From contig CAWFFH010000004.1 in NCBI GenBank assembly GCA_963815095.1, positions 96,001 through 160,000 on the forward strand: a stretch of 64,000 nt of DNA, in the 5' to 3' direction. The position numbers and the translations under genes are program-made. Source of the stretch: Candidatus Bathyarchaeota archaeon (lineage in GTDB: Archaea; Thermoproteota; Bathyarchaeia; Bathyarchaeales; Bathycorpusculaceae). This document shows, one piece after another, positions 1 through 64,000 of the stretch; positions within the stretch are counted from its first letter, which is position 1, and the number at the start of each line of letters is the position of its first letter. The notes beneath the pieces were generated by a model. That model worked only from the letters and a program-made list of their open reading frames with translations, searched no databases and was not told the origin of the DNA.

Positions 1-223
1 TCTTAGCGCGGCAATGCTGATGTCAATGCCTGTTACTTTAAATCCGCATCGTGCCAGAAAGATTGTATCTAATCCGCCGCCTGAAGCCAACATCCAGAAC
101 ACTCGCGTTTTTAGTGATTGCACTGGCGGCTACAAGTGCAGTAAGTTCAGGGGATGAATATTTGAATTCCCAGTGTTTGTATTCCCCATTTGTATAAGCC
201 GATTCCCAATAATCCTCTGACAT
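1..223 (-). pseudogene. Class I SAM-dependent methyltransferase, frameshifted, runs off the window edge
   Basis: ORF 38..223 reads VLDVG then loses sense. Removing one base at 84-85 restores VLDVGSGGGLDTIFLARCGFKVTGIDIS (SAM motif I plus the following strand). Confidence 0.75.
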
Positions 224-235
224 GCTCAGACCTTA

Positions 236-1651
236 TTAATTTTTTAGCCAAAAAGGCTTGCCAATCAAGAAAGCGGTTAAAAATTCGGCAAAATCTCCTT
301 CATAAATTTCAACTACTTCGGTGTTAACGAGGATTTTGAGGTTTTTCTGGATAGCTTTCGCGATTAAATCTGCGACGCCTGCGTTTTTGCCTCCGTCCGC
401 CAGCTTCTCTTTTAACATCTCTGCTGCGTCTGTGGTTTTGCGTGGTAGCTCAACTATCCATCGTCCATCTTCAATGTATGGTCCAGAAACAACCAGCTCA
501 TTATCACCATATTTGGTTAGGTATTTCTCGCATTCCACTTCTCTTTCGAGAGGTGGACCCAGATGTTTTTTGATGTTGGGCAAAATTTGCTGTTCAAGCT
601 CAAATATGAAAACGCTTTGGGATTTTTCGTTGCTCCAAACGCCATCTTTTAGAACTTTAAAATCATTTATTTCAAGCAGTGTTCGCAGTGAACGTTTAGA
701 ACGGTAGAGTTGGCCCCACAGAACGTCTGGAACTGTATTCAACTCTCCTATAACTAGAAAAATCATAGTTGAACTGCGTTCCCCAAGTTGGTGCCTCATT
801 GCCCTCGCTGATAAAATTACCGGTTTGGGTGGATAAAAATAGTCTTGGGATGGTTTTTTCAGAAATGCCCTCGTTGCGCAGATAAATTCGTAGAGTTTTT
901 GAGGTTGAACTGCTGACGCGACGTTTCTTCCTTTATCAACAGGGTCAACAATCACCAAAGGCTCAGGAAAGAGCAACGAGAGTTCGTTTTTTCGGTCCGC
1001 ATAGAAATTTTCGATATCAATAACAACCCGCCGACTATACCTTGCAAAAGCGTATATGGTTCCAGCGAAGGAGCCATATTTCATGATTAGAAGCTCGCAG
1101 AGGTAACCGCTAAAACCGCCAACTTTAATCTCTGCGCCATATACGTCAATTCCCTTCATGAACTTTTTAAGAAGACGAACCTCGCCACGCAGCTCTTTGC
1201 CCAAATGCTCCATGATATAGTCTGTATGGAAAGGCGTTCGATCAGTGGCACTTTGCCATTCACCCCGTTTAGCGTCATAACAGGGCACGATGTCCACGCG
1301 GTAACCCTCCACAAAGATTTGAAGATAAGGATGCTCTGCAAAACGTTCCAGCTGTTCAGCTTTTCCAGCGGCTTTTTTCGCAATTTTCAACCCCACATCG
1401 CCAAGGTTTTTGCGTGGAATAGATGTTGGTAGGCGCATAAAAATGTCTATGTCGGGGTTTTCGCTAAGCCAAGTGTCTTTGGCGATGGAGCCTTCAACTC
1501 GCACAATTGCCGGTATTCCTTCCTGTTGGCAAGCTGCCGTGATTTTCTTTTCCAGCTCGTGGCTTAACGCATCGATCTTGGCGTATTCCTCTTTTTTAGG
1601 CGTAATTTTTTTCAAAATCCGCTTAGTCAAAGCATCTAATTCGTTTTCCAT
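236..1651 (-). CDS. cca: CCA-adding enzyme (archaeal class I)
   Basis: GSIAKDTWL..DIDIF nucleotidyltransferase motif, AEHPY, DRTPFH, GFSGYLCELL, DPVD..RNVA. Confidence 0.95.
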   Translation of the reverse strand: MENELDALTKRILKKITPKKEEYAKIDALSHELEKKITAACQQEGIPAIVRVEGSIAKDTWLSENPDIDIFMRLPTSIPRKNLGDVGLKIAKKAAGKAEQLERFAEHPYLQIFVEGYRVDIVPCYDAKRGEWQSATDRTPFHTDYIMEHLGKELRGEVRLLKKFMKGIDVYGAEIKVGGFSGYLCELLIMKYGSFAGTIYAFARYSRRVVIDIENFYADRKNELSLLFPEPLVIVDPVDKGRNVASAVQPQKLYEFICATRAFLKKPSQDYFYPPKPVILSARAMRHQLGERSSTMIFLVIGELNTVPDVLWGQLYRSKRSLRTLLEINDFKVLKDGVWSNEKSQSVFIFELEQQILPNIKKHLGPPLEREVECEKYLTKYGDNELVVSGPYIEDGRWIVELPRKTTDAAEMLKEKLADGGKNAGVADLIAKAIQKNLKILVNTEVVEIYEGDFAEFLTAFLIGKPFWLKN

Positions 1652-1661
1652 GGCTTATCAT

Positions 1662-2234
1662 TTAGGGACAATATTCTTTGAGAGTTGAATAAGCTGGACC
1701 TTTGGGAGACAGCTGGCTTTTTTTCAGCCTCAAACAATCCGCTCTTATAATTCCAAAGTCATAATTAGCCTGCTTAGTAACCAAATCAACTAATCGCTCT
1801 TTATTTGCACCGGATCTAACACGTGCGATGGTTAAATGTGGCGTAAACCCATTGGGGTCGGGCGCAAAACCCAACTCATGGATTTGGGGTTCAAGCTGTT
1901 CAAATATGCTTGTGAGTTCTTGTGCACCATCAGTTATACCTGCCCAAACCACACGCGGATAATTAAGTGTTGGAAACACTCCAAGCCCTGATAGTCGAAT
2001 GTTAAAAGGGCTAAACTTGACGTTTTTCATAGCTAAGTAAACTTTCTCTACCTGTTCAGGACTGATTCCACCCAGAAAACGAAGTGTAATGTGAATGTTT
2101 TTTGGTTCAACAAGTTTTAGATCGGCGTTTGTTTGGATTAACATTTTTTGCGCTGCGGCAAGCCTGTTCAAAACGTTGTCGTTTTTCATGTCGAAAGCGA
2201 TGAAGCTTCTAATTTGTGGTTCTGGTTCTGTCAT
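1662..2234 (-). CDS. thpR: RNA 2',3'-cyclic phosphodiesterase (2H family)
   Basis: Two HxT motifs (HITLRF, PHLTIAR); adjacent to cca. Confidence 0.93.
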   Translation of the reverse strand: MTEPEPQIRSFIAFDMKNDNVLNRLAAAQKMLIQTNADLKLVEPKNIHITLRFLGGISPEQVEKVYLAMKNVKFSPFNIRLSGLGVFPTLNYPRVVWAGITDGAQELTSIFEQLEPQIHELGFAPDPNGFTPHLTIARVRSGANKERLVDLVTKQANYDFGIIRADCLRLKKSQLSPKGPAYSTLKEYCP

Positions 2235-2325
2235 ATTGTATCTTCACTATTTTTAACACATATCACTCATAAATGCTTTTTAATTAAAGATGCTTGCTAT
2301 AGAACCAAAATAAGGGTAAGTTAAC

Positions 2326-2892
2326 GTGAACGCTGACAAACTGGTTATTGGTTTAGCGGGGATGCCTGGTTCAGGGAAATCCTTGGTTGTTGAAACTGCA
2401 CGCGAGATGGGCTACAATATTGTGGTGATGGGCGATGTGGTTAGGCAAGAAACAACCAAACGCGGGTTAGAGTTGACGCCGCAAAACGTTGGAAAAGTCA
2501 TGCTTGAACTGCGACAAGAAGACGGAAACTATGTCATCGCCAAAAAATGCATCCCAAAAATTGAACAACAAACCAGCCCCAAAGTACTAGTTGATGGCTT
2601 AAGAAGCCTCTACGAAGCTGACATCTTCAAAGAACATTTCGCCAAATTCAGCCTTGTCGCAGTTCACGCTTCCCCCGAAATGCGCTTCAATCGTCTCTCT
2701 AACCGCCGCCGAAGCGATGACCCCGCAGAATGGAAAACCTTCAATGAACGGGATATGCGGGAGATTGGTGTTGGTCTGGGAAATGTTGTAGCGATGGCTG
2801 AGCAGATGATAGTGAATGATAATAGTGTCGAGTATGTTAAGGCTAAAGTGAAGGAGTCTTTAGAGAGGATTGAGGGGAAATGGTTGAAGTAA
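2326..2892 (+). CDS. CoaE-like P-loop kinase (UPF0200 family)
   Basis: GMPGSGKS P-loop, MGDVVR, DGLRS, RxDD; usual neighbour of thpR/cca. Confidence 0.8.
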   Translation: MNADKLVIGLAGMPGSGKSLVVETAREMGYNIVVMGDVVRQETTKRGLELTPQNVGKVMLELRQEDGNYVIAKKCIPKIEQQTSPKVLVDGLRSLYEADIFKEHFAKFSLVAVHASPEMRFNRLSNRRRSDDPAEWKTFNERDMREIGVGLGNVVAMAEQMIVNDNSVEYVKAKVKESLERIEGKWLK

Positions 2893-3278
2893 CAGTTTTT
2901 GTTGAAGCAGAAATTAACCCTACTGAAAGCGAGGATAACGTTAAGGTGGCAGTTACTAACTTTTTGGAAAATGCAACCATAACCATAAAACCCGCCATCA
3001 AAGGAAGCACTTTAACCGCAGTAGCTAAAGGACAAGATTCACTCATAAAACTCCGCAATATGTTGCGCAACGACCGAATTCGTGATGCTTCAAGAAGATT
3101 GCTTTTTAAATCGATCCGAGGAACCATGATTAGCTTTTGCTTAAATAAACAGGTGGTTTTTTCAGGCCACATCTCATTTTCTGAACGAACCGCGGAGTCA
3201 CCACTGGGTCCGATTAGAGTCAATATTGAGACAGAAAACGCTGAGCAACTTATTGATTGGCTAGCAGAAAAAACTTAG
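2880..3278 (+). CDS. UPF0201/DUF54 putative RNA-binding protein
   Basis: INPTESEDNVK.A..N, IRDASR, LNKQ, SPLGPI. Confidence 0.8.
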   Translation: MVEVTVFVEAEINPTESEDNVKVAVTNFLENATITIKPAIKGSTLTAVAKGQDSLIKLRNMLRNDRIRDASRRLLFKSIRGTMISFCLNKQVVFSGHISFSERTAESPLGPIRVNIETENAEQLIDWLAEKT

Positions 3279-3292
3279 TGGGAAGATAGGGT

Positions 3293-4312
3293 TTGGCTGA
3301 AAGGGCATTGGTGACTAAAAGTGGCGCTGTTTTGCTAGGGGACAATGTCGCCTGTGACGCACACGACGCAAACAGGTCCCTTCGTGTTGTTACCCATGCT
3401 CATGCGGATCACCTCTATGGTTTACGCAGCAGTCTGAAGCGTTGCGAGAAAGTCTTAATGACTAAAGCCACCCGCGACCTCACAGAAACCCTCAACGAAT
3501 CGCTCAAACTCAAAGATTCACCAGCAGTAAAAACCTTAGAGTACGGCAAAGTCCTCAAGTACGGCGACGAAAAAATTAGCCTCATCAAAGCAGACCATAT
3601 TTTGGGTGCTGCGCAGGTTTTGGTCGAGGATGCCGGGGGAATACGGATTGTTTGGACAGGCGATTTCCGATTAGACGGCACACCAGTCGTTGATTGCGAT
3701 GTTTTGGTGGTTGAAGCAACCTATGGAAGTCCATCGTGCAGGCGCAACTTTGACGTTGATGTGCGTGAACTTTTAGTTTCCATGATAGAAAAGCGTCTGA
3801 GAGGAGGCACGGTTTACGTTTTTGGTTATCACGGTAAACTCCAAGAAATCATGCAGATTCTGCGGAAAGCAGATGTTGAAGTTCCTTTTGTTATGCCTGA
3901 ACGGGTTTACGAAGTAACTAAAGTTTGTGAAAAACACGGCATGAAGCTGGGTTGCCTCTCGCTCTCCACTGACCATGATGGTCACGAGCTTTTAGACGGC
4001 AACCTGCCCTGCGTAGCATTCTACCATATGAATCAACGGCAGCACGTGGGGTTACGGAATGCAAGGATTTGCGTAAGCGGCTGGGAGTTTCATAATCCAT
4101 GCCGACAAATTGGAGACCGCGAACATTTGGTGGCACTTAGTGACCACTCCGATTTTGATGGGTTAATCGAGTACGTGAAGCGTTCAAAAGCCAAGCAGGT
4201 TATCACCGACAATTTCCGCAGCAACGGCGACGCATTAGCTAAAGAAATCAATAAGCGCTTAGGCGTCTCCGCTGTCGCTATGCCTCGGGCAAACGGTCAA
4301 ACCACCCTTTAG
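3293..4312 (+). CDS. Metallo-beta-lactamase-fold (beta-CASP-like) nuclease
   Basis: THAHADH, HILGA, TGDF, EATYG, SDHSD. Confidence 0.8.
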   Translation: MAERALVTKSGAVLLGDNVACDAHDANRSLRVVTHAHADHLYGLRSSLKRCEKVLMTKATRDLTETLNESLKLKDSPAVKTLEYGKVLKYGDEKISLIKADHILGAAQVLVEDAGGIRIVWTGDFRLDGTPVVDCDVLVVEATYGSPSCRRNFDVDVRELLVSMIEKRLRGGTVYVFGYHGKLQEIMQILRKADVEVPFVMPERVYEVTKVCEKHGMKLGCLSLSTDHDGHELLDGNLPCVAFYHMNQRQHVGLRNARICVSGWEFHNPCRQIGDREHLVALSDHSDFDGLIEYVKRSKAKQVITDNFRSNGDALAKEINKRLGVSAVAMPRANGQTTL

Positions 4313-4387
4313 CGACAAGGTTTTGGGTTAAGGGTTGGTTAAAGTTTAAAAGCTAAAAGCCAAACACACACTTGCAAGTGAAATAAA

Positions 4388-5659
4388 ATGGTTAAGTCAT
4401 CTGTAATTTCAGGCTTCTATAAGCTTTCGCCCAAAGAGCGGTTAGCAATCATTAAAGATTTTGCAGGTTTATCCGACGAAGAAGTTCGTTTACTTGAGAA
4501 TACTGGTTCTTTGCCAATGGATGTGGCGGACCACATGGTCGAAAACGTCATCGGAGTCTTTCCTGAACCCATGGGCATCGGCGTTAACTTCCAAATAAAC
4601 GGCAAAGACTACCTCATTCCCATGGCGACTGAAGAACCAAGCGTAATTGCAGCCGCCAGCTACGCCGCAAAAATGGTTCGAGACGGAGGCGGATTCCACA
4701 CCAGCAGCACTGCACCAGTTATGATTGGGCAAATCCAACTTGTCAATCTCAAAGACGCAAAAGTTGCAAAAAAACAGGTTTTAGATGCCAAAACCGAATT
4801 GCTCAAAAAAGCAAACGACCAAGACCCCATCCTCAACTCATTTGGCGGAGGAGCTAAAGACCTCGACGCTCGAGTTATCGATACAACCATGGGGCAAATG
4901 CTCATCATTCACTTGTTTGTAGATTGCCGAGACGCAATGGGTGCGAACGCAGTAAACACGATGGCAGAAGCCGTTTCACCCATGATTGAGCAACTAACTG
5001 GCGGACACGTTTACCTAAGGATAATCTCCAACTTGGCCGTAAAACGCCTCGCAAAAGCTACCTGTAAAGTTCCCAAAGAAGCAGTAGGCGGCGAAGCAGT
5101 TGTAGACGGCATCACATACGCATCCGCATTCGCAGCCGCAGACCCCTACCGCGCAGCAACTCATAACAAAGGCGCCATGAACGGCATAATCGCCGTGGTT
5201 TTAGCCACAGGCAACGACCACCGCGCCATCGAAGCAGGCGGACATGCTTATGCAGCATTCAATGGACCATACACCTCTTTCTCAAAATGGGTAAAAAACA
5301 AAAACGGCGACTTAGAAGGCACAATCGAGCTTCCCATGGCCATTGGCTTAATCGGCGGCGCAGTAAAAACCCACCCAATTGCGCGAATCGCTATGAAAAT
5401 TCTCAACGTTGAATCCGCTAACGAGTTTGGCGAAGTTTTAGCGGCTGTTGGCTTAGCCCAAAACCTCGGCGCCCTCCGCGCATTATCTAGTGAGGGCATC
5501 CAGCGAGGACACATGTCATTGCATGCCCGAAACATAGCTGTTACTGCAGGGGCCAAAGACGCCCAAATCGACGTGGTTGCGGAACGGATGGTTAAGGAAC
5601 GCAAAGTCAGAGTGGACCGTGCCAAAGAAATTCTCGAAGAACTAACAAAAAAACAATAG
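4388..5659 (+). CDS. mvaA: HMG-CoA reductase, class II
   Basis: ENVIG, MATEEPSV, DAMGAN, THNKGAMNG, EGIQRGHMSLH. Confidence 0.93.
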   Translation: MVKSSVISGFYKLSPKERLAIIKDFAGLSDEEVRLLENTGSLPMDVADHMVENVIGVFPEPMGIGVNFQINGKDYLIPMATEEPSVIAAASYAAKMVRDGGGFHTSSTAPVMIGQIQLVNLKDAKVAKKQVLDAKTELLKKANDQDPILNSFGGGAKDLDARVIDTTMGQMLIIHLFVDCRDAMGANAVNTMAEAVSPMIEQLTGGHVYLRIISNLAVKRLAKATCKVPKEAVGGEAVVDGITYASAFAAADPYRAATHNKGAMNGIIAVVLATGNDHRAIEAGGHAYAAFNGPYTSFSKWVKNKNGDLEGTIELPMAIGLIGGAVKTHPIARIAMKILNVESANEFGEVLAAVGLAQNLGALRALSSEGIQRGHMSLHARNIAVTAGAKDAQIDVVAERMVKERKVRVDRAKEILEELTKKQ

Positions 5660-5837
5660 ATATTCCCTACTTTTCCCTTTCTTGCTGTATTTTTTACAAA
5701 CATACTAAACTTTCCCCTATCTTTCAAAATCGACCTACAATTTGAATCCTAATAGACCGCAAATAGCGAATAATTAGCCCCAAATGGTAAAGCAAGTTCG
5801 CGGGAAATTAAGCTGAAGATTAATTCACGTTAAATAT

Positions 5838-6353
5838 TTACTGTCTCATTCTTTCCCACTCGGAAAATATTTCCATTTTGGCGATTTCTGCACCCTTCTG
5901 CTTTCTCTTGGAATTAATATCTAAACCAATCATCAATAGGAAAGGTACTGACAAATAAAATCCTGCCAATATGGGATTTTCGAGAACGGTTGCTGCTCCC
6001 AATATCTGCTCAATTCGGATTCCTGCAAGCGTTTGAAGGATATCAGCCATGAAAAAAGCTAACAAAGTTAACGTTAAGACGACAGCATATTGGATGAGAG
6101 TGCTTCTTTGTTTTCCTAATATAGCTGAAGGTATGACTGATGATAGTACGAAAATCCATGTAAAAGCGTAAACAAAAACTATGGTTTGAATATTGGAATT
6201 CAACCATGAACTAACAGTTGGCCAAAACGAAATGATGTTTGATGCAATTGATTTGACAGCGGTGTCAGTGAAAAGTTGGTAGCTGACAGTGAGGACCCAT
6301 GATATAGCAAGGTATGTTGGGGCTAATAATGCAGCTCTCATATTCAATGCCAA
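5838..6353 (-). CDS. Hypothetical membrane protein (~4 TM)
   Basis: 171-aa ORF with four hydrophobic segments and a basic C-tail. Confidence 0.7.
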   Translation of the reverse strand: MALNMRAALLAPTYLAISWVLTVSYQLFTDTAVKSIASNIISFWPTVSSWLNSNIQTIVFVYAFTWIFVLSSVIPSAILGKQRSTLIQYAVVLTLTLLAFFMADILQTLAGIRIEQILGAATVLENPILAGFYLSVPFLLMIGLDINSKRKQKGAEIAKMEIFSEWERMRQ

Positions 6354-6386
6354 GACTTAATATATAGTATAGACTTAATTAAGTCT
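6352..6386. promoter_or_regulatory. Perfect 16-bp palindrome AGACTTAATTAAGTCT over a TATA-like element, plus a half-site at the start codon
   Basis: Palindrome at 6371-6386; AAGACTTAAT recurs at 6352-6361, abutting the TTG of 5838..6353. Confidence 0.5.
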
Positions 6387-6618
6387 TTATGCATCAAAGA
6401 AATTTGACAATGATTACGCCTCGAGGTTAACATCATAAATTGCGAATGAACTCTATCCCGCCACACTAATAATCATCAACGAATTTTCAACATTAACTGA
6501 GAATTATATTAGAATTCCCTTGAAAATTATATTAACTCGCGCTTCGCGAGCAGTTCCATTTTGTGGATTCCTCCATTGGAAAACTTTAGCTTGAAAATGA
6601 ATACAAGTAATTATAACC

Positions 6619-7170
6619 TTAGTTTAGTCCATTTATATTTGTGTCTTTAATGTTAAATTCTATGTGGTAGGTTTGATTTTCAATAATTGTCGTATAAACA
6701 ATTCTAACTGGCCACATAAGAACTCTATCTATGTAAAACGTTGCGTTAATTAGATCGTTGGTGTAGTCGTAGGTAATGCAATCTCGGCTTCCTAAGTTTC
6801 TGACGGTTATTTTCGTGTTATAAGTGCCTGCAAGTGTTTCACCTTTAGGCTGAAAGTTGATGTTTGTTTTATTGACCCATAAGGTAGTCTGGTCGGATAA
6901 TGTTGGTGCAAAAGATGTTGCAATTGATGAATTAGTCTTAATTTGCGCGTGAGTGGCGTTTAAGTTAGTAACTTGTATTGTTTCGTTTATGCTAACCGGT
7001 ATAGAGGGGGAGTCTATTTGGCCTTTATATGTTGCGTATGCTCCTTTAAACATCCAAAGCTGAGCCTTGCTTTGCTGGGTATTATCCACAGATTGACATC
7101 CGATTATTAAAACTGAAATTGAAATGACTAAAACGATAATTAATCCAACAATTATCCAACTTTTTCTCAT
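6619..7170 (-). CDS. Secreted or lipoprotein-like hypothetical protein
   Basis: N-terminal hydrophobic signal ending IIGC; N/T-rich body with N-x-T/S sequons. Confidence 0.7.
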   Translation of the reverse strand: MRKSWIIVGLIIVLVISISVLIIGCQSVDNTQQSKAQLWMFKGAYATYKGQIDSPSIPVSINETIQVTNLNATHAQIKTNSSIATSFAPTLSDQTTLWVNKTNINFQPKGETLAGTYNTKITVRNLGSRDCITYDYTNDLINATFYIDRVLMWPVRIVYTTIIENQTYHIEFNIKDTNINGLN

Positions 7171-7345
7171 ACTTAGCTAAGGAATGAATTGTGTAAAAAA
7201 GGGTTATCATGTTAGACAACTTTTCCTAACCTCAGCGCACGGTGCAGATCCAGAAACCTCACAAACCAACTAACGCATCAATTTCTATGTGTCTTCAAAA
7301 AATTATTTTGTAAAAATAAGGGATAATTATTGGTTTTGCTGCCCA

Positions 7346-7981
7346 CTAAGCAAGTGGCTTTTGGTCTTTGACTCTTCTTTTTTCCCATAGGTGGCGAATT
7401 GATCGCTGAAATAATGGAATTAACCAAATTACGAAGGTTAGATGAAAGTAAGCGTTGTTTCCAATGGGAATAACTATGCTCCAAAAGATTGGTATTACTG
7501 AGATAACGAAGATAGCGGCACCAATTAAAAGCGAATTTCGCTTTAGCTTATAATGTCGTTGAATATCCAGCGTCTTGCTCTTCGATACAATGTTCGATAG
7601 GTATGCTTGAACCAAGAATAACCCTCCAAGGTCAAAAGCGTACAGTACTGAAACATACTGAGTATTGATTACGCCGTTAAATAATTGGTTGAATAGATAT
7701 GGCTCAATAGAAACCAAAAAGAGAAGCATTATGTTGAGATAAAGTGTAGTTTTTGTTTCAATGTGCAGATTTGCCATTAGGCCAGTATATCCGAACCAGA
7801 CGTTTATGATAATGAGGAAACTAAACGCATAATATAGAATGGATAGAATCAGGCTGAGCACATTGGTTGGGGGCTGTCCAATTAACGTTAGGGCACCTAT
7901 GGAGAGGGCTAAACCGAAAATTAAATCTGAGAGCGATTCTACGCGGGATTTTGGTGTTAGCCGCTCTTTCACTTCAGCCAT
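7346..7981 (-). CDS. TMEM175-family potassium channel
   Basis: RVESLSDLIFGLALSI resembles the RxxxFSD helix-1 motif; LNIMLLFLVSIEP; about 6 TM. Confidence 0.8.
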   Translation of the reverse strand: MAEVKERLTPKSRVESLSDLIFGLALSIGALTLIGQPPTNVLSLILSILYYAFSFLIIINVWFGYTGLMANLHIETKTTLYLNIMLLFLVSIEPYLFNQLFNGVINTQYVSVLYAFDLGGLFLVQAYLSNIVSKSKTLDIQRHYKLKRNSLLIGAAIFVISVIPIFWSIVIPIGNNAYFHLTFVIWLIPLFQRSIRHLWEKRRVKDQKPLA

Positions 7982-8168
7982 AGTATGCTCAGCAATTATC
8001 TTTTAGCCGGTCAAACCTTATATTATTAGTGTTTACTGGATTTTTCGCTATTAAGGAGCCTTCTTATAATTCAAATCCAGAATTCGTTAAAGAATTGATT
8101 TAAAGTAGGTTATTTTTGGTTTATTCTTACGTTGTTTTCTTTTTGGCATAATTAGTTTGTCGGTTTTT

Positions 8169-8321
8169 TTAATTTTTTTTGTAGCAATTTATTAGATCTG
8201 TCCAGATGTAGCATTCGTTAGGCGTGTTTGCGCCTTTGGGTAGGGTTGATAGATATCCAAAGTAATGTTTACATTCTTCAGTCTGGTTGTTCTGGGGGTC
8301 TGGTTTTTTTTGGTACGTCAT
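8169..8321 (-). CDS. 50-aa Cys/His small protein (not in ORF track)
   Basis: GGGTGA SD 6 nt before ATG; MTYQKKPDPQNNQTEECKHYFGYLSTLPKGANTPNECYIWTDLINCYKKN. Confidence 0.65.
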   Translation of the reverse strand: MTYQKKPDPQNNQTEECKHYFGYLSTLPKGANTPNECYIWTDLINCYKKN

Positions 8322-8491
8322 TTCTTTTCACCCGAAATCTTTATTTGCACTTCGCTATCTTCTATATTAAACATTACGATTTAATAATGTACAGGGCTGA
8401 TTGTACAACTGCAGGACATACATCAACAAAAAAGATTTTAGACACAAATTCCCCAAGAAATACAGCCCAAAAGAAAAAAAATTATGAAAAA

Positions 8492-9187
8492 TTATTCCAG
8501 TATTATGCGTGCATCAACTGTTTTTGCGCCATTGGGGTAAGCCAATACTGGGTTTAAGTCGAGTTCTTTAATTTCTGGATTATCCATAACCATGCTTGAG
8601 ACGCTGCAAAGTATGTTGACCAATGCATCAATGTCTGCTAGAGGTGTGTTCCTATAACCATTCAACAACGGAAAAGCTTTGAGTTGCGTAATCATCTCTT
8701 TTGCATCATCAGCAGTTACGGGTGCAACACGGAAGTTTACATCCTTTAGCAGCTCAACAAATATGCCGCCTAAACCGAACATTACGGTTTGCCCGAATTG
8801 GGGATCTTTGATTGCGCCCACTATGACTTCGGTTGATTGAGGCGCCATCTCCTGCACCAATACTCCAACGATTTTTGCGTCAGCTTTGTACTTCTTTACG
8901 TTTTCGATTATTTTACTGTAACCAGCAGCTACATCGGCTGCATTTTTGAGGTTAACTAGCACTCCTCCAGCGTCGGATTTGTGAATGATGTCTGGGGAGA
9001 CAATTTTTAAGACGATGGGGTAGCCTATTTGATCCGCGTATTTTGCCGCTTCTTTTTCGGTTTTTGCGAGGTTAAACTTTGTAATTGGGATGCCGTATTC
9101 TGCGCAAATGGTTTTGGCTTCGGTTTCAAGAAGCGCCTTTCTGTTTTCTTTTTTGGCTTGGTTGATGATTTTTGCGGTTTGGTTCAA
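8492..9187 (-). CDS. ADP-forming acetate/acyl-CoA ligase beta subunit (ATP-grasp)
   Basis: GYPIVLKIVSPDIIHKSDAGGV, DPQFGQTVMFGLGGIFVE, ELDLNP, VDARI. Confidence 0.92.
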   Translation of the reverse strand: MNQTAKIINQAKKENRKALLETEAKTICAEYGIPITKFNLAKTEKEAAKYADQIGYPIVLKIVSPDIIHKSDAGGVLVNLKNAADVAAGYSKIIENVKKYKADAKIVGVLVQEMAPQSTEVIVGAIKDPQFGQTVMFGLGGIFVELLKDVNFRVAPVTADDAKEMITQLKAFPLLNGYRNTPLADIDALVNILCSVSSMVMDNPEIKELDLNPVLAYPNGAKTVDARIILE

Positions 9188-9374
9188 GTTTTATTCTTCC
9201 GTTAGCGTGTGTTAATGTCATGTTCCTTTGGTTTAAAAATCGTTTTGTTGTTTGTGGGGTGTTTTGTTGTGTTTTTGGTTGTTTGTAGTTGTGTTGAACA
9301 CACTAACACTACGATGTAGTGAGACATAATACTTAATAGGGCTGTCTTGTCAAAATTAGTTCAAGCGACCACAA

Positions 9375-11132
9375 ATGACAAAACTAAACCTCAAAGAAAA
9401 AATCGCGACAACAGCCGCCAAACTCCACAATTCCAGCAACACAATAAAACAAAGCCTCAAAAAAACCAAACCGCAACAAAACAACAAATCAAAAATCAAT
9501 GTGGGAAAAAACAAAAAAATTAAACTACCTAAACTTCTAAAATTTAAATTCAAAATCAACTTAAACCCCAAAAAGGAAAAACTCGAATCTGAAGCACCTT
9601 CAATACCCAAAAACTTGGGAAAAGATGCTAAAATAATTGATAAATATCCACTGTACGAACCTTTCGCTCAAGTGGCAATAATTCAAGACCCCAAAACAGG
9701 CGAACACAAATATGTCCTCGACGAGCTCCAACTTGACTCGATGGAACGCGGCATATACCACCGCATCCTTGAAATATTGCTCGCTGAAATCGAATCTCCC
9801 AAAGAAGAAATAACTGACCCCAGAAAGTTCTTTGCTCAAGAAGCCAAAAAAATCGTAGACAAATACCGAATCAGTCTAGGTTGGCTTCCTGATGTGTCAT
9901 GGTACAAAATCCTCTATCATGCCGAACGCGATTTGGTTGGGTTTGGAAAAATTGACCCCTTAATGCGGGATCCAAACATAGAAGACATTTCTTGCGATGG
10001 AGTAAACAAGCCAGTTTACATTTGGCATCGAAATTTTGAAAGCATAGAAACGAACTTGCAATTTGAAAGCGACGAAGACCTTGACAATCTTGTCGTAAAA
10101 CTTGTCCACATGGCAGGCAAACACGTCAGCAGCGCCTTCCCAATTGTAGACGCGTCTCTTCCAGGAAAACACCGACTTGCAGTAGCTTACAGAAGAGAAA
10201 TCACCCCATTCGGCACAGCCTTCACTATCCGAAAATTCCGCGAAGACCCATACTCGATTATTGACCTCATCAACATCGGCACATTCACTGAAGAAATGGC
10301 GGCGTACCTTTGGGTTTGCCTTGAAAACCGCGCCTCTGTCATGGTTCTAGGTGGTACAGCAGCAGGCAAAACCACCGCGCTAAACGCTTTAGGTTGCCTC
10401 ATCAAACCCGGCAGCAAAATCATGACTATCGAAGAAACCGCCGAACTTAACTTGTCACATGAAAACTGGGTTTCACTCATCTCCAGACAAAGTTATGGAT
10501 TGGGTGGCAGCACAGTAGGCGAAGTCGCCCTCTTTGACTTGGTGAAGACCTGCATGAGACATCGCCCCGACTTGATGATTGTGGGAGAGGTTCGAGGCCA
10601 AGAAGCATATGTTCTGTTCCAGGCTTTGGCAACGGGTCACGGTGGCATGTGCACAATGCACGCCGAAAACGTGCAATCAGCAGTTAGACGTCTCACCCAA
10701 AAACCCATGGATATTTCACCAGCCTACATTCCACTCATGAACATTGTTATGTCCGTACAGCGTGTACACTTAGTAAAGAACGGCGAAAAGAGAGCCTACC
10801 GCCGCGTCCTCTCAGTCAACGAAATTATCGATTCCGAAAAATTCGTAGAATCCTTCAAATGGGATCCCATTAAAGACCTGCAAATCAAAGACATGGAATC
10901 AAGCTTTCTACTCACCAACTTTTCAGAGCGCCTCGGCATAACACGTGACCAACTCATTGAAGAAATGAATCGGCGAACAGAAGTACTGCGCTGGATGCGC
11001 AAAGGCAATATTCGAAGCTACAAAGAAGTTGCTTCAATAATTGCAGAATACTACGCTAGACCCAAAGAATTCTACCGTAAAATAGCTGAAAGTGAGGAGG
11101 CTAAACCAGTTGCCGCTTCTAGAAAAATTTGA
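9375..11132 (+). CDS. Type II/IV secretion (pilus assembly) ATPase, FlaI/CpaF-like
   Basis: GGTAAGKTT Walker A, IEETAE, RHRPD.MIVGEVRG, ATGHGG..TMHA; Lys-rich N-terminal extension. Confidence 0.93.
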   Translation: MTKLNLKEKIATTAAKLHNSSNTIKQSLKKTKPQQNNKSKINVGKNKKIKLPKLLKFKFKINLNPKKEKLESEAPSIPKNLGKDAKIIDKYPLYEPFAQVAIIQDPKTGEHKYVLDELQLDSMERGIYHRILEILLAEIESPKEEITDPRKFFAQEAKKIVDKYRISLGWLPDVSWYKILYHAERDLVGFGKIDPLMRDPNIEDISCDGVNKPVYIWHRNFESIETNLQFESDEDLDNLVVKLVHMAGKHVSSAFPIVDASLPGKHRLAVAYRREITPFGTAFTIRKFREDPYSIIDLINIGTFTEEMAAYLWVCLENRASVMVLGGTAAGKTTALNALGCLIKPGSKIMTIEETAELNLSHENWVSLISRQSYGLGGSTVGEVALFDLVKTCMRHRPDLMIVGEVRGQEAYVLFQALATGHGGMCTMHAENVQSAVRRLTQKPMDISPAYIPLMNIVMSVQRVHLVKNGEKRAYRRVLSVNEIIDSEKFVESFKWDPIKDLQIKDMESSFLLTNFSERLGITRDQLIEEMNRRTEVLRWMRKGNIRSYKEVASIIAEYYARPKEFYRKIAESEEAKPVAASRKI

Positions 11133-12831
11133 AGCTCTGTCGTTTCGCCTCTTCGGACGCGCGGCACCTTATTTACTGAAAAACGTCTTTCCAAAAACCA
11201 AAGGTGCCCTTGAAAAGGGAAGGGTGAGGATTTACCCCGAAACTTACGTTTCATTGATGTTTTTTGTTTCGTTGTTGACTGTTCCAGTTTCCGTTTTGGC
11301 AGGGGTAGTGGCTTTACTCTATGGTATTTTGCCTCTGTTGATCTTAGTTCCTCTTCCCTTGTTCATAATGGCCGGTTTCCTGGTGATTCCAATGAACAAT
11401 GCCAGTGAAAGATCTTCAGGCGTGGAACGCGAAATGCCTTTTGCGGCGGCCTACATCAGCGTTATGTCTTCTGGAGGCATAGCGCCCTACACCAGCTTCA
11501 AACGTTTAACTCAAGTGGATCTTATGCCGGCGATGAGTAAAGAGGCAAGGGACATAATCAAAGATGTAGAAATCTTCGGGACTGACCCTCTTACTGCTCT
11601 TGATAATGCCGCAAAAAGGACGCCGTTAGATATATTCAAGGACTTCTTGGGCGGCTACGCTTCAACTGTCATCATAGGCGGAGACATTGGCCACTACCTT
11701 GAACGTAAAGCAGAAGATATTTTCAGAACTCGTGCTTTGCGTGTTAAAGCAGCTGCTGAACGATTAGGTATGTTGCTGGAAACTTTCATAATCGTCATGG
11801 TTATGATGTCACTTTGTTTCTACATTCTGTTCGCTGTAAACGGCATCCAAAGCGGCGCCAACGCGAGCTCAGACATATCCCAGTATTCGGGTATCCTCAT
11901 GTATACCTACATCTTCACACCTATGCTCTCAATGCTTTTTGTTTACCTAGCACATAGTATGCAGCCTAAAACCCCGTTAGTAGATATGCGCCCCTACAAG
12001 GTTTTCGCTGTCTCAAGCGCAATAGCCATAGTAGTGTTCATGTTGCTTACCAATTTCATGGGCACAATGCAACTGCCGCTCTTCACAAGCTTGATAGCTT
12101 GGGGAGTCGATTTGCCGGTAGCCATAGCTGCTGCATTGTTCATTTCTGCAGCTCCCGCTGCGGTCGTACACATAAGATTAGCAAAAGCTAGAGCCAGCAT
12201 GGAAGAAGGCGTCGCAAATTTCCTGCGAGATCTGACTGAAGTCAGAAAAACAGGGCTCTCACCTGAAAAATGCATTGAAAACCTTTCTAAACGTGACTAC
12301 GGAACTTTCACTAAACAACTTAGAAAAATTAGCTCCGAAATTTCCTGGGGCATTCCAATAAAAAAAGTAATGTTCGATTTCCTACACCGTACAAGAAGTT
12401 GGATGGTGCAGATAGTCATGTTCCTGCTGGTTGAAACCATAGATGTTGGTGGCGGTACGATTCCCATGATCGAATCCTTAGCGCGCTTCAACAATTTGAC
12501 GCAAGAAGTTGAGAAAGAAAAGAAGATGTCGGTTCGCCCCTACGTTTTCATGCCGTACTTGGCCTCGATTTTGCTGGTGGCAACCACTATCATGATGATG
12601 GGCTTAACCACGGGAATAACCGTGCCGGGTGCAGCGCCAGCGGCGACAGATAATGGATTGATGACTACAGTATTCATGTCATCTGTTATCTTCAACAGCT
12701 TCCTAATTGGAATTGTTGCGGGAAAAATAAGCGAAGAATCCGTTGGAGCAGGTTTCAAGCATGCAGCCATCTTGGTGCTTATCTCGATAATAGCTGCCAA
12801 GGTAATTCCGATATTCGTTAAACTCGGATAA
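11110..12831 (+). CDS. Pilus membrane platform protein (TadB/C, FlaJ-like, two T2SSF domains)
   Basis: Follows the ATPase; repeated cytoplasmic domain plus TM architecture; start moved to TTG 11110 behind GAGGAGG. Confidence 0.88.
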   Translation: MPLLEKFEALSFRLFGRAAPYLLKNVFPKTKGALEKGRVRIYPETYVSLMFFVSLLTVPVSVLAGVVALLYGILPLLILVPLPLFIMAGFLVIPMNNASERSSGVEREMPFAAAYISVMSSGGIAPYTSFKRLTQVDLMPAMSKEARDIIKDVEIFGTDPLTALDNAAKRTPLDIFKDFLGGYASTVIIGGDIGHYLERKAEDIFRTRALRVKAAAERLGMLLETFIIVMVMMSLCFYILFAVNGIQSGANASSDISQYSGILMYTYIFTPMLSMLFVYLAHSMQPKTPLVDMRPYKVFAVSSAIAIVVFMLLTNFMGTMQLPLFTSLIAWGVDLPVAIAAALFISAAPAAVVHIRLAKARASMEEGVANFLRDLTEVRKTGLSPEKCIENLSKRDYGTFTKQLRKISSEISWGIPIKKVMFDFLHRTRSWMVQIVMFLLVETIDVGGGTIPMIESLARFNNLTQEVEKEKKMSVRPYVFMPYLASILLVATTIMMMGLTTGITVPGAAPAATDNGLMTTVFMSSVIFNSFLIGIVAGKISEESVGAGFKHAAILVLISIIAAKVIPIFVKLG

Positions 12832-12837
12832 GGAGCG

Positions 12838-13716
12838 ATGAAGATGCGAAATAGTCACACAAGTTTACGGAAGGATAAGAGGGCAGCTAGCCCAGCTATC
12901 TCAACAGTCATATTGATGGCCGCTGCAGTCGTTATGATTCTGGTTGCGATGAGTTACGCGAACAATATCTTAAGCGCGAAAGTAGCCCAGAACGAGTACA
13001 ATGCAAACAAACAATTCCTTCAAACAACTGGGCAACAGATCGACGATATTGCTTGGACAGTTGGCCGTACACAAACAGTCAGTTTCTCAAGCAGGTATGG
13101 CTATGTAAAGTTCCAAGAAGTGGCGCTCGACTACAATTTCAGTGTCCACACTAGTTCAGGATGGAAATACCTAATATTATCTGGAAAAACGGGAATTATC
13201 CTCTATAACATGCCAGTAAGCTCTTATTCAATTGGTAACAATTACTTCGAACGCCTTCCCTCCAACGTCAATAGCTCATTTCTGCTGCCTGATTCCACCG
13301 CGCCAATAAGTCAAGTAGTATGTGAAGAAAAACTACCGATGAGCGATGGCAGCTTTACCCGAATCGCCCTAATCCCAACCATGAGAGTGCTTACTTCAAC
13401 GATAACTTCAACAACGGGAACAACAAATTACTTCAAATTTTATTTGCCTGACCTTGAAAATGGCACGAACCTTTACAGGTCCCAATCCATTACATTAACG
13501 GGGGATGGCATATCAAAAGTTACTGCAATTGGCGTCGACCAAGTACGTATAAGCGTTAGTTTTCCTAAGGCTGCGTCTCTTGGCTTTGACTCATCATTTT
13601 TCAATTTCAAAAGCAACACTGTAAATCTCAACAGCACTTCTACTCCGCAGATGACTCCAAACTCAGTTGTTGAATTTTACGTCGGAAAAGTGGTTGTTGC
13701 AATTGGACAGGTGTAA
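12838..13716 (+). CDS. Pilin-like protein with class III signal peptide
   Basis: RKDKRA|ASPAISTVILMAAAVV prepilin cleavage pattern. Confidence 0.82.
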   Translation: MKMRNSHTSLRKDKRAASPAISTVILMAAAVVMILVAMSYANNILSAKVAQNEYNANKQFLQTTGQQIDDIAWTVGRTQTVSFSSRYGYVKFQEVALDYNFSVHTSSGWKYLILSGKTGIILYNMPVSSYSIGNNYFERLPSNVNSSFLLPDSTAPISQVVCEEKLPMSDGSFTRIALIPTMRVLTSTITSTTGTTNYFKFYLPDLENGTNLYRSQSITLTGDGISKVTAIGVDQVRISVSFPKAASLGFDSSFFNFKSNTVNLNSTSTPQMTPNSVVEFYVGKVVVAIGQV

Positions 13717-13734
13717 TCTTAAGGAGGTTAAAGT

Positions 13735-14211
13735 ATGCCGCAGGTAGCACTCGAATACATGATTTTTGTTCCTGTCTTAATCTTGCAGATCTTCCTTTTT
13801 CCATTAACTGCTTCAATAATCATGAATACTTACGTAGATTCCCGTATGACAATTGAAATTCAGGAAGTAGCAGGGCACATGGCCAGTTCAATTCAGCAGC
13901 TTTACTATACCATTGACCATGGGTCAATATCTAACGGTTCTATGAAGATCATCTTAGATACTCCGCCCTTAATAGAAGGTTACGCCTATACAACGACACT
14001 TAGCCATGTAACGCAACAGGACACTTCTTACCAAATCATGAATGTTACACTCAAGCTTGTTGGCGCGAAAGATCAAGCTTCATCGATAGTGACACTTGGA
14101 AAAGATATTGATTGGCAAGAAAACCTGGCATTCAATAGTACCGCCCACTCACTCAGCATGGTGGCCACTAAAACAGCAAATTCCATTTGGCTGTCTTTTG
14201 GAGGAACATAG
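13735..14211 (+). CDS. Minor pilin-like protein
   Basis: MPQVALEYMIFV (QxxLE) followed by a hydrophobic helix; AAGGAGGT SD. Confidence 0.7.
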   Translation: MPQVALEYMIFVPVLILQIFLFPLTASIIMNTYVDSRMTIEIQEVAGHMASSIQQLYYTIDHGSISNGSMKIILDTPPLIEGYAYTTTLSHVTQQDTSYQIMNVTLKLVGAKDQASSIVTLGKDIDWQENLAFNSTAHSLSMVATKTANSIWLSFGGT

Positions 14212-14212
14212 G

Positions 14213-15436
14213 ATGGCAAGCGGCGGAATAGACCATATGATGTCCATGATAATTTTCATAACTGCCTTCCTAATTTTTATCGGGTTCTTTAGCCAGACCA
14301 TGCAAACAGGAATCGCTTATGCACAACACAATGCGTTGTCAACGAAAACAAGTGACCTCTTAGATAACATACTGCTGAATCCTGGTATACCCAACAATTG
14401 GGGGCAGAACGATAATTCAATCGTGGGCTTCGGGTTGCAGGATCCAGATTATTCACAGTACCAGTTGAGTTCTTCATCTCTTATGCGTTTAACTTCCACT
14501 CAATCGCCAGTTTATTATAATGGCACATACTACAGCAACATAACAGCAGGGTTTGGCGGTTATCTACTTGCTCCATCTGCAAAGAGCATAAATTACTCTA
14601 CCGCATCTAAACTCTTGGGAATAAACGGCACCTACGGGTTCCTACTGTTAATAACACCAACAATAACTGTGTCAATCCAAAAACTATCCGTCGCGCCGCT
14701 TGAATTCTCCGTTAATGTTGATGGAACAGGATACCCGCTTGCAAACGCACCCCTAAGCTACAGCCTCTTGCTGGTTAACCAAGACGCAAACAACTATCCT
14801 TCTTACACAATTCTAAGCGGCACAACCACAGCTGACCCGGCAGGAGCTGTACGACTGACTTTTCCACAAGTCACAAGTGAGGACCAATCATACGCGCTCA
14901 TTGTTTGTTCTTATCTTGATGGACTTAAAGGAATGGGGTATTTCGTTCATGATTCTCAATCCTTTGCCAAAACAGTGGTTCCTTTAGTAGATAGTTTTAA
15001 GCAGAGTACAATCATTCTCGCACATGGAGATTCTGTCGGTCAACCTCCGCAGCCGCCAGCTCCTTCACATCTGAGTTATAATGCTACATTTGCCATTTTA
15101 ACCGAAGATTATGCGCTGCGTCAAGTACAATTAGACCCGTTCGCTGCAATTGGAGTTGTAACGTATGGTTCAGGAAGTGGACAAGAAAACGCTTCTATAA
15201 AAGTTCCTAACACAGATGGAATTTTAATTGTAACTTACAAAAATAATGCAGGTCAATATGGAATTGTTTTGATGCCTTGGGGTTTAAGCGCCCTGTCTTT
15301 TCCCTTAACGTTTGGCAGCAACTATCCTGGGAAAGATTGGGTAACAACTGACATTCGCCAAGTAATTATCGGCGGCATTTCTTACCAAGCAACACTTGAA
15401 CTGTGGAACATTCAAGGAAATTCGGTGATTAGCTAA
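14213..15436 (+). CDS. Minor pilin-like/adhesin protein
   Basis: Start moved to MASGGIDHMMSMIIF; hydrophobic N-helix; LLNPG.P.NWG motif. Confidence 0.7.
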   Translation: MASGGIDHMMSMIIFITAFLIFIGFFSQTMQTGIAYAQHNALSTKTSDLLDNILLNPGIPNNWGQNDNSIVGFGLQDPDYSQYQLSSSSLMRLTSTQSPVYYNGTYYSNITAGFGGYLLAPSAKSINYSTASKLLGINGTYGFLLLITPTITVSIQKLSVAPLEFSVNVDGTGYPLANAPLSYSLLLVNQDANNYPSYTILSGTTTADPAGAVRLTFPQVTSEDQSYALIVCSYLDGLKGMGYFVHDSQSFAKTVVPLVDSFKQSTIILAHGDSVGQPPQPPAPSHLSYNATFAILTEDYALRQVQLDPFAAIGVVTYGSGSGQENASIKVPNTDGILIVTYKNNAGQYGIVLMPWGLSALSFPLTFGSNYPGKDWVTTDIRQVIIGGISYQATLELWNIQGNSVIS

Positions 15437-16797
15437 TGATTCGCACAATAGAGGTACTATTTGTAATCATAATTCTTGCAGGCGCGTTCATAACTGTCTC
15501 TTACTTTACAGTTTTGCCTTCGTCAAGGCAAATTTCGCCTATAAACCTCAGAATGCTATCATTCACGACTTTGCAGACGCTTGATTCAAACTATGACTTA
15601 AGCAGAGCTGCTTTCGAAACTGGCAATGTCACTGTTTGGAGTGGCGTCCAAGTTGCGCTTTCAGCTTCCTTGCCGCCCAATGTAGTATATAACCTTACAG
15701 TCTATGATGTGAACGACCAACAAGGGCAAGTCTATAACTACATTACCTCCATTTCAAATGCTGCGAGCCAAAGCTCAATCTCAGATGTTGCCACGTATGC
15801 AGTGGCTTCTTCAAATGTAACTTTCAACTTTACACCCGAGAAGATCGGGGAAAGCTCAGGTGGAACAACACTTTACATTCTTAATTGCAGCGATGCAAAC
15901 GGCTGGTGGATTACCGGTTACACAGCCCAGAGTTTAGCTCAGGATTTGTACAACTTGTTGTCGCCCTATTTCACTAATACAGTAATGGTTCAGAACACAG
16001 TTCAGCTTAGACAACTAATCGATAACCAAACAATTTCCGGTTCACCAACCGAGCGAGTTCAAAACGCTGTCGTAATCAACACCTTAGGCGAAAGCGTTCC
16101 AATGCCTTCGGAGTATTATCAAGGTAATTCCCGGGGGTATCTAGGTTACGATGCAGGTGCTCCAAGCGGTTACAACTATGTTAAGTATTGTTGGACTTTA
16201 GGAAATACTGTACGAATGTACAATTGGACCTGGGCCAGTATCGTTGGTTACCCATTCTACTATGTTAGTAACAATGCCGTTTTCTCAGGCAGCCAGAACA
16301 ACTGGGGGATTTATGGAATGAAAATGAACAGTCAAGGTGGCTCAAGAGCTTTTCTTCAGGGCTTAGATAATCAATCGTACGCTTACGATTCCAGCAGCGT
16401 TGTCAGCGATGTTGGGGGCGTCACACTTACAAACCAAGCCATTGAATATACCAACTATTATGGTATTTATCCTTCGGCATACCAGACATCTACCAGAGCA
16501 CTCGCTAACTCAATACTGGCAAGTTACCATCTTAGCATTGGATTTAACGTTTTCAATCCTGTTATTTTTTCTGGGCAGACTTATAATCCAGGTGCAATAT
16601 ACAATCATAAAGCATCAGGTTCCTCGAACATTACCGGGTCGCTGTTAGCTTTAGGGTTAACCCGAACACCTGACGTTCGAGTCACAGGTTTGAGCCTTCT
16701 ATCATATTATCAGCCAAGGCTTTACGCTTCTCAGTATACAACTTCAGGTACTACAAGATTAGTCACTCTACAATTGGGTTTAGTGGGGAGTGGATAA
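15436..16797 (+). CDS. Minor pilin-like/adhesin protein
   Basis: MIRTIEVLFVIIIL N-helix; S/T/N/Y-rich extracellular body; translationally coupled (TAATG). Confidence 0.7.
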   Translation: MIRTIEVLFVIIILAGAFITVSYFTVLPSSRQISPINLRMLSFTTLQTLDSNYDLSRAAFETGNVTVWSGVQVALSASLPPNVVYNLTVYDVNDQQGQVYNYITSISNAASQSSISDVATYAVASSNVTFNFTPEKIGESSGGTTLYILNCSDANGWWITGYTAQSLAQDLYNLLSPYFTNTVMVQNTVQLRQLIDNQTISGSPTERVQNAVVINTLGESVPMPSEYYQGNSRGYLGYDAGAPSGYNYVKYCWTLGNTVRMYNWTWASIVGYPFYYVSNNAVFSGSQNNWGIYGMKMNSQGGSRAFLQGLDNQSYAYDSSSVVSDVGGVTLTNQAIEYTNYYGIYPSAYQTSTRALANSILASYHLSIGFNVFNPVIFSGQTYNPGAIYNHKASGSSNITGSLLALGLTRTPDVRVTGLSLLSYYQPRLYASQYTTSGTTRLVTLQLGLVGSG

Positions 16798-19700
16798 ATG
16801 AACAATAAAGGCGCATTTTCGATAATAGCTGCATTGCTTGTCGCAGTGGTTTTAATCGGTTCAGTTATAACGTTTTACTCTGCAATTCGCTACAGCCCAA
16901 TTCAAGGGCAGCCTCAAATTTTAAGTTCTGTAAATGAAAGCAATCAGGCGCTAAAACAGATTTTAGGCTTCACAGTGGGCTATTACGGTTCAGTTTTAAA
17001 AGTAACAGGTAACGTAACTTACGCTCGACAATTAGCCCAAAATTATTTCGACAGCGGGCTGACAAATGTGGGCTCTTTTAAGCCAGAATGGGCTCTATCG
17101 CTAAACGAAACTGATTTGGAGCTTAAAGCTAACTGGTTTACCAATAACAGCTACAGTCAAGGCAACATGAACATCACTTATAATTTGAACGGTTTAGGCA
17201 TTTCCGGCGTTAGTTATTCTGCCTCAACTCGCCTAGAGGTACAAGTATCAGACTCAAACTCACCCACACAAGCACAGTTTAAAATTCTAACCGACAACGG
17301 TGAACCACTAATCAACCTTGGAGTTAACAACATTAAGTTTTACCATTATGAGTATGGGAATTTATCCTGGGACTTTTCAGTGCCAACCAACATCATCTCC
17401 CATGGAGACGGAACGTACATCGTTGACCTTCCATCAGATGTGCCCAGCAACTCTTATGTGGTTCAAGTGGAAGACACCCGCGGACTTTCAGTTTTAGCTT
17501 CATCATTTAGCCAATTTACAACGTCACTTGCCTGGAACACAACTGGGTTTAAAACCGACTTAGCTTACGTGGACAGTGCCAACTTGGATGTTTTGGGAGC
17601 TCACAGCAACTTCGCTTCCCAACAAAGCGGGCCAGACAGCATATATGATGCCTTGACCGAAGCACCGTCAGGATCCACCTATGTTCCAAGTTACTCAACA
17701 AACTACAATACCTATGGTTCAACAAAATTGGCAAGTGGGTCAACAGGCAGCTTGCAAGTTAACGATGGAGTTTACATGAGTTTTCACTCGTATGCTTCTT
17801 CGTTTTCCGGTTCGACAAACTTTGGAAACACTAACATTGAGGCAAACACCCAAAGTATTGAGAATTCAGTACGAGGTTCAATATTTAGCCCTGTTGATAA
17901 CAGCCAAGCTCAAAGCATATCTGTCTATTTAGATTTGCAGAATGGCGCTGCAAACCGAAAAGTCAAAGCAGCAATCTACTCCGAAACACACAACTTTATC
18001 GCATCAACAGAAGAATTAATAATTTCAACGACAGGTTGGTACACCTTCAACTTTAACGACCCGAAGCCAATTCTGGCGGCAAACACAAACTACGTACTCG
18101 CAGCCTGGTCCGACTCGACGACCGGCGACGTTTTAGTGCATTTTAATCAAGGTTCAAACAATCAGGGTCATGGATTAAATCAGAATTACAGCAATTGGCC
18201 AGGTTCACCCAGTTTCAACCATGACAAAAATAGGTACAGCATCTACTGTACATACTCAAAAGTAAGCCAATATTCTGCGCAGGTTGAGTTAACTGGGAAT
18301 TCAGCTGCATCTCTTCCATGGGCTAATCTTGTTTGGACCATTGATTGTTCCTCTTCCCAAAGCAGTGTATCCGCTACCTTCCAGGTCTACAACTCGGCAA
18401 CAGGACAGTACCCAAGCAGCGGAGATGGGTATATGACTGCCACGTTGGGACCAGGTGACCAAACCAAGCTACAAACAATAGTCACAAATCCTGAAAGCTT
18501 TCTAAACAGCAGCGGATACTGGAGATTCAACATAACCGCTATAAAATCAACTGCGACGCCTTTTGACCTTATCATGGACTTTGTACAGTACAATCCCGAT
18601 GCCCCCAACTATGCGCTTGATCTTCAAGAGCAATGGACAAACATTAACGCCACAAACCTCCGCCAAGACCTATGCATAAAAACAGGCACCATGGGCACAG
18701 AGCCTTTGTTGGTGCAGATTTTGCATGGGGGCAACTGGCAGAACCTAATGACGTTGACTCCGAATTACTTCAACAATGTTTCCCTTGCGCCGTATATAGA
18801 TTCAACAACACTTGCCATCCGCTTTGTAGGTAGCAATGACGCAACAGATCCAACTCAAGACAGCTGGAACATCGACTCGGTCTACCTGCAAGATGAAACA
18901 GACATTAATTTCCTTGTTAACCAGCAACAATCTACGTTCACGCTGGAATTATTGCAGAACGGCACGATGCGGTGGCTTGGCCAAAACATGCAATCAACGA
19001 GTCAAACTCTGCCGATTCCGCCAATTCCAGTGAAGGCAATCCACGTAAACCAAACCATAAACGGAGTAAACCAAGAAGTTCCCTTCCAAATTGAAGATTG
19101 GGCATCTAACTACCAAATCCCACTGGGTTTAACCAGCAATACAACACTCTTTGGCAACAGGCAAATGATTGTTTTCCTCTTAAGCGGCAAAGTCACCGAT
19201 TTCACAGTTTGGTGGGATGGAAGTGACGCTGCAACCCAGACGCCGCTGGCTTTCACCAACCGGTACTTTACCAACGATAATACTGTTACCTCAACGCTTA
19301 CGAATGGTTACGTAACCTTGCAAATTGGCGGCTTCAACGTTAAAGCAACCGCTGGGAGCACTTCCAGCACAGCGAATTTCATGCGCATCAACACAAACCC
19401 CAGTACTTACGGTGCAGGAGCAGCATTTGTGATCCACCATGGCGTAGTCAGAGATATTGTTCAACAAGAAGCAGAATGGAACAATGGTCCAACCGGCTGC
19501 CCCAACCTCTACGCAAACATCGTTCTTACGCTTCCAGCAAACACAACGTACTATACCTATCAGCTTAGAATCATGTTCCTTAACTCTTCTCAAGCACGTT
19601 CAATCACAGATTTATCTCCAATCCAACTTACAACATCTCTTGGCTCACCACAGTTACAGACCGAAAACGGCATCCTCGCCGGCTCCCCAATCCTTCAAAA

Positions 19701-20076
19701 CGGAACAGGCACATTCATCAACTCTACAGCTGGCAGTTGGACACCCCGACACTTTAGCCAATTTATGTCGACTGATGGAAAAGGTGCTGGAATAATGTTT
19801 AGAGACGTTGCTAACAGGAATCTTTACGCATTTGATTCTTTCGCTGGAAGCACCTCTAAAGGTGGTTTTAAAGCCAGTGCTGCATCTATCGAGATGAATC
19901 CTGTAGTTTCAGGGCAAGTTTCATTCAATTACGCCTACGATATCACTTGGCAGGGTGCAGTGGAAACATTTGATGGAACAACGCCTATATGTAACCTGTA
20001 TGATGGAACAACGCCGATGGGTCTTTGGATATTGGCAGAGTATCCGCCTACGTTAACTGTAATTCCAAGTAGCTAA
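16798..20076 (+). CDS. Large (1092 aa) pilin-anchored adhesin-like surface protein
   Basis: MNNKG|AFSIIAALLVAVVL class III signal; beta-rich, many N-glycosylation sequons. Confidence 0.78.
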   Translation: MNNKGAFSIIAALLVAVVLIGSVITFYSAIRYSPIQGQPQILSSVNESNQALKQILGFTVGYYGSVLKVTGNVTYARQLAQNYFDSGLTNVGSFKPEWALSLNETDLELKANWFTNNSYSQGNMNITYNLNGLGISGVSYSASTRLEVQVSDSNSPTQAQFKILTDNGEPLINLGVNNIKFYHYEYGNLSWDFSVPTNIISHGDGTYIVDLPSDVPSNSYVVQVEDTRGLSVLASSFSQFTTSLAWNTTGFKTDLAYVDSANLDVLGAHSNFASQQSGPDSIYDALTEAPSGSTYVPSYSTNYNTYGSTKLASGSTGSLQVNDGVYMSFHSYASSFSGSTNFGNTNIEANTQSIENSVRGSIFSPVDNSQAQSISVYLDLQNGAANRKVKAAIYSETHNFIASTEELIISTTGWYTFNFNDPKPILAANTNYVLAAWSDSTTGDVLVHFNQGSNNQGHGLNQNYSNWPGSPSFNHDKNRYSIYCTYSKVSQYSAQVELTGNSAASLPWANLVWTIDCSSSQSSVSATFQVYNSATGQYPSSGDGYMTATLGPGDQTKLQTIVTNPESFLNSSGYWRFNITAIKSTATPFDLIMDFVQYNPDAPNYALDLQEQWTNINATNLRQDLCIKTGTMGTEPLLVQILHGGNWQNLMTLTPNYFNNVSLAPYIDSTTLAIRFVGSNDATDPTQDSWNIDSVYLQDETDINFLVNQQQSTFTLELLQNGTMRWLGQNMQSTSQTLPIPPIPVKAIHVNQTINGVNQEVPFQIEDWASNYQIPLGLTSNTTLFGNRQMIVFLLSGKVTDFTVWWDGSDAATQTPLAFTNRYFTNDNTVTSTLTNGYVTLQIGGFNVKATAGSTSSTANFMRINTNPSTYGAGAAFVIHHGVVRDIVQQEAEWNNGPTGCPNLYANIVLTLPANTTYYTYQLRIMFLNSSQARSITDLSPIQLTTSLGSPQLQTENGILAGSPILQNGTGTFINSTAGSWTPRHFSQFMSTDGKGAGIMFRDVANRNLYAFDSFAGSTSKGGFKASAASIEMNPVVSGQVSFNYAYDITWQGAVETFDGTTPICNLYDGTTPMGLWILAEYPPTLTVIPSS

Positions 20077-20169
20077 TCCTGCAAAACTTGGCTTTATTGT
20101 ACGATTCAATAGTTACCGACAAAATCTTATTAGCCTAAGCCACCAACAAACTATCAAAGAGGTATCAGC

Positions 20170-20991
20170 ATTCAGACATTACAAGCAACCCTGATATGTG
20201 CAAACATTGCAGTTTCCTTAGGCGTCTTATTCTACGCATCATGGAGCGACTATAAAACACGCGAAGTCAGCAACCGCGTCTGGGCAATCTATGCGCCCAT
20301 CGCGCTCAGTTTGTCTTTGCCTGAGTTGCTTTTGTTTGAGCCTTCGCAGCTGCCTCTCTATGGTTTGAGTGTGGGCATAACTGTGGGCTTAGCGTTTTTG
20401 TTGTTTTACGCTGGCGGTTTCGGCGGCGCAGACTCTAAAGCCTTAATGTGCATTGCCCTTGCCCTGCCTTTTGCTCCCTTAACATTATTCACGCCCATAT
20501 TAGCGGGGGCAGTATCGCCGACTTCAAGAATCATATTCCCAATAACAATATTTGGCAATGCAGTTCTCTTCGCAGCAGCAAGCGGAATATACATGATATT
20601 ACGCAACGTGAACTGGCATAAAAAAACCAAAACCAAAATGTTCCCTGGCACTCTTGCATCCGAGTCTATTGGAAAAAAGTTTCTTGTGCTAATTACTGGT
20701 TATAAGATGAGTGTTTCCAAGCTGAAGGCGAAATGGCATATTTTTCCTTTAGAGGACGTTGATGACCAAGTCGTTAACTTAAAACGTAAGCTGATGATTG
20801 TGCCAAATGATGAAGGGCGTGAAAAAATTGTGGAACGTTTATCCAAAGCTGCGGAAGAAGGCAAAATTGACGATTACGTTTGGGCGTCGCCTGGGTTGCC
20901 TATGTTAATTTTTGTTACTTTAGGCTTGATTGTTGCTTTGTTTCTGGGTGATTTTGTATGGTTGCTGGTTAGGTTTGTTTTGGGTGCTTAA
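20170..20991 (+). CDS. Prepilin peptidase (A24, FlaK/PibD-like)
   Basis: GGFGGADSKAL and WASPGLP motifs; the in-frame extension upstream of 20311 carries the first catalytic Asp (SWSDYKTREVSN); probable ATT start at 20170. Confidence 0.88.
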   Translation: MQTLQATLICANIAVSLGVLFYASWSDYKTREVSNRVWAIYAPIALSLSLPELLLFEPSQLPLYGLSVGITVGLAFLLFYAGGFGGADSKALMCIALALPFAPLTLFTPILAGAVSPTSRIIFPITIFGNAVLFAAASGIYMILRNVNWHKKTKTKMFPGTLASESIGKKFLVLITGYKMSVSKLKAKWHIFPLEDVDDQVVNLKRKLMIVPNDEGREKIVERLSKAAEEGKIDDYVWASPGLPMLIFVTLGLIVALFLGDFVWLLVRFVLGA

Positions 20992-21000
20992 ACCTAAAAT

Positions 21001-21228
21001 TTATTGAATTAAATTTTTGCTTCGTTTTTGATAAGAAATTGATGCGGTAACCATAGAAAGTGAGCCAACACCGACAAACGCAAGTGCAATTCCGCGATAT
21101 GGGTAAGCTAAACTTAGGTTTAAAGCGGTGCTGTCTCCAATGCCGGTTTGGTATGAATAGAAAAACATTGCTACAGCGAACAATGTAATCGATGCCACTA
21201 ATAGACTAACCTCTGTTTTGAACTTCAA
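21001..21228 (-). CDS. Small 2-TM membrane protein
   Basis: Two hydrophobic helices, YPYR loop, basic tail. Confidence 0.65.
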   Translation of the reverse strand: MKFKTEVSLLVASITLFAVAMFFYSYQTGIGDSTALNLSLAYPYRGIALAFVGVGSLSMVTASISYQKRSKNLIQ

Positions 21229-21323
21229 ACTCCCCTATCTCCCCGTCTATGTATTATGAATTCATACTTTAAATCAAAAGGTTATTTTAGCTTTTTGGAA
21301 AATACATCTTAAGGATTCAACTT

Positions 21324-22406
21324 ATGACTTTAACTGAATGCATAAAAGAACTTCAAAGTTTTCTGGAAAGAAACCAAGAGGAATGCAGAGTTGTTGTCTT
21401 GCCTGATTTTTTTCTGGACAGAATCGTAAACCTGGAATGGGATGCTGCTGAGTTTTCGGGTCGAGTTGCTGAGGTGGCGAAGCGGAAAGGAGGCAGCTTA
21501 GATGGAATCTCCCAAACTGATCAGCTAGGAGGAAACGCACTCAACGTCGCGTCAGCGCTATCCCAATTAGGCGCCAAGGTAACGCCCATAGTTTGCACAA
21601 GCGAATTTGGTCTCCAACAAATCAAATACCACTTCAAAAACATAACACTCGATACCTCACATATAAAGACGCATGAGAAAGCCTCAGTAACGACCGCTCT
21701 GGAATTCAAAAACCAAAATGAGAAAACAAACGTAATGCTTCGGGATTTAGGAGCATTGGCTGATTTTGGGCCCTCAAATCTCAACGAAAGCGATTACGAT
21801 TTAATTGAAGCAGCGAATTATGTATGTCTTTTCAATTGGGCTGGAACTTTGAAGTTCGGTACAGACCTAGCTCAAGCCGTTTTTGAGCGGGCAAAACGGA
21901 ACGGCAAGGGCAAAACTTACTGCGATACTGCCGACCCAACTCCAAACACTGAAGTTATTCCCGATTTGATGGAGAAGGTTTTGAAAACTGATAAAGTGGA
22001 CATTTTGAGTTTGAACGAGAATGAAGCGATAACTTATGCGAGCTTGCTTGATTTAAGTTTGAAGGAGAATCAGGCGCATTTGGTGTTTACAGAATTAGCG
22101 ATGAATGCTGCACGTGTCTTAGCTAAGCATTTGCCTGCTAGAATCGATTTGCACACGAGGGCTTTTTCTGCTAGTTTGAAGGGAAAACATGAGATTGTGG
22201 TTCCAGCGTTCAAAGTTAAGACTTTGCGTGCAACCGGCGCTGGCGATGCATGGTGTGCAGGCAACATCTTAGGCAACCATAATGGATTCTCCGACGAATG
22301 CCGTCTAATGTTAGCAAACTCTGTTGCCGCATGCTACCTATCGGATCCAAATGGGCAACATCCAACCAAACAAAAACTTGCAGATTTCCTTAGAACACAT
22401 CTTTAG
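21324..22406 (+). CDS. PfkB-family carbohydrate kinase
   Basis: GGNALNVASAL, LNENEA, TGAGDAW. Confidence 0.85.
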   Translation: MTLTECIKELQSFLERNQEECRVVVLPDFFLDRIVNLEWDAAEFSGRVAEVAKRKGGSLDGISQTDQLGGNALNVASALSQLGAKVTPIVCTSEFGLQQIKYHFKNITLDTSHIKTHEKASVTTALEFKNQNEKTNVMLRDLGALADFGPSNLNESDYDLIEAANYVCLFNWAGTLKFGTDLAQAVFERAKRNGKGKTYCDTADPTPNTEVIPDLMEKVLKTDKVDILSLNENEAITYASLLDLSLKENQAHLVFTELAMNAARVLAKHLPARIDLHTRAFSASLKGKHEIVVPAFKVKTLRATGAGDAWCAGNILGNHNGFSDECRLMLANSVAACYLSDPNGQHPTKQKLADFLRTHL

Positions 22407-22471
22407 CAATGTGCCAAATTCTTTTTTAAGTCAACCCCACACACTACCATGCTATAACAGGTGTAGATTTA

Positions 22472-23833
22472 ATGGGTAAGCTGTTCGGAAGCTCAGGTGT
22501 TAGAGGGCTGGCAAATGTTGACTTAACCCCCATCTTAGCGTATAAGGTTGCATCAGCAGTTGCAACGCATGCGCAAGCCAAACGGGCTTTGATTGCCCGA
22601 GATACGCGAGTTTCAGGCGGCATGCTTGAAGACGCCTTGGTTTCAGGTTTAGTTTCATGTGGCGTAGATGTTTTGCTTTTGGGTATGGTGCCGACGCCTG
22701 TTTTGGCTTATGTCACTAGAGTATTGGGTGCGGATGTTGGTTTTATGCTTACTGCTTCCCATAACCCGCCCCAGTACAACGGAATAAAAGTTTTCAAAGC
22801 TGACCTATCGTATACCGATGAGAACCAGGATTCGGTGGAAAGAATCGTTGCTAATGGAAATTTTGCATTGGCAAATTGGCGAAGCCTCGGCAAAGCTTCG
22901 TCTGCCGATGCGGGACAGATTTACCTCAATATGGCACAACAAGCCGTTTCACTAAAAAAACACTGGAAAGTCGTTGTCGACCCCGGATGCGGCGCCGCAT
23001 TCAACATTGCCCCACAAATGCTCCAAGTTTTAGGCTGCAAAGTAACCGCCCTAAACGCCCAACCTGACGGCTATTTTCCAGCTAGAAAATCTGAACCAAC
23101 AGCTGAATCACTACAGGTTCTCACAAAAACAGTTAAAGCCCTCGGAGCCGACATTGGCATAGCTTTTGATGGAGATGCTGATCGAGTTGCATTTGTGGAC
23201 GAAAACGGAGTTTTTGTGAATTTTGATCGTTCATTAGCTGCTTATGGAGCTTTGGCTCTCAAGCGCAATGGCGGCGGAACAGTAGTTACCAATGTTGAGG
23301 CTTCAATGTGCGTTGAAACGATGGCGGAAAAGTACGGCGGCAAAGTCATCCGAACAAGAGTTGGAGACATTTACGTTTCTGAAGCCATCAAACGGGACCA
23401 TGCAGTTTTCGGAGGTGAGCCATGCGGCGCATGGGTACATCCACAGCTGCATTTGTGTCCCGATGGACCTATTTCTGCAGCCTTGTTCCTTACGGCGTTA
23501 GAGGAAGAAGACAAAAGCGTCTCTGAATTCATCGGAGAAGTGCCTGAATACATTACAATTCGGGAAAACATCGCCTGCAAGGACGTACAAAAATACAGCT
23601 TGGTGGAACAACTTGGTAATGCCCTAAAAACCGCATTTCCAGAGCACACAGATTTCAGTGCAGTCGACGGCGCAAGATTAGCGCTCAAAAATGGCTGGCT
23701 CCTTGTCCGCGCTTCAGGCACGGAACCCCTAATCCGCTTAACAGTCGAAGGCGAATCGGTGCAAGCGGCAAAAGATATAACCCAAAAGGCAACAGCACTA
23801 ATACACAAACAAATCGAGGCACACTTGAAATGA
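22472..23833 (+). CDS. glmM: Phosphoglucosamine mutase / phosphohexomutase
   Basis: LFGSSGVRG, TASHNP, DGDADR, RASGTEP. Confidence 0.88.
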   Translation: MGKLFGSSGVRGLANVDLTPILAYKVASAVATHAQAKRALIARDTRVSGGMLEDALVSGLVSCGVDVLLLGMVPTPVLAYVTRVLGADVGFMLTASHNPPQYNGIKVFKADLSYTDENQDSVERIVANGNFALANWRSLGKASSADAGQIYLNMAQQAVSLKKHWKVVVDPGCGAAFNIAPQMLQVLGCKVTALNAQPDGYFPARKSEPTAESLQVLTKTVKALGADIGIAFDGDADRVAFVDENGVFVNFDRSLAAYGALALKRNGGGTVVTNVEASMCVETMAEKYGGKVIRTRVGDIYVSEAIKRDHAVFGGEPCGAWVHPQLHLCPDGPISAALFLTALEEEDKSVSEFIGEVPEYITIRENIACKDVQKYSLVEQLGNALKTAFPEHTDFSAVDGARLALKNGWLLVRASGTEPLIRLTVEGESVQAAKDITQKATALIHKQIEAHLK

Positions 23834-25107
23834 AAGCTGTTCTTTTAGCGGCCGGTGCGGGCGAAAGACTTATGCCTATAACGGCAACTCGCCCCAAGCA
23901 CCTCATTAAAGTCGCCGGAAAACCGATTTTGCAGTTCTGTTTGGAAGCCGTTAAAAATGCGGGAATTACTGAAGCGATAATTGTTACTCATTATATGGGT
24001 GAGGCTATCCATGGTTACTTTGGAAATGGCGAAAAGCTCGGGTTAAAAATAAGCTATGTGGAGCAAAAAGCGATTTTGGGCACTGGCAACGCAGCAGAAG
24101 TTGCTGAGCCATATGTCGATGGCGATTTCGTTTTAATCTATGGCGATTTGCTTTTTGGTCAAGACGCAGTAAAAGATGTAGTATCTTCGTTTAGGAAAGG
24201 AAAAACAGCGGCAGTCATGGCAGTGGTTCCAGTTGAAAGACCGGAAAACTATGGTATAATTGAGCACGACACAGAAGGAAAAGTTAAGCGTATAGTGGAA
24301 AAACCAGCCGCTGGAAAAGCGTCTTCGAATCTTGCAAATGCGGGAATTTACGCTTTCTCAAAAGATGTCTTCGATAAAATTAAACAAACTACAACATCAA
24401 TCCGCGGCGAATGGGAGCTAACCGACGCTATAACATTGCTTGCCCAAGACGGTAAGACAGTTTTGGCAGCCCAACTTAGCAAAGACGACTGGTTTGATGT
24501 GGGCAGACCTTGGGATTTGCTTGACGCTAACGTTTGGGCGCTTAAACGCATGGACCACAAAGTTCTGGGAACAGTGGAGCAGGGGGCGCATTTGATTGGT
24601 CCAGTATCTATTGCTGAATCTGCCCGGGTTCGCTCGGGCGCTTACATCGAAGGACCAGTTTTTATAGACGAAGAAGCCGACATTGGACCAAATTGTTACA
24701 TCCGCTCAGGCACAAGTCTTGGGAAAAAAACCCGCGTTGGAAATAGTTGTGAAATCAAAAACAGTATCTTAATGGATGGTACCCACGCGGGACACTTATC
24801 CTATGTTGGAGATAGCATTCTGGGCGAAAAATGCAACCTTGGTGCAGGCACTATAATTGCTAACTTGCGCTTCGACGACGGCTGCATCAAGATGATGGTT
24901 AAAGACAAACTGGTGGACACGGGTCGACGAAAACTCGGTGCAATTCTCGGAGACAATGTGAAGACTGGGATAAAGTCGCTGTTTATGCCCGGAGTAAAAG
25001 TAGGCGCAAACACTTGGGTCGGAGCCAACTTCATGGTTGAACGTGACCTCCCAGCAAACACAATAGCATTACTAAAACAAAACAATGAAATAAAACATAA
25101 GAAGTAG
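23830..25107 (+). CDS. glmU: Bifunctional sugar-1-phosphate nucleotidyltransferase/acetyltransferase (archaeal GlmU-like)
   Basis: LAAGAGERL..RPK N-domain; hexapeptide repeats with HLSYVGDS; TGRRKLGA. Confidence 0.87.
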   Translation: MKAVLLAAGAGERLMPITATRPKHLIKVAGKPILQFCLEAVKNAGITEAIIVTHYMGEAIHGYFGNGEKLGLKISYVEQKAILGTGNAAEVAEPYVDGDFVLIYGDLLFGQDAVKDVVSSFRKGKTAAVMAVVPVERPENYGIIEHDTEGKVKRIVEKPAAGKASSNLANAGIYAFSKDVFDKIKQTTTSIRGEWELTDAITLLAQDGKTVLAAQLSKDDWFDVGRPWDLLDANVWALKRMDHKVLGTVEQGAHLIGPVSIAESARVRSGAYIEGPVFIDEEADIGPNCYIRSGTSLGKKTRVGNSCEIKNSILMDGTHAGHLSYVGDSILGEKCNLGAGTIIANLRFDDGCIKMMVKDKLVDTGRRKLGAILGDNVKTGIKSLFMPGVKVGANTWVGANFMVERDLPANTIALLKQNNEIKHKK

Positions 25108-25168
25108 ACTAATCTTAGTTCAAATATCTTTACTGACTCCGGAAAGTCGGCTATTTTGTCTGTTTAGG

Positions 25169-26464
25169 CTATCCAATGTTGGTGCTGGTGCTTAGCAATT
25201 GTACATCTGATACTTCTCCTGTGTCAGCGTAAATTCCAATTGCAACTTGATTGTAGCCCCCCGCATAGGTTTGGGTAAGGGTCATTTCAATGTACCAGTA
25301 TGGAATGAGTGCAAGTGAATTGCCTCTTGGGTGAGGAGTTAATTGAACCGACGATGGGGGGTCTATAACGCTAAAGCCAGAGGTTGGTGTGTTCCCAATG
25401 GTGTAGGTTAATGTTTTTACGTAGTTTTCGGCTGTCTCTATTGCTTGTTGTTGACTAACAGCCATGTCAGTGCTTCCGACGGTAAATAGGAAATAGCCGT
25501 CTGACATAAGGGTTAATACATTGTTTTGAAAGGTCATCTGTAATCCTTTGGCTTGATAATCGATGCCATTTTGAGTGTACATCCAAAGAAATGTATCAGT
25601 GTCCCCTGAAGCAGTAATCTGCAACTTCACGTTGCCCTGAGTTACGTTCATGTTACTTATCGTGCTAACGGTTGCTAAAAGGTTAGTCATATTGGTTAAG
25701 TATGAATCGCCAAAATATGTCCAGTACCGAGAGAGGACATATTTCGCGTTCTGCAAAACATCGTTGGGCTGAGCCTGAGTATAGATTGGAGAGCTTTCAA
25801 TCAAGTTAAGTTCATACCTTGAGAAATGATTATTTCTGTAACGCAAATATGCGTTCAGGTCGCTTATGCTACTCTTTAGCGAGTACTGTATGACTTCTTC
25901 AGCGACACCCCCAAAATCCGTTCGCCACTGCCAAGTATCACCCATTAGTGAAATTGTGTAGTTTTTCGTATCGATTTGCGTTAGATTTGTAAGAAAATTA
26001 GCTACTTTATCTGACCCTATACCCCAAGAAAGTAATTGCTGGTTTTCGGCAATAGCCGCGTTCTGAGTGCTCGAGATATTATTTATTGCGTTATTCTGAT
26101 ATACGGATAAGCTGGATAGAAGAATCACTGCTATCAGCAGTACTCCGAAAATAGTTTTCCATCTAAAAGTCATCAACCTACGTTTAGGTTCTTTTTCACG
26201 TACTTCTTCTATACCCTTCATAGCATTTATTGTGGCCACTCCAAAAGCGGAGAGTCTGTATTGCTCGTTATCCATTTTAGAAATCAGTTCGCCGAGACTT
26301 TCCAAATGATAAGTCAAATTTGGACTTGAAACCCCGAGTTCCTCAACCATCTCCATAAAACTCATGGGCTTGTTTGCAAGCATCCGAAGAATTTTACGTC
26401 TAATAGGATGTTTTAGAGAGGCAAACATTACTGAGTAGATTTCGTCTTCGTGAGAGCCAGCCAT
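25169..26464 (-). CDS. Membrane-anchored ArsR-type winged-helix regulator with a large extracellular domain
   Basis: SLKHPIRRKIL..LTYHLESL wHTH; one TM at about aa 103-121; N/T/Y-rich C-domain. Confidence 0.8.
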   Translation of the reverse strand: MAGSHEDEIYSVMFASLKHPIRRKILRMLANKPMSFMEMVEELGVSSPNLTYHLESLGELISKMDNEQYRLSAFGVATINAMKGIEEVREKEPKRRLMTFRWKTIFGVLLIAVILLSSLSVYQNNAINNISSTQNAAIAENQQLLSWGIGSDKVANFLTNLTQIDTKNYTISLMGDTWQWRTDFGGVAEEVIQYSLKSSISDLNAYLRYRNNHFSRYELNLIESSPIYTQAQPNDVLQNAKYVLSRYWTYFGDSYLTNMTNLLATVSTISNMNVTQGNVKLQITASGDTDTFLWMYTQNGIDYQAKGLQMTFQNNVLTLMSDGYFLFTVGSTDMAVSQQQAIETAENYVKTLTYTIGNTPTSGFSVIDPPSSVQLTPHPRGNSLALIPYWYIEMTLTQTYAGGYNQVAIGIYADTGEVSDVQLLSTSTNIG

Positions 26465-27291
26465 ACCATTTTATTGTTTGGGTTGCATAAAAAATTATGC
26501 ACTTTTCGCTAGACCTGATCAATTAAAAAATGCGAGCAGTTTAGATTTCAAGTGCATAGCATAGATAAAACATTGTAGAAGCCAAAAAAGAACTAAATTA
26601 TTTCAGGAGTATGTAGGTTAACCCTTGGCGCTAAGTTTTTGGTTTCTATTTAAATCAAAGATAAATAATCCGTTCCACCGATTAACCTAATTCATGTTTT
26701 CATCGGTTATTACCACCCTGCTATATGATGTTAAGAGCTTAAACGCTCTTCGATGATAGGTTGATTCATAAACAATTTTATGCAACGATCTAAAATAGGT
26801 TGTCAAAGTGAATTTTGGCATTGTTAATCTTGTGCTATGCCTGAACGAAATAATGCTATTTTAGAAAGCGTAAATAGACGGTTACTTTGTGGGTTAGAAA
26901 AATAGGCTGATATGTTGATTGTAATTCCACACTAATGCCCAGTTACCTCCCGCACAACATCCCTTTTTCCAATAAGCTTGTTAGGAAAAAAATGATTAGA
27001 GGTCTTTTCCGGTTTTCCTATTGCACAGAGAAAAATAGAAGGAATGAAAACTTATTTTCTTGATTGCGTAACATGTTGCAGTTATTATTCTTCCATTATT
27101 TTTTCAAGATCGCCTATCTCTCGGCATTAATTTTATCCTAAGTCGGTGGAACTCAATGTCATATAGTTCCTTCTCGAGCCGTTTGAGGTCAAAGTCGGTA
27201 TCTGCCTTTAGGTTTAGAAAAATTGTTAGAAAATTACAACAGAGCTTTAATAGTTCTTCATCACAACAAGAATAGACGGTGTGTTCAACGT

Positions 27292-29073
27292 ATGAACAGG
27301 TTACGACTGGTAGCAGTAATTGTTTGCACAACTTTTATTCTTGGCTCAGTTTTGATTCCTTTAGCCAGTTCTGACTGGATAATGTTCCATTCCGATCTGT
27401 CCCGCATCGGCGTTGGGACAGGCAATCCAGTGATTACTTCCACGCTTTTCTGGAAATATACCTCTTTCTCTGATGGCAATGGTCGAGTGTATTCATCTCC
27501 TGCTGTTGTCAACGGTGTAGTCTACGTGGGAGCAGAGTACTTGAAAACAATTAATAGATATAATACCATAGATTTCGGCAGCGTTTTTGCTTTGAACGCT
27601 GCAAACGGTGAAAAACTCTGGAATTACACTATTGGAGCAGTTGGTCAATCTTCTCCTGCAGTTGTTAACGGCGTTGTCTATATAGGCTCCATCGATCGTA
27701 ACGTTTATGCTTTGAATGCAACAACCGGAAACCAACTCTGGAATTACACAACCGGCGGCGCCCTTTATTCGTCTCCTGCTGTTGCCAACGGCATCGTTTA
27801 CATTGGCTGTACTGATGGGAACGTTTATGCTTTAGATGGTGCAACTGGAATAAAACTGTGGATTTCTCCAGCAGGACCCATAAGTTCAGTTACCAATCCC
27901 TTTCCAGGAAGCATGGTGTATTCGTCTCCTGCTGTTGTCAACGGCGTGGTATACATAGGAGCAGCAACATTCACCGATGGATCAGGAACACATTATTATG
28001 GTGGTGTTTATGCTTTGAACGCTGCAAACGGAAATATGATATGGAACTATACCACTATCAGTTATATTCACTCGTCTCCTGCAGTTGTTGGGGGCGTCGT
28101 CTACATAGCCTCCATGGACGGCATTGTTTATGCTTTAAACGCTGCAACTGGAACAAAGCTATGGAGCTATCAGACAGGTAGCGGAATCGAATCTTCACCT
28201 GCCGTTGCATACGGCATAGTTTACTTAGGCGCCTATGACGGAAATGTTTATGCAGTAAACGCACACGATGGCAATCTACTCTGGAAATACGACTCTGGAG
28301 ATCCTACAAGCCAGATTTTTTGGTCATCTCCCGCTGTAGTGGATGGTGTAGTTTACATTGGTTATGGGTTTAACGCTACGCCGGAAACAAGGGATGGCAG
28401 CATTTGCGCTTTAGATGCCTATAGCGGATCAAAACTTTGGAATTACACAACTAGTGATATTCTATATTCTTCCCCCGCTGTTGACAACGGTGTGGTTTAC
28501 GTAGGCTCTATAGATGGCAATGTTTACGCTTTTGGAAGTTCTCCGGCTCCAACACCTACGTCCACTGCGTCACCAACGCCATCTCCTTCCCCACAACCAA
28601 CTTCAACTCCAACATCGACTCCTAGTCCCAACCCAACTCCAACTCCTACCCCAACCCCTTCTCCTTCTCCTTCTCCAACTTCAACTATAAACCCAACAGC
28701 CACTCCTTCACCAACAGCAAACCCAACACCTACAACAACTCCAACTTCCAACCCAACCACAACCCAAACACCAACCCCAACTCCGACACCCCCTCCAACT
28801 CCTACAATCAGCCCAAATGAAACTCCAATAACCACCTCAACTCCCATACTCAGCCCAACCCCAACATTTATGGCGACCCCCTCACCAACTCCAACAAACC
28901 CGGCGCCTACCCCGAGTCAGATTGTTACGGATACACCAACTTTAACCGAAACGGAATCTACAATTTCCCTGATGTACGTCAGCGTGGCAGTGACAGTTAT
29001 TGCAGTAGCGACAATCGGAATATTGCTTGGACTGACAATTCTTCGGAAGCGAAAAAGACTTAATGAGACGTAA
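27292..29073 (+). CDS. PQQ-like beta-propeller surface protein with Pro/Thr/Ser stalk and C-terminal TM anchor
   Basis: Signal peptide; repeated SSPAV.NGVVY.GS.DG.VYAL.A..G..LW units; PT-rich linker; TM followed by RKRKR. Confidence 0.88.
28540..28930 (+). repeat. Low-complexity Pro/Thr/Ser coding repeat (stalk)
   Basis: Degenerate CCAAC(T/C) units encoding (PT/PS)n. Confidence 0.8.
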
Positions 29074-29193
29074 TGCTAATTGGTCAGTCTTTTGCCTGCA
29101 GTTTGCTACTAAAAGAAAATAACTATAATCGCAAAACGAGCATTCTCGCAGAAACACTGGCTAAATACTAAATGGAAAAGTTCTGATTAGTGT

Positions 29194-29433
29194 CTATATT
29201 ATTGACCGGATCAATCGTTGATAGATGTAAATGAAGTAAATTAGTGCGAAAACTGTGAGAACTATTTCAAATGATAATACTGTTGGGTTTGTCTCCACTG
29301 CTTTAAAGTACCCTTGGTAGAGTATGCTTGAAAAAGTTAATATTTGAAGGAATATTGCTCCGCTTATACAGCTTAAGCCTAAGCAGTGAAAGGCAATGTG
29401 GATTCTTCTGGTAAGGGTTGCATCAGTCGTCAT
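29194..29433 (-). CDS. Small 2-TM membrane protein
   Basis: 79 aa, two hydrophobic helices. Confidence 0.65.
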   Translation of the reverse strand: MTTDATLTRRIHIAFHCLGLSCISGAIFLQILTFSSILYQGYFKAVETNPTVLSFEIVLTVFALIYFIYIYQRLIRSII

Positions 29434-29894
29434 TAGTGTTCCTGTGAAATTCGGTTTTTTGAGGCTTATGCTTTATGAATTTCTAATCATTATTTCAGCT
29501 AACTCAAGAATTTTTATAGAAGAATGTGTTTTAGAGGACTTCAAACTTTATGGGACTAATAATATGCTCTCGAGTATTATTTTAGTTACAAATGTTTTTT
29601 TGCCTTTGATATGTATTTGTGTTGTTCTGTAGATATATTTCATATTTTATGGCTCAACTTGTTCATCTTTTGAGATGGCAGATTTTCCAATTGTTTGGAC
29701 TGCTCATCCAATTCCTTCAGCTTCTGATTCTTGTATTTACTTTCTTCCCAAATGTTTCAGAACTTGCGTTTTTTAGAAGAGTTGACAGTCGTTCTATTTT
29801 TTTGGCTCGTTTTTCTTTCAGTAGTTTCGGTGCGGCGTGCTAAAGATAAATAGTTGTAATGCAATTTCATGTACCAACCAAGGAGAAATAAAAG

Positions 29895-30320
29895 TTGTCT
29901 GTAGCGCAAAGAAAATATTTTACTGAAGTGGCTGCCTTAGCCGACAAAAACGTAGCCATCGTGACTAACAACGGAAAAATCTTCAACGGCACACTAGTCG
30001 GTATTAACCCCGACAACCTAAATTTAGTCTTAGCGGACGTAAAAGATGAAACCGGAAAACTCCTAATTCGCTTAGTAATCAACGGTTCAGCCGTCATCTC
30101 AGTATCAAGCGCAGAAAAACCATTCGATCTCAAATCCCTCGCAAACAGACTGGAGAAGGTTTTCCCAACTCTGGTAGAACTAAATGAGCAAGCTGGCTAC
30201 ATCGTAGTTATGCGCAAAGTAAAACTAACAGAAAAAGGTGTCGTCGAAGGTTCAGGTAGCCCAGCAGCTGACCGTGTCCAAAAAGTCTATGACACCTTCA
30301 TGAGCGAACCTAAAGCTTAA
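29895..30320 (+). CDS. Sm/Lsm protein with C-terminal domain (SmAP3-like)
   Basis: Sm fold (G..F.GTL.G....LNLVL.D, INGS.V) plus a C-terminal extension; AAGGAG SD. Confidence 0.85.
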   Translation: MSVAQRKYFTEVAALADKNVAIVTNNGKIFNGTLVGINPDNLNLVLADVKDETGKLLIRLVINGSAVISVSSAEKPFDLKSLANRLEKVFPTLVELNEQAGYIVVMRKVKLTEKGVVEGSGSPAADRVQKVYDTFMSEPKA

Positions 30321-30327
30321 AACTGCT

Positions 30328-31077
30328 TTAAATAAACCAGCGCAGTTGCTGCTCCTCTTTCTTCTTTTCTTCTGTTATACTCCGAATTACTCCAAATGAC
30401 TCTAACATGTTTTTGATTTCGTCACCGCTTACTTCCAGCCCTGACAAATCAACATCCAAATACAAGTATTTTCCCAATGTTAACAGTGCGTACCGTGCAG
30501 CATTCACATCTGGGTTCATTCCAGGTGTATCAACCAGAAGAGAGAAACCTTTCATGTCTCGAATCCCCGCCAGCCCAATCGATAACCCTGCTATCCCAAA
30601 TACATGTCCAACCATAACTTTTGTGCCTAAATCAAGCGCCTGTTGCATCGTTTCTAAATCCGTTGCTGTGCTATAAATGCCCGGCACTGCTTGCACTTCG
30701 TCTTTTTTGAAGCCGCCTATGGAAATTACGAATCGGCAGCCAAACTCTTGCGCTATATCTAGTACTTTTCCAACTAACTCGTATTGCCCAACTGTGGTTA
30801 ATGCCTGAGTGTTTCCATACCAAATGATGAGGTCGCGTTCGCCGTCCCGCTTTGCATAGTAGAGTTCGTTTATGGGTGTTCGGGCTCCGCCATCACCAGT
30901 GGTTATAGCAAAATCCTGGAATGATGAAGAAAATATCTGGGCAAACCGCGTCGCTTTGAGTTCTTTAATCAAATGTAGAGCTGCGATGTTAGCTACGTAT
31001 CCGATTCCTGGTAATCCTTCGATTAGGATGGGGTCGTTTAAGGTTGGTTTTTCGCTTATGTCAATTGAACAAACCAT
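30328..31077 (-). CDS. PAC2-family proteasome assembly chaperone
   Basis: LIEGLPGIGYVANIAA.HLI, G..Q, ISIGG. Confidence 0.85.
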   Translation of the reverse strand: MVCSIDISEKPTLNDPILIEGLPGIGYVANIAALHLIKELKATRFAQIFSSSFQDFAITTGDGGARTPINELYYAKRDGERDLIIWYGNTQALTTVGQYELVGKVLDIAQEFGCRFVISIGGFKKDEVQAVPGIYSTATDLETMQQALDLGTKVMVGHVFGIAGLSIGLAGIRDMKGFSLLVDTPGMNPDVNAARYALLTLGKYLYLDVDLSGLEVSGDEIKNMLESFGVIRSITEEKKKEEQQLRWFI

Positions 31078-31183
31078 GACTTTGCACTTCAGTGGAGTAT
31101 TTAGAGAAACATAGCGATATAAGGTTGCCTAACAAACGCTATGTTTTTTATAACCGAGCAGCGTTTCTTGTTTAGGTTTCACC

Positions 31184-32815
31184 TTGAGCTTTGAAATTAA
31201 AGAAAAAGATTTGCTGGCCAGAATAGGTAAACTAAAAACTAAAAGCGGCACAATAGAAACACCGCTTTTATTCCCAGTTATTAATCCCAGCATCCAACCT
31301 ATCCCGCCGCAAAAACTCAAGGATACCTTCGGGTTCCAAGCAGTTATAACAAACTCTTACATCATCAAAAAACGGTACGACAACAAGCCCATAGAACTTG
31401 GCTTACACAAGTTTCTGGATTATGACGGTGCCATCATGACCGATTCAGGCGCCTACCAAATTCTGGTCTACGGGGACATTGATGTTTCCCAAAAAGAAAT
31501 CGTGGCTTACCAAGAGGGCATCGGAAGTGACATCGCTACCATTCTTGACATTCCTACAGGCTGGAAAGTAACCAAAGAACAAGCGGAAGTCACGGTGGCA
31601 GAGACCCTTCGGCGAGCCAAGGCCTTTTTCGAGGAAAAAACTCGTGACGACATCTTGTGGGTTGGTCCTGTGCAGGGTGGAAAACACCTTGATTTGGTGG
31701 CTAATTCGGCGGTTGAAATGGGAAAGTTGCCCTTCCAAATTCACGCGTTGGGTAGTCCAACCGAAGTTATGGAAAGCTACCGCTACGACGTATTAGCTGA
31801 TATGATATTAACTTGCAAAAAGGGAATCCCAATTGAGCGTCCGTTGCACCTTTTTGGCGCTGGACACCCCTCCATGTTCGCGTTGGCAGTTGCATTGGGT
31901 TGTGACCTCTTCGACTCAGCAGCTTATGCACTGTATGCTCGGGAAAATCGTTACATGACCGCGGAAGGCACATGGCGCTTAAATGAAATGGATTATTTTC
32001 CCTGCAGTTGTCCACGATGCTCCACAGAAACACCAAGAGGCTTAGAGAAAAAATCGCCCAATGAAAGGGAAGTTTTCTTAGCAGAACACAACTTGTATGT
32101 TTGCCTTGCGGAACTCAAGAGCATAAAGCAAGCAATAAGAGATGGCAGGCTCTGGGAACACACCGAAATGCGAGTCCACGCCCACCCAGCATTACTCTCA
32201 GCCCTTAAACACTTACGCAACCACGCAGGCTTCATAGAAAAATACAGCCCAACGGCAAAAACCAGTGGGTTTTTCTACTTCGACTCTGTGGGGCTAGCAC
32301 GACCAGAAATTACTCATTACCGCAACCGTTTAACCGAACGATATTCCTCACCCGTAGACTTAAAGGTGCTTTTGCTTGTACCACAAACCCGAAACAAACC
32401 TTTCCATAAAGCACCCGAATTCAAGAAAATCAGGCAACTATTCAGAAGTTTAGGTAAAGAACTTTCTGCTAAAGTTCATGTTTGCGTTTATTCGGCTCCG
32501 TTTGGCTTGGTTCCCTTAGAGCTCGATGAGGTTTATCCTTTGTCTCAGCATGAAGCTTCGCATCCGTTTGATTTGGAAACCATAGAGTATGTTGCAAGCC
32601 AAACTGCATGGTACATCATGCGTTCAAATTACGAGAGTGTGGTTTTGCTAAATGATCCCAAACATTGGGCAGACATTGTCAAAAAAACAGTTGCATCCGC
32701 TTGTAGTGGCAAGGGTTTACCTTTTGACTCCGTCGACGCAAACGTGCAGGGGAGCAGAGAAATTTTTAGCCAATTAGAGAGTATTTTACGGGAGAAGTTG
32801 ACTGCGCAAACTTAA
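31184..32815 (+). CDS. tgtA: Archaeosine tRNA-guanine(15) transglycosylase
   Basis: MTDSGAYQ, HLFGAGHP, DLFDSAAY, CSCPRC..HNL Zn site; no C-terminal PUA domain seen. Confidence 0.93.
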   Translation: MSFEIKEKDLLARIGKLKTKSGTIETPLLFPVINPSIQPIPPQKLKDTFGFQAVITNSYIIKKRYDNKPIELGLHKFLDYDGAIMTDSGAYQILVYGDIDVSQKEIVAYQEGIGSDIATILDIPTGWKVTKEQAEVTVAETLRRAKAFFEEKTRDDILWVGPVQGGKHLDLVANSAVEMGKLPFQIHALGSPTEVMESYRYDVLADMILTCKKGIPIERPLHLFGAGHPSMFALAVALGCDLFDSAAYALYARENRYMTAEGTWRLNEMDYFPCSCPRCSTETPRGLEKKSPNEREVFLAEHNLYVCLAELKSIKQAIRDGRLWEHTEMRVHAHPALLSALKHLRNHAGFIEKYSPTAKTSGFFYFDSVGLARPEITHYRNRLTERYSSPVDLKVLLLVPQTRNKPFHKAPEFKKIRQLFRSLGKELSAKVHVCVYSAPFGLVPLELDEVYPLSQHEASHPFDLETIEYVASQTAWYIMRSNYESVVLLNDPKHWADIVKKTVASACSGKGLPFDSVDANVQGSREIFSQLESILREKLTAQT

Positions 32816-32871
32816 CGCAAATAACTTGGGAAACTTTTTTTACCTGATCCGCCGAAGTATATTTAGTAAAC

Positions 32872-33513
32872 TTGCCCTGTTGTATTACTGGAGATGTAAA
32901 TATAGAACCCATATTCGCCGATTTCCACATCCACTCAATTTACTCGGCAGACTCCGTTATCCAGCCTAAAACACTTATTGAAATGCTTACGGCGCACAGT
33001 TTTATTAAAGTTGCAGCTGTGACCGACCATGACAGTACACGCGGATGCAGAGCAACAGTCGAGTTAGCTTCCGCTTACCCGGACATCTTGATAATTCCAG
33101 GCGTGGAAATCAGCACCGTGGAGGGGGATATAGTGGTTTTGGGAACTTATGAGTTGCCGCCTAAACCTTGGACTCCTGAAGTCGTCGCTGATTTTGCACG
33201 GTCGGTTGGTGGCGTATCCATTGTGGCTCATCCCTTCAGGACATACGGCATGGGCGAACGCGCCCGAAATTACAAAGTGGATGCTATAGAAGTCTTAAAC
33301 GGCGGGTCCAGCCAAGAAGCGAATAAAGAAGCGAAGGAGTTTGCTAAAAGCTTAGGTTTGCCTGGTACCGCGGGAAGTGACGCCCATCAAGTTTCAGAAT
33401 TATTCAGCGTTTACAATAAGGTTGAGGCTTCTCTGGACGTGGATTCAGTTTTGAAGGCCATTAAGAATGGTTCTGTTTCTGCACAGACGAACCGAGGGTC
33501 AATACATTTTTAA
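32872..33513 (+). CDS. PHP-domain metal-dependent phosphoesterase
   Basis: DFHIHS..S.DS, VTDHD, PGVEIS, AHPFR, GSDAH. Confidence 0.88.
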   Translation: MPCCITGDVNIEPIFADFHIHSIYSADSVIQPKTLIEMLTAHSFIKVAAVTDHDSTRGCRATVELASAYPDILIIPGVEISTVEGDIVVLGTYELPPKPWTPEVVADFARSVGGVSIVAHPFRTYGMGERARNYKVDAIEVLNGGSSQEANKEAKEFAKSLGLPGTAGSDAHQVSELFSVYNKVEASLDVDSVLKAIKNGSVSAQTNRGSIHF

Positions 33514-33567
33514 AACAGCTTATTTCCTTTTTAATTGTTAAGTATCAAAGAATGTGGATTGGTCTGT

Positions 33568-34824
33568 TTGCAAATTGGATTTTTAGGTGGAGCACGCGAA
33601 GTCGGTAGAATTGGAGTAACCGTTAAAACAGAGAAGACGCAGGTTGTCTGCGATTACGGTGTTATGCTTGATAACGAGCCAGGTTTCCCGATGCATGTTC
33701 CCCCAAAAGATGTTGACGCAGTGATTTTGACTCATAGCCACCTAGATCATTCAGGGGCCATTCCCATTTTCTACATCAATGACAAAATGCCCCTATATAC
33801 AAACAAACTCAATTTGGAATTAACACAGCTTCTTGTGCAGGACTTTATTCACTTATCTGGTTACTATTTGCCCTTTGAATATCTTGAATTAAAAACTATG
33901 ATGAAAAACAACCATCACCTGGACTTTGGACAGGAAGAAACTGTGGGCGACATGAAACTGAAACTTTTCAACGCAGGTCACACTCCGGGAAGTGCGAGTG
34001 TGTTATTGGAAGGTGAGGGTAAGCGCTTTTTGTACACTGGAGATTTCAATTTGGAAGAAAGCAAACTTTTGCCGCCCGCATACATGGATTACGGGAACTT
34101 AGATGCAGTTGTTATTGAAAGCACTTACGCCGACGCCGACCACACTCCACGACCTGAGCTGGAAAAGCAATTCGTTGAAGCATGCACTGACGTGGTTGAA
34201 ACGGGTGGAACTGTTCTTGTTCCAGCATTTGGAGTAGGTCGCTCGCAAGAGATGGCAACTATCTTAGCTGCCCACCACTTCAAGCACCCAGTAATCTTAG
34301 ATGGCATGGCAAGAGAAGCTAGTCGAGTTATCATGAACTACAAGGAATTTCTCAGAGATCCCAAACTCTTCATGAATGCAATGCACTCTGCAGAGTGGGT
34401 TGAGGGATGGCGAGATAGACGTAAAGCCCTCAAGACTCCAGGAGTAATTATTTCCACTGCCGGCATGCTTAAAGGCGGACCAGCAGCATTCTACGTTTCA
34501 AAGCTTGGCAAAAGAGCCAACAACGCCGTTTTCCTTGTTAGCTATCAAATTCCAGGCACTCCTGGACGTGAACTCATGGAGAAAGGCGTCTGCACAATCG
34601 ATGGGCAAGTCCAGAAAATCAAAGCACATTACCGCCACTTCGATTTCTCGTCACACTGCGGTGCAAGCCTACTCAAAGAATCCTTAAAACGAATTGGCGG
34701 CAACCCCAAAGTTTTCGTTGTCCACGGCGCAGAAGGTAATTGTGAACTTTTCGCAAACTGGGCAAAAACCGATTTAGGGTTGGACGCTGTCGCCCCGCGA
34801 ACGGGAGAAACCTATCAAATATAG
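33568..34824 (+). CDS. Beta-CASP MBL-fold ribonuclease (aCPSF2-like)
   Basis: GFLGGAREVGR, THSHLDHSG, AGHTPGS, ESTY, PAFGVGRSQE, FSSH. Confidence 0.88.
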   Translation: MQIGFLGGAREVGRIGVTVKTEKTQVVCDYGVMLDNEPGFPMHVPPKDVDAVILTHSHLDHSGAIPIFYINDKMPLYTNKLNLELTQLLVQDFIHLSGYYLPFEYLELKTMMKNNHHLDFGQEETVGDMKLKLFNAGHTPGSASVLLEGEGKRFLYTGDFNLEESKLLPPAYMDYGNLDAVVIESTYADADHTPRPELEKQFVEACTDVVETGGTVLVPAFGVGRSQEMATILAAHHFKHPVILDGMAREASRVIMNYKEFLRDPKLFMNAMHSAEWVEGWRDRRKALKTPGVIISTAGMLKGGPAAFYVSKLGKRANNAVFLVSYQIPGTPGRELMEKGVCTIDGQVQKIKAHYRHFDFSSHCGASLLKESLKRIGGNPKVFVVHGAEGNCELFANWAKTDLGLDAVAPRTGETYQI

Positions 34825-34836
34825 GCCGCAAAAAAT

Positions 34837-35399
34837 ATGAAAGTCGGGATTTTGCAGGTTGGGCAAATTGCTCCCGAGGTTTTAGTTGGAATACAGAGGA
34901 TGGTTTAGTAAAAACTTTTCCTAACACCAGCGCCGCTGTAATCTCAGAAGTTTTGCCTGTTTCCCAAAACGCTTTTGATAAGAAACGCAACCAATACAAC
35001 TCCAACATTATCCTAAACGAAATCAAGATCTATGCCGCTAAAAACACAGATTTTAACCGCGTTTTAGGCATGGTGAACGCGGACATCTTCGCATCAGGCT
35101 TAAACTATGTGTTTGGTGAAGCCTTCACTCCAGGAAAAGCTGCGTTGATTTCGCTTTGGCGTCTAAAACCAGAATTCTACAAAGACAAATCAAATGTATC
35201 ACTTTACAAATTGCGGACGCTTAAGGAAGCAATTCACGAAGTGGGGCACACTTTGGGTGTGCGGCATTGTATCCACTCTTTTTGTGTAATGCATTTCTCT
35301 AACTCGATTTTTGACACTGATAAGAAGCAAAACTTATTGTGTGACGAATGTTACTTGCAAGCGGCAATAGCTATAGCCAATTTAAGGGAAGGCACGTGA
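34837..35399 (+). CDS. amzA: Archaemetzincin zinc protease, apparent frameshift near 34897
   Basis: HEVGHTLGVRHC..CVMHFS..D.K..LCDEC. The natural N-terminus MKVGILQVG (ATG 34837) is out of frame with the body. Confidence 0.82.
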
Positions 35400-36283
35400 C
35401 TGAGCAACCAAAACCACAAGAGAAAGAGGACAAATTCAAATTTGAAATTGTCTATTTGGTTCCATTACTTGCAAGCATGCTTTTCGGTTTAGGCTGCGCT
35501 TATCTGCTTGTACCCCAGCAGTCCGAAGCTATTCCTGTCACTCCCATTCCTGAAAGCATTCCCGGCGCACCGTTTGGCAACGCATTGTACTTTGTGGTCC
35601 TTATTGCTATAAGCGCATTCTTGTTCTATTTTCTGCTCAAAAGGAAAAGTAAAAACATAATCAAAGGCTTAATTGTGGTGGCGTTGACGATGGCGTCTTT
35701 GCTTTTGTCAGTGGTTTATTTGTCAGCAATTTTAGTGTATATTCCCCTCTTAGATAACATGTGGGTATTGATTAGTTTGTCCGTTATTTTGATGATCCTC
35801 TTTGACCTCTCTATTTTCCGCTTTGGAAGTATAGCTCGAAACGTTGCGGTTGTTGCCATTGGCGGCGCGTTAGGAATATTCTTTGCCTTCTCTATCCCTC
35901 TATACAGTGCAGTGATAATCCTCATTTTTCTGGCAATTTACGACGTTTTCGCGGTCTATAAGGGTCCAGTGGGCAAAATTGCGGCCTCAGGTCTTGACCA
36001 GTTGCAGGGTTTGAGTTTTTCCTTCAAGGATATCCAGATGGGTCTTGGCGATCTTGTATTCTACTCAATGCTTGTGGGAGTTATGTTCTTTAGTTACCAG
36101 CAAAGCATTCTGCCAACCATAATGGCGATTGTGGGCATCTTAGCAGGCTCTATCATAACCTTTTTCGCTTTAGAGAAAAAAAGTGTCTTCCCTGGTTTGC
36201 CGTTCCCAATTATGCTTGGATTAGCCGGTGGACTAATATCCGCTTTGATTTTGGGTTTACCTTTTCCAAACTCTTTTGTATAG
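35396..36283 (+). CDS. Presenilin/SPP-like GxGD intramembrane aspartyl protease
   Basis: LAIYD, MGLGDLVFY, PGLP (PAL-like); multi-TM; GTG overlaps the amzA stop. Confidence 0.85.
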   Translation: MTEQPKPQEKEDKFKFEIVYLVPLLASMLFGLGCAYLLVPQQSEAIPVTPIPESIPGAPFGNALYFVVLIAISAFLFYFLLKRKSKNIIKGLIVVALTMASLLLSVVYLSAILVYIPLLDNMWVLISLSVILMILFDLSIFRFGSIARNVAVVAIGGALGIFFAFSIPLYSAVIILIFLAIYDVFAVYKGPVGKIAASGLDQLQGLSFSFKDIQMGLGDLVFYSMLVGVMFFSYQQSILPTIMAIVGILAGSIITFFALEKKSVFPGLPFPIMLGLAGGLISALILGLPFPNSFV

Positions 36284-36375
36284 TTTTCGACCTTTTACGG
36301 TTTTTATCTAAATCATAAACGTTTAAAACTCTCTTCAAACCATAAACAACCGGTGTCTTTACGGAAAAATCAGCA

Positions 36376-37194
36376 GTGGCGATTGTTAAGGGCGAACGTG
36401 GGCATGAAGCCGTTTTTAAAGCATTAGATCTGATAGATTACGAATCTGCATTGGTTGGCTTTAAGAAGGTTCTAATCAAAGTCAACTTTATCACGACCAT
36501 GACTTGGGACACTGGGGCCACAACCGACCCAATAGTGGTTGAGGCGATAATTCAGCGTCTAAAGAAGCTGCCAGTGGAAATCTTTGTTGTAGAATCTGAT
36601 GCGACCATGACAAACGCGGACAAGGCCTTCGAAGCTACTGGCATGGCGGAGATGTGCAAGCAATATAGCGTAAAATGCCTAAACTTGCGTCATGAAAAAG
36701 ACAAGGTTAAAATTAAAATTCCCAATGGAGAATGCCTCAAAGACATAACCGTTCCCCGAATTGTGACGGAATCCGCCATAATTAGCGCTGCCAAAATGAA
36801 AACCCACATGGCAACCAAAGTTACGTTAGGCATGAAAAACATGTTTGGTATGTTACCTGACAAAATGAAGTTCAAGTACCACGCTCGTGGTATAAGCAAA
36901 GTCATAGTCGACGTAAACACCGTAATAAAACCAAATCTAACTGTAATTGATGGCTTCGTAGCCATGGAAGGACGTGGACCAACCGACGGCTCACCTGTCA
37001 AAATGGACCTTATTATCGCGGGAAAAGATCCTGTCGCAACTGACGCCACATGTGCACGAGTTATGGGATTAGATCCACACGAAATCAGCCATATACGCAC
37101 TGCTAATCAGAAGGGTATAGGTAATATTGATGAAATAGAAGTTGTGGGCTGCAGTATTGAAGAGGTTAAACGTTCCTTTAAAAAGGGCTGGTAG
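36376..37194 (+). CDS. DUF362 family protein
   Basis: VLIKVN, TTDP, KMKTH, TLGMKN.FG, IDG..AMEG.GP..G, DPVATD. Confidence 0.85.
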   Translation: MAIVKGERGHEAVFKALDLIDYESALVGFKKVLIKVNFITTMTWDTGATTDPIVVEAIIQRLKKLPVEIFVVESDATMTNADKAFEATGMAEMCKQYSVKCLNLRHEKDKVKIKIPNGECLKDITVPRIVTESAIISAAKMKTHMATKVTLGMKNMFGMLPDKMKFKYHARGISKVIVDVNTVIKPNLTVIDGFVAMEGRGPTDGSPVKMDLIIAGKDPVATDATCARVMGLDPHEISHIRTANQKGIGNIDEIEVVGCSIEEVKRSFKKGW

Positions 37195-37381
37195 ATCCCT
37201 ACCCGTAATAGGGCAACTCTTCTAGTAAATCGTTAAACTAATCACACGCCGAAATGAAGCGGTAGCGCCTTTTTTCGTTATATTGTATTTGTTGAATTTA
37301 TTGGCAATAACCAAAATAGCCTCTGAATCATTAACGCTTTAAATAACAATTATTGCTAAATGGATACAAGTGAAAACTCTA

Positions 37382-38236
37382 ATGAGTCAACGACTGACGG
37401 TTTATTCTGATGGTGGGGCAAGAGGGAACCCTGGACCTGCAGCCATTGCCTTTCTTGCCCTAAACGAGCAAGGCGAAACTGTAAAAGCCGATACTCAATA
37501 CATCGGCATCCACACCAATAATCAGGCAGAGTACGAAGCCTTACTCTTAGCATTAAATTATGCCGTTGAAGTTAATGCGTCTGAAGTTGCCTGTTATCTT
37601 GACAGTGAACTTGTCACCAAACAACTTAATGGTGAATATGCTGTAAAAGATAACCTGCTTCAGCAGTATTGGCGCAAAGTCCGTGAAATCAAACCCTGTT
37701 TCAAAAAAATCAGTTTCTACAACGTGCGCAGAAGTCACCCTCAAATTCAATGCGCAGACGACTTGGTTAACGAAACACTGGATAAACAAACCAAGCTAAA
37801 GAATAATAGTTCATTTGAGTCTGTTAGAGAATCACCTGAGGGAAAGACAATGTTTGCTCATGTAAGCATCAGGATAAGCAACATGGAACGTTCCATCGAT
37901 TTTTACTCCAAATTCTTCGGCTTAAAACTTTTGAACCGAAGAGAAATTAAGCAAACCAATTCTGAAATCGCTTTTTTGCAAGATGCAGCGGGGAAAGGTT
38001 GCACGTTGGAATTAACCTTCTACCGCAATCAAACCAGGTTTGCTCAACCCGCTTACGAAGAGCGGTTGTTTGACCATTTAGGCTTCGAAGTTGCCGATAT
38101 GAACAAAACCCTTACAACTATGCGCAAAGAAAACGTAATAGTGACCGATGAACCATTCAAGCTTAACGAGAAAACGACCCTTGCCTTTATCGAAGACCCC
38201 GACGGTACACTCATTGAGTTAATTGAGCGAAAATAA
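37382..38236 (+). CDS. Ribonuclease HI fused to a VOC/glyoxalase domain
   Basis: SDGGARGNPGPA, TNNQAEY, DSELV (RNase HI); then HVSIR..SIDFY, LEL, DHLGFEV, FIEDPDG.LIEL (VOC). Confidence 0.85.
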   Translation: MSQRLTVYSDGGARGNPGPAAIAFLALNEQGETVKADTQYIGIHTNNQAEYEALLLALNYAVEVNASEVACYLDSELVTKQLNGEYAVKDNLLQQYWRKVREIKPCFKKISFYNVRRSHPQIQCADDLVNETLDKQTKLKNNSSFESVRESPEGKTMFAHVSIRISNMERSIDFYSKFFGLKLLNRREIKQTNSEIAFLQDAAGKGCTLELTFYRNQTRFAQPAYEERLFDHLGFEVADMNKTLTTMRKENVIVTDEPFKLNEKTTLAFIEDPDGTLIELIERK

Positions 38237-38280
38237 AGTGTTCCGGATAGAACTTGTATTTGGTGTTGATTGAAAGAGCA

Positions 38281-38934
38281 TTATTTGTCTCTGCTAAAAA
38301 AGTAGATAAAAAGGCATTTCCAAGTTGCACCGGTTATCCTCAAGTTGGCTCGTAATGTGCCACCGATTCTGGGTTTACTGCGTCTAGCTGGAGCATCATA
38401 CTTTATCTCGCCAATCTTAAAACCCCTTTTTTTAGCAACAACCCACAGTTCACCGCCAAAAGTTTCACCACCCCTCAAGTTAGATGCCAGTGTTTCTTTT
38501 TTGTATACCCTAAAATTAGAATAAAAATCTGAAACGCCGCAAAGTTTGCCCAAAGTTTTAGAAGCAACCCGTTCAGAAAATCTGGGAACAACTTTTCGTG
38601 ATGCAACCACTAAATCATAAACACTCAATTTATCGACAAGGCTGAGTATGAGTTCGGGGCTGTTCTCTAAATCGGAATCAATGGTTACTATAACTGGGAA
38701 TTTTGCATGTTTTGTTCCAAACAGTAAACCTTTAGTTTGTCCTTCTCGAATTTTTCCAATAGCCACATCTGCAACGTTTCTGGAGACTTCGAGGGTTCCG
38801 TCCGATGAGCTGTCATCAACAACTATTATTTCGTTTGGAATGGTTTGAAGAGTTGTCCTTATTCTGCGAATTAGTTCCTCTATGTTTTCTCTTTCATTCC
38901 ACGTGGTGGTCACCACAGATACACCCTGGCTCAT
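38281..38934 (-). CDS. GT2 glycosyltransferase (polyprenol-phosphate mannosyltransferase-like)
   Basis: TWNERENI, VVDDSSSDGT, TIDSDL, VVASR. Confidence 0.85.
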   Translation of the reverse strand: MSQGVSVVTTTWNERENIEELIRRIRTTLQTIPNEIIVVDDSSSDGTLEVSRNVADVAIGKIREGQTKGLLFGTKHAKFPVIVTIDSDLENSPELILSLVDKLSVYDLVVASRKVVPRFSERVASKTLGKLCGVSDFYSNFRVYKKETLASNLRGGETFGGELWVVAKKRGFKIGEIKYDAPARRSKPRIGGTLRANLRITGATWKCLFIYFFSRDK

Positions 38935-39164
38935 TCTTTTGTTAGCATCCTTGAATAGTCAATAACTTTCCGGATGTTATAAGCTGTTTTGTGGTTAAAT
39001 TATCGGAAAACTCGATTCGAATTAGTGTTCGGTTTTTTCTCTGATTCAGATGGTTTTTCGGTCATATTCCACACGAAAACAACATCGCAATATTAAAATA
39101 ATTGGAAGGACTGATGTGTTAACGAATTCCAAAAATTAGGATAAATTAATAGAGGCTATGAAAA

Positions 39165-40472
39165 ATGAGCAAACAAGAAGGAAAACCCCACCTAAACATT
39201 ATCATCATGGGGCACGTTGACAACGGAAAATCAACAACCACAGGACACTTACTTTACTTAGCAGGTGTTATCGACCAACGAACAATCGATGCTTACAAAG
39301 CCGAAGCCGAACAAATGGGCAAAACAACATTCCATTTCGCTTGGGTTTTAGACAACCTGAAGGAAGAACGAGAACGAGGTGTCACAATTGACCTTCGATT
39401 CCTGCAATTCCCAACCAAGAAATACAACATGACTGTTATTGATGCGCCAGGCCACAGAGACTTCATTAAAAACATGATCACGGGAGCAAGCCAAGCCGAT
39501 GCCGCAGTTCTTTTTAGCTCAGCTAAAAAAGGCGAGTTCGAAGCAGGAATTGGAGCAGGCGGTCAAACTCGTGAGCACGCATTCTTAGCATTCACTTTAG
39601 GTATACGTCAACTAATAGTTGCCATTAACAAGATGGATGATGCCTCCGTTAACTGGAGTAAAGATCGTTACGACGAAATGAAGAACGAAATCACAAGAAT
39701 GATCAAGATGGTTGGCTACAAGATTGAGAAAGTTAACTTCGTTCCGGTCTCTGGCTGGACAGGCGACAACTTGATCAAGAAGAGTGAAAAGATGCCATGG
39801 TACACAGGTCCAACTTTAATGGAAGCATTCGATCTTCTCGAGATTCCAGCAAAACCAACCAACAAACCACTCCGCATTCCAATCCAAGATGTTTACAGCA
39901 TCACAGGTATCGGTACAGTACCCGTTGGCAGAGTCGAAACAGGCATTCTAAAACCAGGTCAAACCCTTATCTTCATGCCATCAAATAAGACTGCTGAAAT
40001 TAAATCAATCGAAATGCACCATACACAAATCCCAATGGCTGAACCAGGCGATAACATCGGAATGAACGTTAGAGGCATCTCAAAGACTGATGTTCACCGC
40101 GGAGACGTTGCAGGTCCAGTGGACAACCCACCAACAGTCGCAAAAGAATTCATCGGACAAATCATCGTTATTTACCACCCAACAGCAATCGCAGCAGGAT
40201 ACACCCCAGTACTTCACTATCACACAGGACAAATCGCAGTTAAATTCACCGAACTAATCAAGAAAATTGATCCACGCACAGGCCAAGTATCCGAAGAGCA
40301 CCCGAGCTACCTCAAAACAGGAGACGCAGCATGGGTACGAATGGAACCACTTCACCCAATCGCAGTCGAAGCATTCATTGACTTCCCAGAACTCGGTAGA
40401 TTTGCAATACGAGACATGGGTACCACTGTTGCAGCAGGAGCAATCAAAGAAATCACCAAAAAGGGTCCATAA
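39165..40472 (+). CDS. tuf: Translation elongation factor EF-1alpha
   Basis: GHVDNGKST, ERERGVTID, DAPGHRDF, NKMD, LGRFAIRDMG. Confidence 0.97.
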   Translation: MSKQEGKPHLNIIIMGHVDNGKSTTTGHLLYLAGVIDQRTIDAYKAEAEQMGKTTFHFAWVLDNLKEERERGVTIDLRFLQFPTKKYNMTVIDAPGHRDFIKNMITGASQADAAVLFSSAKKGEFEAGIGAGGQTREHAFLAFTLGIRQLIVAINKMDDASVNWSKDRYDEMKNEITRMIKMVGYKIEKVNFVPVSGWTGDNLIKKSEKMPWYTGPTLMEAFDLLEIPAKPTNKPLRIPIQDVYSITGIGTVPVGRVETGILKPGQTLIFMPSNKTAEIKSIEMHHTQIPMAEPGDNIGMNVRGISKTDVHRGDVAGPVDNPPTVAKEFIGQIIVIYHPTAIAAGYTPVLHYHTGQIAVKFTELIKKIDPRTGQVSEEHPSYLKTGDAAWVRMEPLHPIAVEAFIDFPELGRFAIRDMGTTVAAGAIKEITKKGP

Positions 40473-40473
40473 A

Positions 40474-40505
40474 CCCCTTTCATTTTATTTTTTGTTTATT
40501 TATTA
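40474..40505 (+). terminator. T-rich archaeal terminator after tuf
   Basis: CCCCTTTCATTTTATTTTTTGTTTATTT directly after the stop. Confidence 0.55.
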
Positions 40506-40667
40506 AATTATGTTTTCGAAAGAGCTCTGACTATTTAGTGTAACCTCTATTAAACACAACCTTTTCTTAAAAGATAACGTAAATTTTTTGTAGCTTGTTG
40601 TTGTATTATGGCAGTCACAAGTATTTTTATCGCGTGTTGGCAAGTGCTTTTTGTAAGGTGTGGACCA

Positions 40668-40817
40668 ATGGATCATCAAAATGGCTCAACTTGTTTAATA
40701 AAAAAGGAATCAGTAAAAGGTGAGGAAAGTTTGGATTATGTTTGCTTGAGCGATGTGCCTTTGGAAATAAGGCGAAAAGAAGCCAAAAAACCTTTGTTCC
40801 TTATTAGGTATGAGTAA
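40668..40817 (+). CDS. Small hypothetical protein (49 aa; alternative TTG start at 40731)
   Basis: TATA-like TTTTTAT upstream, AAGGTG SD before ATG, internal GGTGAGG SD before in-frame TTG. Confidence 0.45.
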   Translation: MDHQNGSTCLIKKESVKGEESLDYVCLSDVPLEIRRKEAKKPLFLIRYE

Positions 40818-40964
40818 ACAATTTAGAGTGTCTTCATACTTTTAAATTTAGCAGTTTTAGCTTTGAATCTTTTATTTTCAATTTTATTTTTTGATTATTC
40901 TTTTAGGTGGGTAGCGGAAGTAAAATAAACCTCAAGTTCTGGTTACCTAAGCAGAGTTGATCGT

Positions 40965-41696
40965 ATGTCTGGCACCGAAACGTTGGTTCCCTTCATTGGT
41001 GAAAAAAAGAAACCTGGCGAAGAACCAACCATAATTATAGATAGCCGTGAGGCAAACAGCGCTGAAAAAATTGTCAAAGGTCTAGTTGAGAAGGGCGCAA
41101 GCGTAAAAACTGAAATGCTTGAGAAAGGCGACTACATCCTCTCTGACCAATGTGCAGTTGAACGTAAAACAGTCAACGACTTTGTCTACACTCTCACCAG
41201 ACGCTACCTCTTTGAACAACTCTTTAGGTTAAAAGATGTTTACCCAAAATCCCTCATAGTCCTCGAAGGTTATATGCCAATAGTTTTCAAGTACAGCAAG
41301 ATTTCGCCGCAAGCAATCTGGGGTGCCATGTTTAACCTTGCAAAAAACGGCATCGCTATAGTCAGCACTTCTTCGTACAAAGAAACCGTTGATTTCCTGT
41401 ACACAGCTGCCAAGCAGGAGCAAATTGTGGAGAAAAGAAGCGCGGTTGTTCATGCGTTCAAAAAATGTGACACCCTATCGGATGCTCAAGTCTATTTTAT
41501 CGCCAGTTTACCTAGCATTGGACGCGAAAAGGCGACGGCTATTTTAGATTCTTATCAGACACCACTTAACGCATTGATTAACGTGGACGATTGGGAGAAA
41601 GCTGTGAATGGTTTGGGTCCAGTAATTACAAATCGGGTAAAGGATGTTTTGAGTACGCCCTACAAGGATAAGAAATGTGAAGAAATTCAGCCGTAA
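40965..41696 (+). CDS. xpf: XPF/ERCC4 structure-specific endonuclease (short form, nuclease plus HhH)
   Basis: IDSRE, GDYI, VERKT..D, LPSIG and GLG HhH motifs. Confidence 0.88.
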   Translation: MSGTETLVPFIGEKKKPGEEPTIIIDSREANSAEKIVKGLVEKGASVKTEMLEKGDYILSDQCAVERKTVNDFVYTLTRRYLFEQLFRLKDVYPKSLIVLEGYMPIVFKYSKISPQAIWGAMFNLAKNGIAIVSTSSYKETVDFLYTAAKQEQIVEKRSAVVHAFKKCDTLSDAQVYFIASLPSIGREKATAILDSYQTPLNALINVDDWEKAVNGLGPVITNRVKDVLSTPYKDKKCEEIQP

Positions 41697-41798
41697 CTTT
41701 TTCATTGTATATTAAAACAAACCTTAACCGCTAAAGTTTAAAGCCAAGCCAACATTAATTTAAGAACCCGACCAAAAACAAAGCAAATATGTTGCTAT

Positions 41799-41876
41799 GG
41801 GGCCGTCGGCTAGTTTGGTCCAGGCTTGTAGCCTCGGGCGCTATAGACCCCGGTTCAAATCCGGGCGGCCCCACCA
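41799..41876 (+). tRNA. tRNA-Pro(CGG), intronless, CCA encoded
   Basis: GGGGCCG/CGGCCCC acceptor stem; GTAGC-CTCGGGC-GCTAT anticodon arm; CCCGG-TTCAAAT-CCGGG T arm; ends ACCA. Confidence 0.95.
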
Positions 41877-42110
41877 TACTTAACCCTTTTGTGCTATTTT
41901 TCTCAAGGATTGATTGATAGGTTTTTAGATATTTATTGTGTGTGGGTTATGAAATCCATCTTAAAGTTGGCGATTCCTGTATTTGTGTTGTACTGTTGTT
42001 TCGTTAGTTTGTTGTATTGTTGCATAAGTGGTCTGTGTTTGATTGGTCCAGTGTGAATTTATATATTACGATTCATGATACGATGCATTAAGGGAGCTAA
42101 AGAGAATAAA

Positions 42111-42962
42111 ATGAAAATATTCAAGACAGCGACAATAATCTCCCTATTAACCATAGTAACGTTAGGGGGATTTTGCTCAACAACCTACGCGATTACTGGA
42201 AATAGTCATCCTGATACCACTCCTTATGTAGGTTTAGTTGTACTTTTTAGTGATCCCGCAAAGACCCATCCAATAAGCTTCAGCACAGGCATCCTCATTT
42301 CGCCAACTGTTGTTTTGACTGCAGGCCACAGCGTCATCGGCGGCGTAGCAGCAAGCGTCTGCTTTGACCAAGACCCAATAACCTATTCAATCGACGAAGA
42401 AGGACAAATGCACTACAACATCAACCTACCAGTTTACAGTGGTGTTCCAACGCCTTATCCAGAATATCAGGTCAGTTTAGAGGCGGTAGTAAAAGACAGT
42501 AAGCTTCTCCAAACAGGCGACGTCGGCTTAATCGTGCTGGACACGCCTGTTGTGGAAGTGCAGAGTTTTCCAGCACTTCCCACTGAGGGTTTGGCAGATA
42601 GTTTGCCGGTAAATAGTATTTTGCAAGTGATAGGTTACGGAGTCCAAGATCAAATTACACCCAGAAACGGCAATATCTCGACTTGGGTTGGAAGCATTAC
42701 CCGCAACTCAGCCACAGTAAACCTGCTTTCTACTAACTTCCAAGGAAGCAGTAACTACCTTAAATGCTCAGCAAATGCAGCTCAGGGAAAAGGTGGCGTT
42801 AGTTACGGTGACTCAGGAGGACCAGTCCTATACAACGATGATGGGCAAACCACCATCTTAGCAGTAAATGCATATGTTAACAACGCCAACTGTGAAGGCG
42901 TAACTTTCCATACTCGAATCGATAATCCACAAGTCCTCGGTTGGATCAAGGATTACATTTGA
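42111..42962 (+). CDS. Secreted S1 (chymotrypsin-fold) serine protease
   Basis: Signal peptide MKIFK..TTYA; triad motifs LTAGH, GDVGLI, GDSGGP. Confidence 0.9.
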   Translation: MKIFKTATIISLLTIVTLGGFCSTTYAITGNSHPDTTPYVGLVVLFSDPAKTHPISFSTGILISPTVVLTAGHSVIGGVAASVCFDQDPITYSIDEEGQMHYNINLPVYSGVPTPYPEYQVSLEAVVKDSKLLQTGDVGLIVLDTPVVEVQSFPALPTEGLADSLPVNSILQVIGYGVQDQITPRNGNISTWVGSITRNSATVNLLSTNFQGSSNYLKCSANAAQGKGGVSYGDSGGPVLYNDDGQTTILAVNAYVNNANCEGVTFHTRIDNPQVLGWIKDYI

Positions 42963-43002
42963 GTTTTCAGTAATAATTATCAAGGAATGAGAGGTGAAAT
43001 GA

Positions 43003-43059
43003 ATGAATCAAAAACGTGCAATCAAAGCAAAAGCTCCGGTGAATTGGGGCGGCTGGTAA
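43003..43059 (+). CDS. 18-aa Trp-rich micropeptide MNQKRAIKAKAPVNWGGW (candidate precursor peptide)
   Basis: GAGGTGA SD at 42991-42997, 5 nt before ATG 43003; TAA at 43057-59; hairpin downstream. Confidence 0.65.
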   Translation: MNQKRAIKAKAPVNWGGW

Positions 43060-43071
43060 ATAAACGGGTAA

Positions 43072-43100
43072 GGTGCAGGCTTTAGCACCAATTTTCTAAT
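43072..43100 (+). terminator. Short hairpin plus T-tract after the micropeptide
   Basis: GGTGC-aggcttta-GCACC followed by AATTTTCTAAT. Confidence 0.45.
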
Positions 43101-43160
43101 TTTAAATCTTTATTTTAAATTCTTAATTTACAAATACCTTGGATTCTAATTCTTTATATC

Positions 43161-44165
43161 ATGAAAGAGACTCCGCTTACCAAGAATGCGATAGGCATAA
43201 TTCATAGCGAAGGGCAATCTCCTTTAACCGAAGCTTCCAAAAAAATACTCTCAAACAGATACGACGACGGAATCCTCTGTGAAGCATTGCATTATTATGC
43301 CCAAGAAGTCCTTCCAAACGTTTTACCTATTTTTCCAGCCCTAATGGCCCTGTCCAGCGGAGCAGTAGGAACTTTCCCAGAAAACTCACAGCCGATTTCC
43401 ATCGCAATGCTGCTCATAACTTCCTCTGGGGACATCCACGATGACATTGTGGACAATTCAAAAGAAAAGTTTACAAAAAAGACTCTTTTTGGAAAATATG
43501 GTAAAGATATTTCTCTTTTGGCAGGCGATCTGCTCTTAATTCAAGGAATGACAGCACTTCAAAATGAATGCAGCAACTTATCAGCCAAGCAAGGGAAAAC
43601 CATAGCTAATTCAATTGCCTCGGCAATGCTTGAAATCGTAAAAGCAGAAGCCCTCGAGATCTCCCTGTGGCATAAACCAAACGTTACAGCCGAAGAGTTT
43701 TTTGAGGTAATCCAGTTGAAGGCGAGAGTAGCTGAGTTTCACTGTAGACTTGGCGGGATAGTTGGCGGAGGAACAATTGTAGAAATTGAAAATCTTGCAA
43801 GTTATGGCAGAACAATCGGGGTATTATCAACGATAAAAGAAGAATTTATGGATATGACGTGTTCTAGTGAGCTTAATCATCGAGTTAAACATGAATTGCC
43901 GCCTTATCCTATGCTTTGTGCAATGCAGAACAAAACATTAAATGAGAAACTCGTGAATTCCAAGAACGCCGAGTTCTCTCTTGCTGATCTTCAAGAAGTT
44001 TCAGCAACAGTGATGGGGTCTTTTGAAGTTGAAAAACTAATCTCTGGGCTTAAAGAATTTGGAAGAAAAGAATTGTTGAATAATCCGCTGTTAAAAGGAA
44101 ATGCGAAACCAAAAGAGTTAGTGGTTCTGCTTGAAGCTTTAACAGAAGAATTGGAGCTTATTTAG
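43161..44165 (+). CDS. Divergent trans-prenyltransferase-fold protein (ComQ-like candidate)
   Basis: Retains HDDIVD and LLAGD; GKRxRP replaced by LPIFP, RRG by KFT, GQ by AE, second DDxxD by EEFMD. Confidence 0.8.
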   Translation: MKETPLTKNAIGIIHSEGQSPLTEASKKILSNRYDDGILCEALHYYAQEVLPNVLPIFPALMALSSGAVGTFPENSQPISIAMLLITSSGDIHDDIVDNSKEKFTKKTLFGKYGKDISLLAGDLLLIQGMTALQNECSNLSAKQGKTIANSIASAMLEIVKAEALEISLWHKPNVTAEEFFEVIQLKARVAEFHCRLGGIVGGGTIVEIENLASYGRTIGVLSTIKEEFMDMTCSSELNHRVKHELPPYPMLCAMQNKTLNEKLVNSKNAEFSLADLQEVSATVMGSFEVEKLISGLKEFGRKELLNNPLLKGNAKPKELVVLLEALTEELELI

Positions 44166-44264
44166 TTGCTGAATTACGAATACTTATTCAATGGATAAAG
44201 TATTAATTCTTAATACTTATAATTCAATTAAACCTAGTTTAATCAGGAACCCAAAACGCTAAAC

Positions 44265-45500
44265 ATGAAAATAGTCTCTAAAAAGCTATCATCTATCCCT
44301 AAGGAAGCTTTAGTAAGCACCTTTTTGGTAGCGAACGCCTTCGTTTGGTATCTCAGCGGGTTTAGCTATTTGCAGGCTGCCACATCCTCGCATTTCGACG
44401 GAAATTCTCTGTTGCTAATAGAAGTTATCAACTTTGCAAGTTTAGTTTCATCCGCTTTTATCATTTCATCAGTTAAAAACAAATTCAAAAGTCGTCGATT
44501 CTTTCTGAAATATTGGGTCCTCGCGGGCGTTTTACTTTCTTTCTTATTTGTAGTCGTGAATTCCGCAGACTTTGCCAGTTTACTATTTTTGGCAATCATA
44601 ATTGGGGTCTATTTCGGAATTGGCATGCCCATTTGTATGGGATATTTCGCAAAAACAACTGTATCCCAAAACCGCGCTAAACTAGGCGGAATAATAATTC
44701 TTTTAATGGGTTTAGGCTATTCGCTGATTTCGATAATCGGAAGCAACGAAACTATCCTTTTGGCCGGTTCTTTGGGTGTTTTGCAAATTCTTGGCTTGAT
44801 TTCTATTTTTTCTACTAAATCTGTCGAAGGACATTCGGAGCAAAACAAACAAGTATCATATCGTTCAATAATTTCAAACAAAACTTTTCTACTCTACGCT
44901 GCTCCCTGGTTGATGTTTTCTCTAATCAACCAATTAACATTGGAGTTGAACACTAATTATTTCAGCGGCGGCACATTTCCGATCGCTTTTGGACAAAACT
45001 TTCAGCTAATCGAAAACATTTTGTCTGGTGCATCCGCGATTATCTGCGGGTTTCTAGCTGATAAAAAAGGTCGGAAACGGTTAGCGTTGGTAGGGTTTGT
45101 TCTTCTAGGAGTTGGCTATGCGTCTTTAGGGCTTTTAAACGGCAACTATTTTGCAGCTTGGTTCTATGTTTGCGTCGATGGCGTTGCCTGGGGCGCCTTC
45201 GCTATGTTGTTTTTAGTCACAATCTGGGGGGACATATCCCAAGAAAAAAGTGGCGAAAAATACTATTTTCTTGGGGTGTTGCCGTATTTATTCTCGATAT
45301 TGGCAGGGGGGTTAGCAGGAGCGTCCATTTCAGCTAATGTTAAAGAGCCTACGGTTTTCTCGTTTGCAGCCTTCTTTCTTTTCGTGGCAGTATTGCCGTT
45401 GCTTTATGCGCCAGAAACACTGCCTGATAAAATACTAAAAAATCTTGACCTAAACAGTTATGTGAATAAGGCTTTGGAAAAAGTCAAGAAAGTAACGTAA
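44265..45500 (+). CDS. MFS transporter
   Basis: About 12 TM; GFLADKKGRKR motif A; C-terminal PETL. Confidence 0.85.
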   Translation: MKIVSKKLSSIPKEALVSTFLVANAFVWYLSGFSYLQAATSSHFDGNSLLLIEVINFASLVSSAFIISSVKNKFKSRRFFLKYWVLAGVLLSFLFVVVNSADFASLLFLAIIIGVYFGIGMPICMGYFAKTTVSQNRAKLGGIIILLMGLGYSLISIIGSNETILLAGSLGVLQILGLISIFSTKSVEGHSEQNKQVSYRSIISNKTFLLYAAPWLMFSLINQLTLELNTNYFSGGTFPIAFGQNFQLIENILSGASAIICGFLADKKGRKRLALVGFVLLGVGYASLGLLNGNYFAAWFYVCVDGVAWGAFAMLFLVTIWGDISQEKSGEKYYFLGVLPYLFSILAGGLAGASISANVKEPTVFSFAAFFLFVAVLPLLYAPETLPDKILKNLDLNSYVNKALEKVKKVT

Positions 45501-45526
45501 AAACTTGACTATCTTGAATGAGTTGA

Positions 45527-45561
45527 TGTGAGTGTTGGTTAGCAGTCACAACAGCTTATAT
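45527..45561 (+). promoter_or_regulatory. Inverted repeat TGTGAGTG-N8-CAGTCACA followed by a TATA box
   Basis: Near-perfect palindrome at 45527-45550 then CTTATAT; related copy at 40595-40620. Confidence 0.5.
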
Positions 45562-45620
45562 TTGCTAAAATGATACTAAAATATAGTTTTTTGAATCGCT
45601 TGTTTAAAGGAGAAAAATTT

Positions 45621-46025
45621 ATGGTTAAAATGCAAACGACTGAAGCACATCATGAAGAACTAGTTAATGGACTCTACGAACAGATGAAGCCAATATTGGA
45701 TAAATCTGAGCAACCTATATTCATCTACTTAGATGATAACCACAAAGCCTGCAATGAAAAATTTGCTTCGATGTTAGGTTTCGCATCGCCAAAGGAATGG
45801 GCTGAAAAACAGGGTTTTCTAGAAGTTTATGTGACAGAGAAAAGCCGCGAAACTCTCTCATCAGCTTACTGGAAGGCAATGGAGAAAATGGTTGCTTCAA
45901 CAATTCCTATGACTTGGATGAAAAAAGATGGCGCAACCATAGAATCAATGATGATTCTTGTTCCCATGTTCTTCGAAGGTCACATGTTTTCCCTTCACTT
46001 CGTGACAAACATCACTAACAAATAA
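45621..46025 (+). CDS. Stand-alone PAS-domain protein
   Basis: ILDKSEQPIFI, CNEKFASMLGF, KKDG turn; AAGGAG SD before ATG 45621. Confidence 0.75.
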   Translation: MVKMQTTEAHHEELVNGLYEQMKPILDKSEQPIFIYLDDNHKACNEKFASMLGFASPKEWAEKQGFLEVYVTEKSRETLSSAYWKAMEKMVASTIPMTWMKKDGATIESMMILVPMFFEGHMFSLHFVTNITNK

Positions 46026-46100
46026 TCTGGACCAATAACTAAACTGGTATTTTTTTCCAGAATCAACATTTTTTGTTGTAAAACATTAGGTGATGAGTTT

Positions 46101-46352
46101 TTAGTTTTCCCATACAGTTAAGTTGGAAGGTTTTAGGATATTTGACGAAATAAAGTAGCATTCACTATCTAACAGTAAACTTAGATTATGTTGACTAACA
46201 AAATCTTTTATGAATACCAAGTCGCCGCTGTTTACAGAGTCTTGATCAAAAGTTAAAATAATTCCGTCTTTTCCGGTATCAAGCATCTTTACGTCAAAAC
46301 TGCAGCTTGAACCAATTTCTCTTTTAAACACCATAGCCTCAAACATCTTCAT
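46101..46352 (-). CDS. Small hypothetical protein
   Basis: 83-aa ORF with a purine-rich SD-like leader. Confidence 0.55.
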   Translation of the reverse strand: MKMFEAMVFKREIGSSCSFDVKMLDTGKDGIILTFDQDSVNSGDLVFIKDFVSQHNLSLLLDSECYFISSNILKPSNLTVWEN

Positions 46353-46583
46353 TTTTCCTTTCCCCTGTCCAAAATATGCTGCTCACTACGCCAAAAATAT
46401 CTGGAAGGGTGAATGCAAACTTGGGACTTAATATGTATAAACTTATTCACTTTTAAGGGTTCGCGTTTTTATAAGGAGAAAACCGATGTTACGACTTTAA
46501 CAGATTGTACAAAAATGATATCAAAAAGAAAGAAGTTAATTTTTAAGGGTGTTATGGGCAAACATGAATATTCAGTTTTTAAC

Positions 46584-48335
46584 CTAAGTCATTTTGAATT
46601 GTGGGAAATCAGATTTTGAAGTTTTGATTGGTAGAGTGATAGTAAATTTGTGCCTTTTCCAGTTTTGCTTTCTACGGTAATTTTGCCGCTATGAGCTTCT
46701 ACGATTCTCTTACAAATTGCCAGGTTCATTCCCATTCCTTTTGCTTTGGAGGTTACAAGCGGTGAAAAAAGTTTTGGTAAAATATGTTCTGGAATACCTG
46801 TTCCTGAGTCAGAGAAAGAAATCTCAACGTTTGAGCCTTTCACAGCGTTCATTATTTGTATTTCGCCTTTTTCAGGAGTAGCTTCTATCGCATTATTTAT
46901 TATGTGTCCAAATATTTTTTCTATTTTTTGTGTGTCTGAGAAGAATTTTAATTCATCTGTGGTTTGGTTTACAACATTTACGCGATTTGCAACCTGGATC
47001 TTTGACAACGCATTAAGTATAAGCGACTTGGGTGTGCATTGTCCAGGCTCCAAAATCAGTTCACTTGAATATTCTACGAGGCTTGTGATAATTCTGTCTG
47101 AGTCTTCAACTGCAGTGTCTATTGTTCCCAAAATCTTAATTCTATCCAATTCAGTGAGTCGATTATTATTCTTTTTCAAAAGGTAAATTCCGTTTTTTAT
47201 TCCTGATAATGGATTGCGCAAATCATGACCGATTTGTCCCGCCAGTTCACCGATTGAAGCTAACCTTTCTGCTTTAACAAGTCTTTCCTCAATATTTTTA
47301 TGCTCAGTAATATCGTGGATGATGCAAGCTAATCCGATTGATCGACCCGTTTTGCTTTGGACAACTGAACCTGAAAAAAGAACGATGCGTTTTTCTCCAG
47401 ATTTAGTTTTGAGGATTAATTCCTTATTTCTAACTATTTTTTTTGCTGCTAAATCTTCTAAGATGTCTTTACAGATATTTTCTTGGTTTTCTTCACATAA
47501 TTTTGTGATGGGTTCACCAATTAATTCATCTTTTTTGTATCCAGTAAAACTTATCAAGCGCTCATTTACCCTCGTCATTTTAGCGTTTTTATCTGCTAGA
47601 ATAAGTGAGTCAGGGATTGTAGATAGAATGTTGTCTGCAGCTAAAGCTGCGTCAAAGGTAAATAAGTCGAATTTAACAATTGAATATCCAACAAAGAAGC
47701 TGAAGAAGAGTGTTGCAACAATTCCAAAATTTGGAATGTTCATGTTGATAGAGCGGCCAATTATGTTTGTTGTTATGAATGCGGCGATGGGGATGGCGAA
47801 GCCAGCTGTAACATATTTTCGAGGTTGTGTTTGTGACGGGTCTTTTGCCCTTCGATAAAATCTGAAACATAAAATAAAAGCTAAAATCGGTAAGAGTGCT
47901 GTCCAAATGGTGGATGCTGTATAAACCCAGGTTCCTGAAGCAACATCATTATACCCCCAATATTCCATTACTGGAGGAGCATTGATGAAGTTTGTCGATA
48001 AATCAATAGCCCAAAGTGCAATTGCAGGCAAATACAAAATTAAATAGTTATATTTGTTTTTTAGCAAATTGCTTTCAGTAAAAACCAAAGCAAAATTAAG
48101 AACTAAAGCGACGAAAAAAGGCCAGATAGTGCCCATTTTATGCCAAATGAAAGCGCTTTCAAAAGTGTTTGCCGTCCACATCATAACAGTGGTAAATGAA
48201 TAAAAAAATGAAGCCAGACAAGCTAAAAAAAAAGATTTTATTAAGATTTGATTTTTGGTTTAAGGAATAAACCAATAGTCCTAGGCAAATGCATATTATG
48301 CTTGAGTATAGCGAAAGCAAAGCGAACGGATTCAT
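46584..48335 (-). CDS. Membrane sensor histidine kinase (multi-TM, HisKA_7TM-like + PAS + HisKA + HATPase) with two apparent frameshifts
   Basis: GHDLRNPL H-box, INNAIEA, DSGTGI, KGMGMNL. ATG 48335 joins the ORF if the A9 run (48225-33) is A8; the C-terminus becomes GTKFTITLP if one base is added at 46647-49. Confidence 0.85.
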
Positions 48336-48487
48336 AGATTTTTATCCGAATTGTTTGTTTCTTCAGACTCATCTTAAGCTTGATTTTGACTTTGATTTGT
48401 CGTGATGTTCTAAAAGTAAGTCTTAAGTTTGCATTTAAAACATATGATTTAGAAATCTATATTTTGATTATTTGACAAGTAGTGTAT

Positions 48488-49552
48488 CTATTTGTTTTTG
48501 GATTTCTCGTAAGCATTTGCAATAGCTTCGCTTGTTAGAACACCTAATATTTTTGTGCGGGTTTCTTTATCAACCACTGGAATGAGATCAATTTTTTCCC
48601 GTATCATAATCTTATTTGCTTCAAGAATTGACTCGTCCTCAAAGACGGATATGTTCTTGAGCGGCATCTGCTCAACTCTAAGTGTGTTCCTCTCTTCGGG
48701 TTTAATTTTCATTAACTCGTTCCAAGTGACTACTCCTTGGAAAATGCCATCTTTTTCCATCAGAGCGTCATGGTAGCGATTTTTGAACATTATTTCCAAT
48801 GCTTCGGTGAGGTTTTGTTGAGGATTTACGGAGCCTATTTCTGATTGCATGACATCCTTAACTCTAACGCCTGCAAGAGTTGTGGAGATTATCGTTTGTT
48901 CTGCTTCTTCACTGGCGCCTATGTAAACAAAAATTCCTACCAAAATAAGCAAGAAGTAACTTGGAATCAAGAAACCTACAATGACCATTGCGATGCCGAA
49001 TATTTTTCCAATATAGACTGCATACCTTGTTGCGTCAGAGTACTTCATGCGTTCTGCTAGTAAAGCCCTAAACACTCTGCCGCCGTCCATTGGGAAAGCT
49101 GGAATCAAATTGAATAAGCCGAGTAAAATGTTGAGTATGGCAAGGTCGAAGAGCAAGTTTCCAGTAATGGTAAATGTTAAGACCGATGTAATAAGGTGCG
49201 GCGAAATTACAAGGCTTACCACAAGAAGGGCAACTCCTAGAACCAGACTGGTAAGAGGTCCAGCAACAGCCATTCGCCATTCCTGTGAAGGATTATCTGG
49301 AATTTCCTCAATCTCAGAAACGCCTCCAATTGGGTACAAAATGATTTTTCGAACCTTAATTCCATAATGTCTTGCGATGATTGAATGGGCAAGTTCATGG
49401 AAAACTACGAACAAAAACAGGAACAATATTATGAAAAATAGGTAAAACGTTGGGATAGATAGGACAAGGACTGCAATGATTAGTAGTAAAAATGTAATAT
49501 GCAACTCGATAGGGATGCCCCATACTGAGCCTATCTTGAAAGAATATCTCAT
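48488..49552 (-). CDS. Site-2 protease (M50) with CBS pair
   Basis: HELAH, AGP, FNLIPAFPMDGGR, C-terminal CBS domains. Confidence 0.92.
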   Translation of the reverse strand: MRYSFKIGSVWGIPIELHITFLLLIIAVLVLSIPTFYLFFIILFLFLFVVFHELAHSIIARHYGIKVRKIILYPIGGVSEIEEIPDNPSQEWRMAVAGPLTSLVLGVALLVVSLVISPHLITSVLTFTITGNLLFDLAILNILLGLFNLIPAFPMDGGRVFRALLAERMKYSDATRYAVYIGKIFGIAMVIVGFLIPSYFLLILVGIFVYIGASEEAEQTIISTTLAGVRVKDVMQSEIGSVNPQQNLTEALEIMFKNRYHDALMEKDGIFQGVVTWNELMKIKPEERNTLRVEQMPLKNISVFEDESILEANKIMIREKIDLIPVVDKETRTKILGVLTSEAIANAYEKSKNK

Positions 49553-49732
49553 AAAATAAAGTGGATGCGGTTAGCTTTTTAAAGTTTCGACAAGAAAAAT
49601 TCTGGGACTAGTAAGGTCTGTTAATAAAGAAATTGAGCATAAACTTCCAAAAATTATAATAACAAATCGATGTATGAACGTTGAATAGCAAAGACTTGCT
49701 TGATAAGAGCAAGAAAAAACAAGAACCTGAAA

Positions 49733-50245
49733 ATGGAGAGAGAGGAATTGAATAAGAAAGTTCTAAGTTTAGTCGTTGCTTTAATCGTTTTGGTTGCTTT
49801 AGTGGCAGCTTTTCTTGCTGAGTCTGCATCGGCTCCATCCCAGAAACCAACGGGCGCAATGGATTTTACTGTCAGCGGAACCAGTAACTGCCTCAGATTC
49901 CTAAACAGCTCCGTCCCAACAATTTACGTGCCATTCACGACTGCTGCAAACACTAACTGGGAATTAACGATAGACTGCACCAAAATGCCCGGCGGCGCCA
50001 ACGGCTATACTGATGTCTATGTTTACAATAGCTACTGGAACGGCGGAACCAACAACACATGCATATCAGGGGATCTATATCCGATTCTAAACGACATACA
50101 AAGTGCTAACTTCGAAATACACACCAACACACCCTACACACAAACCTTCGGCGCATCAACACAACAAAGCTACACAGTATTCTTTGTAGTTCCACCAGGC
50201 GGAACACAAGCAACATTCCACGTAACACTCAAACAATTAGTGTAA
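49733..50245 (+). CDS. Secreted or membrane-anchored hypothetical protein
   Basis: N-terminal hydrophobic helix; T/N-rich beta domain with Cys. Confidence 0.7.
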   Translation: MEREELNKKVLSLVVALIVLVALVAAFLAESASAPSQKPTGAMDFTVSGTSNCLRFLNSSVPTIYVPFTTAANTNWELTIDCTKMPGGANGYTDVYVYNSYWNGGTNNTCISGDLYPILNDIQSANFEIHTNTPYTQTFGASTQQSYTVFFVVPPGGTQATFHVTLKQLV

Positions 50246-50332
50246 CGAGAAAAATCCTTAAATTTTTTATTTACTTTTGTCCAGAAAAAGTTAGTCTGCA
50301 ATATGGTTATATAATCGGGTAAACTAGCTTAT

Positions 50333-50707
50333 TTGAGGTCTGTCGGCTTGTCTGAATTTGTTTGGAATAAACCTGTCTTAAGTTTCTATCGAGAAAATAA
50401 TGAGCAGCCCGAAACCGAAGCTTTTGCCGTTGTAAAAGCTAAAAAGTTAACTGTTTCAGCATCAGAAATAGGCGGATTCGACTGCAATTTAGCAGATTTC
50501 TTTTGTTTGATGGGAGACATAGACCAGGTTAAACCTGACCAGAAATATGTTGTTTGTTGGTTTGACGATTCCGTCGAAGATTTTCATGCTGGTTTTAGGC
50601 GTTTGTCAGGAGTAACTTTCCCAGCTAAATTAATCTTTGTTGTCGATAAGCGAAACAAGCGAACATACAATGCCATTTTCCAAGCTAAACATGCTAAACT
50701 GAAATAA
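50333..50707 (+). CDS. Hypothetical protein
   Basis: 124-aa ORF with globular composition; TATA-like TTATATAA upstream. Confidence 0.6.
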   Translation: MRSVGLSEFVWNKPVLSFYRENNEQPETEAFAVVKAKKLTVSASEIGGFDCNLADFFCLMGDIDQVKPDQKYVVCWFDDSVEDFHAGFRRLSGVTFPAKLIFVVDKRNKRTYNAIFQAKHAKLK

Positions 50708-51266
50708 CAGCTCAATACTCTACCTACGATTTCTCACCAAAAGCAGTCAGTTAAACGTTTTCTTCATACGCTTGAGTATGGGCTTTAACCCTGAATTTTA
50801 TGAGTTTTTGAACTCAATTTTAAAATTTGCGATGGAACTGAGCAATATTTTGAACATTTTTTGGGTTTCTTGTTTGCTCATTTTACGTATCGTCTTCTAT
50901 TCCTTCTAAATCGAATTCCTCATTTATTTTTTCTGTTTCGTCTTACTCTTATATAGTCTCTTCTAAATCTTCATTCTTGTTTTGTTCTTCAAAAGCTTTC
51001 TTTCGTTGTTCGCTCTCTGTTTTCTGTTGGTTTGGCTATATTTTTGACTCTGGGATTGTTTCGGGCATAAGGAATAGACTGCAAGATTTTAAAATCTATA
51101 GCAAATCTCAGGTTGTCTTTTCTTTGCTGTCCTCTGGTTTTTTCCTATTGGAGGTGAGACGTTAAACGTTAGTTGCTGAATGTTGAAGAATGACCCAATA
51201 TATGGCTCATTTCCGTTGACTATTCTTAAATATAACTGCATAAACTACATTGGTAAGGTCGGAATC

Positions 51267-51668
51267 ATGGGAGAGCAAAAGTTAAAGGTAACTTTGCTTA
51301 CAGGTCGCACAATTGAGCAAGGAGTCGGCAAAGAGAAAGGTAAAGCCTCAAAAGAGTACTTTGATGCTTGTTCAATGTGCTACATGGACGCAGACGACAT
51401 GAAGAAGCTTGGCGTAAAAACTAACACTAACATTTTAGTATCTACCCCTGACGGCTCGGTCGTTCTTAAAGCCGTAAAATACCCTCGTTCCGCAACTCCT
51501 GGTTTAATTTACATTCCTTATGGACCATGGGCGAATGCTATCTGTAGCAACAAAACCACCAGCATTGGTATGCCATCGTTTAAAGGCACTCCAGCTGAAG
51601 TTGAAGCGGCACCTAACCTGCCAGTTTTAACTATTGAAGAGCTTCTGAAGAAAGAATTTGGAAGGTAA
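51267..51668 (+). CDS. fwdD: Formylmethanofuran dehydrogenase subunit D
   Basis: LLTGRTIEQG, IPYGPWAN, GMPSFKG. Confidence 0.92.
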   Translation: MGEQKLKVTLLTGRTIEQGVGKEKGKASKEYFDACSMCYMDADDMKKLGVKTNTNILVSTPDGSVVLKAVKYPRSATPGLIYIPYGPWANAICSNKTTSIGMPSFKGTPAEVEAAPNLPVLTIEELLKKEFGR

Positions 51669-51673
51669 CAAAA

Positions 51674-53146
51674 ATGACGATAATTAATTCTGTAACGTGT
51701 CCAATTTGCGGTTGCTTATGTGACGATATCGAAGTCACAGTTGAAAATAATGAAGTTGTTAAAGTGAAAAACGGATGCGCTATCTGTGAGTCAAAATTTT
51801 TAGGTTTCTGCGGCGAACACAGAGTCCAAACACCGCTAATGAGAAAAGACGGAAAACTTGTGCCAGTTTCCATGAATGAGGCAGTTCATGCTGCTGCCGA
51901 AGTTTTGGCAAATGCTACTTATCCAATTCTTTATGGTTGGAGCTCAACTAGTTCAGAGGCTCAACGTGTCGGAGTAGAATTAACTGAAGAAGTCGGCGGT
52001 GTAATGGATAACACAGCGGTTGTCTGTCATGGGCCATCTATTTTGGGTGTTCAAGAAGTAGGCATTCCAACCTGCACTTTAGGACAGATTCGTCACCGAG
52101 CAGACTTAATTATTTACTGGGGCTGCGACCCGTGGAGCGCACATCCCAGACACCTTGAAAGATATACCAGCTTCACCGAAGGCCGCTTTGAGAAAAGCGA
52201 ATGGAAAGCATACATGCAAAAACTCAAATCTCAAGCTGGCCAAAAGAAAATGCAGAGCGCTATGCGAATTGAAGTTTCTAACCCTCAGATAAGACCTCAA
52301 ACATGTACTATTCCAGGCATGCCTCAAGCTATGAATAAAGAGGGACGAAAACTAATCGTTGTCGATGTAAGGAAAACCATGTCTGCTGAAATGGCTGATT
52401 ATTTTATTCAAGTAGAACCCAACAAAGACTACGAATTAATGCAGGCTATCCGAGTTTTAGTCACAGATGGAGAACTCGACGTAGACACGGTTGCAGGTGT
52501 TCCTGTAGAATACCTAAAACAAGTCGCTGATGCCTTGGTAAACTGCGAGTTTGGCGTAATTTTCTTCGGCATGGGCTTAACTCAAACCGCAGGCAAATTC
52601 CGCAACATCGAAGTTGCAATCCAACTGGTTCGCGACTTAAATGCAAAAACAAAATTCACAATCATGCCTATGAGGGGCCATTTCAACGTTACAGGTGCAG
52701 ATGTGGTTTCAGCTTGGCAAAGCGGCTACCCATACGGAGTTGACTTCTCATTGGGTTATCCACGCTATAATCCAGGCGAAACAACCTGTACAGACGTACT
52801 TTTCCGTGAAGAAAACGATGCTACATTGGTTATAGCCGCAGATCCGGGTTCAAACTTCCCCAAAAAAGCTGTTCAAAACATGGTTAAACACCCATTAATT
52901 GTGATTGACCCACACATGAATGCAACCTCAATGATAGGTGACATTGTATTTCCAACTGCGTTTGTCGGCATAGAAGTTGAAGGAACCGCATACCGCATGG
53001 ATCATGTGCCGTTGCCGCTGAAAAAGGTAGTTGAACCACCAAAAGGTATATTCTCAGATGAAGAAATACTAACAAAAATCTTAGCAGAGGTTAAAGCTAT
53101 AAAATCTAAAAAGATCAAAAAAGCCGTTAAGAAAACGGAGGCTTAA
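51674..53146 (+). CDS. fwdB: Formylmethanofuran dehydrogenase subunit B (Cys ligand)
   Basis: CPICGCLCDD, VCHGP, PMRGHFNV, EGTAYRMD. Confidence 0.94.
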   Translation: MTIINSVTCPICGCLCDDIEVTVENNEVVKVKNGCAICESKFLGFCGEHRVQTPLMRKDGKLVPVSMNEAVHAAAEVLANATYPILYGWSSTSSEAQRVGVELTEEVGGVMDNTAVVCHGPSILGVQEVGIPTCTLGQIRHRADLIIYWGCDPWSAHPRHLERYTSFTEGRFEKSEWKAYMQKLKSQAGQKKMQSAMRIEVSNPQIRPQTCTIPGMPQAMNKEGRKLIVVDVRKTMSAEMADYFIQVEPNKDYELMQAIRVLVTDGELDVDTVAGVPVEYLKQVADALVNCEFGVIFFGMGLTQTAGKFRNIEVAIQLVRDLNAKTKFTIMPMRGHFNVTGADVVSAWQSGYPYGVDFSLGYPRYNPGETTCTDVLFREENDATLVIAADPGSNFPKKAVQNMVKHPLIVIDPHMNATSMIGDIVFPTAFVGIEVEGTAYRMDHVPLPLKKVVEPPKGIFSDEEILTKILAEVKAIKSKKIKKAVKKTEA

Positions 53147-53148
53147 AA

Positions 53149-54840
53149 ATGACTGAAATGATAATAAAAAACGGTTTCGTCTTTGACCCGATAAATGGGA
53201 TTAACGGCGAAAAAATGGATATAGCCATTAAAAACGGAAAAATCGTTGAAAAGGTTAGTCGCAAAGCTCAAGTGATCGATGCATCTGGCTTAACAGTTAT
53301 GCCTGGCGGCGTTGACATTCATACTCATATTGCAGGTGGGGAAGTAAACACTGGAAGAATGGTCCGACCTGAAGACCACATTAAAGACGTCGTAAGTAAA
53401 ACTGCTATGACACGTTCGGGAACAGGTTACTCGATACCATCTACATTCGTTACTGGATACCGATATTCAAAGATGGGTTACACCACTGTGATGAACCCTT
53501 CTATGGCGCCTCTTGAGGCAAAACACACTCATGAAGAATTAAATGACATACCTCTCTTAGACAAAGCTACCTATCCGTTATTGGGTGACTGGTGGTTTGT
53601 ACTAGAAAACCTCGCCAAAGGCAACATTGAAGAATGTGCAAGACACGTCGCATGGATGATGGATATAACCAAAGGTTACGCAATAAAAATCGTTAACCCT
53701 GGCGGCTTAGAATCTTGGGGGTTCGGACATAACGTTCACAGCATCGATGACCAAGTGCCCAACTTCTGCATTACCCCACGAGAAATCATTGTTGGTCTTG
53801 CAAAAGTTAATTCGATGCTTAACCTGCCCCATTCAATTCACCTTCACACAAACAACCTGGGATTGCCTGGAAATTACACTACAACCTTGGACTCAATGAA
53901 AGCGCTGGAAAGCGTGCCTTACAATGGCAAACCAGTCGGGCACATTACTCACTTGCAATTCGCCAGTTTCGGTGGCGATGGCTGGGGCAACATGAAGTCA
54001 GCTGCCGAAGAAATCTCGAGTTATATCAATGCTCACAATCACATGACATTCGACATGGGTCAAGTCATATTCACTGACACCACTACCATGACTGCAGATG
54101 GTCCATTTGAGTTTACTCTATACCAGCTCAGTGGACACAAATGGGTCAACAGCGACGTTGAAACCGAAACAAGTGGCGGAATCATACCCTTCCACTACAA
54201 AAAGAACAATGCCGTCAACGCAAAACAATGGTCAATCGGTTTAGAATTAGCCTTACTAATCAAAGACCCGTGGAAAATGTTCCTCTCAACTGATCACCCT
54301 AACGGTGGACCTTTCTTCGCTTACCCAAGAGTTCTTGCCTGGTTATACAGCAAGAACGCACGTGCAGCAACCCTAAATCATTGCCACAAGAAAGCTCAAA
54401 GAGCAAGTCTGTTGCCATCAATCGACCGCGAACTAACACTCTACGAATTAGCTATTATGACCCGAGCTGGACAAGCCAAAGCTTTGGGGCTCAAAAATAA
54501 AGGTCACCTTGGTGTTGGCGCTGATGCTGATGTTGCAATTTATGCTATTAACCCTGAAACAACCGACATAGCCCGTAAATACAAGACTGTGCGCAGAGCC
54601 TTCAAACATACAGCTTATACGATTAAAGACGGACAAATCGTAGTTAAAGATGGCGAAGTAGTGGGGCAAGCTGACGGAAGAACCATGTGGCTTAATATCC
54701 AAACAAAAGAGCCTTGCAAAATTGACGACGAAATGAAGAACAAATTCAAGCAATACTGGTCTGTTGATTACGATAACTATCCGGTGTCTGATCACTACGT
54801 GAAAGTTAAAGATCCAATAACTGTAAAGGCGAGCGTTTAA
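53149..54840 (+). CDS. fwdA: Formylmethanofuran dehydrogenase subunit A
   Basis: GGVDIHTHIAG, KIVNPGG, HLHTNNLG.PGN, STDHPNGG. Confidence 0.95.
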   Translation: MTEMIIKNGFVFDPINGINGEKMDIAIKNGKIVEKVSRKAQVIDASGLTVMPGGVDIHTHIAGGEVNTGRMVRPEDHIKDVVSKTAMTRSGTGYSIPSTFVTGYRYSKMGYTTVMNPSMAPLEAKHTHEELNDIPLLDKATYPLLGDWWFVLENLAKGNIEECARHVAWMMDITKGYAIKIVNPGGLESWGFGHNVHSIDDQVPNFCITPREIIVGLAKVNSMLNLPHSIHLHTNNLGLPGNYTTTLDSMKALESVPYNGKPVGHITHLQFASFGGDGWGNMKSAAEEISSYINAHNHMTFDMGQVIFTDTTTMTADGPFEFTLYQLSGHKWVNSDVETETSGGIIPFHYKKNNAVNAKQWSIGLELALLIKDPWKMFLSTDHPNGGPFFAYPRVLAWLYSKNARAATLNHCHKKAQRASLLPSIDRELTLYELAIMTRAGQAKALGLKNKGHLGVGADADVAIYAINPETTDIARKYKTVRRAFKHTAYTIKDGQIVVKDGEVVGQADGRTMWLNIQTKEPCKIDDEMKNKFKQYWSVDYDNYPVSDHYVKVKDPITVKASV

Positions 54841-54841
54841 A

Positions 54842-55657
54842 ATGATAGTCTTAACGCCACTCAAAAAATTCACTTTTCCTGTCACAGCTGAATGCATAAA
54901 CCCAGACATATTCCAAGGTAAGACCACGGCTGAGATAGCAAACCTAACCATTTTTGAAGGTAACAAACAGAAAAAACTGAGTGACCTCTTCAAAATAGAA
55001 GAAGACAACGCTGCAACCCCGAACATAACCATAAACGGCGATGTAAACGAAGTCCGCAAAATAGCCGCAAGTATGAAAACCGGCGAAATCGTCATCAACG
55101 GCAACGTTGGAATGCATCTAGGCGAGAAAATGGCAGGCGGCAAAATCACAGTGAACGGGGACGTATGCCAATGGGCAGGCGCCTCAATGAAAAAAGGCTT
55201 AATCGAAATCCATGGTAACGCAGGTGACTACTTAGCCTCTCCTTATCGCGGAAGCACCGAAGGGATGAAAGGTGGCAAGATAGTTGTAGATGGAGATGTT
55301 GGAAATGATTCAGGCGCTTACCTACACGGTGGATTAATCAAAATAAAAGGTAACAACGTCGGCCAATTCTTGGGATACCACATGAGTGACGGAACAATTC
55401 ATGTTGAAAAGGGTGCTCGCTCAAGAATAGGTGCTAACATGACTGGCGGAAAAATAATTGTTTCAGGTGTTGTGGAAGAAATATTGCCCAGCTTTACCAT
55501 CGACAGCGTAAAGCCCAAAGTCAAAGTTGACGATACTGAATCAGCGGCTGGACCATTCTACCTATTCCTCGGTGACTTAGCAGAGCATGGAACAGGCAAA
55601 ATCTTTGTATATAAAGCCAACAATCCACAATTGAAATTTTATGAAAAATACCTCTAA
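54842..55657 (+). CDS. fwdC: Formylmethanofuran dehydrogenase subunit C
   Basis: AECINPD, repeated M.GG.I.V.G (GXGXG beta-helix), F.GDLAE.G.G. Confidence 0.94.
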   Translation: MIVLTPLKKFTFPVTAECINPDIFQGKTTAEIANLTIFEGNKQKKLSDLFKIEEDNAATPNITINGDVNEVRKIAASMKTGEIVINGNVGMHLGEKMAGGKITVNGDVCQWAGASMKKGLIEIHGNAGDYLASPYRGSTEGMKGGKIVVDGDVGNDSGAYLHGGLIKIKGNNVGQFLGYHMSDGTIHVEKGARSRIGANMTGGKIIVSGVVEEILPSFTIDSVKPKVKVDDTESAAGPFYLFLGDLAEHGTGKIFVYKANNPQLKFYEKYL

Positions 55658-55670
55658 TTTTTCTTTTTAT

Positions 55671-55913
55671 TTATTTTTGAAAGCTCTTCAAAACTTTTCT
55701 TTTATCCAAATAGCCTATGAGAATCACTATTAGGACTGCAAGCACGATTATCATTCCTATGGTTGAGATTATCGCGAGGTATATATCGATGTATATTTTT
55801 AGAACTATGTACCTGTAAAAATTGCTTGTTGCACCAAAAATAAAGAATGCTTCTAAAGCTAAAAGTCCTGTTACAGCTAAGCGGTCCTTAGTTTTTTGAT
55901 TTAATGGTGCTAT
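55671..55913 (-). CDS. 80-aa 2-TM membrane protein with apparent ATA start (not in ORF track)
   Basis: Open frame IAPLNQKTKDRLAVTGLLALEAFFIFG...IIVLAVLIVILIGYLDKRKVLKSFQK; AGGAG 9 nt upstream; in-frame TAG just before. Confidence 0.55.
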   Translation of the reverse strand: MAPLNQKTKDRLAVTGLLALEAFFIFGATSNFYRYIVLKIYIDIYLAIISTIGMIIVLAVLIVILIGYLDKRKVLKSFQK

Positions 55914-56142
55914 TTTTCTTTGCTCCTATGAGAACTGATCTTTCAAGTCGAATTTAGTCGTTGAATCCAGCGACAGGGATATATGCGAAGTTGGAGTTTT
56001 AAATTTTGTCTTATGTAGACGTGCTTGAAATGCATTGTGGACAATGTGCGAAAATTATTTTTGATTTTGACGGCTTTTAGGTAGCCGAATGCCTTATCAA
56101 CGGCGCTGGGTTCAAAACACAACAACACAAGAGGACAACATT

Positions 56143-56922
56143 ATGCGTCAAGTTGACATTGTAAAAATTGATTTGTCCACTGGAAAAGCCCTTAAAATAA
56201 TTGATTTCGTAGCAGAAGAAGTTCCGCTTCAATTATTTGTGAATACAACCTTTTGGGCAACCATCCTGTGTTCTCCCACCAACCTAAAAGAACTCGCAGT
56301 CGGGCACCTGCTTTCTGAAGGCATCCTCAAATCTATTGGCGAAATTGAGGAGGTTACCCTGAAAGAAAACACTTGTATCGTTAAACTCAAGCCGAACATA
56401 AAAGTTGAGGATAGGGTTCAGATTTCAAGGCTTCACGCACGTGTTATTGCGTCGGCTTGCGGAAGTGGCTCACCCTATCAATACAAAGGGGCAGTTCCCA
56501 AAGTTACATCAAATCTAACTATTCAAGCTCAAGTGATTTTTGATAGCGTTAACCAGCTTAACTTTAAAGCCGAAGGATTTAGGCAAACAGGGGGCTTACA
56601 TGTCGCCGCGATTTACAAGAGCGATGGTTCGCTGGTTTCGTTAGCTGAAGATGTAGGCAGACACAATGCTGTCGACAAAGTAATCGGAATGGCGGCGTTA
56701 GATAAAGTGGATTTTGGCGGGTGTTTTGTGGCTTTGAGTGGGCGTATTTCTGGTGATGTGTCCTTCAAGGCGGCGAAAGTCGGGTTGCCAATCGTGGCTT
56801 CTTTGGCTGCTGCACTTTCTTCAGGAATTGCTACAGCTGAAGAATCAAACGTAACTTTAGCCGGATTTGTTCGTGGAAAACGGTTAAACGTTTACACTGT
56901 TCCAGAGCGAATAATCATTTAG
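56143..56922 (+). CDS. fdhD: Formate dehydrogenase accessory sulfurtransferase
   Basis: EELVP-like AEEVPL, ACG, TGGLH.A, EDVGRHNAVDKVIG, SGRIS, GFVRG. Confidence 0.92.
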   Translation: MRQVDIVKIDLSTGKALKIIDFVAEEVPLQLFVNTTFWATILCSPTNLKELAVGHLLSEGILKSIGEIEEVTLKENTCIVKLKPNIKVEDRVQISRLHARVIASACGSGSPYQYKGAVPKVTSNLTIQAQVIFDSVNQLNFKAEGFRQTGGLHVAAIYKSDGSLVSLAEDVGRHNAVDKVIGMAALDKVDFGGCFVALSGRISGDVSFKAAKVGLPIVASLAAALSSGIATAEESNVTLAGFVRGKRLNVYTVPERIII

Positions 56923-57964
56923 ACGCCAGTTTCTCAATTTGCGATTCGCACCATAACTTATCTGCTCTCGCTCTTTCAGCCAATAAATAACAGCGATTTT
57001 CTCCGTAGATTTTAGTTTCAAAGCCATAGTTCTGGGCTGCTTTCAACAGAGCCTCTTTGATATCCTTAATTAATTCATCTCTACCCTGCTCAAAAAGGCT
57101 CAATAGACTTTTTGCCTCAAACTCTCTGCTTACGGCAGCCCAAAAGAACAATTTTTCTTTTTCCAATATAACCGCACAAGCTGAGAAAGTTTTTGATGCT
57201 TCCAAAAAATCAGATATATCTCTTTTCGAAATGCCCGCAAAAAGGCGTTGAATTTCTTCAATAGGCAGAGCCCCTAAATTTAGACGTATGTTTTCGACGA
57301 ATGGACCTTGCCTTTGACGTGGAATCAGCCTGCTTAAATCTTCTGGACAGTTAATGTTTACAAAACTGCGGAATTCAGGGTCTAACACCTTGATTTTGCC
57401 TAGTGGTGAGACAAATAGGGTTTGCATCGAGCCTCTTATGATGTCGTCAGGGTGCGAGCGCCCCAGTTGGGAGAGAACAGTTGCGATTTCCAAAGTTTTC
57501 TTTCTTTCTAAAACCATCAGAAGTGTTTCAAGTCTTCCATTGGGCCACATTGGAACCGCAGCTAGAGAACCGTTGATTTCGTCAAATAGGTATTGGGCTA
57601 CTTTTTTGTCAAGCATTGGGACGTCGCATGGAACGGTTATGCAATAATCAGCATTGGCAAATTTTAATCCAGTTAAAATCGCGATTAGGGGTCCGCTAAG
57701 GTTATTTACTTTTAGGTCGGTAACTATCTTTGGGTTTTGAATATTAAATTTTTGTAGAACTGAAGTGTACTGGGTTATTCTTGATTGGTTTTCATTGACA
57801 ACAATAACAATTTCGTCAACTGTATCATGCACGCTCTGGATCGCGTGAACCAGAAGAGGCTTCCCATCAAGCTCGGCAAGAGCCTTATCCTGCCACTTGT
57901 CTTGAGTGGTTTGGAATCTTTTGGCTTTTCCTCCCGCAAGGATGATTGCCGCACGCTTGGTCAT
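56915..57964 (-). CDS. mobA: Molybdenum cofactor guanylyltransferase with C-terminal extension
   Basis: ILAGGKAKRF..DKA, GPL..I.TGL, PCDVP, F.NIN.PEDL, then about 140 extra aa. Confidence 0.85.
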   Translation of the reverse strand: MTKRAAIILAGGKAKRFQTTQDKWQDKALAELDGKPLLVHAIQSVHDTVDEIVIVVNENQSRITQYTSVLQKFNIQNPKIVTDLKVNNLSGPLIAILTGLKFANADYCITVPCDVPMLDKKVAQYLFDEINGSLAAVPMWPNGRLETLLMVLERKKTLEIATVLSQLGRSHPDDIIRGSMQTLFVSPLGKIKVLDPEFRSFVNINCPEDLSRLIPRQRQGPFVENIRLNLGALPIEEIQRLFAGISKRDISDFLEASKTFSACAVILEKEKLFFWAAVSREFEAKSLLSLFEQGRDELIKDIKEALLKAAQNYGFETKIYGENRCYLLAERARADKLWCESQIEKLASK

Positions 57965-58020
57965 TTAATTATCTTGATAGTAGAAATCGGGGCGGTTTAT
58001 CTAATTTTCTTGATAATTAT

Positions 58021-58563
58021 TTATTTTTTGCTTGCTTTTAGGTGGTTTTTGACTATTTCCAAAAGCTTGGGTCCTTGGTCCGGCAAGTTAATGTAAGGTA
58101 TATCTGTTGTCGGCTGATTGGTTTTAGCGACTAAACCAGAAATTGCAAGAACAGGCGGGATTGTATTATTTAGTGTTTTTTGGAGGTCTTCAGAGGTTTT
58201 TGCGGTTATAATCTTTAGGATTTCTGGTCTTTTTGAGATTTCGCCTTTGAATCCTTCAATAAAAATAATGTCCAGTTTTTCGCTCTCTAATAATTTTATT
58301 ACTTTATCTAAGTCATTTAGAGAAGCTTTCGTTTTTTCTATTATTGCTATTTCTTCAGGTGAAATAGCGACGGTTATTTTTGATCCAGCTTTGCTGAATC
58401 TCCATGTGTTGGTGCCTTCTTTATCAATGGTAAAGCCTTCTCGGTGAATATGTTTTATTGCGCCAACGCGGTATCCTTCGATGCTGAGTTTTGAAATTAA
58501 GTATTCAAGTGTGGTAGTTTTCCCTGAACCACTTATTCCCACAGCAGCAATTACAGTAACCAT
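58021..58563 (-). CDS. mobB: Molybdopterin-guanine dinucleotide biosynthesis protein B
   Basis: GISGSGKTT, IKHIH, D.EG.NTWRF..AG, IEGFK. Confidence 0.9.
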   Translation of the reverse strand: MVTVIAAVGISGSGKTTTLEYLISKLSIEGYRVGAIKHIHREGFTIDKEGTNTWRFSKAGSKITVAISPEEIAIIEKTKASLNDLDKVIKLLESEKLDIIFIEGFKGEISKRPEILKIITAKTSEDLQKTLNNTIPPVLAISGLVAKTNQPTTDIPYINLPDQGPKLLEIVKNHLKASKK

Positions 58564-59022
58564 TTGAAATGAAGCCTCTTTAGAAGAACAATTTAGTGGG
58601 CTTTAATAAACTCGGCGATTAGCTCTCTGCATAATTTTCTCTAAAGCTCAAAAGGAGGCCAAAGCTGGACTAATTCGGGCAATCAAAATTGAAAAGGGGG
58701 GGGGCTCAACATCGGCTTCTATTTAATTTGTTAGAAGAAGGAGAACGGCTGTTTCTACAGGAAAAGTGTTCTTCTTCTTTCAAAGACTTATAGAACTAAC
58801 ATATATCCAAGATTAATATCGTGAGATAGAAGAAGATGATGTTGGTGATGATGAAACCACAACGATTTTGCACTTGCAAAAGTATCATCTATCAGAACCA
58901 GCCAAATTAAAGCATTAGTCTGAGCCTCTTGGTGCAAGAGACGTTGTTGTTGTTGCTGCAACTGAATTCTGCAAACGATGGGTTGCAATAACAACCAGAT
59001 TTAACCTAAAACTGGCTAAAGC

Positions 59023-59349
59023 CTATTCTGGGGCTTCAAGTTTAACCCAGATTTTTCCCGACTCAACCTTCCATTCAAACTTGGTTAATTTCATTAACGG
59101 TTCCTCTTCGTACTCGCCCGTTTCCAAGTTAAAACGCTTATCATGGCAGGGACAAACAATCACCAAGCCATCAAGAGTTCCGTTTGAGAAAGCGCATCCC
59201 TGATGTGGACAACGGTTGTCTATAGCGAAGATTTTGCCTTCCTGTTTAATGAATAAAATTGGTGTGCCTTCTACTGATACACGTTTCATTTTGCCTTCCT
59301 GCAACTCTCTTTCGTCTAAAACAGCCACAAACCCATCAGTGTTTTCCAA
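59023..59349 (-). CDS. Rieske [2Fe-2S] ferredoxin
   Basis: CPHQG and CPCH ligand motifs. Confidence 0.9.
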   Translation of the reverse strand: MENTDGFVAVLDERELQEGKMKRVSVEGTPILFIKQEGKIFAIDNRCPHQGCAFSNGTLDGLVIVCPCHDKRFNLETGEYEEEPLMKLTKFEWKVESGKIWVKLEAPE

Positions 59350-59460
59350 TTATAAAGCCTCCAATAATCGCTGATTTGATTAATTATAGAGAACAGAGAT
59401 TTAGAACTTGCTCTACTTTTTGTGAGTGTTACTTTTTAAGAATTATTTAATTTATTTTCG

Positions 59461-59703
59461 TTACAAGTGCCATGGAAATATATTTGGGTAGTAAATCAGG
59501 ATCACAATAACGATGAGTGCAGCTATCAAGATGCCTGTAACAATTCCCTTTTTTGCGTTAGTCGATAGAGTGATTTTTGATGATTTTTTGGGGCGCGTAT
59601 TTGCCTGAGAGAGGATCGGGTCTTTAGTGGACAACGATTTTCCACAGAATTCACAAAACAACAAATTATCCGCGTTATTTCTTCCGCAATGAGGACAAAA
59701 CAT
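59461..59703 (-). CDS. Zinc-ribbon protein with C-terminal TM helix
   Basis: FCPHCG..FCEFCG; hydrophobic C-terminus. Confidence 0.8.
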   Translation of the reverse strand: MFCPHCGRNNADNLLFCEFCGKSLSTKDPILSQANTRPKKSSKITLSTNAKKGIVTGILIAALIVIVILIYYPNIFPWHL

Positions 59704-59986
59704 GGCAATCTCGATCGTTTAATGAGTAGCGAGGGCAATAAAGTTTCCCTAATCAATTCTTTTCAATTAAGTCAGAAATATTCTTTTTGTGAACAGACTG
59801 TTCTCAGAAACAATAAACTTCAAAGACGCTGTGCCTATTCTAATATTCCAGTTGCCGCTGTTTCCATCTTCGCTTTTACCTGATGACTGCTGGTTTGCTA
59901 TATGCAACAACCAGAAAAAATGCACTCGTAATATTTTTGATGATTTATACTTTATATAGTCTTTTAGCGTACTTTGCGTTACGGTA

Positions 59987-62900
59987 ATGAATTTGACTGC
60001 CCAAACCGAAGCCGATCAAAACCTGAGCTTACCGACAAACTATTCTCCGCTTCAATTGGAAGCTGAAATACGCGAATTCTGGACAAGAAACAACATTCGC
60101 AACAAACTGGAACTTAGCGAAAAAACCGCAAAAGGCTTTTTGGGTTACGTAGAAGGTCCGCCAACACTCAATGGCGTTCCACACATTGGACATGCTCGGG
60201 GACGCATCATGAAGGATATTCGGTACCGATGGAAAACCATGGAAGGTTACTATATGCCGTTTTGGGCAGGATGGGACTGCCAAGGTTTACCCGTAGAACT
60301 CGAAGTCGAAAAACTTTTGGGCGTAAGGAACAAGCGGGAATCCATAGAGAAATTTGGAATGGAACGCTTTATAGAAGAATGCAAAAAAGCCATCATGCGT
60401 TACCACCAAATGTGGCTTGAAGCGGACAGCCGACTGGGCATTGCAATTAATCAAGATAAAGCGTACTGGACCTACAAGGATAGCTACATCGAACGCGAAT
60501 GGTTCTATCTTAAACGGGCGTGGGAACAAAACCTCCTCGAAGAAGGCCACTACGTTGTGGCATACTGCCCAGGATGCCAAACCAGCCTAAGCAGCGCTGA
60601 AGTAGGTTATGAAGGCAGCTACAAAGAAGTTGAAGACCCATCCGTCTACTTTAAATTCAAAGTCACAGGAACACAAAACGAGTTCTTCCTAGTTTGGACA
60701 ACAATGCCTTTCACCATCATAACCGATACGATGCTTGCGGTGCAGCCAAAAGCCGAATACGTGAAAGTGAAGGTTGGCGAAGAAACCTGGATATTGATGC
60801 GACAACGAGTCGAACCAGTCATGGCAGAACTCGAAATCACAAATTACCATATTACAGATTCCATGATGGGTAAAAGTTTGGAAGGAACCCCATACGATTA
60901 CCCCTTAAAAGACATAATTCCCAAGCAGGCAGAACTCGAAACCAAACACCCATTGGTCCACAAAGTCATAGCAGAAGACTTTGTTGATGTAGAAACTGCC
61001 TCAGGCGTAGTGCATCTTTCGCCTGGCAACGGTGAGGACGATTTTTGGGCAGCATACCGGCGAGGTGTCCCAATCTTTGTTCCATTTGACGATGAAGTCA
61101 AATTCACAAACGACGCAGGCATCTTCACAGGCGTATTTGCTCGCGACGCAGATATGCTGGTGGTTGAGGAACTACGCAACCACAACGCATTCGTCAAATT
61201 CAAAAAAATAAAACACGAGTATCCAACCTGCTGGCGCAGCCACCACAAATTAGTATGGTTGGCACGCAAAGAGTACTTCTTACGAACCGACAAAATAAAC
61301 AGCAAAGTACTTGAAGCAGCAGAGAAAATCGCGTATTTCTTTGAAGAACCCAAAAACCGCTTCTTAGGCTTCCTAAAAGAAGGAAAACCATGGTGCATCA
61401 GCCGCGAACGCATCTGGGGCACACCTTTGCCATTGTGGACCTGCGAGAAATGCGGCAACAAACGCTTAATCGCAAGCAAAAAAGAATTAATCGAAAATGC
61501 CCAAGAAACGATTCCTGAAAACTTTGAGTTGCATAAGCCTTGGGTTGACCGAATTACGATTAAATGCGAAAAATGTAGCGGAACTATGCGTCGGGAAGAT
61601 TTTGTTTTAGACACTTGGCACAACAGCGGAGCCTCACCATACGCACGGTTCACTGATGAAGAGTTTGCAAAGTTTGTTCCGACGGATTTCTTGACTGAAG
61701 GCATCGACCAAACTCGGGGTTGGGCAAATTCACTGCTACTGGAATATATTATTTTGACGGGAAAACCCGTTGCGCCCTATAAGGCGTTCCTTTTCCAAGG
61801 CTTAACGCAAGACGCAAAGGGGAGAAAAATGAGCAAAAGCCTCGGAAATGTCGTTGAAACCAACAAGCTCCTTGAAAAGAACAGCGCGGACTTGTGCCGT
61901 TTTTACATGACACGTAAATGTTCACCCGTCGACTTCATGAGCTTTGACATGCAAGAACTAACCCGTCGACCCTACCAAGTCCTCTCTACACTCTACCACT
62001 TAAGCAGGTTTTTCTTGCAAAACGCTACGTTTGATGAGTTTAATCCCAAAGAATACACATTGGAGTGGGCTTTTGAGGCGGGTAAACTTCAACCAGCTGA
62101 CTTATGGCTTCTATCTAAGCTGCAGCAAAGAATTGAGGAATACACTAAAGATCTTGAAGGTTGCCAATTCAATACTGCGGTTGGGGTTTTGGATGATTTC
62201 GTTATTGAAACGCTCAGCAGGCTCTATGTACCTATGATTCGCAAGGAACTGTGGACGGATGAACCTGAGACTTTTGAGCGACGTCAGACAATCTACGCTC
62301 TGCTTCACCATGCGTTAAAAACCGTCACTTTGCTATTCAACCCAATTACACCGTACTTAAGCGAAGCGCTATTCCAAAAAATTTACAAACAACTAGAAAC
62401 GGACTTGCCTGAATCTGTTAATTTTGCAGCTTGGCCAACTCCAAACGAAAAAATGAGGAACAAACCTTTGGAAGAAGACTTTGACACTCTACTCAAAGTC
62501 GTTTCAATATCTCATGCTGCAAGAGGACAAGGAAAACTCAAGCGCCGCTGGCCCTTAGCCAAGACAATCGTGGTTGCACCAGAAAAAACGTTGCAAGCCA
62601 TCAAAACTCTCGAAGGTTTGCTTTTGGAACAAACAAACGTTAAAGCCGCTGAATATTCGGTGTCGGTTCCAGATTATGTTGGAGGCGAAAACTGGGTTTC
62701 CAGCCAGCAAGACGAAGTTACGGTGTTCCTTAGTGGGCAGCGCGACGATAAATTGCTCGGCGAAGGAATTATGCGCGATTTGGCAAGGCGTGTTCAAGCA
62801 TTGCGTAAAGAGATGGGATTTGTGCCAACAGAAACATTGGAGTCCGTACACATTGCCGAGTTGGATGCTGAGAGCATGGGATTCTTGGAGCCGTATTTGG

Positions 62901-63022
62901 AGGAGATGGCTGGGCTGGTCAGAGCAAGAAAAGTCTACTTGCATGCAAATCGCAGTGAAGTCGAAGCAGATTGGCATGAGTCAGAGCTAGACGGCAAAAA
63001 AATCCACATAAATATCCACTAG
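59987..63022 (+). CDS. ileS: Isoleucine--tRNA ligase
   Basis: EGPP..NG.PHIGH, GWDCQGLPVE, WTTMP, WCISRER.WG, EGIDQTRGW, KMSKS. Confidence 0.96.
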   Translation: MNLTAQTEADQNLSLPTNYSPLQLEAEIREFWTRNNIRNKLELSEKTAKGFLGYVEGPPTLNGVPHIGHARGRIMKDIRYRWKTMEGYYMPFWAGWDCQGLPVELEVEKLLGVRNKRESIEKFGMERFIEECKKAIMRYHQMWLEADSRLGIAINQDKAYWTYKDSYIEREWFYLKRAWEQNLLEEGHYVVAYCPGCQTSLSSAEVGYEGSYKEVEDPSVYFKFKVTGTQNEFFLVWTTMPFTIITDTMLAVQPKAEYVKVKVGEETWILMRQRVEPVMAELEITNYHITDSMMGKSLEGTPYDYPLKDIIPKQAELETKHPLVHKVIAEDFVDVETASGVVHLSPGNGEDDFWAAYRRGVPIFVPFDDEVKFTNDAGIFTGVFARDADMLVVEELRNHNAFVKFKKIKHEYPTCWRSHHKLVWLARKEYFLRTDKINSKVLEAAEKIAYFFEEPKNRFLGFLKEGKPWCISRERIWGTPLPLWTCEKCGNKRLIASKKELIENAQETIPENFELHKPWVDRITIKCEKCSGTMRREDFVLDTWHNSGASPYARFTDEEFAKFVPTDFLTEGIDQTRGWANSLLLEYIILTGKPVAPYKAFLFQGLTQDAKGRKMSKSLGNVVETNKLLEKNSADLCRFYMTRKCSPVDFMSFDMQELTRRPYQVLSTLYHLSRFFLQNATFDEFNPKEYTLEWAFEAGKLQPADLWLLSKLQQRIEEYTKDLEGCQFNTAVGVLDDFVIETLSRLYVPMIRKELWTDEPETFERRQTIYALLHHALKTVTLLFNPITPYLSEALFQKIYKQLETDLPESVNFAAWPTPNEKMRNKPLEEDFDTLLKVVSISHAARGQGKLKRRWPLAKTIVVAPEKTLQAIKTLEGLLLEQTNVKAAEYSVSVPDYVGGENWVSSQQDEVTVFLSGQRDDKLLGEGIMRDLARRVQALRKEMGFVPTETLESVHIAELDAESMGFLEPYLEEMAGLVRARKVYLHANRSEVEADWHESELDGKKIHINIH

Positions 63023-63031
63023 GCGAAACCT

Positions 63032-63208
63032 ATGGCGGAAGAAACCAACAAGAACCACCTCTATAAATGCCCGCACTGTGCATGCATCTTTTTAACCCGA
63101 GCAGATCTTCAAAAACACATGAGCATTTTCAGCGATAAAAAAGAGCAACACGATTACACTTATAAAAAAACCCATGGCAGACTAGAACACGGATACAGCG
63201 AGGAATAG
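63032..63208 (+). CDS. 58-aa C2H2-like zinc-finger protein (not in ORF track)
   Basis: MAEETNKNHLYKCPHCACIFLTRADLQKHMSIFSDKKEQHDYTYKKTHGRLEHGYSEE, 9 nt after the ileS stop. Confidence 0.7.
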   Translation: MAEETNKNHLYKCPHCACIFLTRADLQKHMSIFSDKKEQHDYTYKKTHGRLEHGYSEE

Positions 63209-63314
63209 ACAAGGTTTTTTCAAACCCTTTAAAAAATAAGAATTATAAAGTATCAAACGTTTCCTGCTAACTTATATCTAAAAACCTGCCTAACAATAAG
63301 CCAGAAGTGTTCAC

Positions 63315-64000
63315 ATGGAAAGGTTTCGGTTAGCCATCTTCAACACCCAGCCTCCTCAATTGTACTTTGGGGGCGTGGAACGCCGCATAATGGAAACTGT
63401 TAAACGGCTGCAAACCGAAACGGATATCACCGTTTACAGCGGCACAAAGGGGGGTTTCAAAGAACCCACAATCATCAATGGTGTAAATTTTGTCCCATGT
63501 TATTCAACAGACAAAATCTTTCCTTTAGATAACTGGTTTTTTAATCGAAGTCTATCCAAAAAAGCCCGCACCATTGACGCCGATGTTTATGAAGCTCATG
63601 CAGTAAGCGGCTACGGGTTCCCTAAAACGATCGAGAAACAAGATGTAAAGAAACCGTTCATTCATACGATTCATGGCGTGCTAGCCGACGAGTATGAACA
63701 AGCAAAACAAAATGGTTACCCCTCAACCAAGAGCAGGCTTGCAAATGTCTTCATGCATCGACTTGCTAAATTGGAAGAGAAAACAGCACAAAACGCAACT
63801 TTAGTCGTGACTATAAGCAATTATTCACTAGAAAAAATTCAGAAACATTATGGCATTGAAGCGTCCAAGGTTCGGATTGTTCCCAACGGTGTTGATGTAG
63901 AAAAATTCAAGCCAATGGAAGTCAAAAATGCGAGGCAGCAATTTGGTTTAGGCAATGAGCCTTGTGTGCTTTTTGTGGGCAGTCTGATTCCTCGGAAGGG
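63315..64000 (+). CDS. GT4 glycosyltransferase (partial, runs off the window)
   Basis: YFGGVERR, HTIHG, TIS.YS, IVPNGVD, LFVGSL. Confidence 0.88.
   Translation, partial: MERFRLAIFNTQPPQLYFGGVERRIMETVKRLQTETDITVYSGTKGGFKEPTIINGVNFVPCYSTDKIFPLDNWFFNRSLSKKARTIDADVYEAHAVSGYGFPKTIEKQDVKKPFIHTIHGVLADEYEQAKQNGYPSTKSRLANVFMHRLAKLEEKTAQNATLVVTISNYSLEKIQKHYGIEASKVRIVPNGVDVEKFKPMEVKNARQQFGLGNEPCVLFVGSLIPRK

What the first reader, a model, noticed from the sequence alone, without database searches (positions are those of the whole stretch)
42111..48335. Candidate archaeal prenylated-peptide signalling/RiPP system (ComQXP-like logic)
Seen: four co-oriented genes (secreted S1 protease, 18-aa Trp micropeptide with strong SD, degenerate polyprenyl-synthase-fold enzyme, MFS transporter), then a PAS protein and a convergent multi-TM histidine kinase. 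Established: in Bacillus, ComQ is an isoprenyl-diphosphate-synthase homolog that prenylates a Trp near the C-terminus of the ComX precursor, and the processed, exported peptide is sensed by the membrane kinase ComP. Inference: this locus makes, exports, trims and possibly senses a Trp-prenylated peptide, i.e. a quorum-sensing or RiPP system that I do not know to be described in archaea.
Basis: partly seen in the sequence, partly recalled or inferred. Interest (0 to 1): 0.92.

Follow-up and report, generated by a model that had tools for sequence, protein, structure and literature searches.

The report
Archaeal Trp-micropeptide and prenyltransferase-like gene module
A tiny 18-residue tryptophan-ending peptide gene sits beside a prenyl-synthase-like enzyme and a transporter, and this trio recurs across many related archaea, so it looks like the first archaeal counterpart of the bacterial lipid-tagged peptide systems, though the chemistry is untested.

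Summary
The 18-codon ORF (43003-43059, SD GAGGTGA) is conserved with synonymous changes in relatives. A related micro-ORF (basic N-terminus, usually [VI]-R, then Trp 0-4 residues from the end) lies beside homologues of the enzyme in most of 63 other loci examined. A strict filter found 36 such ORFs in the 350-nt flanks against 5.3 expected.

The core module is enzyme, micropeptide and MFS transporter. It is present twice in this genome and is found beyond Bathyarchaeia in the same phylum. The secreted S1 protease joins it only in sub-clades.

Where a locus has two micro-ORFs, their last 4-5 residues are identical but differ at synonymous codon positions.

The enzyme family is a separate clade of trans-isoprenyl-diphosphate-synthase fold. 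Its first Asp-rich motif is invariant, but it lacks the canonical GGKR loop and FQ motif.

Best reading (about 0.55): a ComQ/PalQ-like Trp prenylation of a very short ribosomal peptide, followed by export. This is untested, and the bacterial enzymes' hallmark Gln and ND motif are absent.

My literature searches found no archaeal description.

The parts
42111..42962 (+). Secreted S1 (trypsin-fold) serine protease. It is an accessory gene of the module in the window's sub-clades.
   Evidence: Pfam PF00089 at 35.3 bits. Signal-like N-terminus and His/Asp/Ser motifs are read. tblastn relatives (48-75% identity) lie directly upstream of the micro-ORF in L001, L002, L038, L039, L042, L043, L045, L046 and L047, which is 9 of 12 wide loci. 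No relative was found among solved structures.
42991..42997 (+). Shine-Dalgarno sequence GAGGTGA of the micro-ORF.
   Evidence: Read. The same heptamer lies 5-7 nt before the ATG/GTG/TTG start of every upstream-sense micro-ORF in 12 of 12 such loci.
43003..43059 (+). Micro-ORF of 18 codons plus TAA: basic N-terminal half, then A-P-V-N-W-G-G-W. Proposed precursor peptide.
   Evidence: Conserved in L001, L002 and L042 with synonymous changes. Family members sit next to enzyme homologues in other genera, families and one other class. No Rfam family matches here.
43072..43099 (+). Terminator-like hairpin (GGTGC...GCACC) followed by a T-rich tail, right after the micro-ORF.
   Evidence: consensus scan only. 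The stem is kept in L001 and L002, with one G-C to G-T change in L001.
43161..44165 (+). Enzyme with a trans-isoprenyl-diphosphate-synthase fold, belonging to a separate archaeal clade. Proposed peptide (Trp) prenyltransferase.
   Evidence: PF00348 at 56.9 bits. Best NCBIfam match is IdsA at 87.8 bits against a cut-off of 468. AF2 model has pLDDT 90.4. Foldseek top hits are trans-IDS structures; Ord1 is at rank 30. In the tree it forms a clade with SH-aLRT 100, apart from the genome's two canonical synthases.
44265..45500 (+). MFS transporter, the constant partner of the enzyme. Proposed exporter of the product.
   Evidence: MFS_1 at 47.5 bits. A homologous MFS gene follows the enzyme gene in all wide loci with sequence available on that side, in 18 of 20 more distant loci and in 8 of 14 loci outside the class. 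No relative was found among solved structures.

Best explanation
The window holds one copy of a conserved archaeal three-gene module, here extended by a protease. The proposed mechanism has five steps.

1. A ribosomally made micropeptide of 10-23 residues carries a Lys/Arg-rich leader, usually ending in [VI]-R or K-P, and a short C-terminal core with Trp 0-4 residues from the end. In the window the core is ...N-W-G-G-W.
2. This peptide is the acceptor substrate of the neighbouring enzyme, which has a trans-isoprenyl-diphosphate-synthase fold.
3. The enzyme keeps the Mg/allylic-diphosphate machinery but has lost canonical features of chain elongation. It transfers a prenyl group (probably C15-C20) to the indole, as ComQ, PalQ and StheQ do in bacteria.
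4. The MFS transporter exports the lipidated peptide or its core.
5. In the window's sub-clade, the secreted S1 protease, encoded 40 nt upstream of the peptide gene, trims the longer leader outside the cell.

What is shown: the genes, their co-conservation, selection on the peptide at the amino-acid level, the enzyme's fold and its motifs.

What is inferred: that the peptide is the enzyme's substrate, that Trp is prenylated, the direction of transport, and the protease's role. The downstream PAS and kinase genes are not part of the module.
For: (a) Linkage.
- With a fixed filter, 36 micro-ORFs lie in the 350-nt flanks of enzyme homologues in 63 loci (50.7 kb), against 24 in the other 227.8 kb. 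Expected 5.3, Poisson P = 2e-18.
- With a looser filter, 39 are downstream-antisense and 11 upstream-sense, against 5 and 3 in the two control positions.
- This genome has two enzyme-MFS pairs. The only two convincing micro-ORFs in its 2.69 Mb lie beside them.

(b) The peptide is translated and functional.
- The SD sequence is invariant.
- Close relatives differ by synonymous changes.
- In 6 of 6 loci with two full micro-ORFs, the last 4-5 residues are identical but carry 2-3 synonymous codon differences. The cores differ between loci.

(c) The enzyme.
- It forms a separate clade from the genome's canonical synthases.
- H-D-D-x-x-D is present in 62 of 62 sequences, K/R after it in 62 of 62, and the second motif [DE]-[DE]-x-x-D is kept.
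- The canonical GGKR loop is shortened and the FQ before the second motif is replaced (alignment to 1wy0).

(d) Precedent.
- All characterised trans-IDS-like peptide prenyltransferases act on Trp in a peptide encoded next door. PalQ prefers C-terminal G-W or G-G-W (PMC13290415 section 2.4 and passages; PMC10853753 section 2; StheQ preprint passages).
- The genome has two canonical synthases that could supply donors.
Against: - No biochemical, proteomic or RNA evidence exists.
- The family lacks the Gln before the second motif and the N-D pseudo-motif that the papers give as hallmarks of the bacterial Trp prenyltransferases.
- The second motif is still acidic, so ordinary metal-dependent chemistry with another acceptor is not excluded.
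- In half of the family, an Arg is kept before the conserved Pro of region I.
- In L034, L035 and L051 the aromatic residue is Tyr, and L052 has none. Trp is therefore not universal.
- Several loci showed no micro-ORF: L062, L082, L088 and L089, plus the truncated L084.
- MFS transporters usually carry small molecules.
- The peptide is more conserved than the enzyme among close relatives, unlike the hypervariable ComX.
Confidence: 0.55

Rival explanations
1. The micropeptide is a real, trans-acting small protein but is not prenylated. It would be a regulator or accessory subunit of the enzyme or the MFS transporter, or an unmodified secreted cationic peptide. The enzyme would make or modify an isoprenoid that the transporter moves.
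For: The linkage and amino-acid-level selection fit any trans-acting partner. The enzyme keeps both acidic motifs. The Gln and N-D hallmarks of bacterial peptide prenyltransferases are absent. Tyr or no aromatic residue replaces Trp in 4 loci.
Against: The most conserved feature of the peptides is a near-C-terminal Trp, often preceded by Gly. This is the acceptor context known for PalQ. The peptide is too short and too polar to be a membrane subunit. Lineage-specific cores that match between two precursor genes, and a dedicated secreted protease, are typical of processed peptide products.
Confidence: 0.25
2. This is the reader's full model: a ComQXPA-like quorum-sensing circuit in which the exported peptide is sensed by the adjacent multi-TM histidine kinase, with the PAS protein also taking part.
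For: A 7TM-type PAS histidine kinase lies convergent, 1.1 kb beyond the MFS gene. L046, from another genus, also has a convergent kinase about 1.4 kb from its MFS gene.
Against: The nearest relatives L001, L002 and L042 have no kinase there. A kinase lies within the stretch in only 3 of 12 wide loci, against about 2 expected by chance. The ancestral form of the module sits beside leuS without a kinase. The window's kinase is split by a frame change. No response regulator was looked for.
Confidence: 0.07
3. The micro-ORF is a cis-acting leader peptide, a Trp-sensing attenuator of the trpL or TnaC kind, which controls read-through into the enzyme and MFS genes.
For: In the window it lies upstream on the same strand, has two Trp codons, and is followed by a hairpin plus T-run.
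Against: In most loci the micro-ORF lies downstream of the enzyme gene on the opposite strand: 39 downstream-antisense against 11 upstream-sense. A leader cannot act from there. Lineage-specific cores that match between two copies are not expected for a peptide that acts on the ribosome tunnel. No Rfam element was found.
Confidence: 0.05
4. The enzyme is an ordinary geranylgeranyl or longer-chain diphosphate synthase, as annotated in public sources, and the micro-ORFs are chance ORFs.
For: Sources name relatives 'geranylgeranyl pyrophosphate synthase'. The best solved relative is the Pyrococcus GGPP synthase 1wy0.
Against: The score is far below every NCBIfam equivalog cut-off (87.8 against 468). 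The genome already has two canonical synthases. The family is a separate clade with altered region I and FQ motifs. The enrichment, SD and synonymous-change patterns of the micro-ORFs are not chance.
Confidence: 0.03

Closest known systems
ComQ-ComX (with ComP-ComA) of Bacillus subtilis and other Firmicutes
   Same: An enzyme of the isoprenyl-diphosphate-synthase superfamily is encoded next to a small peptide gene with a Trp near the C-terminus. The first Asp-rich motif is kept. The product is expected to be exported and shortened.
   Different: - The host is an archaeon. The 2014 census found comQXPA-like loci only in Firmicutes (PMC4008528, abstract and passages).
- The precursor is 10-23 residues rather than about 55 (ComX length is recalled).
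- There is no conserved kinase or regulator.
- An MFS gene is always present.
- The N-D pseudo-motif and the Gln are absent.
- The peptide is not hypervariable among close relatives.
PalQ-PalX of Paenibacillus alvei (PMC10853753)
   Same: The acceptor is a Trp at the very C-terminus, and a Gly before the Trp is favoured. C-terminal G-W or G-G-W is given as the best PalQ motif (PMC13290415). The window's peptide ends G-G-W. The enzyme is a trans-IDS-like homodimer-type fold.
   Different: PalX has an NHLP leader domain of about 70 residues and a kinase gene in its cluster. Here the whole precursor is 18 residues. The enzyme family is nearest to archaeal GGPP synthases by sequence. I could not obtain a PalQ sequence to compare.
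StheQ-StheX of Sphaerobacter thermophilus (bioRxiv 10.64898/2026.08.29.745113)
   Same: It is a ComQ-like enzyme outside Firmicutes with an adjacent peptide whose Trp is second from the C-terminus. Many of the archaeal peptides end G-W-x.
   Different: StheX is 69 residues. StheQ has the pseudo-motif N-D-x-x-D and no metal at that site. The archaeal family keeps [DE]-[DE]-x-x-D.
Ord1, an all-alpha indole prenyltransferase acting on free Trp (PDB 9V4G-9V4J)
   Same: Same fold. It is detectable by sequence profile (83.7 bits) and by Foldseek (rank 30, TM 0.70).
   Different: Canonical synthases score higher (1wy0 at 127.2 bits). Ord1 acts on free tryptophan and has the conserved Gln.
Canonical archaeal short-chain isoprenyl diphosphate synthase (IdsA / GGPP synthase)
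   Same: The fold, the first Asp-rich motif, the Lys of the K-T region and an acidic second motif.
   Different: It is a separate clade with a shortened GGKR loop. F-Q is replaced by [IT]-[LI]-R and T of K-T by Ala. It scores far below the family cut-offs. It is always paired with an MFS gene and a micro-ORF.

Membership tests
ComQ-type (trans-IDS-like) peptide Trp prenyltransferase systems | Enzyme with the all-alpha trans-isoprenyl-diphosphate-synthase fold | tested here: met
   PF00348. AF2 model pLDDT 90.4. Foldseek top hits are trans-IDS structures with TM 0.77-0.81.
ComQ-type (trans-IDS-like) peptide Trp prenyltransferase systems | First Asp-rich motif D-D-x-x-D conserved | tested here: met
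   H-D-D-x-x-D is present in 62 of 62 family sequences.
ComQ-type (trans-IDS-like) peptide Trp prenyltransferase systems | Pseudo-second motif N-D-x-x-x in place of D-D-x-x-D (as stated in the StheQ preprint) | tested here: not met
   The first position is D in 44, E in 12, N in 5 and A in 1 of 62 sequences. The window has E-E-F-M-D.
ComQ-type (trans-IDS-like) peptide Trp prenyltransferase systems | Conserved Gln just upstream of the second motif, proposed to bind the indole N-H (review PMC13290415) | tested here: not met
   The column aligned to the Q of the canonical F-Q holds I (33), T (13), S (5), L (3) and A (3) among the five commonest residues listed, and Q is not among them. This depends on the MAFFT alignment.
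ComQ-type (trans-IDS-like) peptide Trp prenyltransferase systems | Adjacent gene for a short peptide with Trp at or near the C-terminus | tested here: met
   Window 43003-43059. The feature is enriched beside homologues: 36 observed against 5.3 expected. By automatic scan, 45 of 63 loci have one, and more were found by eye.
ComQ-type (trans-IDS-like) peptide Trp prenyltransferase systems | Prenyl group found on the Trp of the peptide | not testable with these tools
   This needs mass spectrometry or an enzyme assay.
ComQXPA quorum-sensing locus | Sensor histidine kinase (and response regulator) conserved next to the enzyme and peptide genes | tested here: not met
   A kinase is absent in L001, L002 and L042, and present within the stretch in 3 of 12 wide loci. 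The background is 26 HATPase_c matches per 2.69 Mb. The response regulator was not searched for.
PalQ-PalX type | NHLP-type leader domain on the precursor | tested here: not met
   The whole precursor is 18 residues. Family members are 10-23 residues.
Canonical trans-isoprenyl diphosphate synthase (e.g. IdsA / GGPP synthase) | Score above the curated family cut-off | tested here: not met
   The best NCBIfam match is IdsA_Meth at 87.8 bits against a cut-off of 468. All 13 matches are far below their cut-offs.
Canonical trans-isoprenyl diphosphate synthase (e.g. IdsA / GGPP synthase) | Region I G-G-K-R-x-R-P loop and F-Q-x-x-D-D-x-x-D (the roles of these residues in IPP binding are recalled, not from a call) | tested here: not met
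   The loop is shortened and the Lys is missing family-wide. The residue before Pro is R in 30, F in 15 and H in 14 of 62 sequences, and is F in the window. F-Q is replaced (alignment to 1wy0).
Trp-sensing leader peptide / attenuator (trpL, TnaC kind) | Located upstream of, and on the same strand as, the regulated genes | tested here: not met
   This is met in the window but not in the family. Positions are 39 downstream-antisense against 11 upstream-sense.

The most novel reading that the evidence does not exclude
Thermoproteota archaea carry an old, vertically kept system that makes some of the shortest ribosomal natural-product precursors known (10-23 residues). An independently evolved synthase-fold enzyme prenylates the near-C-terminal Trp. 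The tetra- or pentapeptide that follows the conserved Arg is the mature, lineage-specific lipopeptide, exported by the MFS partner. It would act as an archaeal cell-cell signal or membrane-active agent. This would be the first ribosomal lipopeptide pathway and the first ComX-like chemistry in archaea.
Probability: 0.3. Interest if true: 0.92.

Novelty: new variant of a known kind. Interest (0 to 1): 0.82.

Why it matters
Peptide Trp prenylation by synthase-fold enzymes is known only from a few bacteria (ComQ, PalQ, ChrPC, StheQ). I found no archaeal case in the literature I could search.

Here, an unannotated micro-gene family turns a routinely mis-named 'GGPP synthase' into a testable peptide-modifying system. 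The system is widespread in Bathyarchaeia, one of the most abundant sediment and soil lineages, and reaches a second class of the phylum.

If the chemistry holds, it would give archaea a ribosomal lipopeptide. That could be a signal or an antimicrobial. It would also provide a second, convergent solution to indole prenylation and a very small natural substrate tag (leader plus G-W) for enzymatic lipidation.

If the chemistry does not hold, the conserved enzyme-micropeptide-transporter trio is still an unexplained, ancient module worth solving.

It also shows how sub-30-codon genes escape annotation.

Tried and rejected
- Complex prediction of the enzyme (alignment A1) with the 18-residue peptide gave no verdict: score 0.03 against a mark of 0.32. 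The peptide is shorter than the tool's calibration range. This is no evidence either way.
- Sequencing runs: no RNA holder was listed. There were only 5 soil-metagenome DNA rows from 2 studies, with shares of 0.05-0.28. I did not lay reads.
- Rfam found no family in 41700-46600 except a tRNA.
- Solved-structure sequence searches for the protease and the MFS transporter found nothing at E <= 0.01.
- The ESM Atlas returned only generic 'polyprenyl synthetase' clusters, mostly Bathyarchaeota.
- The search for related loci in genome contigs gave only two true relatives; L003 is an unrelated bacterial synthase. I therefore moved to the genome search.
- I considered a chance ORF, a small RNA, and a by-product of the T-rich terminator read on the other strand. 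I rejected these because of the conserved start, SD, stop, [VI]-R...W pattern and synonymous differences.
- I considered gene conversion as the cause of the matching cores. I rejected it because 2-3 of the 4-5 shared codons differ.
- I could not obtain ComQ, PalQ or StheQ sequences, so I made no direct comparison or joint tree with them.
- Supplements of the papers were closed. The sequence-similarity networks of PMC10853753 and PMC13290415 may contain archaeal clusters that I could not see.
- Literature searches for an archaeal description found none.
- Rows dropped from the tree: L023 (same place as L044), L021 (truncated), and L012 and L017 (stops inside, no ORF of 220 aa).

Full report
**What is in the window.**
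- A trypsin-fold protease: ORF 42075-42962, likely start 42111, PF00089 at 35.3 bits. It has a signal-like N-terminus.
- An enzyme with the polyprenyl-synthetase domain: 43161-44165, PF00348 at 56.9 bits.
- An MFS transporter: 44265-45500.
- A weak PAS ORF: 45570-46025, below the Pfam cut-off.
- A convergent PAS histidine kinase: 46589-48184.

Between the protease and the enzyme lies an 18-codon ORF, 43003-43059. It encodes a basic N-terminal half and ends W-G-G-W. GAGGTGA lies 5 nt before its ATG. A hairpin plus T-run follows at 43072-43099. The ORF listing does not show this ORF because it is under 20 codons. I read it from the sequence.

**The micro-ORF is conserved as a coding sequence.** Two Bathyarchaeota MAG contigs, L001 and L002, have an enzyme that is 77% and 65% identical. 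Both carry the same micro-ORF. It differs only by synonymous changes in the Asn, Arg and Ala codons and by one Val-to-Ala change. The whole intergenic stretch is 89% identical column-wise.

I then searched 401 genomes of the class with the enzyme and found matches at E <= 1e-30 in 112 of them. By family, these were mainly f1 (81 of 103), f5 (16 of 18) and f4 (7 of 11). In 12 of the 30 loci returned, a micro-ORF of the same kind lies 70-270 nt upstream of the enzyme gene. Each of these has GAGGTGA 5-7 nt before an ATG, GTG or TTG start.

**The cassette, and what is not part of it.** I ran tblastn with the window's proteins against 12 wide loci.
- The order protease, micro-ORF, enzyme, MFS is kept in L001, L002, L038, L039, L042, L043, L045, L046 and L047. 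Across these nine loci, enzyme identity is 35-77%, MFS 37-84% and protease 48-75%; the low ends come from the six more distant loci.
- The flanking genes (ERCC4 nuclease, EF-1 alpha, PAS ORF, an 83-residue ORF, M50 protease) are shared only by the close relatives L001, L002 and L042.
- A histidine kinase occurs within the roughly 20-kb stretch in only 3 of the 12 loci (L040, L045, L046). It is absent in the three closest relatives. In L001 and L002, a 147-151-residue ORF that looks flavodoxin-like to me (not tested) lies near that place.
- The genome has 26 HATPase_c matches in 2.69 Mb, so about 2 such neighbours are expected by chance.
- The window's kinase also has its first membrane segment in another frame, beside a T9 run.

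**A second, older form of the module.**
- The genome has four PF00348 genes: two canonical (214.6 and 184.3 bits) and two divergent (64.6 and 57.4 bits).
- The other divergent gene lies on contig C6 at 42045-43037 (-). An MFS gene follows it at 40493-41848 (-), and it sits divergently beside leuS.
- In the gap between this enzyme and its MFS gene, on the opposite strand, lies a 17-codon ORF at C6 41984 (+). It has an SD, a Lys-rich N-terminus and ends in F-A-W.
- The same arrangement recurs in loci that lacked the upstream micro-ORF: an antisense micro-ORF just beyond the enzyme's stop codon, divergent from the MFS gene.
- It also recurs in 13 of 20 more distant loci from other families and orders, and in several loci of another class of the phylum.
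- In that other class the peptides read roughly M-K-x-Y-N-P-T-x-[VI]-R-x-W-x-P. They are duplicated in tandem in L085, L091 and L092.

**Statistics.** I used a filter fixed before the antisense group was seen: 11-22 residues, at least 4 K/R in the first 12, and W in the last 3.
- The 350-nt flanks of the enzyme genes in 63 loci (the window left out) hold 36 such ORFs in 50.7 kb. The remaining 227.8 kb holds 24.
- That gives 5.3 expected and a Poisson P of 2e-18. Thirty of the 63 loci have at least one. The loci are related, so this P overstates the case.
- A looser scan gives 39 downstream-antisense and 11 upstream-sense ORFs. The two control configurations, downstream-sense and upstream-anti, give 5 and 3. 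Forty-five of 63 loci are positive.
- Ten further loci have micro-ORFs that the regular expression missed: L022, L023, L025, L028, L033, L054, L056, L060, L067 and L085.
- Against the Trp reading: L034, L035 and L051 have Tyr at the aromatic position and L052 has no aromatic residue. I saw nothing in L062, L082, L088, L089 or the truncated L084.
- In the own genome, 197 ORF starts pass the strict filter and 19 of those have an SD-like word. The only two that resemble the family are the two beside the enzyme paralogues.

**Two precursors with one core.**
- Seven protease-type loci carry both a long upstream-sense micro-ORF and a short antisense one.
- In six of them (L038, L040, L043, L045, L046, L047), the last 4-5 residues of the two peptides are identical, while 2-3 of those codons differ synonymously. 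The seventh, L044, shares five residues followed by different tails.
- The cores differ between loci: for example F-G-G-W, S-S-G-W-V, T-A-G-W-L, V-V-G-W-L and T-G-G-W-Y.
- The identity block starts right after the conserved Arg of the short form.
- This pattern argues for selection on the C-terminal peptide itself and against gene conversion. It suggests a leader/core boundary at that Arg. That boundary is my inference.

**The enzyme.**
- By sequence, its best solved relative is the Pyrococcus GGPP synthase 1wy0 (63.8 bits alone, 127.2 bits with the family profile). The indole prenyltransferase Ord1 scores 45 and 83.7 bits.
- The AF2 model is confident (pLDDT 90.4). Its best Foldseek matches are trans-isoprenyl-diphosphate synthases, and Ord1 is at rank 30.
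- In a quick IQ-TREE tree of 31 sequences, the family is one clade (SH-aLRT 100) apart from the genome's canonical synthases. The antisense-peptide arrangement is spread through the tree, and the protease-type arrangement sits in two sub-clades.
- In 62 family sequences, H-D-D-x-x-D is invariant, and a K/R follows at the place of the first Arg of the canonical R-R-G.
- The Lys of the K-T region is kept (56 K, 6 R).
- The second motif is [DE]-[DE]-x-x-D with an Arg before it in 48 of 62.
- The canonical G-G-K-R loop is shortened, and F-Q is replaced by [IT]-[LI].
- From recalled structural work on farnesyl diphosphate synthases, the lost residues belong to the IPP site. I did not test this.
- NCBIfam places the protein far below all synthase cut-offs.

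**Comparison with what is known.** I read section 2 of the PalQ paper, passages of the StheQ preprint, section 2.4 and passages of a 2026 review, and passages of the comQXPA census.
- All characterised enzymes of this kind act on Trp in a peptide encoded next door.
- PalQ needs a C-terminal Trp and prefers G-W or G-G-W. StheQ modifies a Trp second from the end.
- The census found comQXPA-like loci only in Firmicutes.
- The archaeal peptides share the near-terminal, often Gly-preceded Trp, but are three to five times shorter than the bacterial precursors.
- The enzyme lacks the Gln and the N-D motif that these papers stress.
- I therefore do not file it as a member of the ComQ family. It may work like one and probably arose separately from an archaeal synthase.

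**Verdict.**
- The gene-level finding is solid and larger than reported: a conserved enzyme-micropeptide-MFS module, present twice in this genome, with a protease added in the window's lineage.
- Prenylation of the peptide's Trp, followed by export and trimming, is the best-supported mechanism (about 0.55), but it is untested.
- The kinase link is not supported.
- My searches found no archaeal description. Supplements were closed and may hold network data that bear on this.

Noticed in passing
G000 contig C6, about 40493-46109 (outside the window): A second copy of the module lies here: leuS (43227-46109, +) sits divergent from an enzyme paralogue (42045-43037, -) and an MFS gene (40493-41848, -). 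A 17-codon antisense micro-ORF at 41984 (+) ends F-A-W. The same leuS linkage is seen in L014-L016, L018, L020, L021, L027, L029 and L030.
   Followed up: yes
L085, L091, L092 (genomes of another class of the same phylum): The antisense micro-ORF is duplicated in tandem. The two copies are identical or nearly identical peptides of the type ...Y-N-P-T-x-V-R-x-W-x-P.
   Followed up: partly
L034, L035, L051, L052: The micro-ORFs in the usual antisense position have Tyr in place of Trp (L034, L035, L051) or no aromatic residue (L052).
   Followed up: partly
L042 / L017 (genome G370, a close relative; EF-1 alpha 97% identical): The enzyme gene has 9 internal stops and the MFS gene is in pieces. The protease and the micro-ORF are intact. 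The genome has other enzyme copies elsewhere.
   Followed up: partly
window 48159-48335 and 46589-48184 (-): The histidine kinase's first membrane segment is in a different frame from the rest. The change lies beside a T9 run near 48226-48234. This is either a real frameshift or a homopolymer sequencing error.
   Followed up: partly
window 41799-41876 (+): A tRNA-Pro (CGG) gene lies about 235 nt upstream of the protease start.
   Followed up: yes
L081, L082, L088, L089 (family f59 of the phylum sample): These enzyme relatives have an insertion after the first motif. No MFS gene and no micro-ORF were found nearby. They may be a different sub-family.
   Followed up: no
L044 (genome G362): Two enzyme-MFS pairs lie in tandem without a protease. 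The first pair has both an upstream-sense and an antisense micro-ORF. These share S-A-G-W-P and then have different tails.
   Followed up: partly
window 51180-53146 (+): Two ORFs look to me like formylmethanofuran-dehydrogenase-type or molybdopterin-oxidoreductase subunits. This is recalled resemblance and was not tested. The first ORF (51180-51668) is conserved in L002 in the same relative place.
   Followed up: no

Follow-up and report, generated by a model that had tools for sequence, protein, structure and literature searches.

The stretch of DNA analysed here (64,000 nucleotides, hereafter the window) carries a cassette in which a secreted trypsin-like protease, a very short peptide gene, a polyprenyl-synthetase-like enzyme and an MFS transporter succeed one another in this order. 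The features, with the evidence for each, are:

42075..42962, + strand: trypsin-like (S1) serine protease, 295 aa (Pfam Trypsin, E 1.4e-8)
42991..42997, + strand: Shine-Dalgarno sequence GAGGTGA (complementary to the 3' end of the genome's own 16S rRNA)
43003..43059 including the stop, + strand: short open reading frame (sORF) for an 18-aa basic, Lys/Arg-rich peptide with an NWGGW end, proposed precursor/substrate (translation, conservation)
43072..43089, + strand: stem-loop of 5 bp with an 8-nt loop, then a T-rich run to about 43120 (terminator scan, conservation)
43122..43136, + strand: A/T-rich box CTTAATTTACAAATA (conserved block in an alignment of 8 spacers)
43161..44165, + strand: non-canonical trans-isoprenyl-diphosphate-synthase (trans-IDS)-like protein, 334 aa, proposed peptide (Trp) prenyltransferase (Pfam polyprenyl_synt, 2.3e-15)
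44265..45500, + strand: MFS transporter, 411 aa, proposed product exporter (Pfam MFS_1, 1.5e-12)

The short open reading frame and its flanking elements

In a previous sequence-only reading of this locus, it was proposed that a micropeptide of 18 residues is encoded behind a Shine-Dalgarno (SD) sequence GAGGTGA with 5-nt spacing, and that a GGTGC/GCACC hairpin plus T-tract lies downstream. This is confirmed here: the frame opens with the ATG at 43003, runs for 18 codons to the TAA at 43057-43059 (57 nt) and translates to exactly the peptide named, the SD is found at 42991-42997, five nucleotides (AATGA) before the ATG, and the hairpin and T-tract are in place. Since GAGGTGA is complementary to the 16S rRNA 3' end of the genome (G000 C3, minus strand; ...GGATCACCTCCT), it represents a perfect 7-nt SD, and the heptamer occurs only four times in the 64-kb window, both strands counted. 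Three sORFs ending in GGW were found in the 2.69-Mb genome; that at 43003-43059 is the only one preceded by an SD, and it is also conserved in relatives.

Relatives in synteny, with enzyme identities ranging from 77% down to 47%, keep the frame, SD, start, stop, Trp codons and C-terminal NWGGW, and the SD region GAGGTGAAA is unchanged in 8/8 aligned orthologous spacers. Pairwise codon differences among six orthologs amounted to 42 synonymous and 48 non-synonymous in the sORF frame, compared with 1/87 and 9/83 in the two other frames. In the same orthologs, 19 of the 57 ORF sites were variable (4, 5 and 10 at codon positions 1, 2 and 3, of 19 each), compared with 29/35 upstream and 61/100 downstream. 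Judged by this conservation, the sORF is a real, translated and conserved gene. Its GC content is 0.30 in codons 1-10 and 0.71 in codons 11-18, the remaining intergenic spacer being at 0.27 and the whole window at 0.42. An overlapping 32-aa ORF in another frame (42987-43085) was discarded, its start not being conserved among relatives.

The stem of the hairpin is formed by GGTGC (43072-43076) and GCACC (43085-43089). A terminator scan of 42000-44300 returned this single site against 2.5 expected from shuffles, so that the hairpin by itself is unremarkable; nonetheless, its five pairs are retained in 7-8 of 8 relatives, two of them with changes on both sides, and relatives L035 and L038 display longer alternative stems. 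Its probable role is to delimit the peptide transcript at the 3' end or to stabilise it. The box CTTAATTTACAAATA lies 25-39 nt upstream of the enzyme ATG (43161), before which no SD was found, and is probably an archaeal TATA/BRE promoter for a leaderless or short-leader enzyme mRNA. An Rfam search over 41500-44500 yielded nothing besides a tRNA-Pro at 41799-41876.

The enzyme encoded downstream of the peptide

The AF2 model of the enzyme (pLDDT 90, pTM 0.89) presented the all-alpha trans-IDS fold, and the top Foldseek matches were trans-IDS enzymes with a TM of about 0.8, the indole prenyltransferase Ord1 appearing at rank 33. Both by sequence and by fold, the enzyme is nearer to an archaeal GGPP synthase (1wy0; 1.5e-16, or 7.3e-36 with a profile) than to Ord1 (about 1e-10, or 6.6e-23 with a profile). 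Used as discriminators, the fold search and the PDB profile search did not separate the enzyme family from ordinary synthases. Similarly, the ESM Atlas returned solely 'polyprenyl synthetase' clusters, mostly of Bathyarchaeota, and none of the NCBIfam models reached its cut-off (best score 87.8 bits, with 468 required).

Canonical trans-IDS enzymes bind isopentenyl diphosphate (IPP) through the basic motifs GGKRxRP, RRG and GKT and a C-terminal lysine, and also carry FQxxDDxxD. The first Asp-rich motif (FARM), HDDI(I/V)D, was present in every aligned member of the family, with D94, D95 and D98 invariant across 23 sequences, and this HDDxxD motif is shared with the canonical archaeal GGPP synthase/IdsA (e.g. 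PDB 1wy0), the best match by sequence and fold. In contrast to that synthase, the family has neither GGKRxRP, RRG and GKT nor the FQ of FQxxDDxxD, and depicts a 6-residue deletion in the last (C-terminal) lysine motif. The five canonical sequences aligned with the family keep all these motifs, and so do the canonical paralogs in the same genome, where two canonical trans-IDS copies exist (C3:338891 and C5:128574). The region of the second motif reads hydrophobic-x-[IL]-[KR]-[DE]-[DE]-F-x-D, in which three acidic residues are still there, and no Gln or Asn was found in the family alignment at this motif or one turn before it. The enzyme thus seems to have kept the donor-binding motif and lost those used for IPP in chain-elongating synthases and, without an IPP site, ordinary chain elongation is unlikely.

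In a quick IQ-TREE analysis, restricted to rows of 280-420 aa, the enzyme family formed a clade of its own (SH-aLRT 100). Net charge, considered as a hint of basic-peptide binding, was not distinctive (family median -2, range -19 to +12; canonical enzymes, -9 to +4).

A family of small peptides at related enzyme loci

We collected 60 related enzyme loci, mostly of Bathyarchaeia, through the pattern ...DIHDD, a procedure that makes the set a biased sample of the family, and counted peptides placed upstream on the same strand or convergently just downstream of the enzyme gene, taking as background the 1192 long ORFs of the Bathyarchaeota genome. With one fixed rule, a peptide was present at 37/60 enzyme loci and 41/1192 background ORFs and, with a looser one (Trp in the last four residues), at 47/60 and 45/1192, respectively. 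The enrichment is about 20-fold, although these figures overstate significance because relatives are not independent. Two of the fixed-rule matches are likely due to chance (L058 downstream and L078 upstream), those of the looser rule are doubtful in L081, L082, L086 and L091, and at 13/60 loci no Trp-ended peptide was found by the looser rule. The peptide genes stand close to the enzyme gene, at about 100-270 nt when upstream of it and about 0-200 nt when downstream, the convergent arrangement, 3' of the enzyme and on the other strand, being found at 25-29 of the 60 loci. With a length of only 30-66 nt, they are missed by standard annotation and gene callers.

The 50 family peptides are 10-21 aa long; their median net charge is +4, and only four of their 782 residues are acidic. 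Their last Trp occupies the final position in 32 cases, the penultimate one in 17 and the third from the end in one. The conserved part is the Trp-ended C-terminus, and a basic stretch lies in front of it, in line with the bipartite layout of the sequence-only reading, but the position of the Trp is not the one that this reading gave for ComX (3-4 residues from the end). Eight loci carry two peptide genes, whose sequences, read by eye, are identical in the last five residues in six cases and identical at four of these five positions in the other two, while the N-terminal parts differ between partners. Two Methanosuratincola genomes hold two identical tandem copies each. The cassette is present in Methanosuratincola petrocarbonis LWZ-6 (JCM 39528), described as an isolated methanogen (PMC12244365), where a tandem pair of genes encodes a related peptide with the end ...RLWVPG. 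One paralogous peptide was also found elsewhere in the genome under study. The core differs from lineage to lineage, and the C-terminal types follow the enzyme clades in the tree. These results show that the peptide is tightly linked to the enzyme family across two archaeal classes. There are exceptions: in the divergent loci L083, L088 and L091 the peptides end in ...RIYGV or ...RINAV, so that Trp is not a universal acceptor, and no convincing family peptide was found in a clade of seven enzymes (L066, L070, L074, L076, L081, L082 and L086), four of whose loci have none and three only a doubtful one.

Other members of the cassette are conserved to different degrees. The protease, which displays an N-terminal hydrophobic signal/anchor segment and the active-site motif GDSGGP, keeps its synteny in three relatives (G022, G009 and G014); homologs are upstream on the same strand in 11/60 related loci, each of them with a peptide upstream as well, and occupy the opposite strand in a further seven. 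It is a candidate maturation protease. An MFS homolog was found in 54/60 related loci, and such a homolog also adjoins the Methanosuratincola relatives and the second cassette of the same Bathyarchaeota genome. Unlike many relatives, the enzyme-MFS spacer of the window (44166-44264) contains no convergent peptide gene. The 7TM-PAS-HisKA histidine kinase at 46589-48184, near the cassette, is missing from this position in the same three syntenic relatives, is matched in only one of the 60 loci (L038) and was rejected as a peptide receptor. Since no receptor is conserved, the pheromone role put forward in the sequence-only reading finds no support. An apparent enzyme pseudogene in G009 was distrusted, because in the G009 and G022 assemblies reading frames are broken in further genes too, EF-1alpha among them.

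Comparison with peptide prenyltransferases and possible function

The neighbouring gene lends part of the ComX analogy some weight: ComQ, PalQ and StheQ are described as polyprenyl-synthetase-fold enzymes (PMC13290415), and the gene next to the sORF encodes a protein of that fold. In the accounts of trans-IDS-like peptide prenyltransferases given in these sources, the acceptor is Trp throughout, C-terminal in PalX and next to last in StheX (PMC13290415; PMC10853753; bioRxiv 10.64898/2026.08.29.745113), and it is these two placements that the archaeal peptides reproduce. PalQ/PalX of Paenibacillus alvei combines an isoprenoid-synthase fold with an adjoining precursor bearing a conserved C-terminal Trp, and PalQ is reported to require this Trp to be terminal (PMC10853753); the archaeal Trp is terminal in 32/50 peptides. 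ComQ/ComX of Bacillus subtilis and StheQ/StheX of Sphaerobacter thermophilus are alike in having a trans-IDS-like enzyme with a functional FARM and the second motif re-purposed, which is reported to prenylate a near-C-terminal Trp of a peptide from the adjacent gene (bioRxiv 10.64898/2026.08.29.745113; PMC13290415); the archaeal counterpart of the StheX position is the penultimate Trp of 17/50 peptides.

There are also differences. PalX is described as long, with an NHLP leader domain and a core starting at residue 73 (PMC10853753), and StheX as 69 aa (bioRxiv 10.64898/2026.08.29.745113), whereas the archaeal precursors have no leader domain and that in the window is of 18 aa. The pseudo-SARM reported for StheQ is N-D-x-x-D, compared with [DE][DE]-F-x-D in the archaeal family. 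According to the same sources, PalQ, Ord1 and StheQ place a Gln or Asn near the indole, with Q197 in PalQ (a conserved Gln beside the SARM) and N215 and Q212 in StheQ as the indole-positioning residues near the second motif (PMC10853753; bioRxiv 10.64898/2026.08.29.745113), but the archaeal family has neither. A histidine kinase is reported in the PalQ cluster and none is conserved in the archaeal cassette, which, beyond what is seen in the bacterial PalQ/PalX, has an additional MFS transporter and, in many cases, an S1 protease as well.

Also in the ComQXPA operon there are a receptor kinase (ComP) and a regulator (ComA), with no conserved equivalent in the archaeal cassette, and ComX, with about 55 aa, is longer than the 18-aa peptide.

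On the strength of the motifs and gene linkage, we believe that a ComQ/PalQ-like system of Trp-prenylated peptides with leaderless mini-precursors is the best reading, and a moderately probable one. The enzyme, with FARM kept and the isopentenyl-diphosphate site lost, would bind an allylic prenyl diphosphate and use it to prenylate the indole of the peptide's terminal Trp, as PalQ does on a C-terminal Trp and StheQ or ComQ on a near-terminal one. The resulting cationic lipopeptide would then be exported by the MFS protein, and its basic N-terminal part perhaps trimmed by the extracellular trypsin-like protease. The basic N-terminus and the co-encoded secreted S1 protease are compatible with such trimming, but entire precursors measure just 10-21 aa and any division into leader and core is putative. 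A signal or an antimicrobial role of the product would be equally conjectural.

It is rather unlikely that the peptide, though real, is not a substrate but a small partner that assists or regulates either the enzyme or the MFS protein, or itself a membrane-active small protein. Linkage to enzyme and MFS would suit any functional partnership, and the acidic residues kept at the SARM-like site, together with the lack of an indole-positioning Gln/Asn as in PalQ and StheQ, fit a non-substrate. However, loci with at least two peptide genes, tandem identical copies, a C-terminal core common within a locus and varied between lineages, and a Trp strictly terminal or penultimate are traits of RiPP substrates and not of subunits, and a membrane helix would need a longer and less polar chain than 10-21 residues with a charge of about +4. 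Less probable is an unmodified cationic Trp antimicrobial or toxic peptide, for which the MFS protein would provide immunity or export while the enzyme carried out unrelated isoprenoid chemistry. The basic, Trp-ended make-up and the almost universal MFS neighbour (54/60 loci) agree with it, but the peptide genes abut the enzyme gene, the C-terminal type tracks the enzyme clades and an enzyme devoid of the IPP site is unlikely to elongate chains. We regard as highly improbable that the sORF is the Trp-sensing leader peptide of an attenuator of the enzyme gene, in spite of the two Trp codons within its last four codons and the conserved hairpin and T-run before that gene. At the convergent loci (25-29 of 60), which account for most family peptides, such attenuation is impossible because the peptide gene is 3' of the enzyme on the other strand; moreover, non-Trp residues (GG, basic N-terminus) are also conserved as amino acids, a single simple hairpin is conserved with no alternative antiterminator pairing seen, a conserved promoter-like box belongs to the enzyme gene itself and the downstream genes are not those of Trp biosynthesis. 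A chance ORF, or conservation from a non-coding RNA or DNA element, is equally improbable despite the very short length and the conserved non-coding blocks also present in the spacer downstream of the sORF, since the synonymous excess is specific to the sORF frame, the SD is invariant, the amino-acid pattern persists in distant homologs although their nucleotides differ, on either strand relative to the enzyme, and the enrichment is about 20-fold.

Taking Trp prenylation as the preferred reading, the evidence is evenly balanced for the broader proposal that a separate branch of IDS-like enzymes, present in the Bathyarchaeia and Methanosuratincolia of Thermoproteota, attaches prenyl groups to the terminal Trp of leaderless, directly translated cationic peptides of 10-21 residues, which a dedicated MFS protein then exports. 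Because archaeal GGPP synthases resemble the family more closely in sequence than Ord1-type enzymes do, this branch could have evolved independently, and the C-terminal types of its peptides, which are specific to lineages, could act in cell-cell signalling or as antimicrobials. To our knowledge, ComQ-type peptide prenylation has long been known only from Bacillus and relatives. An August 2026 preprint extends it to Chloroflexi and presents this as a step beyond Firmicutes (bioRxiv 10.64898/2026.08.29.745113), and in the literature searched we found no archaeal example. The idea is directly testable, since the isolate M. petrocarbonis LWZ-6 carries the cassette. If true, archaea would gain a first prenylated RiPP-like lipopeptide family, a lipid-tagged peptide system, and would make ribosomal lipopeptides from precursors smaller than any others known for systems of this kind; hundreds of enzymes labelled 'geranylgeranyl pyrophosphate synthase' would be misnamed, and the finding would bear on archaeal cell-cell signalling or antagonism, both of which are poorly understood.

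The 18-codon gene and its surroundings

The window (G000:C4:96001-160000) belongs to a 2.69-Mb archaeal MAG, and the homologs close to its proteins carry the labels Candidatus Bathyarchaeia or Bathyarchaeota. A sequence-only reading had proposed an 18-aa frame (the sORF) behind a GAGGTGA Shine-Dalgarno (SD) sequence with 5-nt spacing. This is confirmed here by the coordinates listed below and by the 3' end of the genome's own 16S rRNA (...GGATCACCTCCT), which makes GAGGTGA a perfect SD.

42075-42962, upstream of the sORF: trypsin-family serine protease (Pfam 1.4e-8) with an N-terminal hydrophobic segment
42991-42997 (+): SD GAGGTGA, five bases 5' of the ATG
43003-43059 (+): sORF of 18 codons, ATG at 43003, TAA at 43057-43059; its translation is the peptide proposed earlier
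43122-43136: A/T box conserved in the spacer alignment, between the hairpin and the enzyme ATG
43161-44165 (+), downstream of the sORF: polyprenyl-synthetase-family protein of 334 aa (Pfam 2.3e-15), here "the enzyme"
44265-45500, after the enzyme gene: MFS transporter
45570-46025 (+): small PAS protein, adjoining the MFS gene
46589-48184 (-): 7TM-PAS-HisKA-HATPase histidine kinase

The GAGGTGA heptamer occurs just four times in the window. The GC-rich core that had been noticed in AT-rich DNA was also recovered (GC of 0.71 in the last eight codons vs 0.27 in the spacer around). The GGTGC/GCACC hairpin (5 bp, 8-nt loop) and the T-rich run 3' of the sORF are present as described, but by itself the hairpin is no proof, since a scan found one site of such type vs 2.5 expected in shuffles. 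Its five pairs are retained in 7-8 of eight relatives, with both sides changed at two pairs, and longer alternative stems exist in loci L035 and L038.

Orthologous spacers were taken from relatives with 77% to 47% identity in the adjacent enzyme, and the same ORF, SD, start and stop lie there between the same two genes, so that the frame, the SD and the Trp codons are conserved in syntenic relatives. GAGGTGAAA shows no variation among eight aligned spacers, and the last codons (N-W-G-G-W-stop) change at third positions only, while the stretch from the protease stop to the SD is nearly unalignable. Among six 18-codon orthologs, the pairwise codon differences were 42 synonymous and 48 non-synonymous in the sORF frame vs 1/87 and 9/83 in the other two; variable sites numbered 19 of 57 in the sORF (4, 5 and 10 at codon positions 1, 2 and 3), 29 of 35 upstream and 61 of 100 downstream. 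Because this substitution pattern is frame-specific, a chance ORF or an RNA element is hardly credible. On these comparisons, we consider it very probable that the sORF is a real gene, in a frame different from that of the protease gene. An overlapping 32-aa ORF in another frame was discarded, its start being lost in relatives.

The related genomes G022, G009 and G014 have the four genes in the same order (protease, sORF, enzyme, MFS), with no counterpart of the histidine kinase at this position. The closest relatives retain the small PAS protein, at 63-86% identity (L034, L035, L036 and L050). The predicted protease is probably secreted, given its N-terminal hydrophobic segment. No SD precedes the ATG of the enzyme gene, and the A/T box is probably a separate archaeal promoter for it, which would give an mRNA with a short leader or none. 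The EF-1alpha, GT2, MFS and enzyme genes seem frame-split in the L031 (G022) and L032 (G009) assemblies. As this probably stems from indel errors, apparent pseudogenes there are not to be trusted. A tRNA-Pro (CGG) at 41799-41876 (+), between an ERCC4 nuclease gene and the protease gene, also yields a sub-threshold tmRNA-clan match in Rfam.

Peptides beside related enzymes

Family-level enzyme matches (best E <= 1e-20) were found in 25 of 41 related genomes, where more peptides lie beside paralogous enzymes, some upstream on the same strand behind the same GAGGTGAA SD and many on the opposite strand directly after the enzyme stop codon. A scan of public genomes provided 60 enzyme loci, all but two labelled Bathyarchaeia, Bathyarchaeota, uncultured archaeon or Thermoproteota. 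The exceptions, L052 and L083, are on contigs DATHCJ010000034.1 and DATHCJ010000052.1 of one MAG labelled Candidatus Limnocylindrales (Chloroflexota), which could reflect mis-binning or gene transfer. Under a fixed rule (8-40 aa, at least three Lys/Arg, Trp within the last four residues and an SD-like motif; upstream on the same strand or downstream convergent, within 300 nt), 37 of the 60 loci qualified (18 upstream, 25 downstream, 6 both), although two matches look like chance; the background was 41 of the 1192 ORFs of at least 250 aa in the window genome. A looser rule that additionally allows ACG starts gave a candidate in 51/60 loci, with Trp within the last four residues in 47/60 (background, 45/1192). 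As the loci come from relatives that are not independent, these enrichment counts are given without a P value. An MFS homolog is present in 54 of the 60 loci, and the protease is upstream in 11 and divergent in 7.

The 50 Trp peptides have 10-21 aa (median 15.5), a median net charge of +4 and only 4 acidic residues in 782, and their last Trp is final in 32, penultimate in 17 and third-last in one. Since most family peptides are convergent and 3' of the enzyme gene, a role of the sORF as a Trp-codon attenuator is very improbable. In L079, L084, L085 and L087, the peptide gene, just downstream of the enzyme gene on the opposite strand, has ACG where the close relatives L080, L072 and L060 have ATG; because it stands behind the same GGAGGAA-type SD, ACG may be used as a near-cognate start codon. 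In a divergent enzyme clade (L083, L088, L091 and probably L090), the convergent basic peptides are Trp-free and end in ...RIYGV or ...RINAV, and the acceptor residue may be different; L077, of the same larger clade, has a peptide ending in ...RIRWG. Another clade (L066, L070, L074, L076, L081, L082 and L086) shows no convincing family peptide beside the enzyme (by rule, none in four loci and a doubtful one in three); the protease and MFS genes lie upstream on the opposite strand, and the peptide gene may be elsewhere within the locus.

In eight loci (L003, L007, L017, L039, L040, L042, L068 and L089), peptides flank the enzyme gene on both sides. The paired peptides share all five C-terminal residues in six of these loci (e.g. 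...TFGGW twice, ...VVGWL twice) and agree at 4/5 in two; their N-terminal halves are unlike. Across loci, the C-terminal type varies with the enzyme clade in the tree (...NWGGW, ...[TGA]FGGW, ...G[GCT]W in Bathycorpusculum, ...VVGWL, ...IR..WW and ...IRRYWY). A search for paralogous peptides in the rest of the genome, suggested by the earlier reading, was successful, and disclosed a second cassette (L105) outside the window, on contig C6 of the same genome (40604-43037):

C6:42051-43037 (-): enzyme paralog
C6:41984-42037 (+): convergent gene of a 17-aa peptide ending in ...VVFAW
about C6:40604-41833 (-): MFS homolog, downstream of the enzyme paralog

Shared cores within loci, clade-linked C-termini and this second cassette are signs of substrate-like behaviour.

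When 301 genomes of the phylum were searched with a profile, about 42 had full-length matches at E <= 1e-50 (counted from the match table): 12 belong to the window genome's family, another 8 to its order and 22 to other parts of the phylum. Many weaker matches (1e-25 to 1e-37) mostly covered profile positions 57-240 or 57-326 only, like canonical synthases. Along with the second cassette, eleven distant loci were examined for peptides: six have a convergent peptide of the type MK.YNPTP.R.W... after the enzyme, with an MFS homolog close by, one has an upstream peptide, and none was seen in four GC-rich loci. Candidatus Methanosuratincola verstraetei LCB70 (L094, CP186953.1) and Methanosuratincola petrocarbonis LWZ-6 (L103, CP130488.1) each encode a 15-aa peptide (...PTPVRLWVPG) in an identical tandem gene pair that is convergent with the enzyme homolog.

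The enzyme family

Public annotations name these enzymes geranylgeranyl, heptaprenyl or octaprenyl diphosphate synthases. No NCBIfam model came near its cut-off for the enzyme (best, IdsA, 87.8 bits vs 468). In an alignment with five canonical synthases (two encoded by the window genome), the family retains the first Asp-rich motif, HDDI(I/V)D, and lacks GGKRxRP, the T of GKT, and RRG, which is replaced by K-x-x-[KR]-x-T. The FQ before the second motif is absent, that motif reading [KR]-[DE]-[DE]-F-x-D, and the last lysine motif has a six-residue deletion and an invariant E...R...E..P.P of its own. We take the missing basic motifs to be those holding isopentenyl diphosphate; the enzyme is not an ordinary synthase, and a donor site kept with basic motifs lost is the pattern that would be expected of a transferase with another acceptor.

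The confident AF2 model (pLDDT 90) adopts a trans-IDS fold and matches octaprenyl and GGPP synthases at TM ~0.8; Ord1, an indole prenyltransferase, ranks 33 among the structure matches. By sequence, the best solved relative is the P. horikoshii GGPP synthase (1.5e-16; 7.3e-36 with the family profile), followed by Ord1 (~1e-10; 6.6e-23). A quick maximum-likelihood tree placed the 56 family rows in a clade of their own, separate from the 5 canonical ones (SH-aLRT 100).

Proposed tryptophan prenylation

The known trans-IDS-like peptide prenyltransferases (ComQ, PalQ, the P domain of ChrPC and StheQ) share Trp as their acceptor residue (PMC13290415). PalQ requires Trp as the C-terminal residue and accepts a bare octapeptide core (PMC10853753), and StheQ modifies the StheX Trp second from the end with a single FARM-bound Mg2+ (bioRxiv 10.64898/2026.08.29.745113). 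The archaeal peptides place Trp at exactly these two positions, and for this reason we propose Trp prenylation as the most likely mechanism. What is observed is the gene, the linkage and the motif pattern, and each chemical step is inferred: the enzyme would bind an allylic diphosphate at the FARM and prenylate the terminal Trp of the 18-mer, the product would be exported by the MFS protein, and the secreted protease may cleave after a Lys/Arg residue. Such a system would work like ComQ/ComX and, more closely, PalQ/PalX. However, three acidic residues remain at the enzyme's SARM-like site, a leader domain is missing from the archaeal precursors, the Trp-free peptides occur in a few divergent loci, and one enzyme clade is without a convincing family peptide. 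Moreover, the Gln/Asn positioned near the indole in PalQ and StheQ was looked for in the enzyme and is absent; for this reason, and because archaeal GGPP synthases are closest to it in sequence, we do not assign it to the ComQ or PalQ families.

It is unlikely, albeit worth keeping in mind, that the peptide is a partner but not a substrate. Somewhat less probable is an unmodified cationic peptide to which the MFS transporter gives immunity. The lineage-specific cores would fit pherotypes; no receptor is conserved, and the pheromone idea is neither supported nor excluded.

Methanosuratincola petrocarbonis LWZ-6 is an isolated and deposited strain (PMC12244365) and, since it carries the cassette, the system is bench-testable. 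A literature search that covered few subscription journals returned no account of a system of this kind, which does not prove that there is none. What would set it apart from the known systems are the archaeal setting, the leaderless mini-precursors, the cassette with MFS transporter and protease, and a distinct enzyme lineage.
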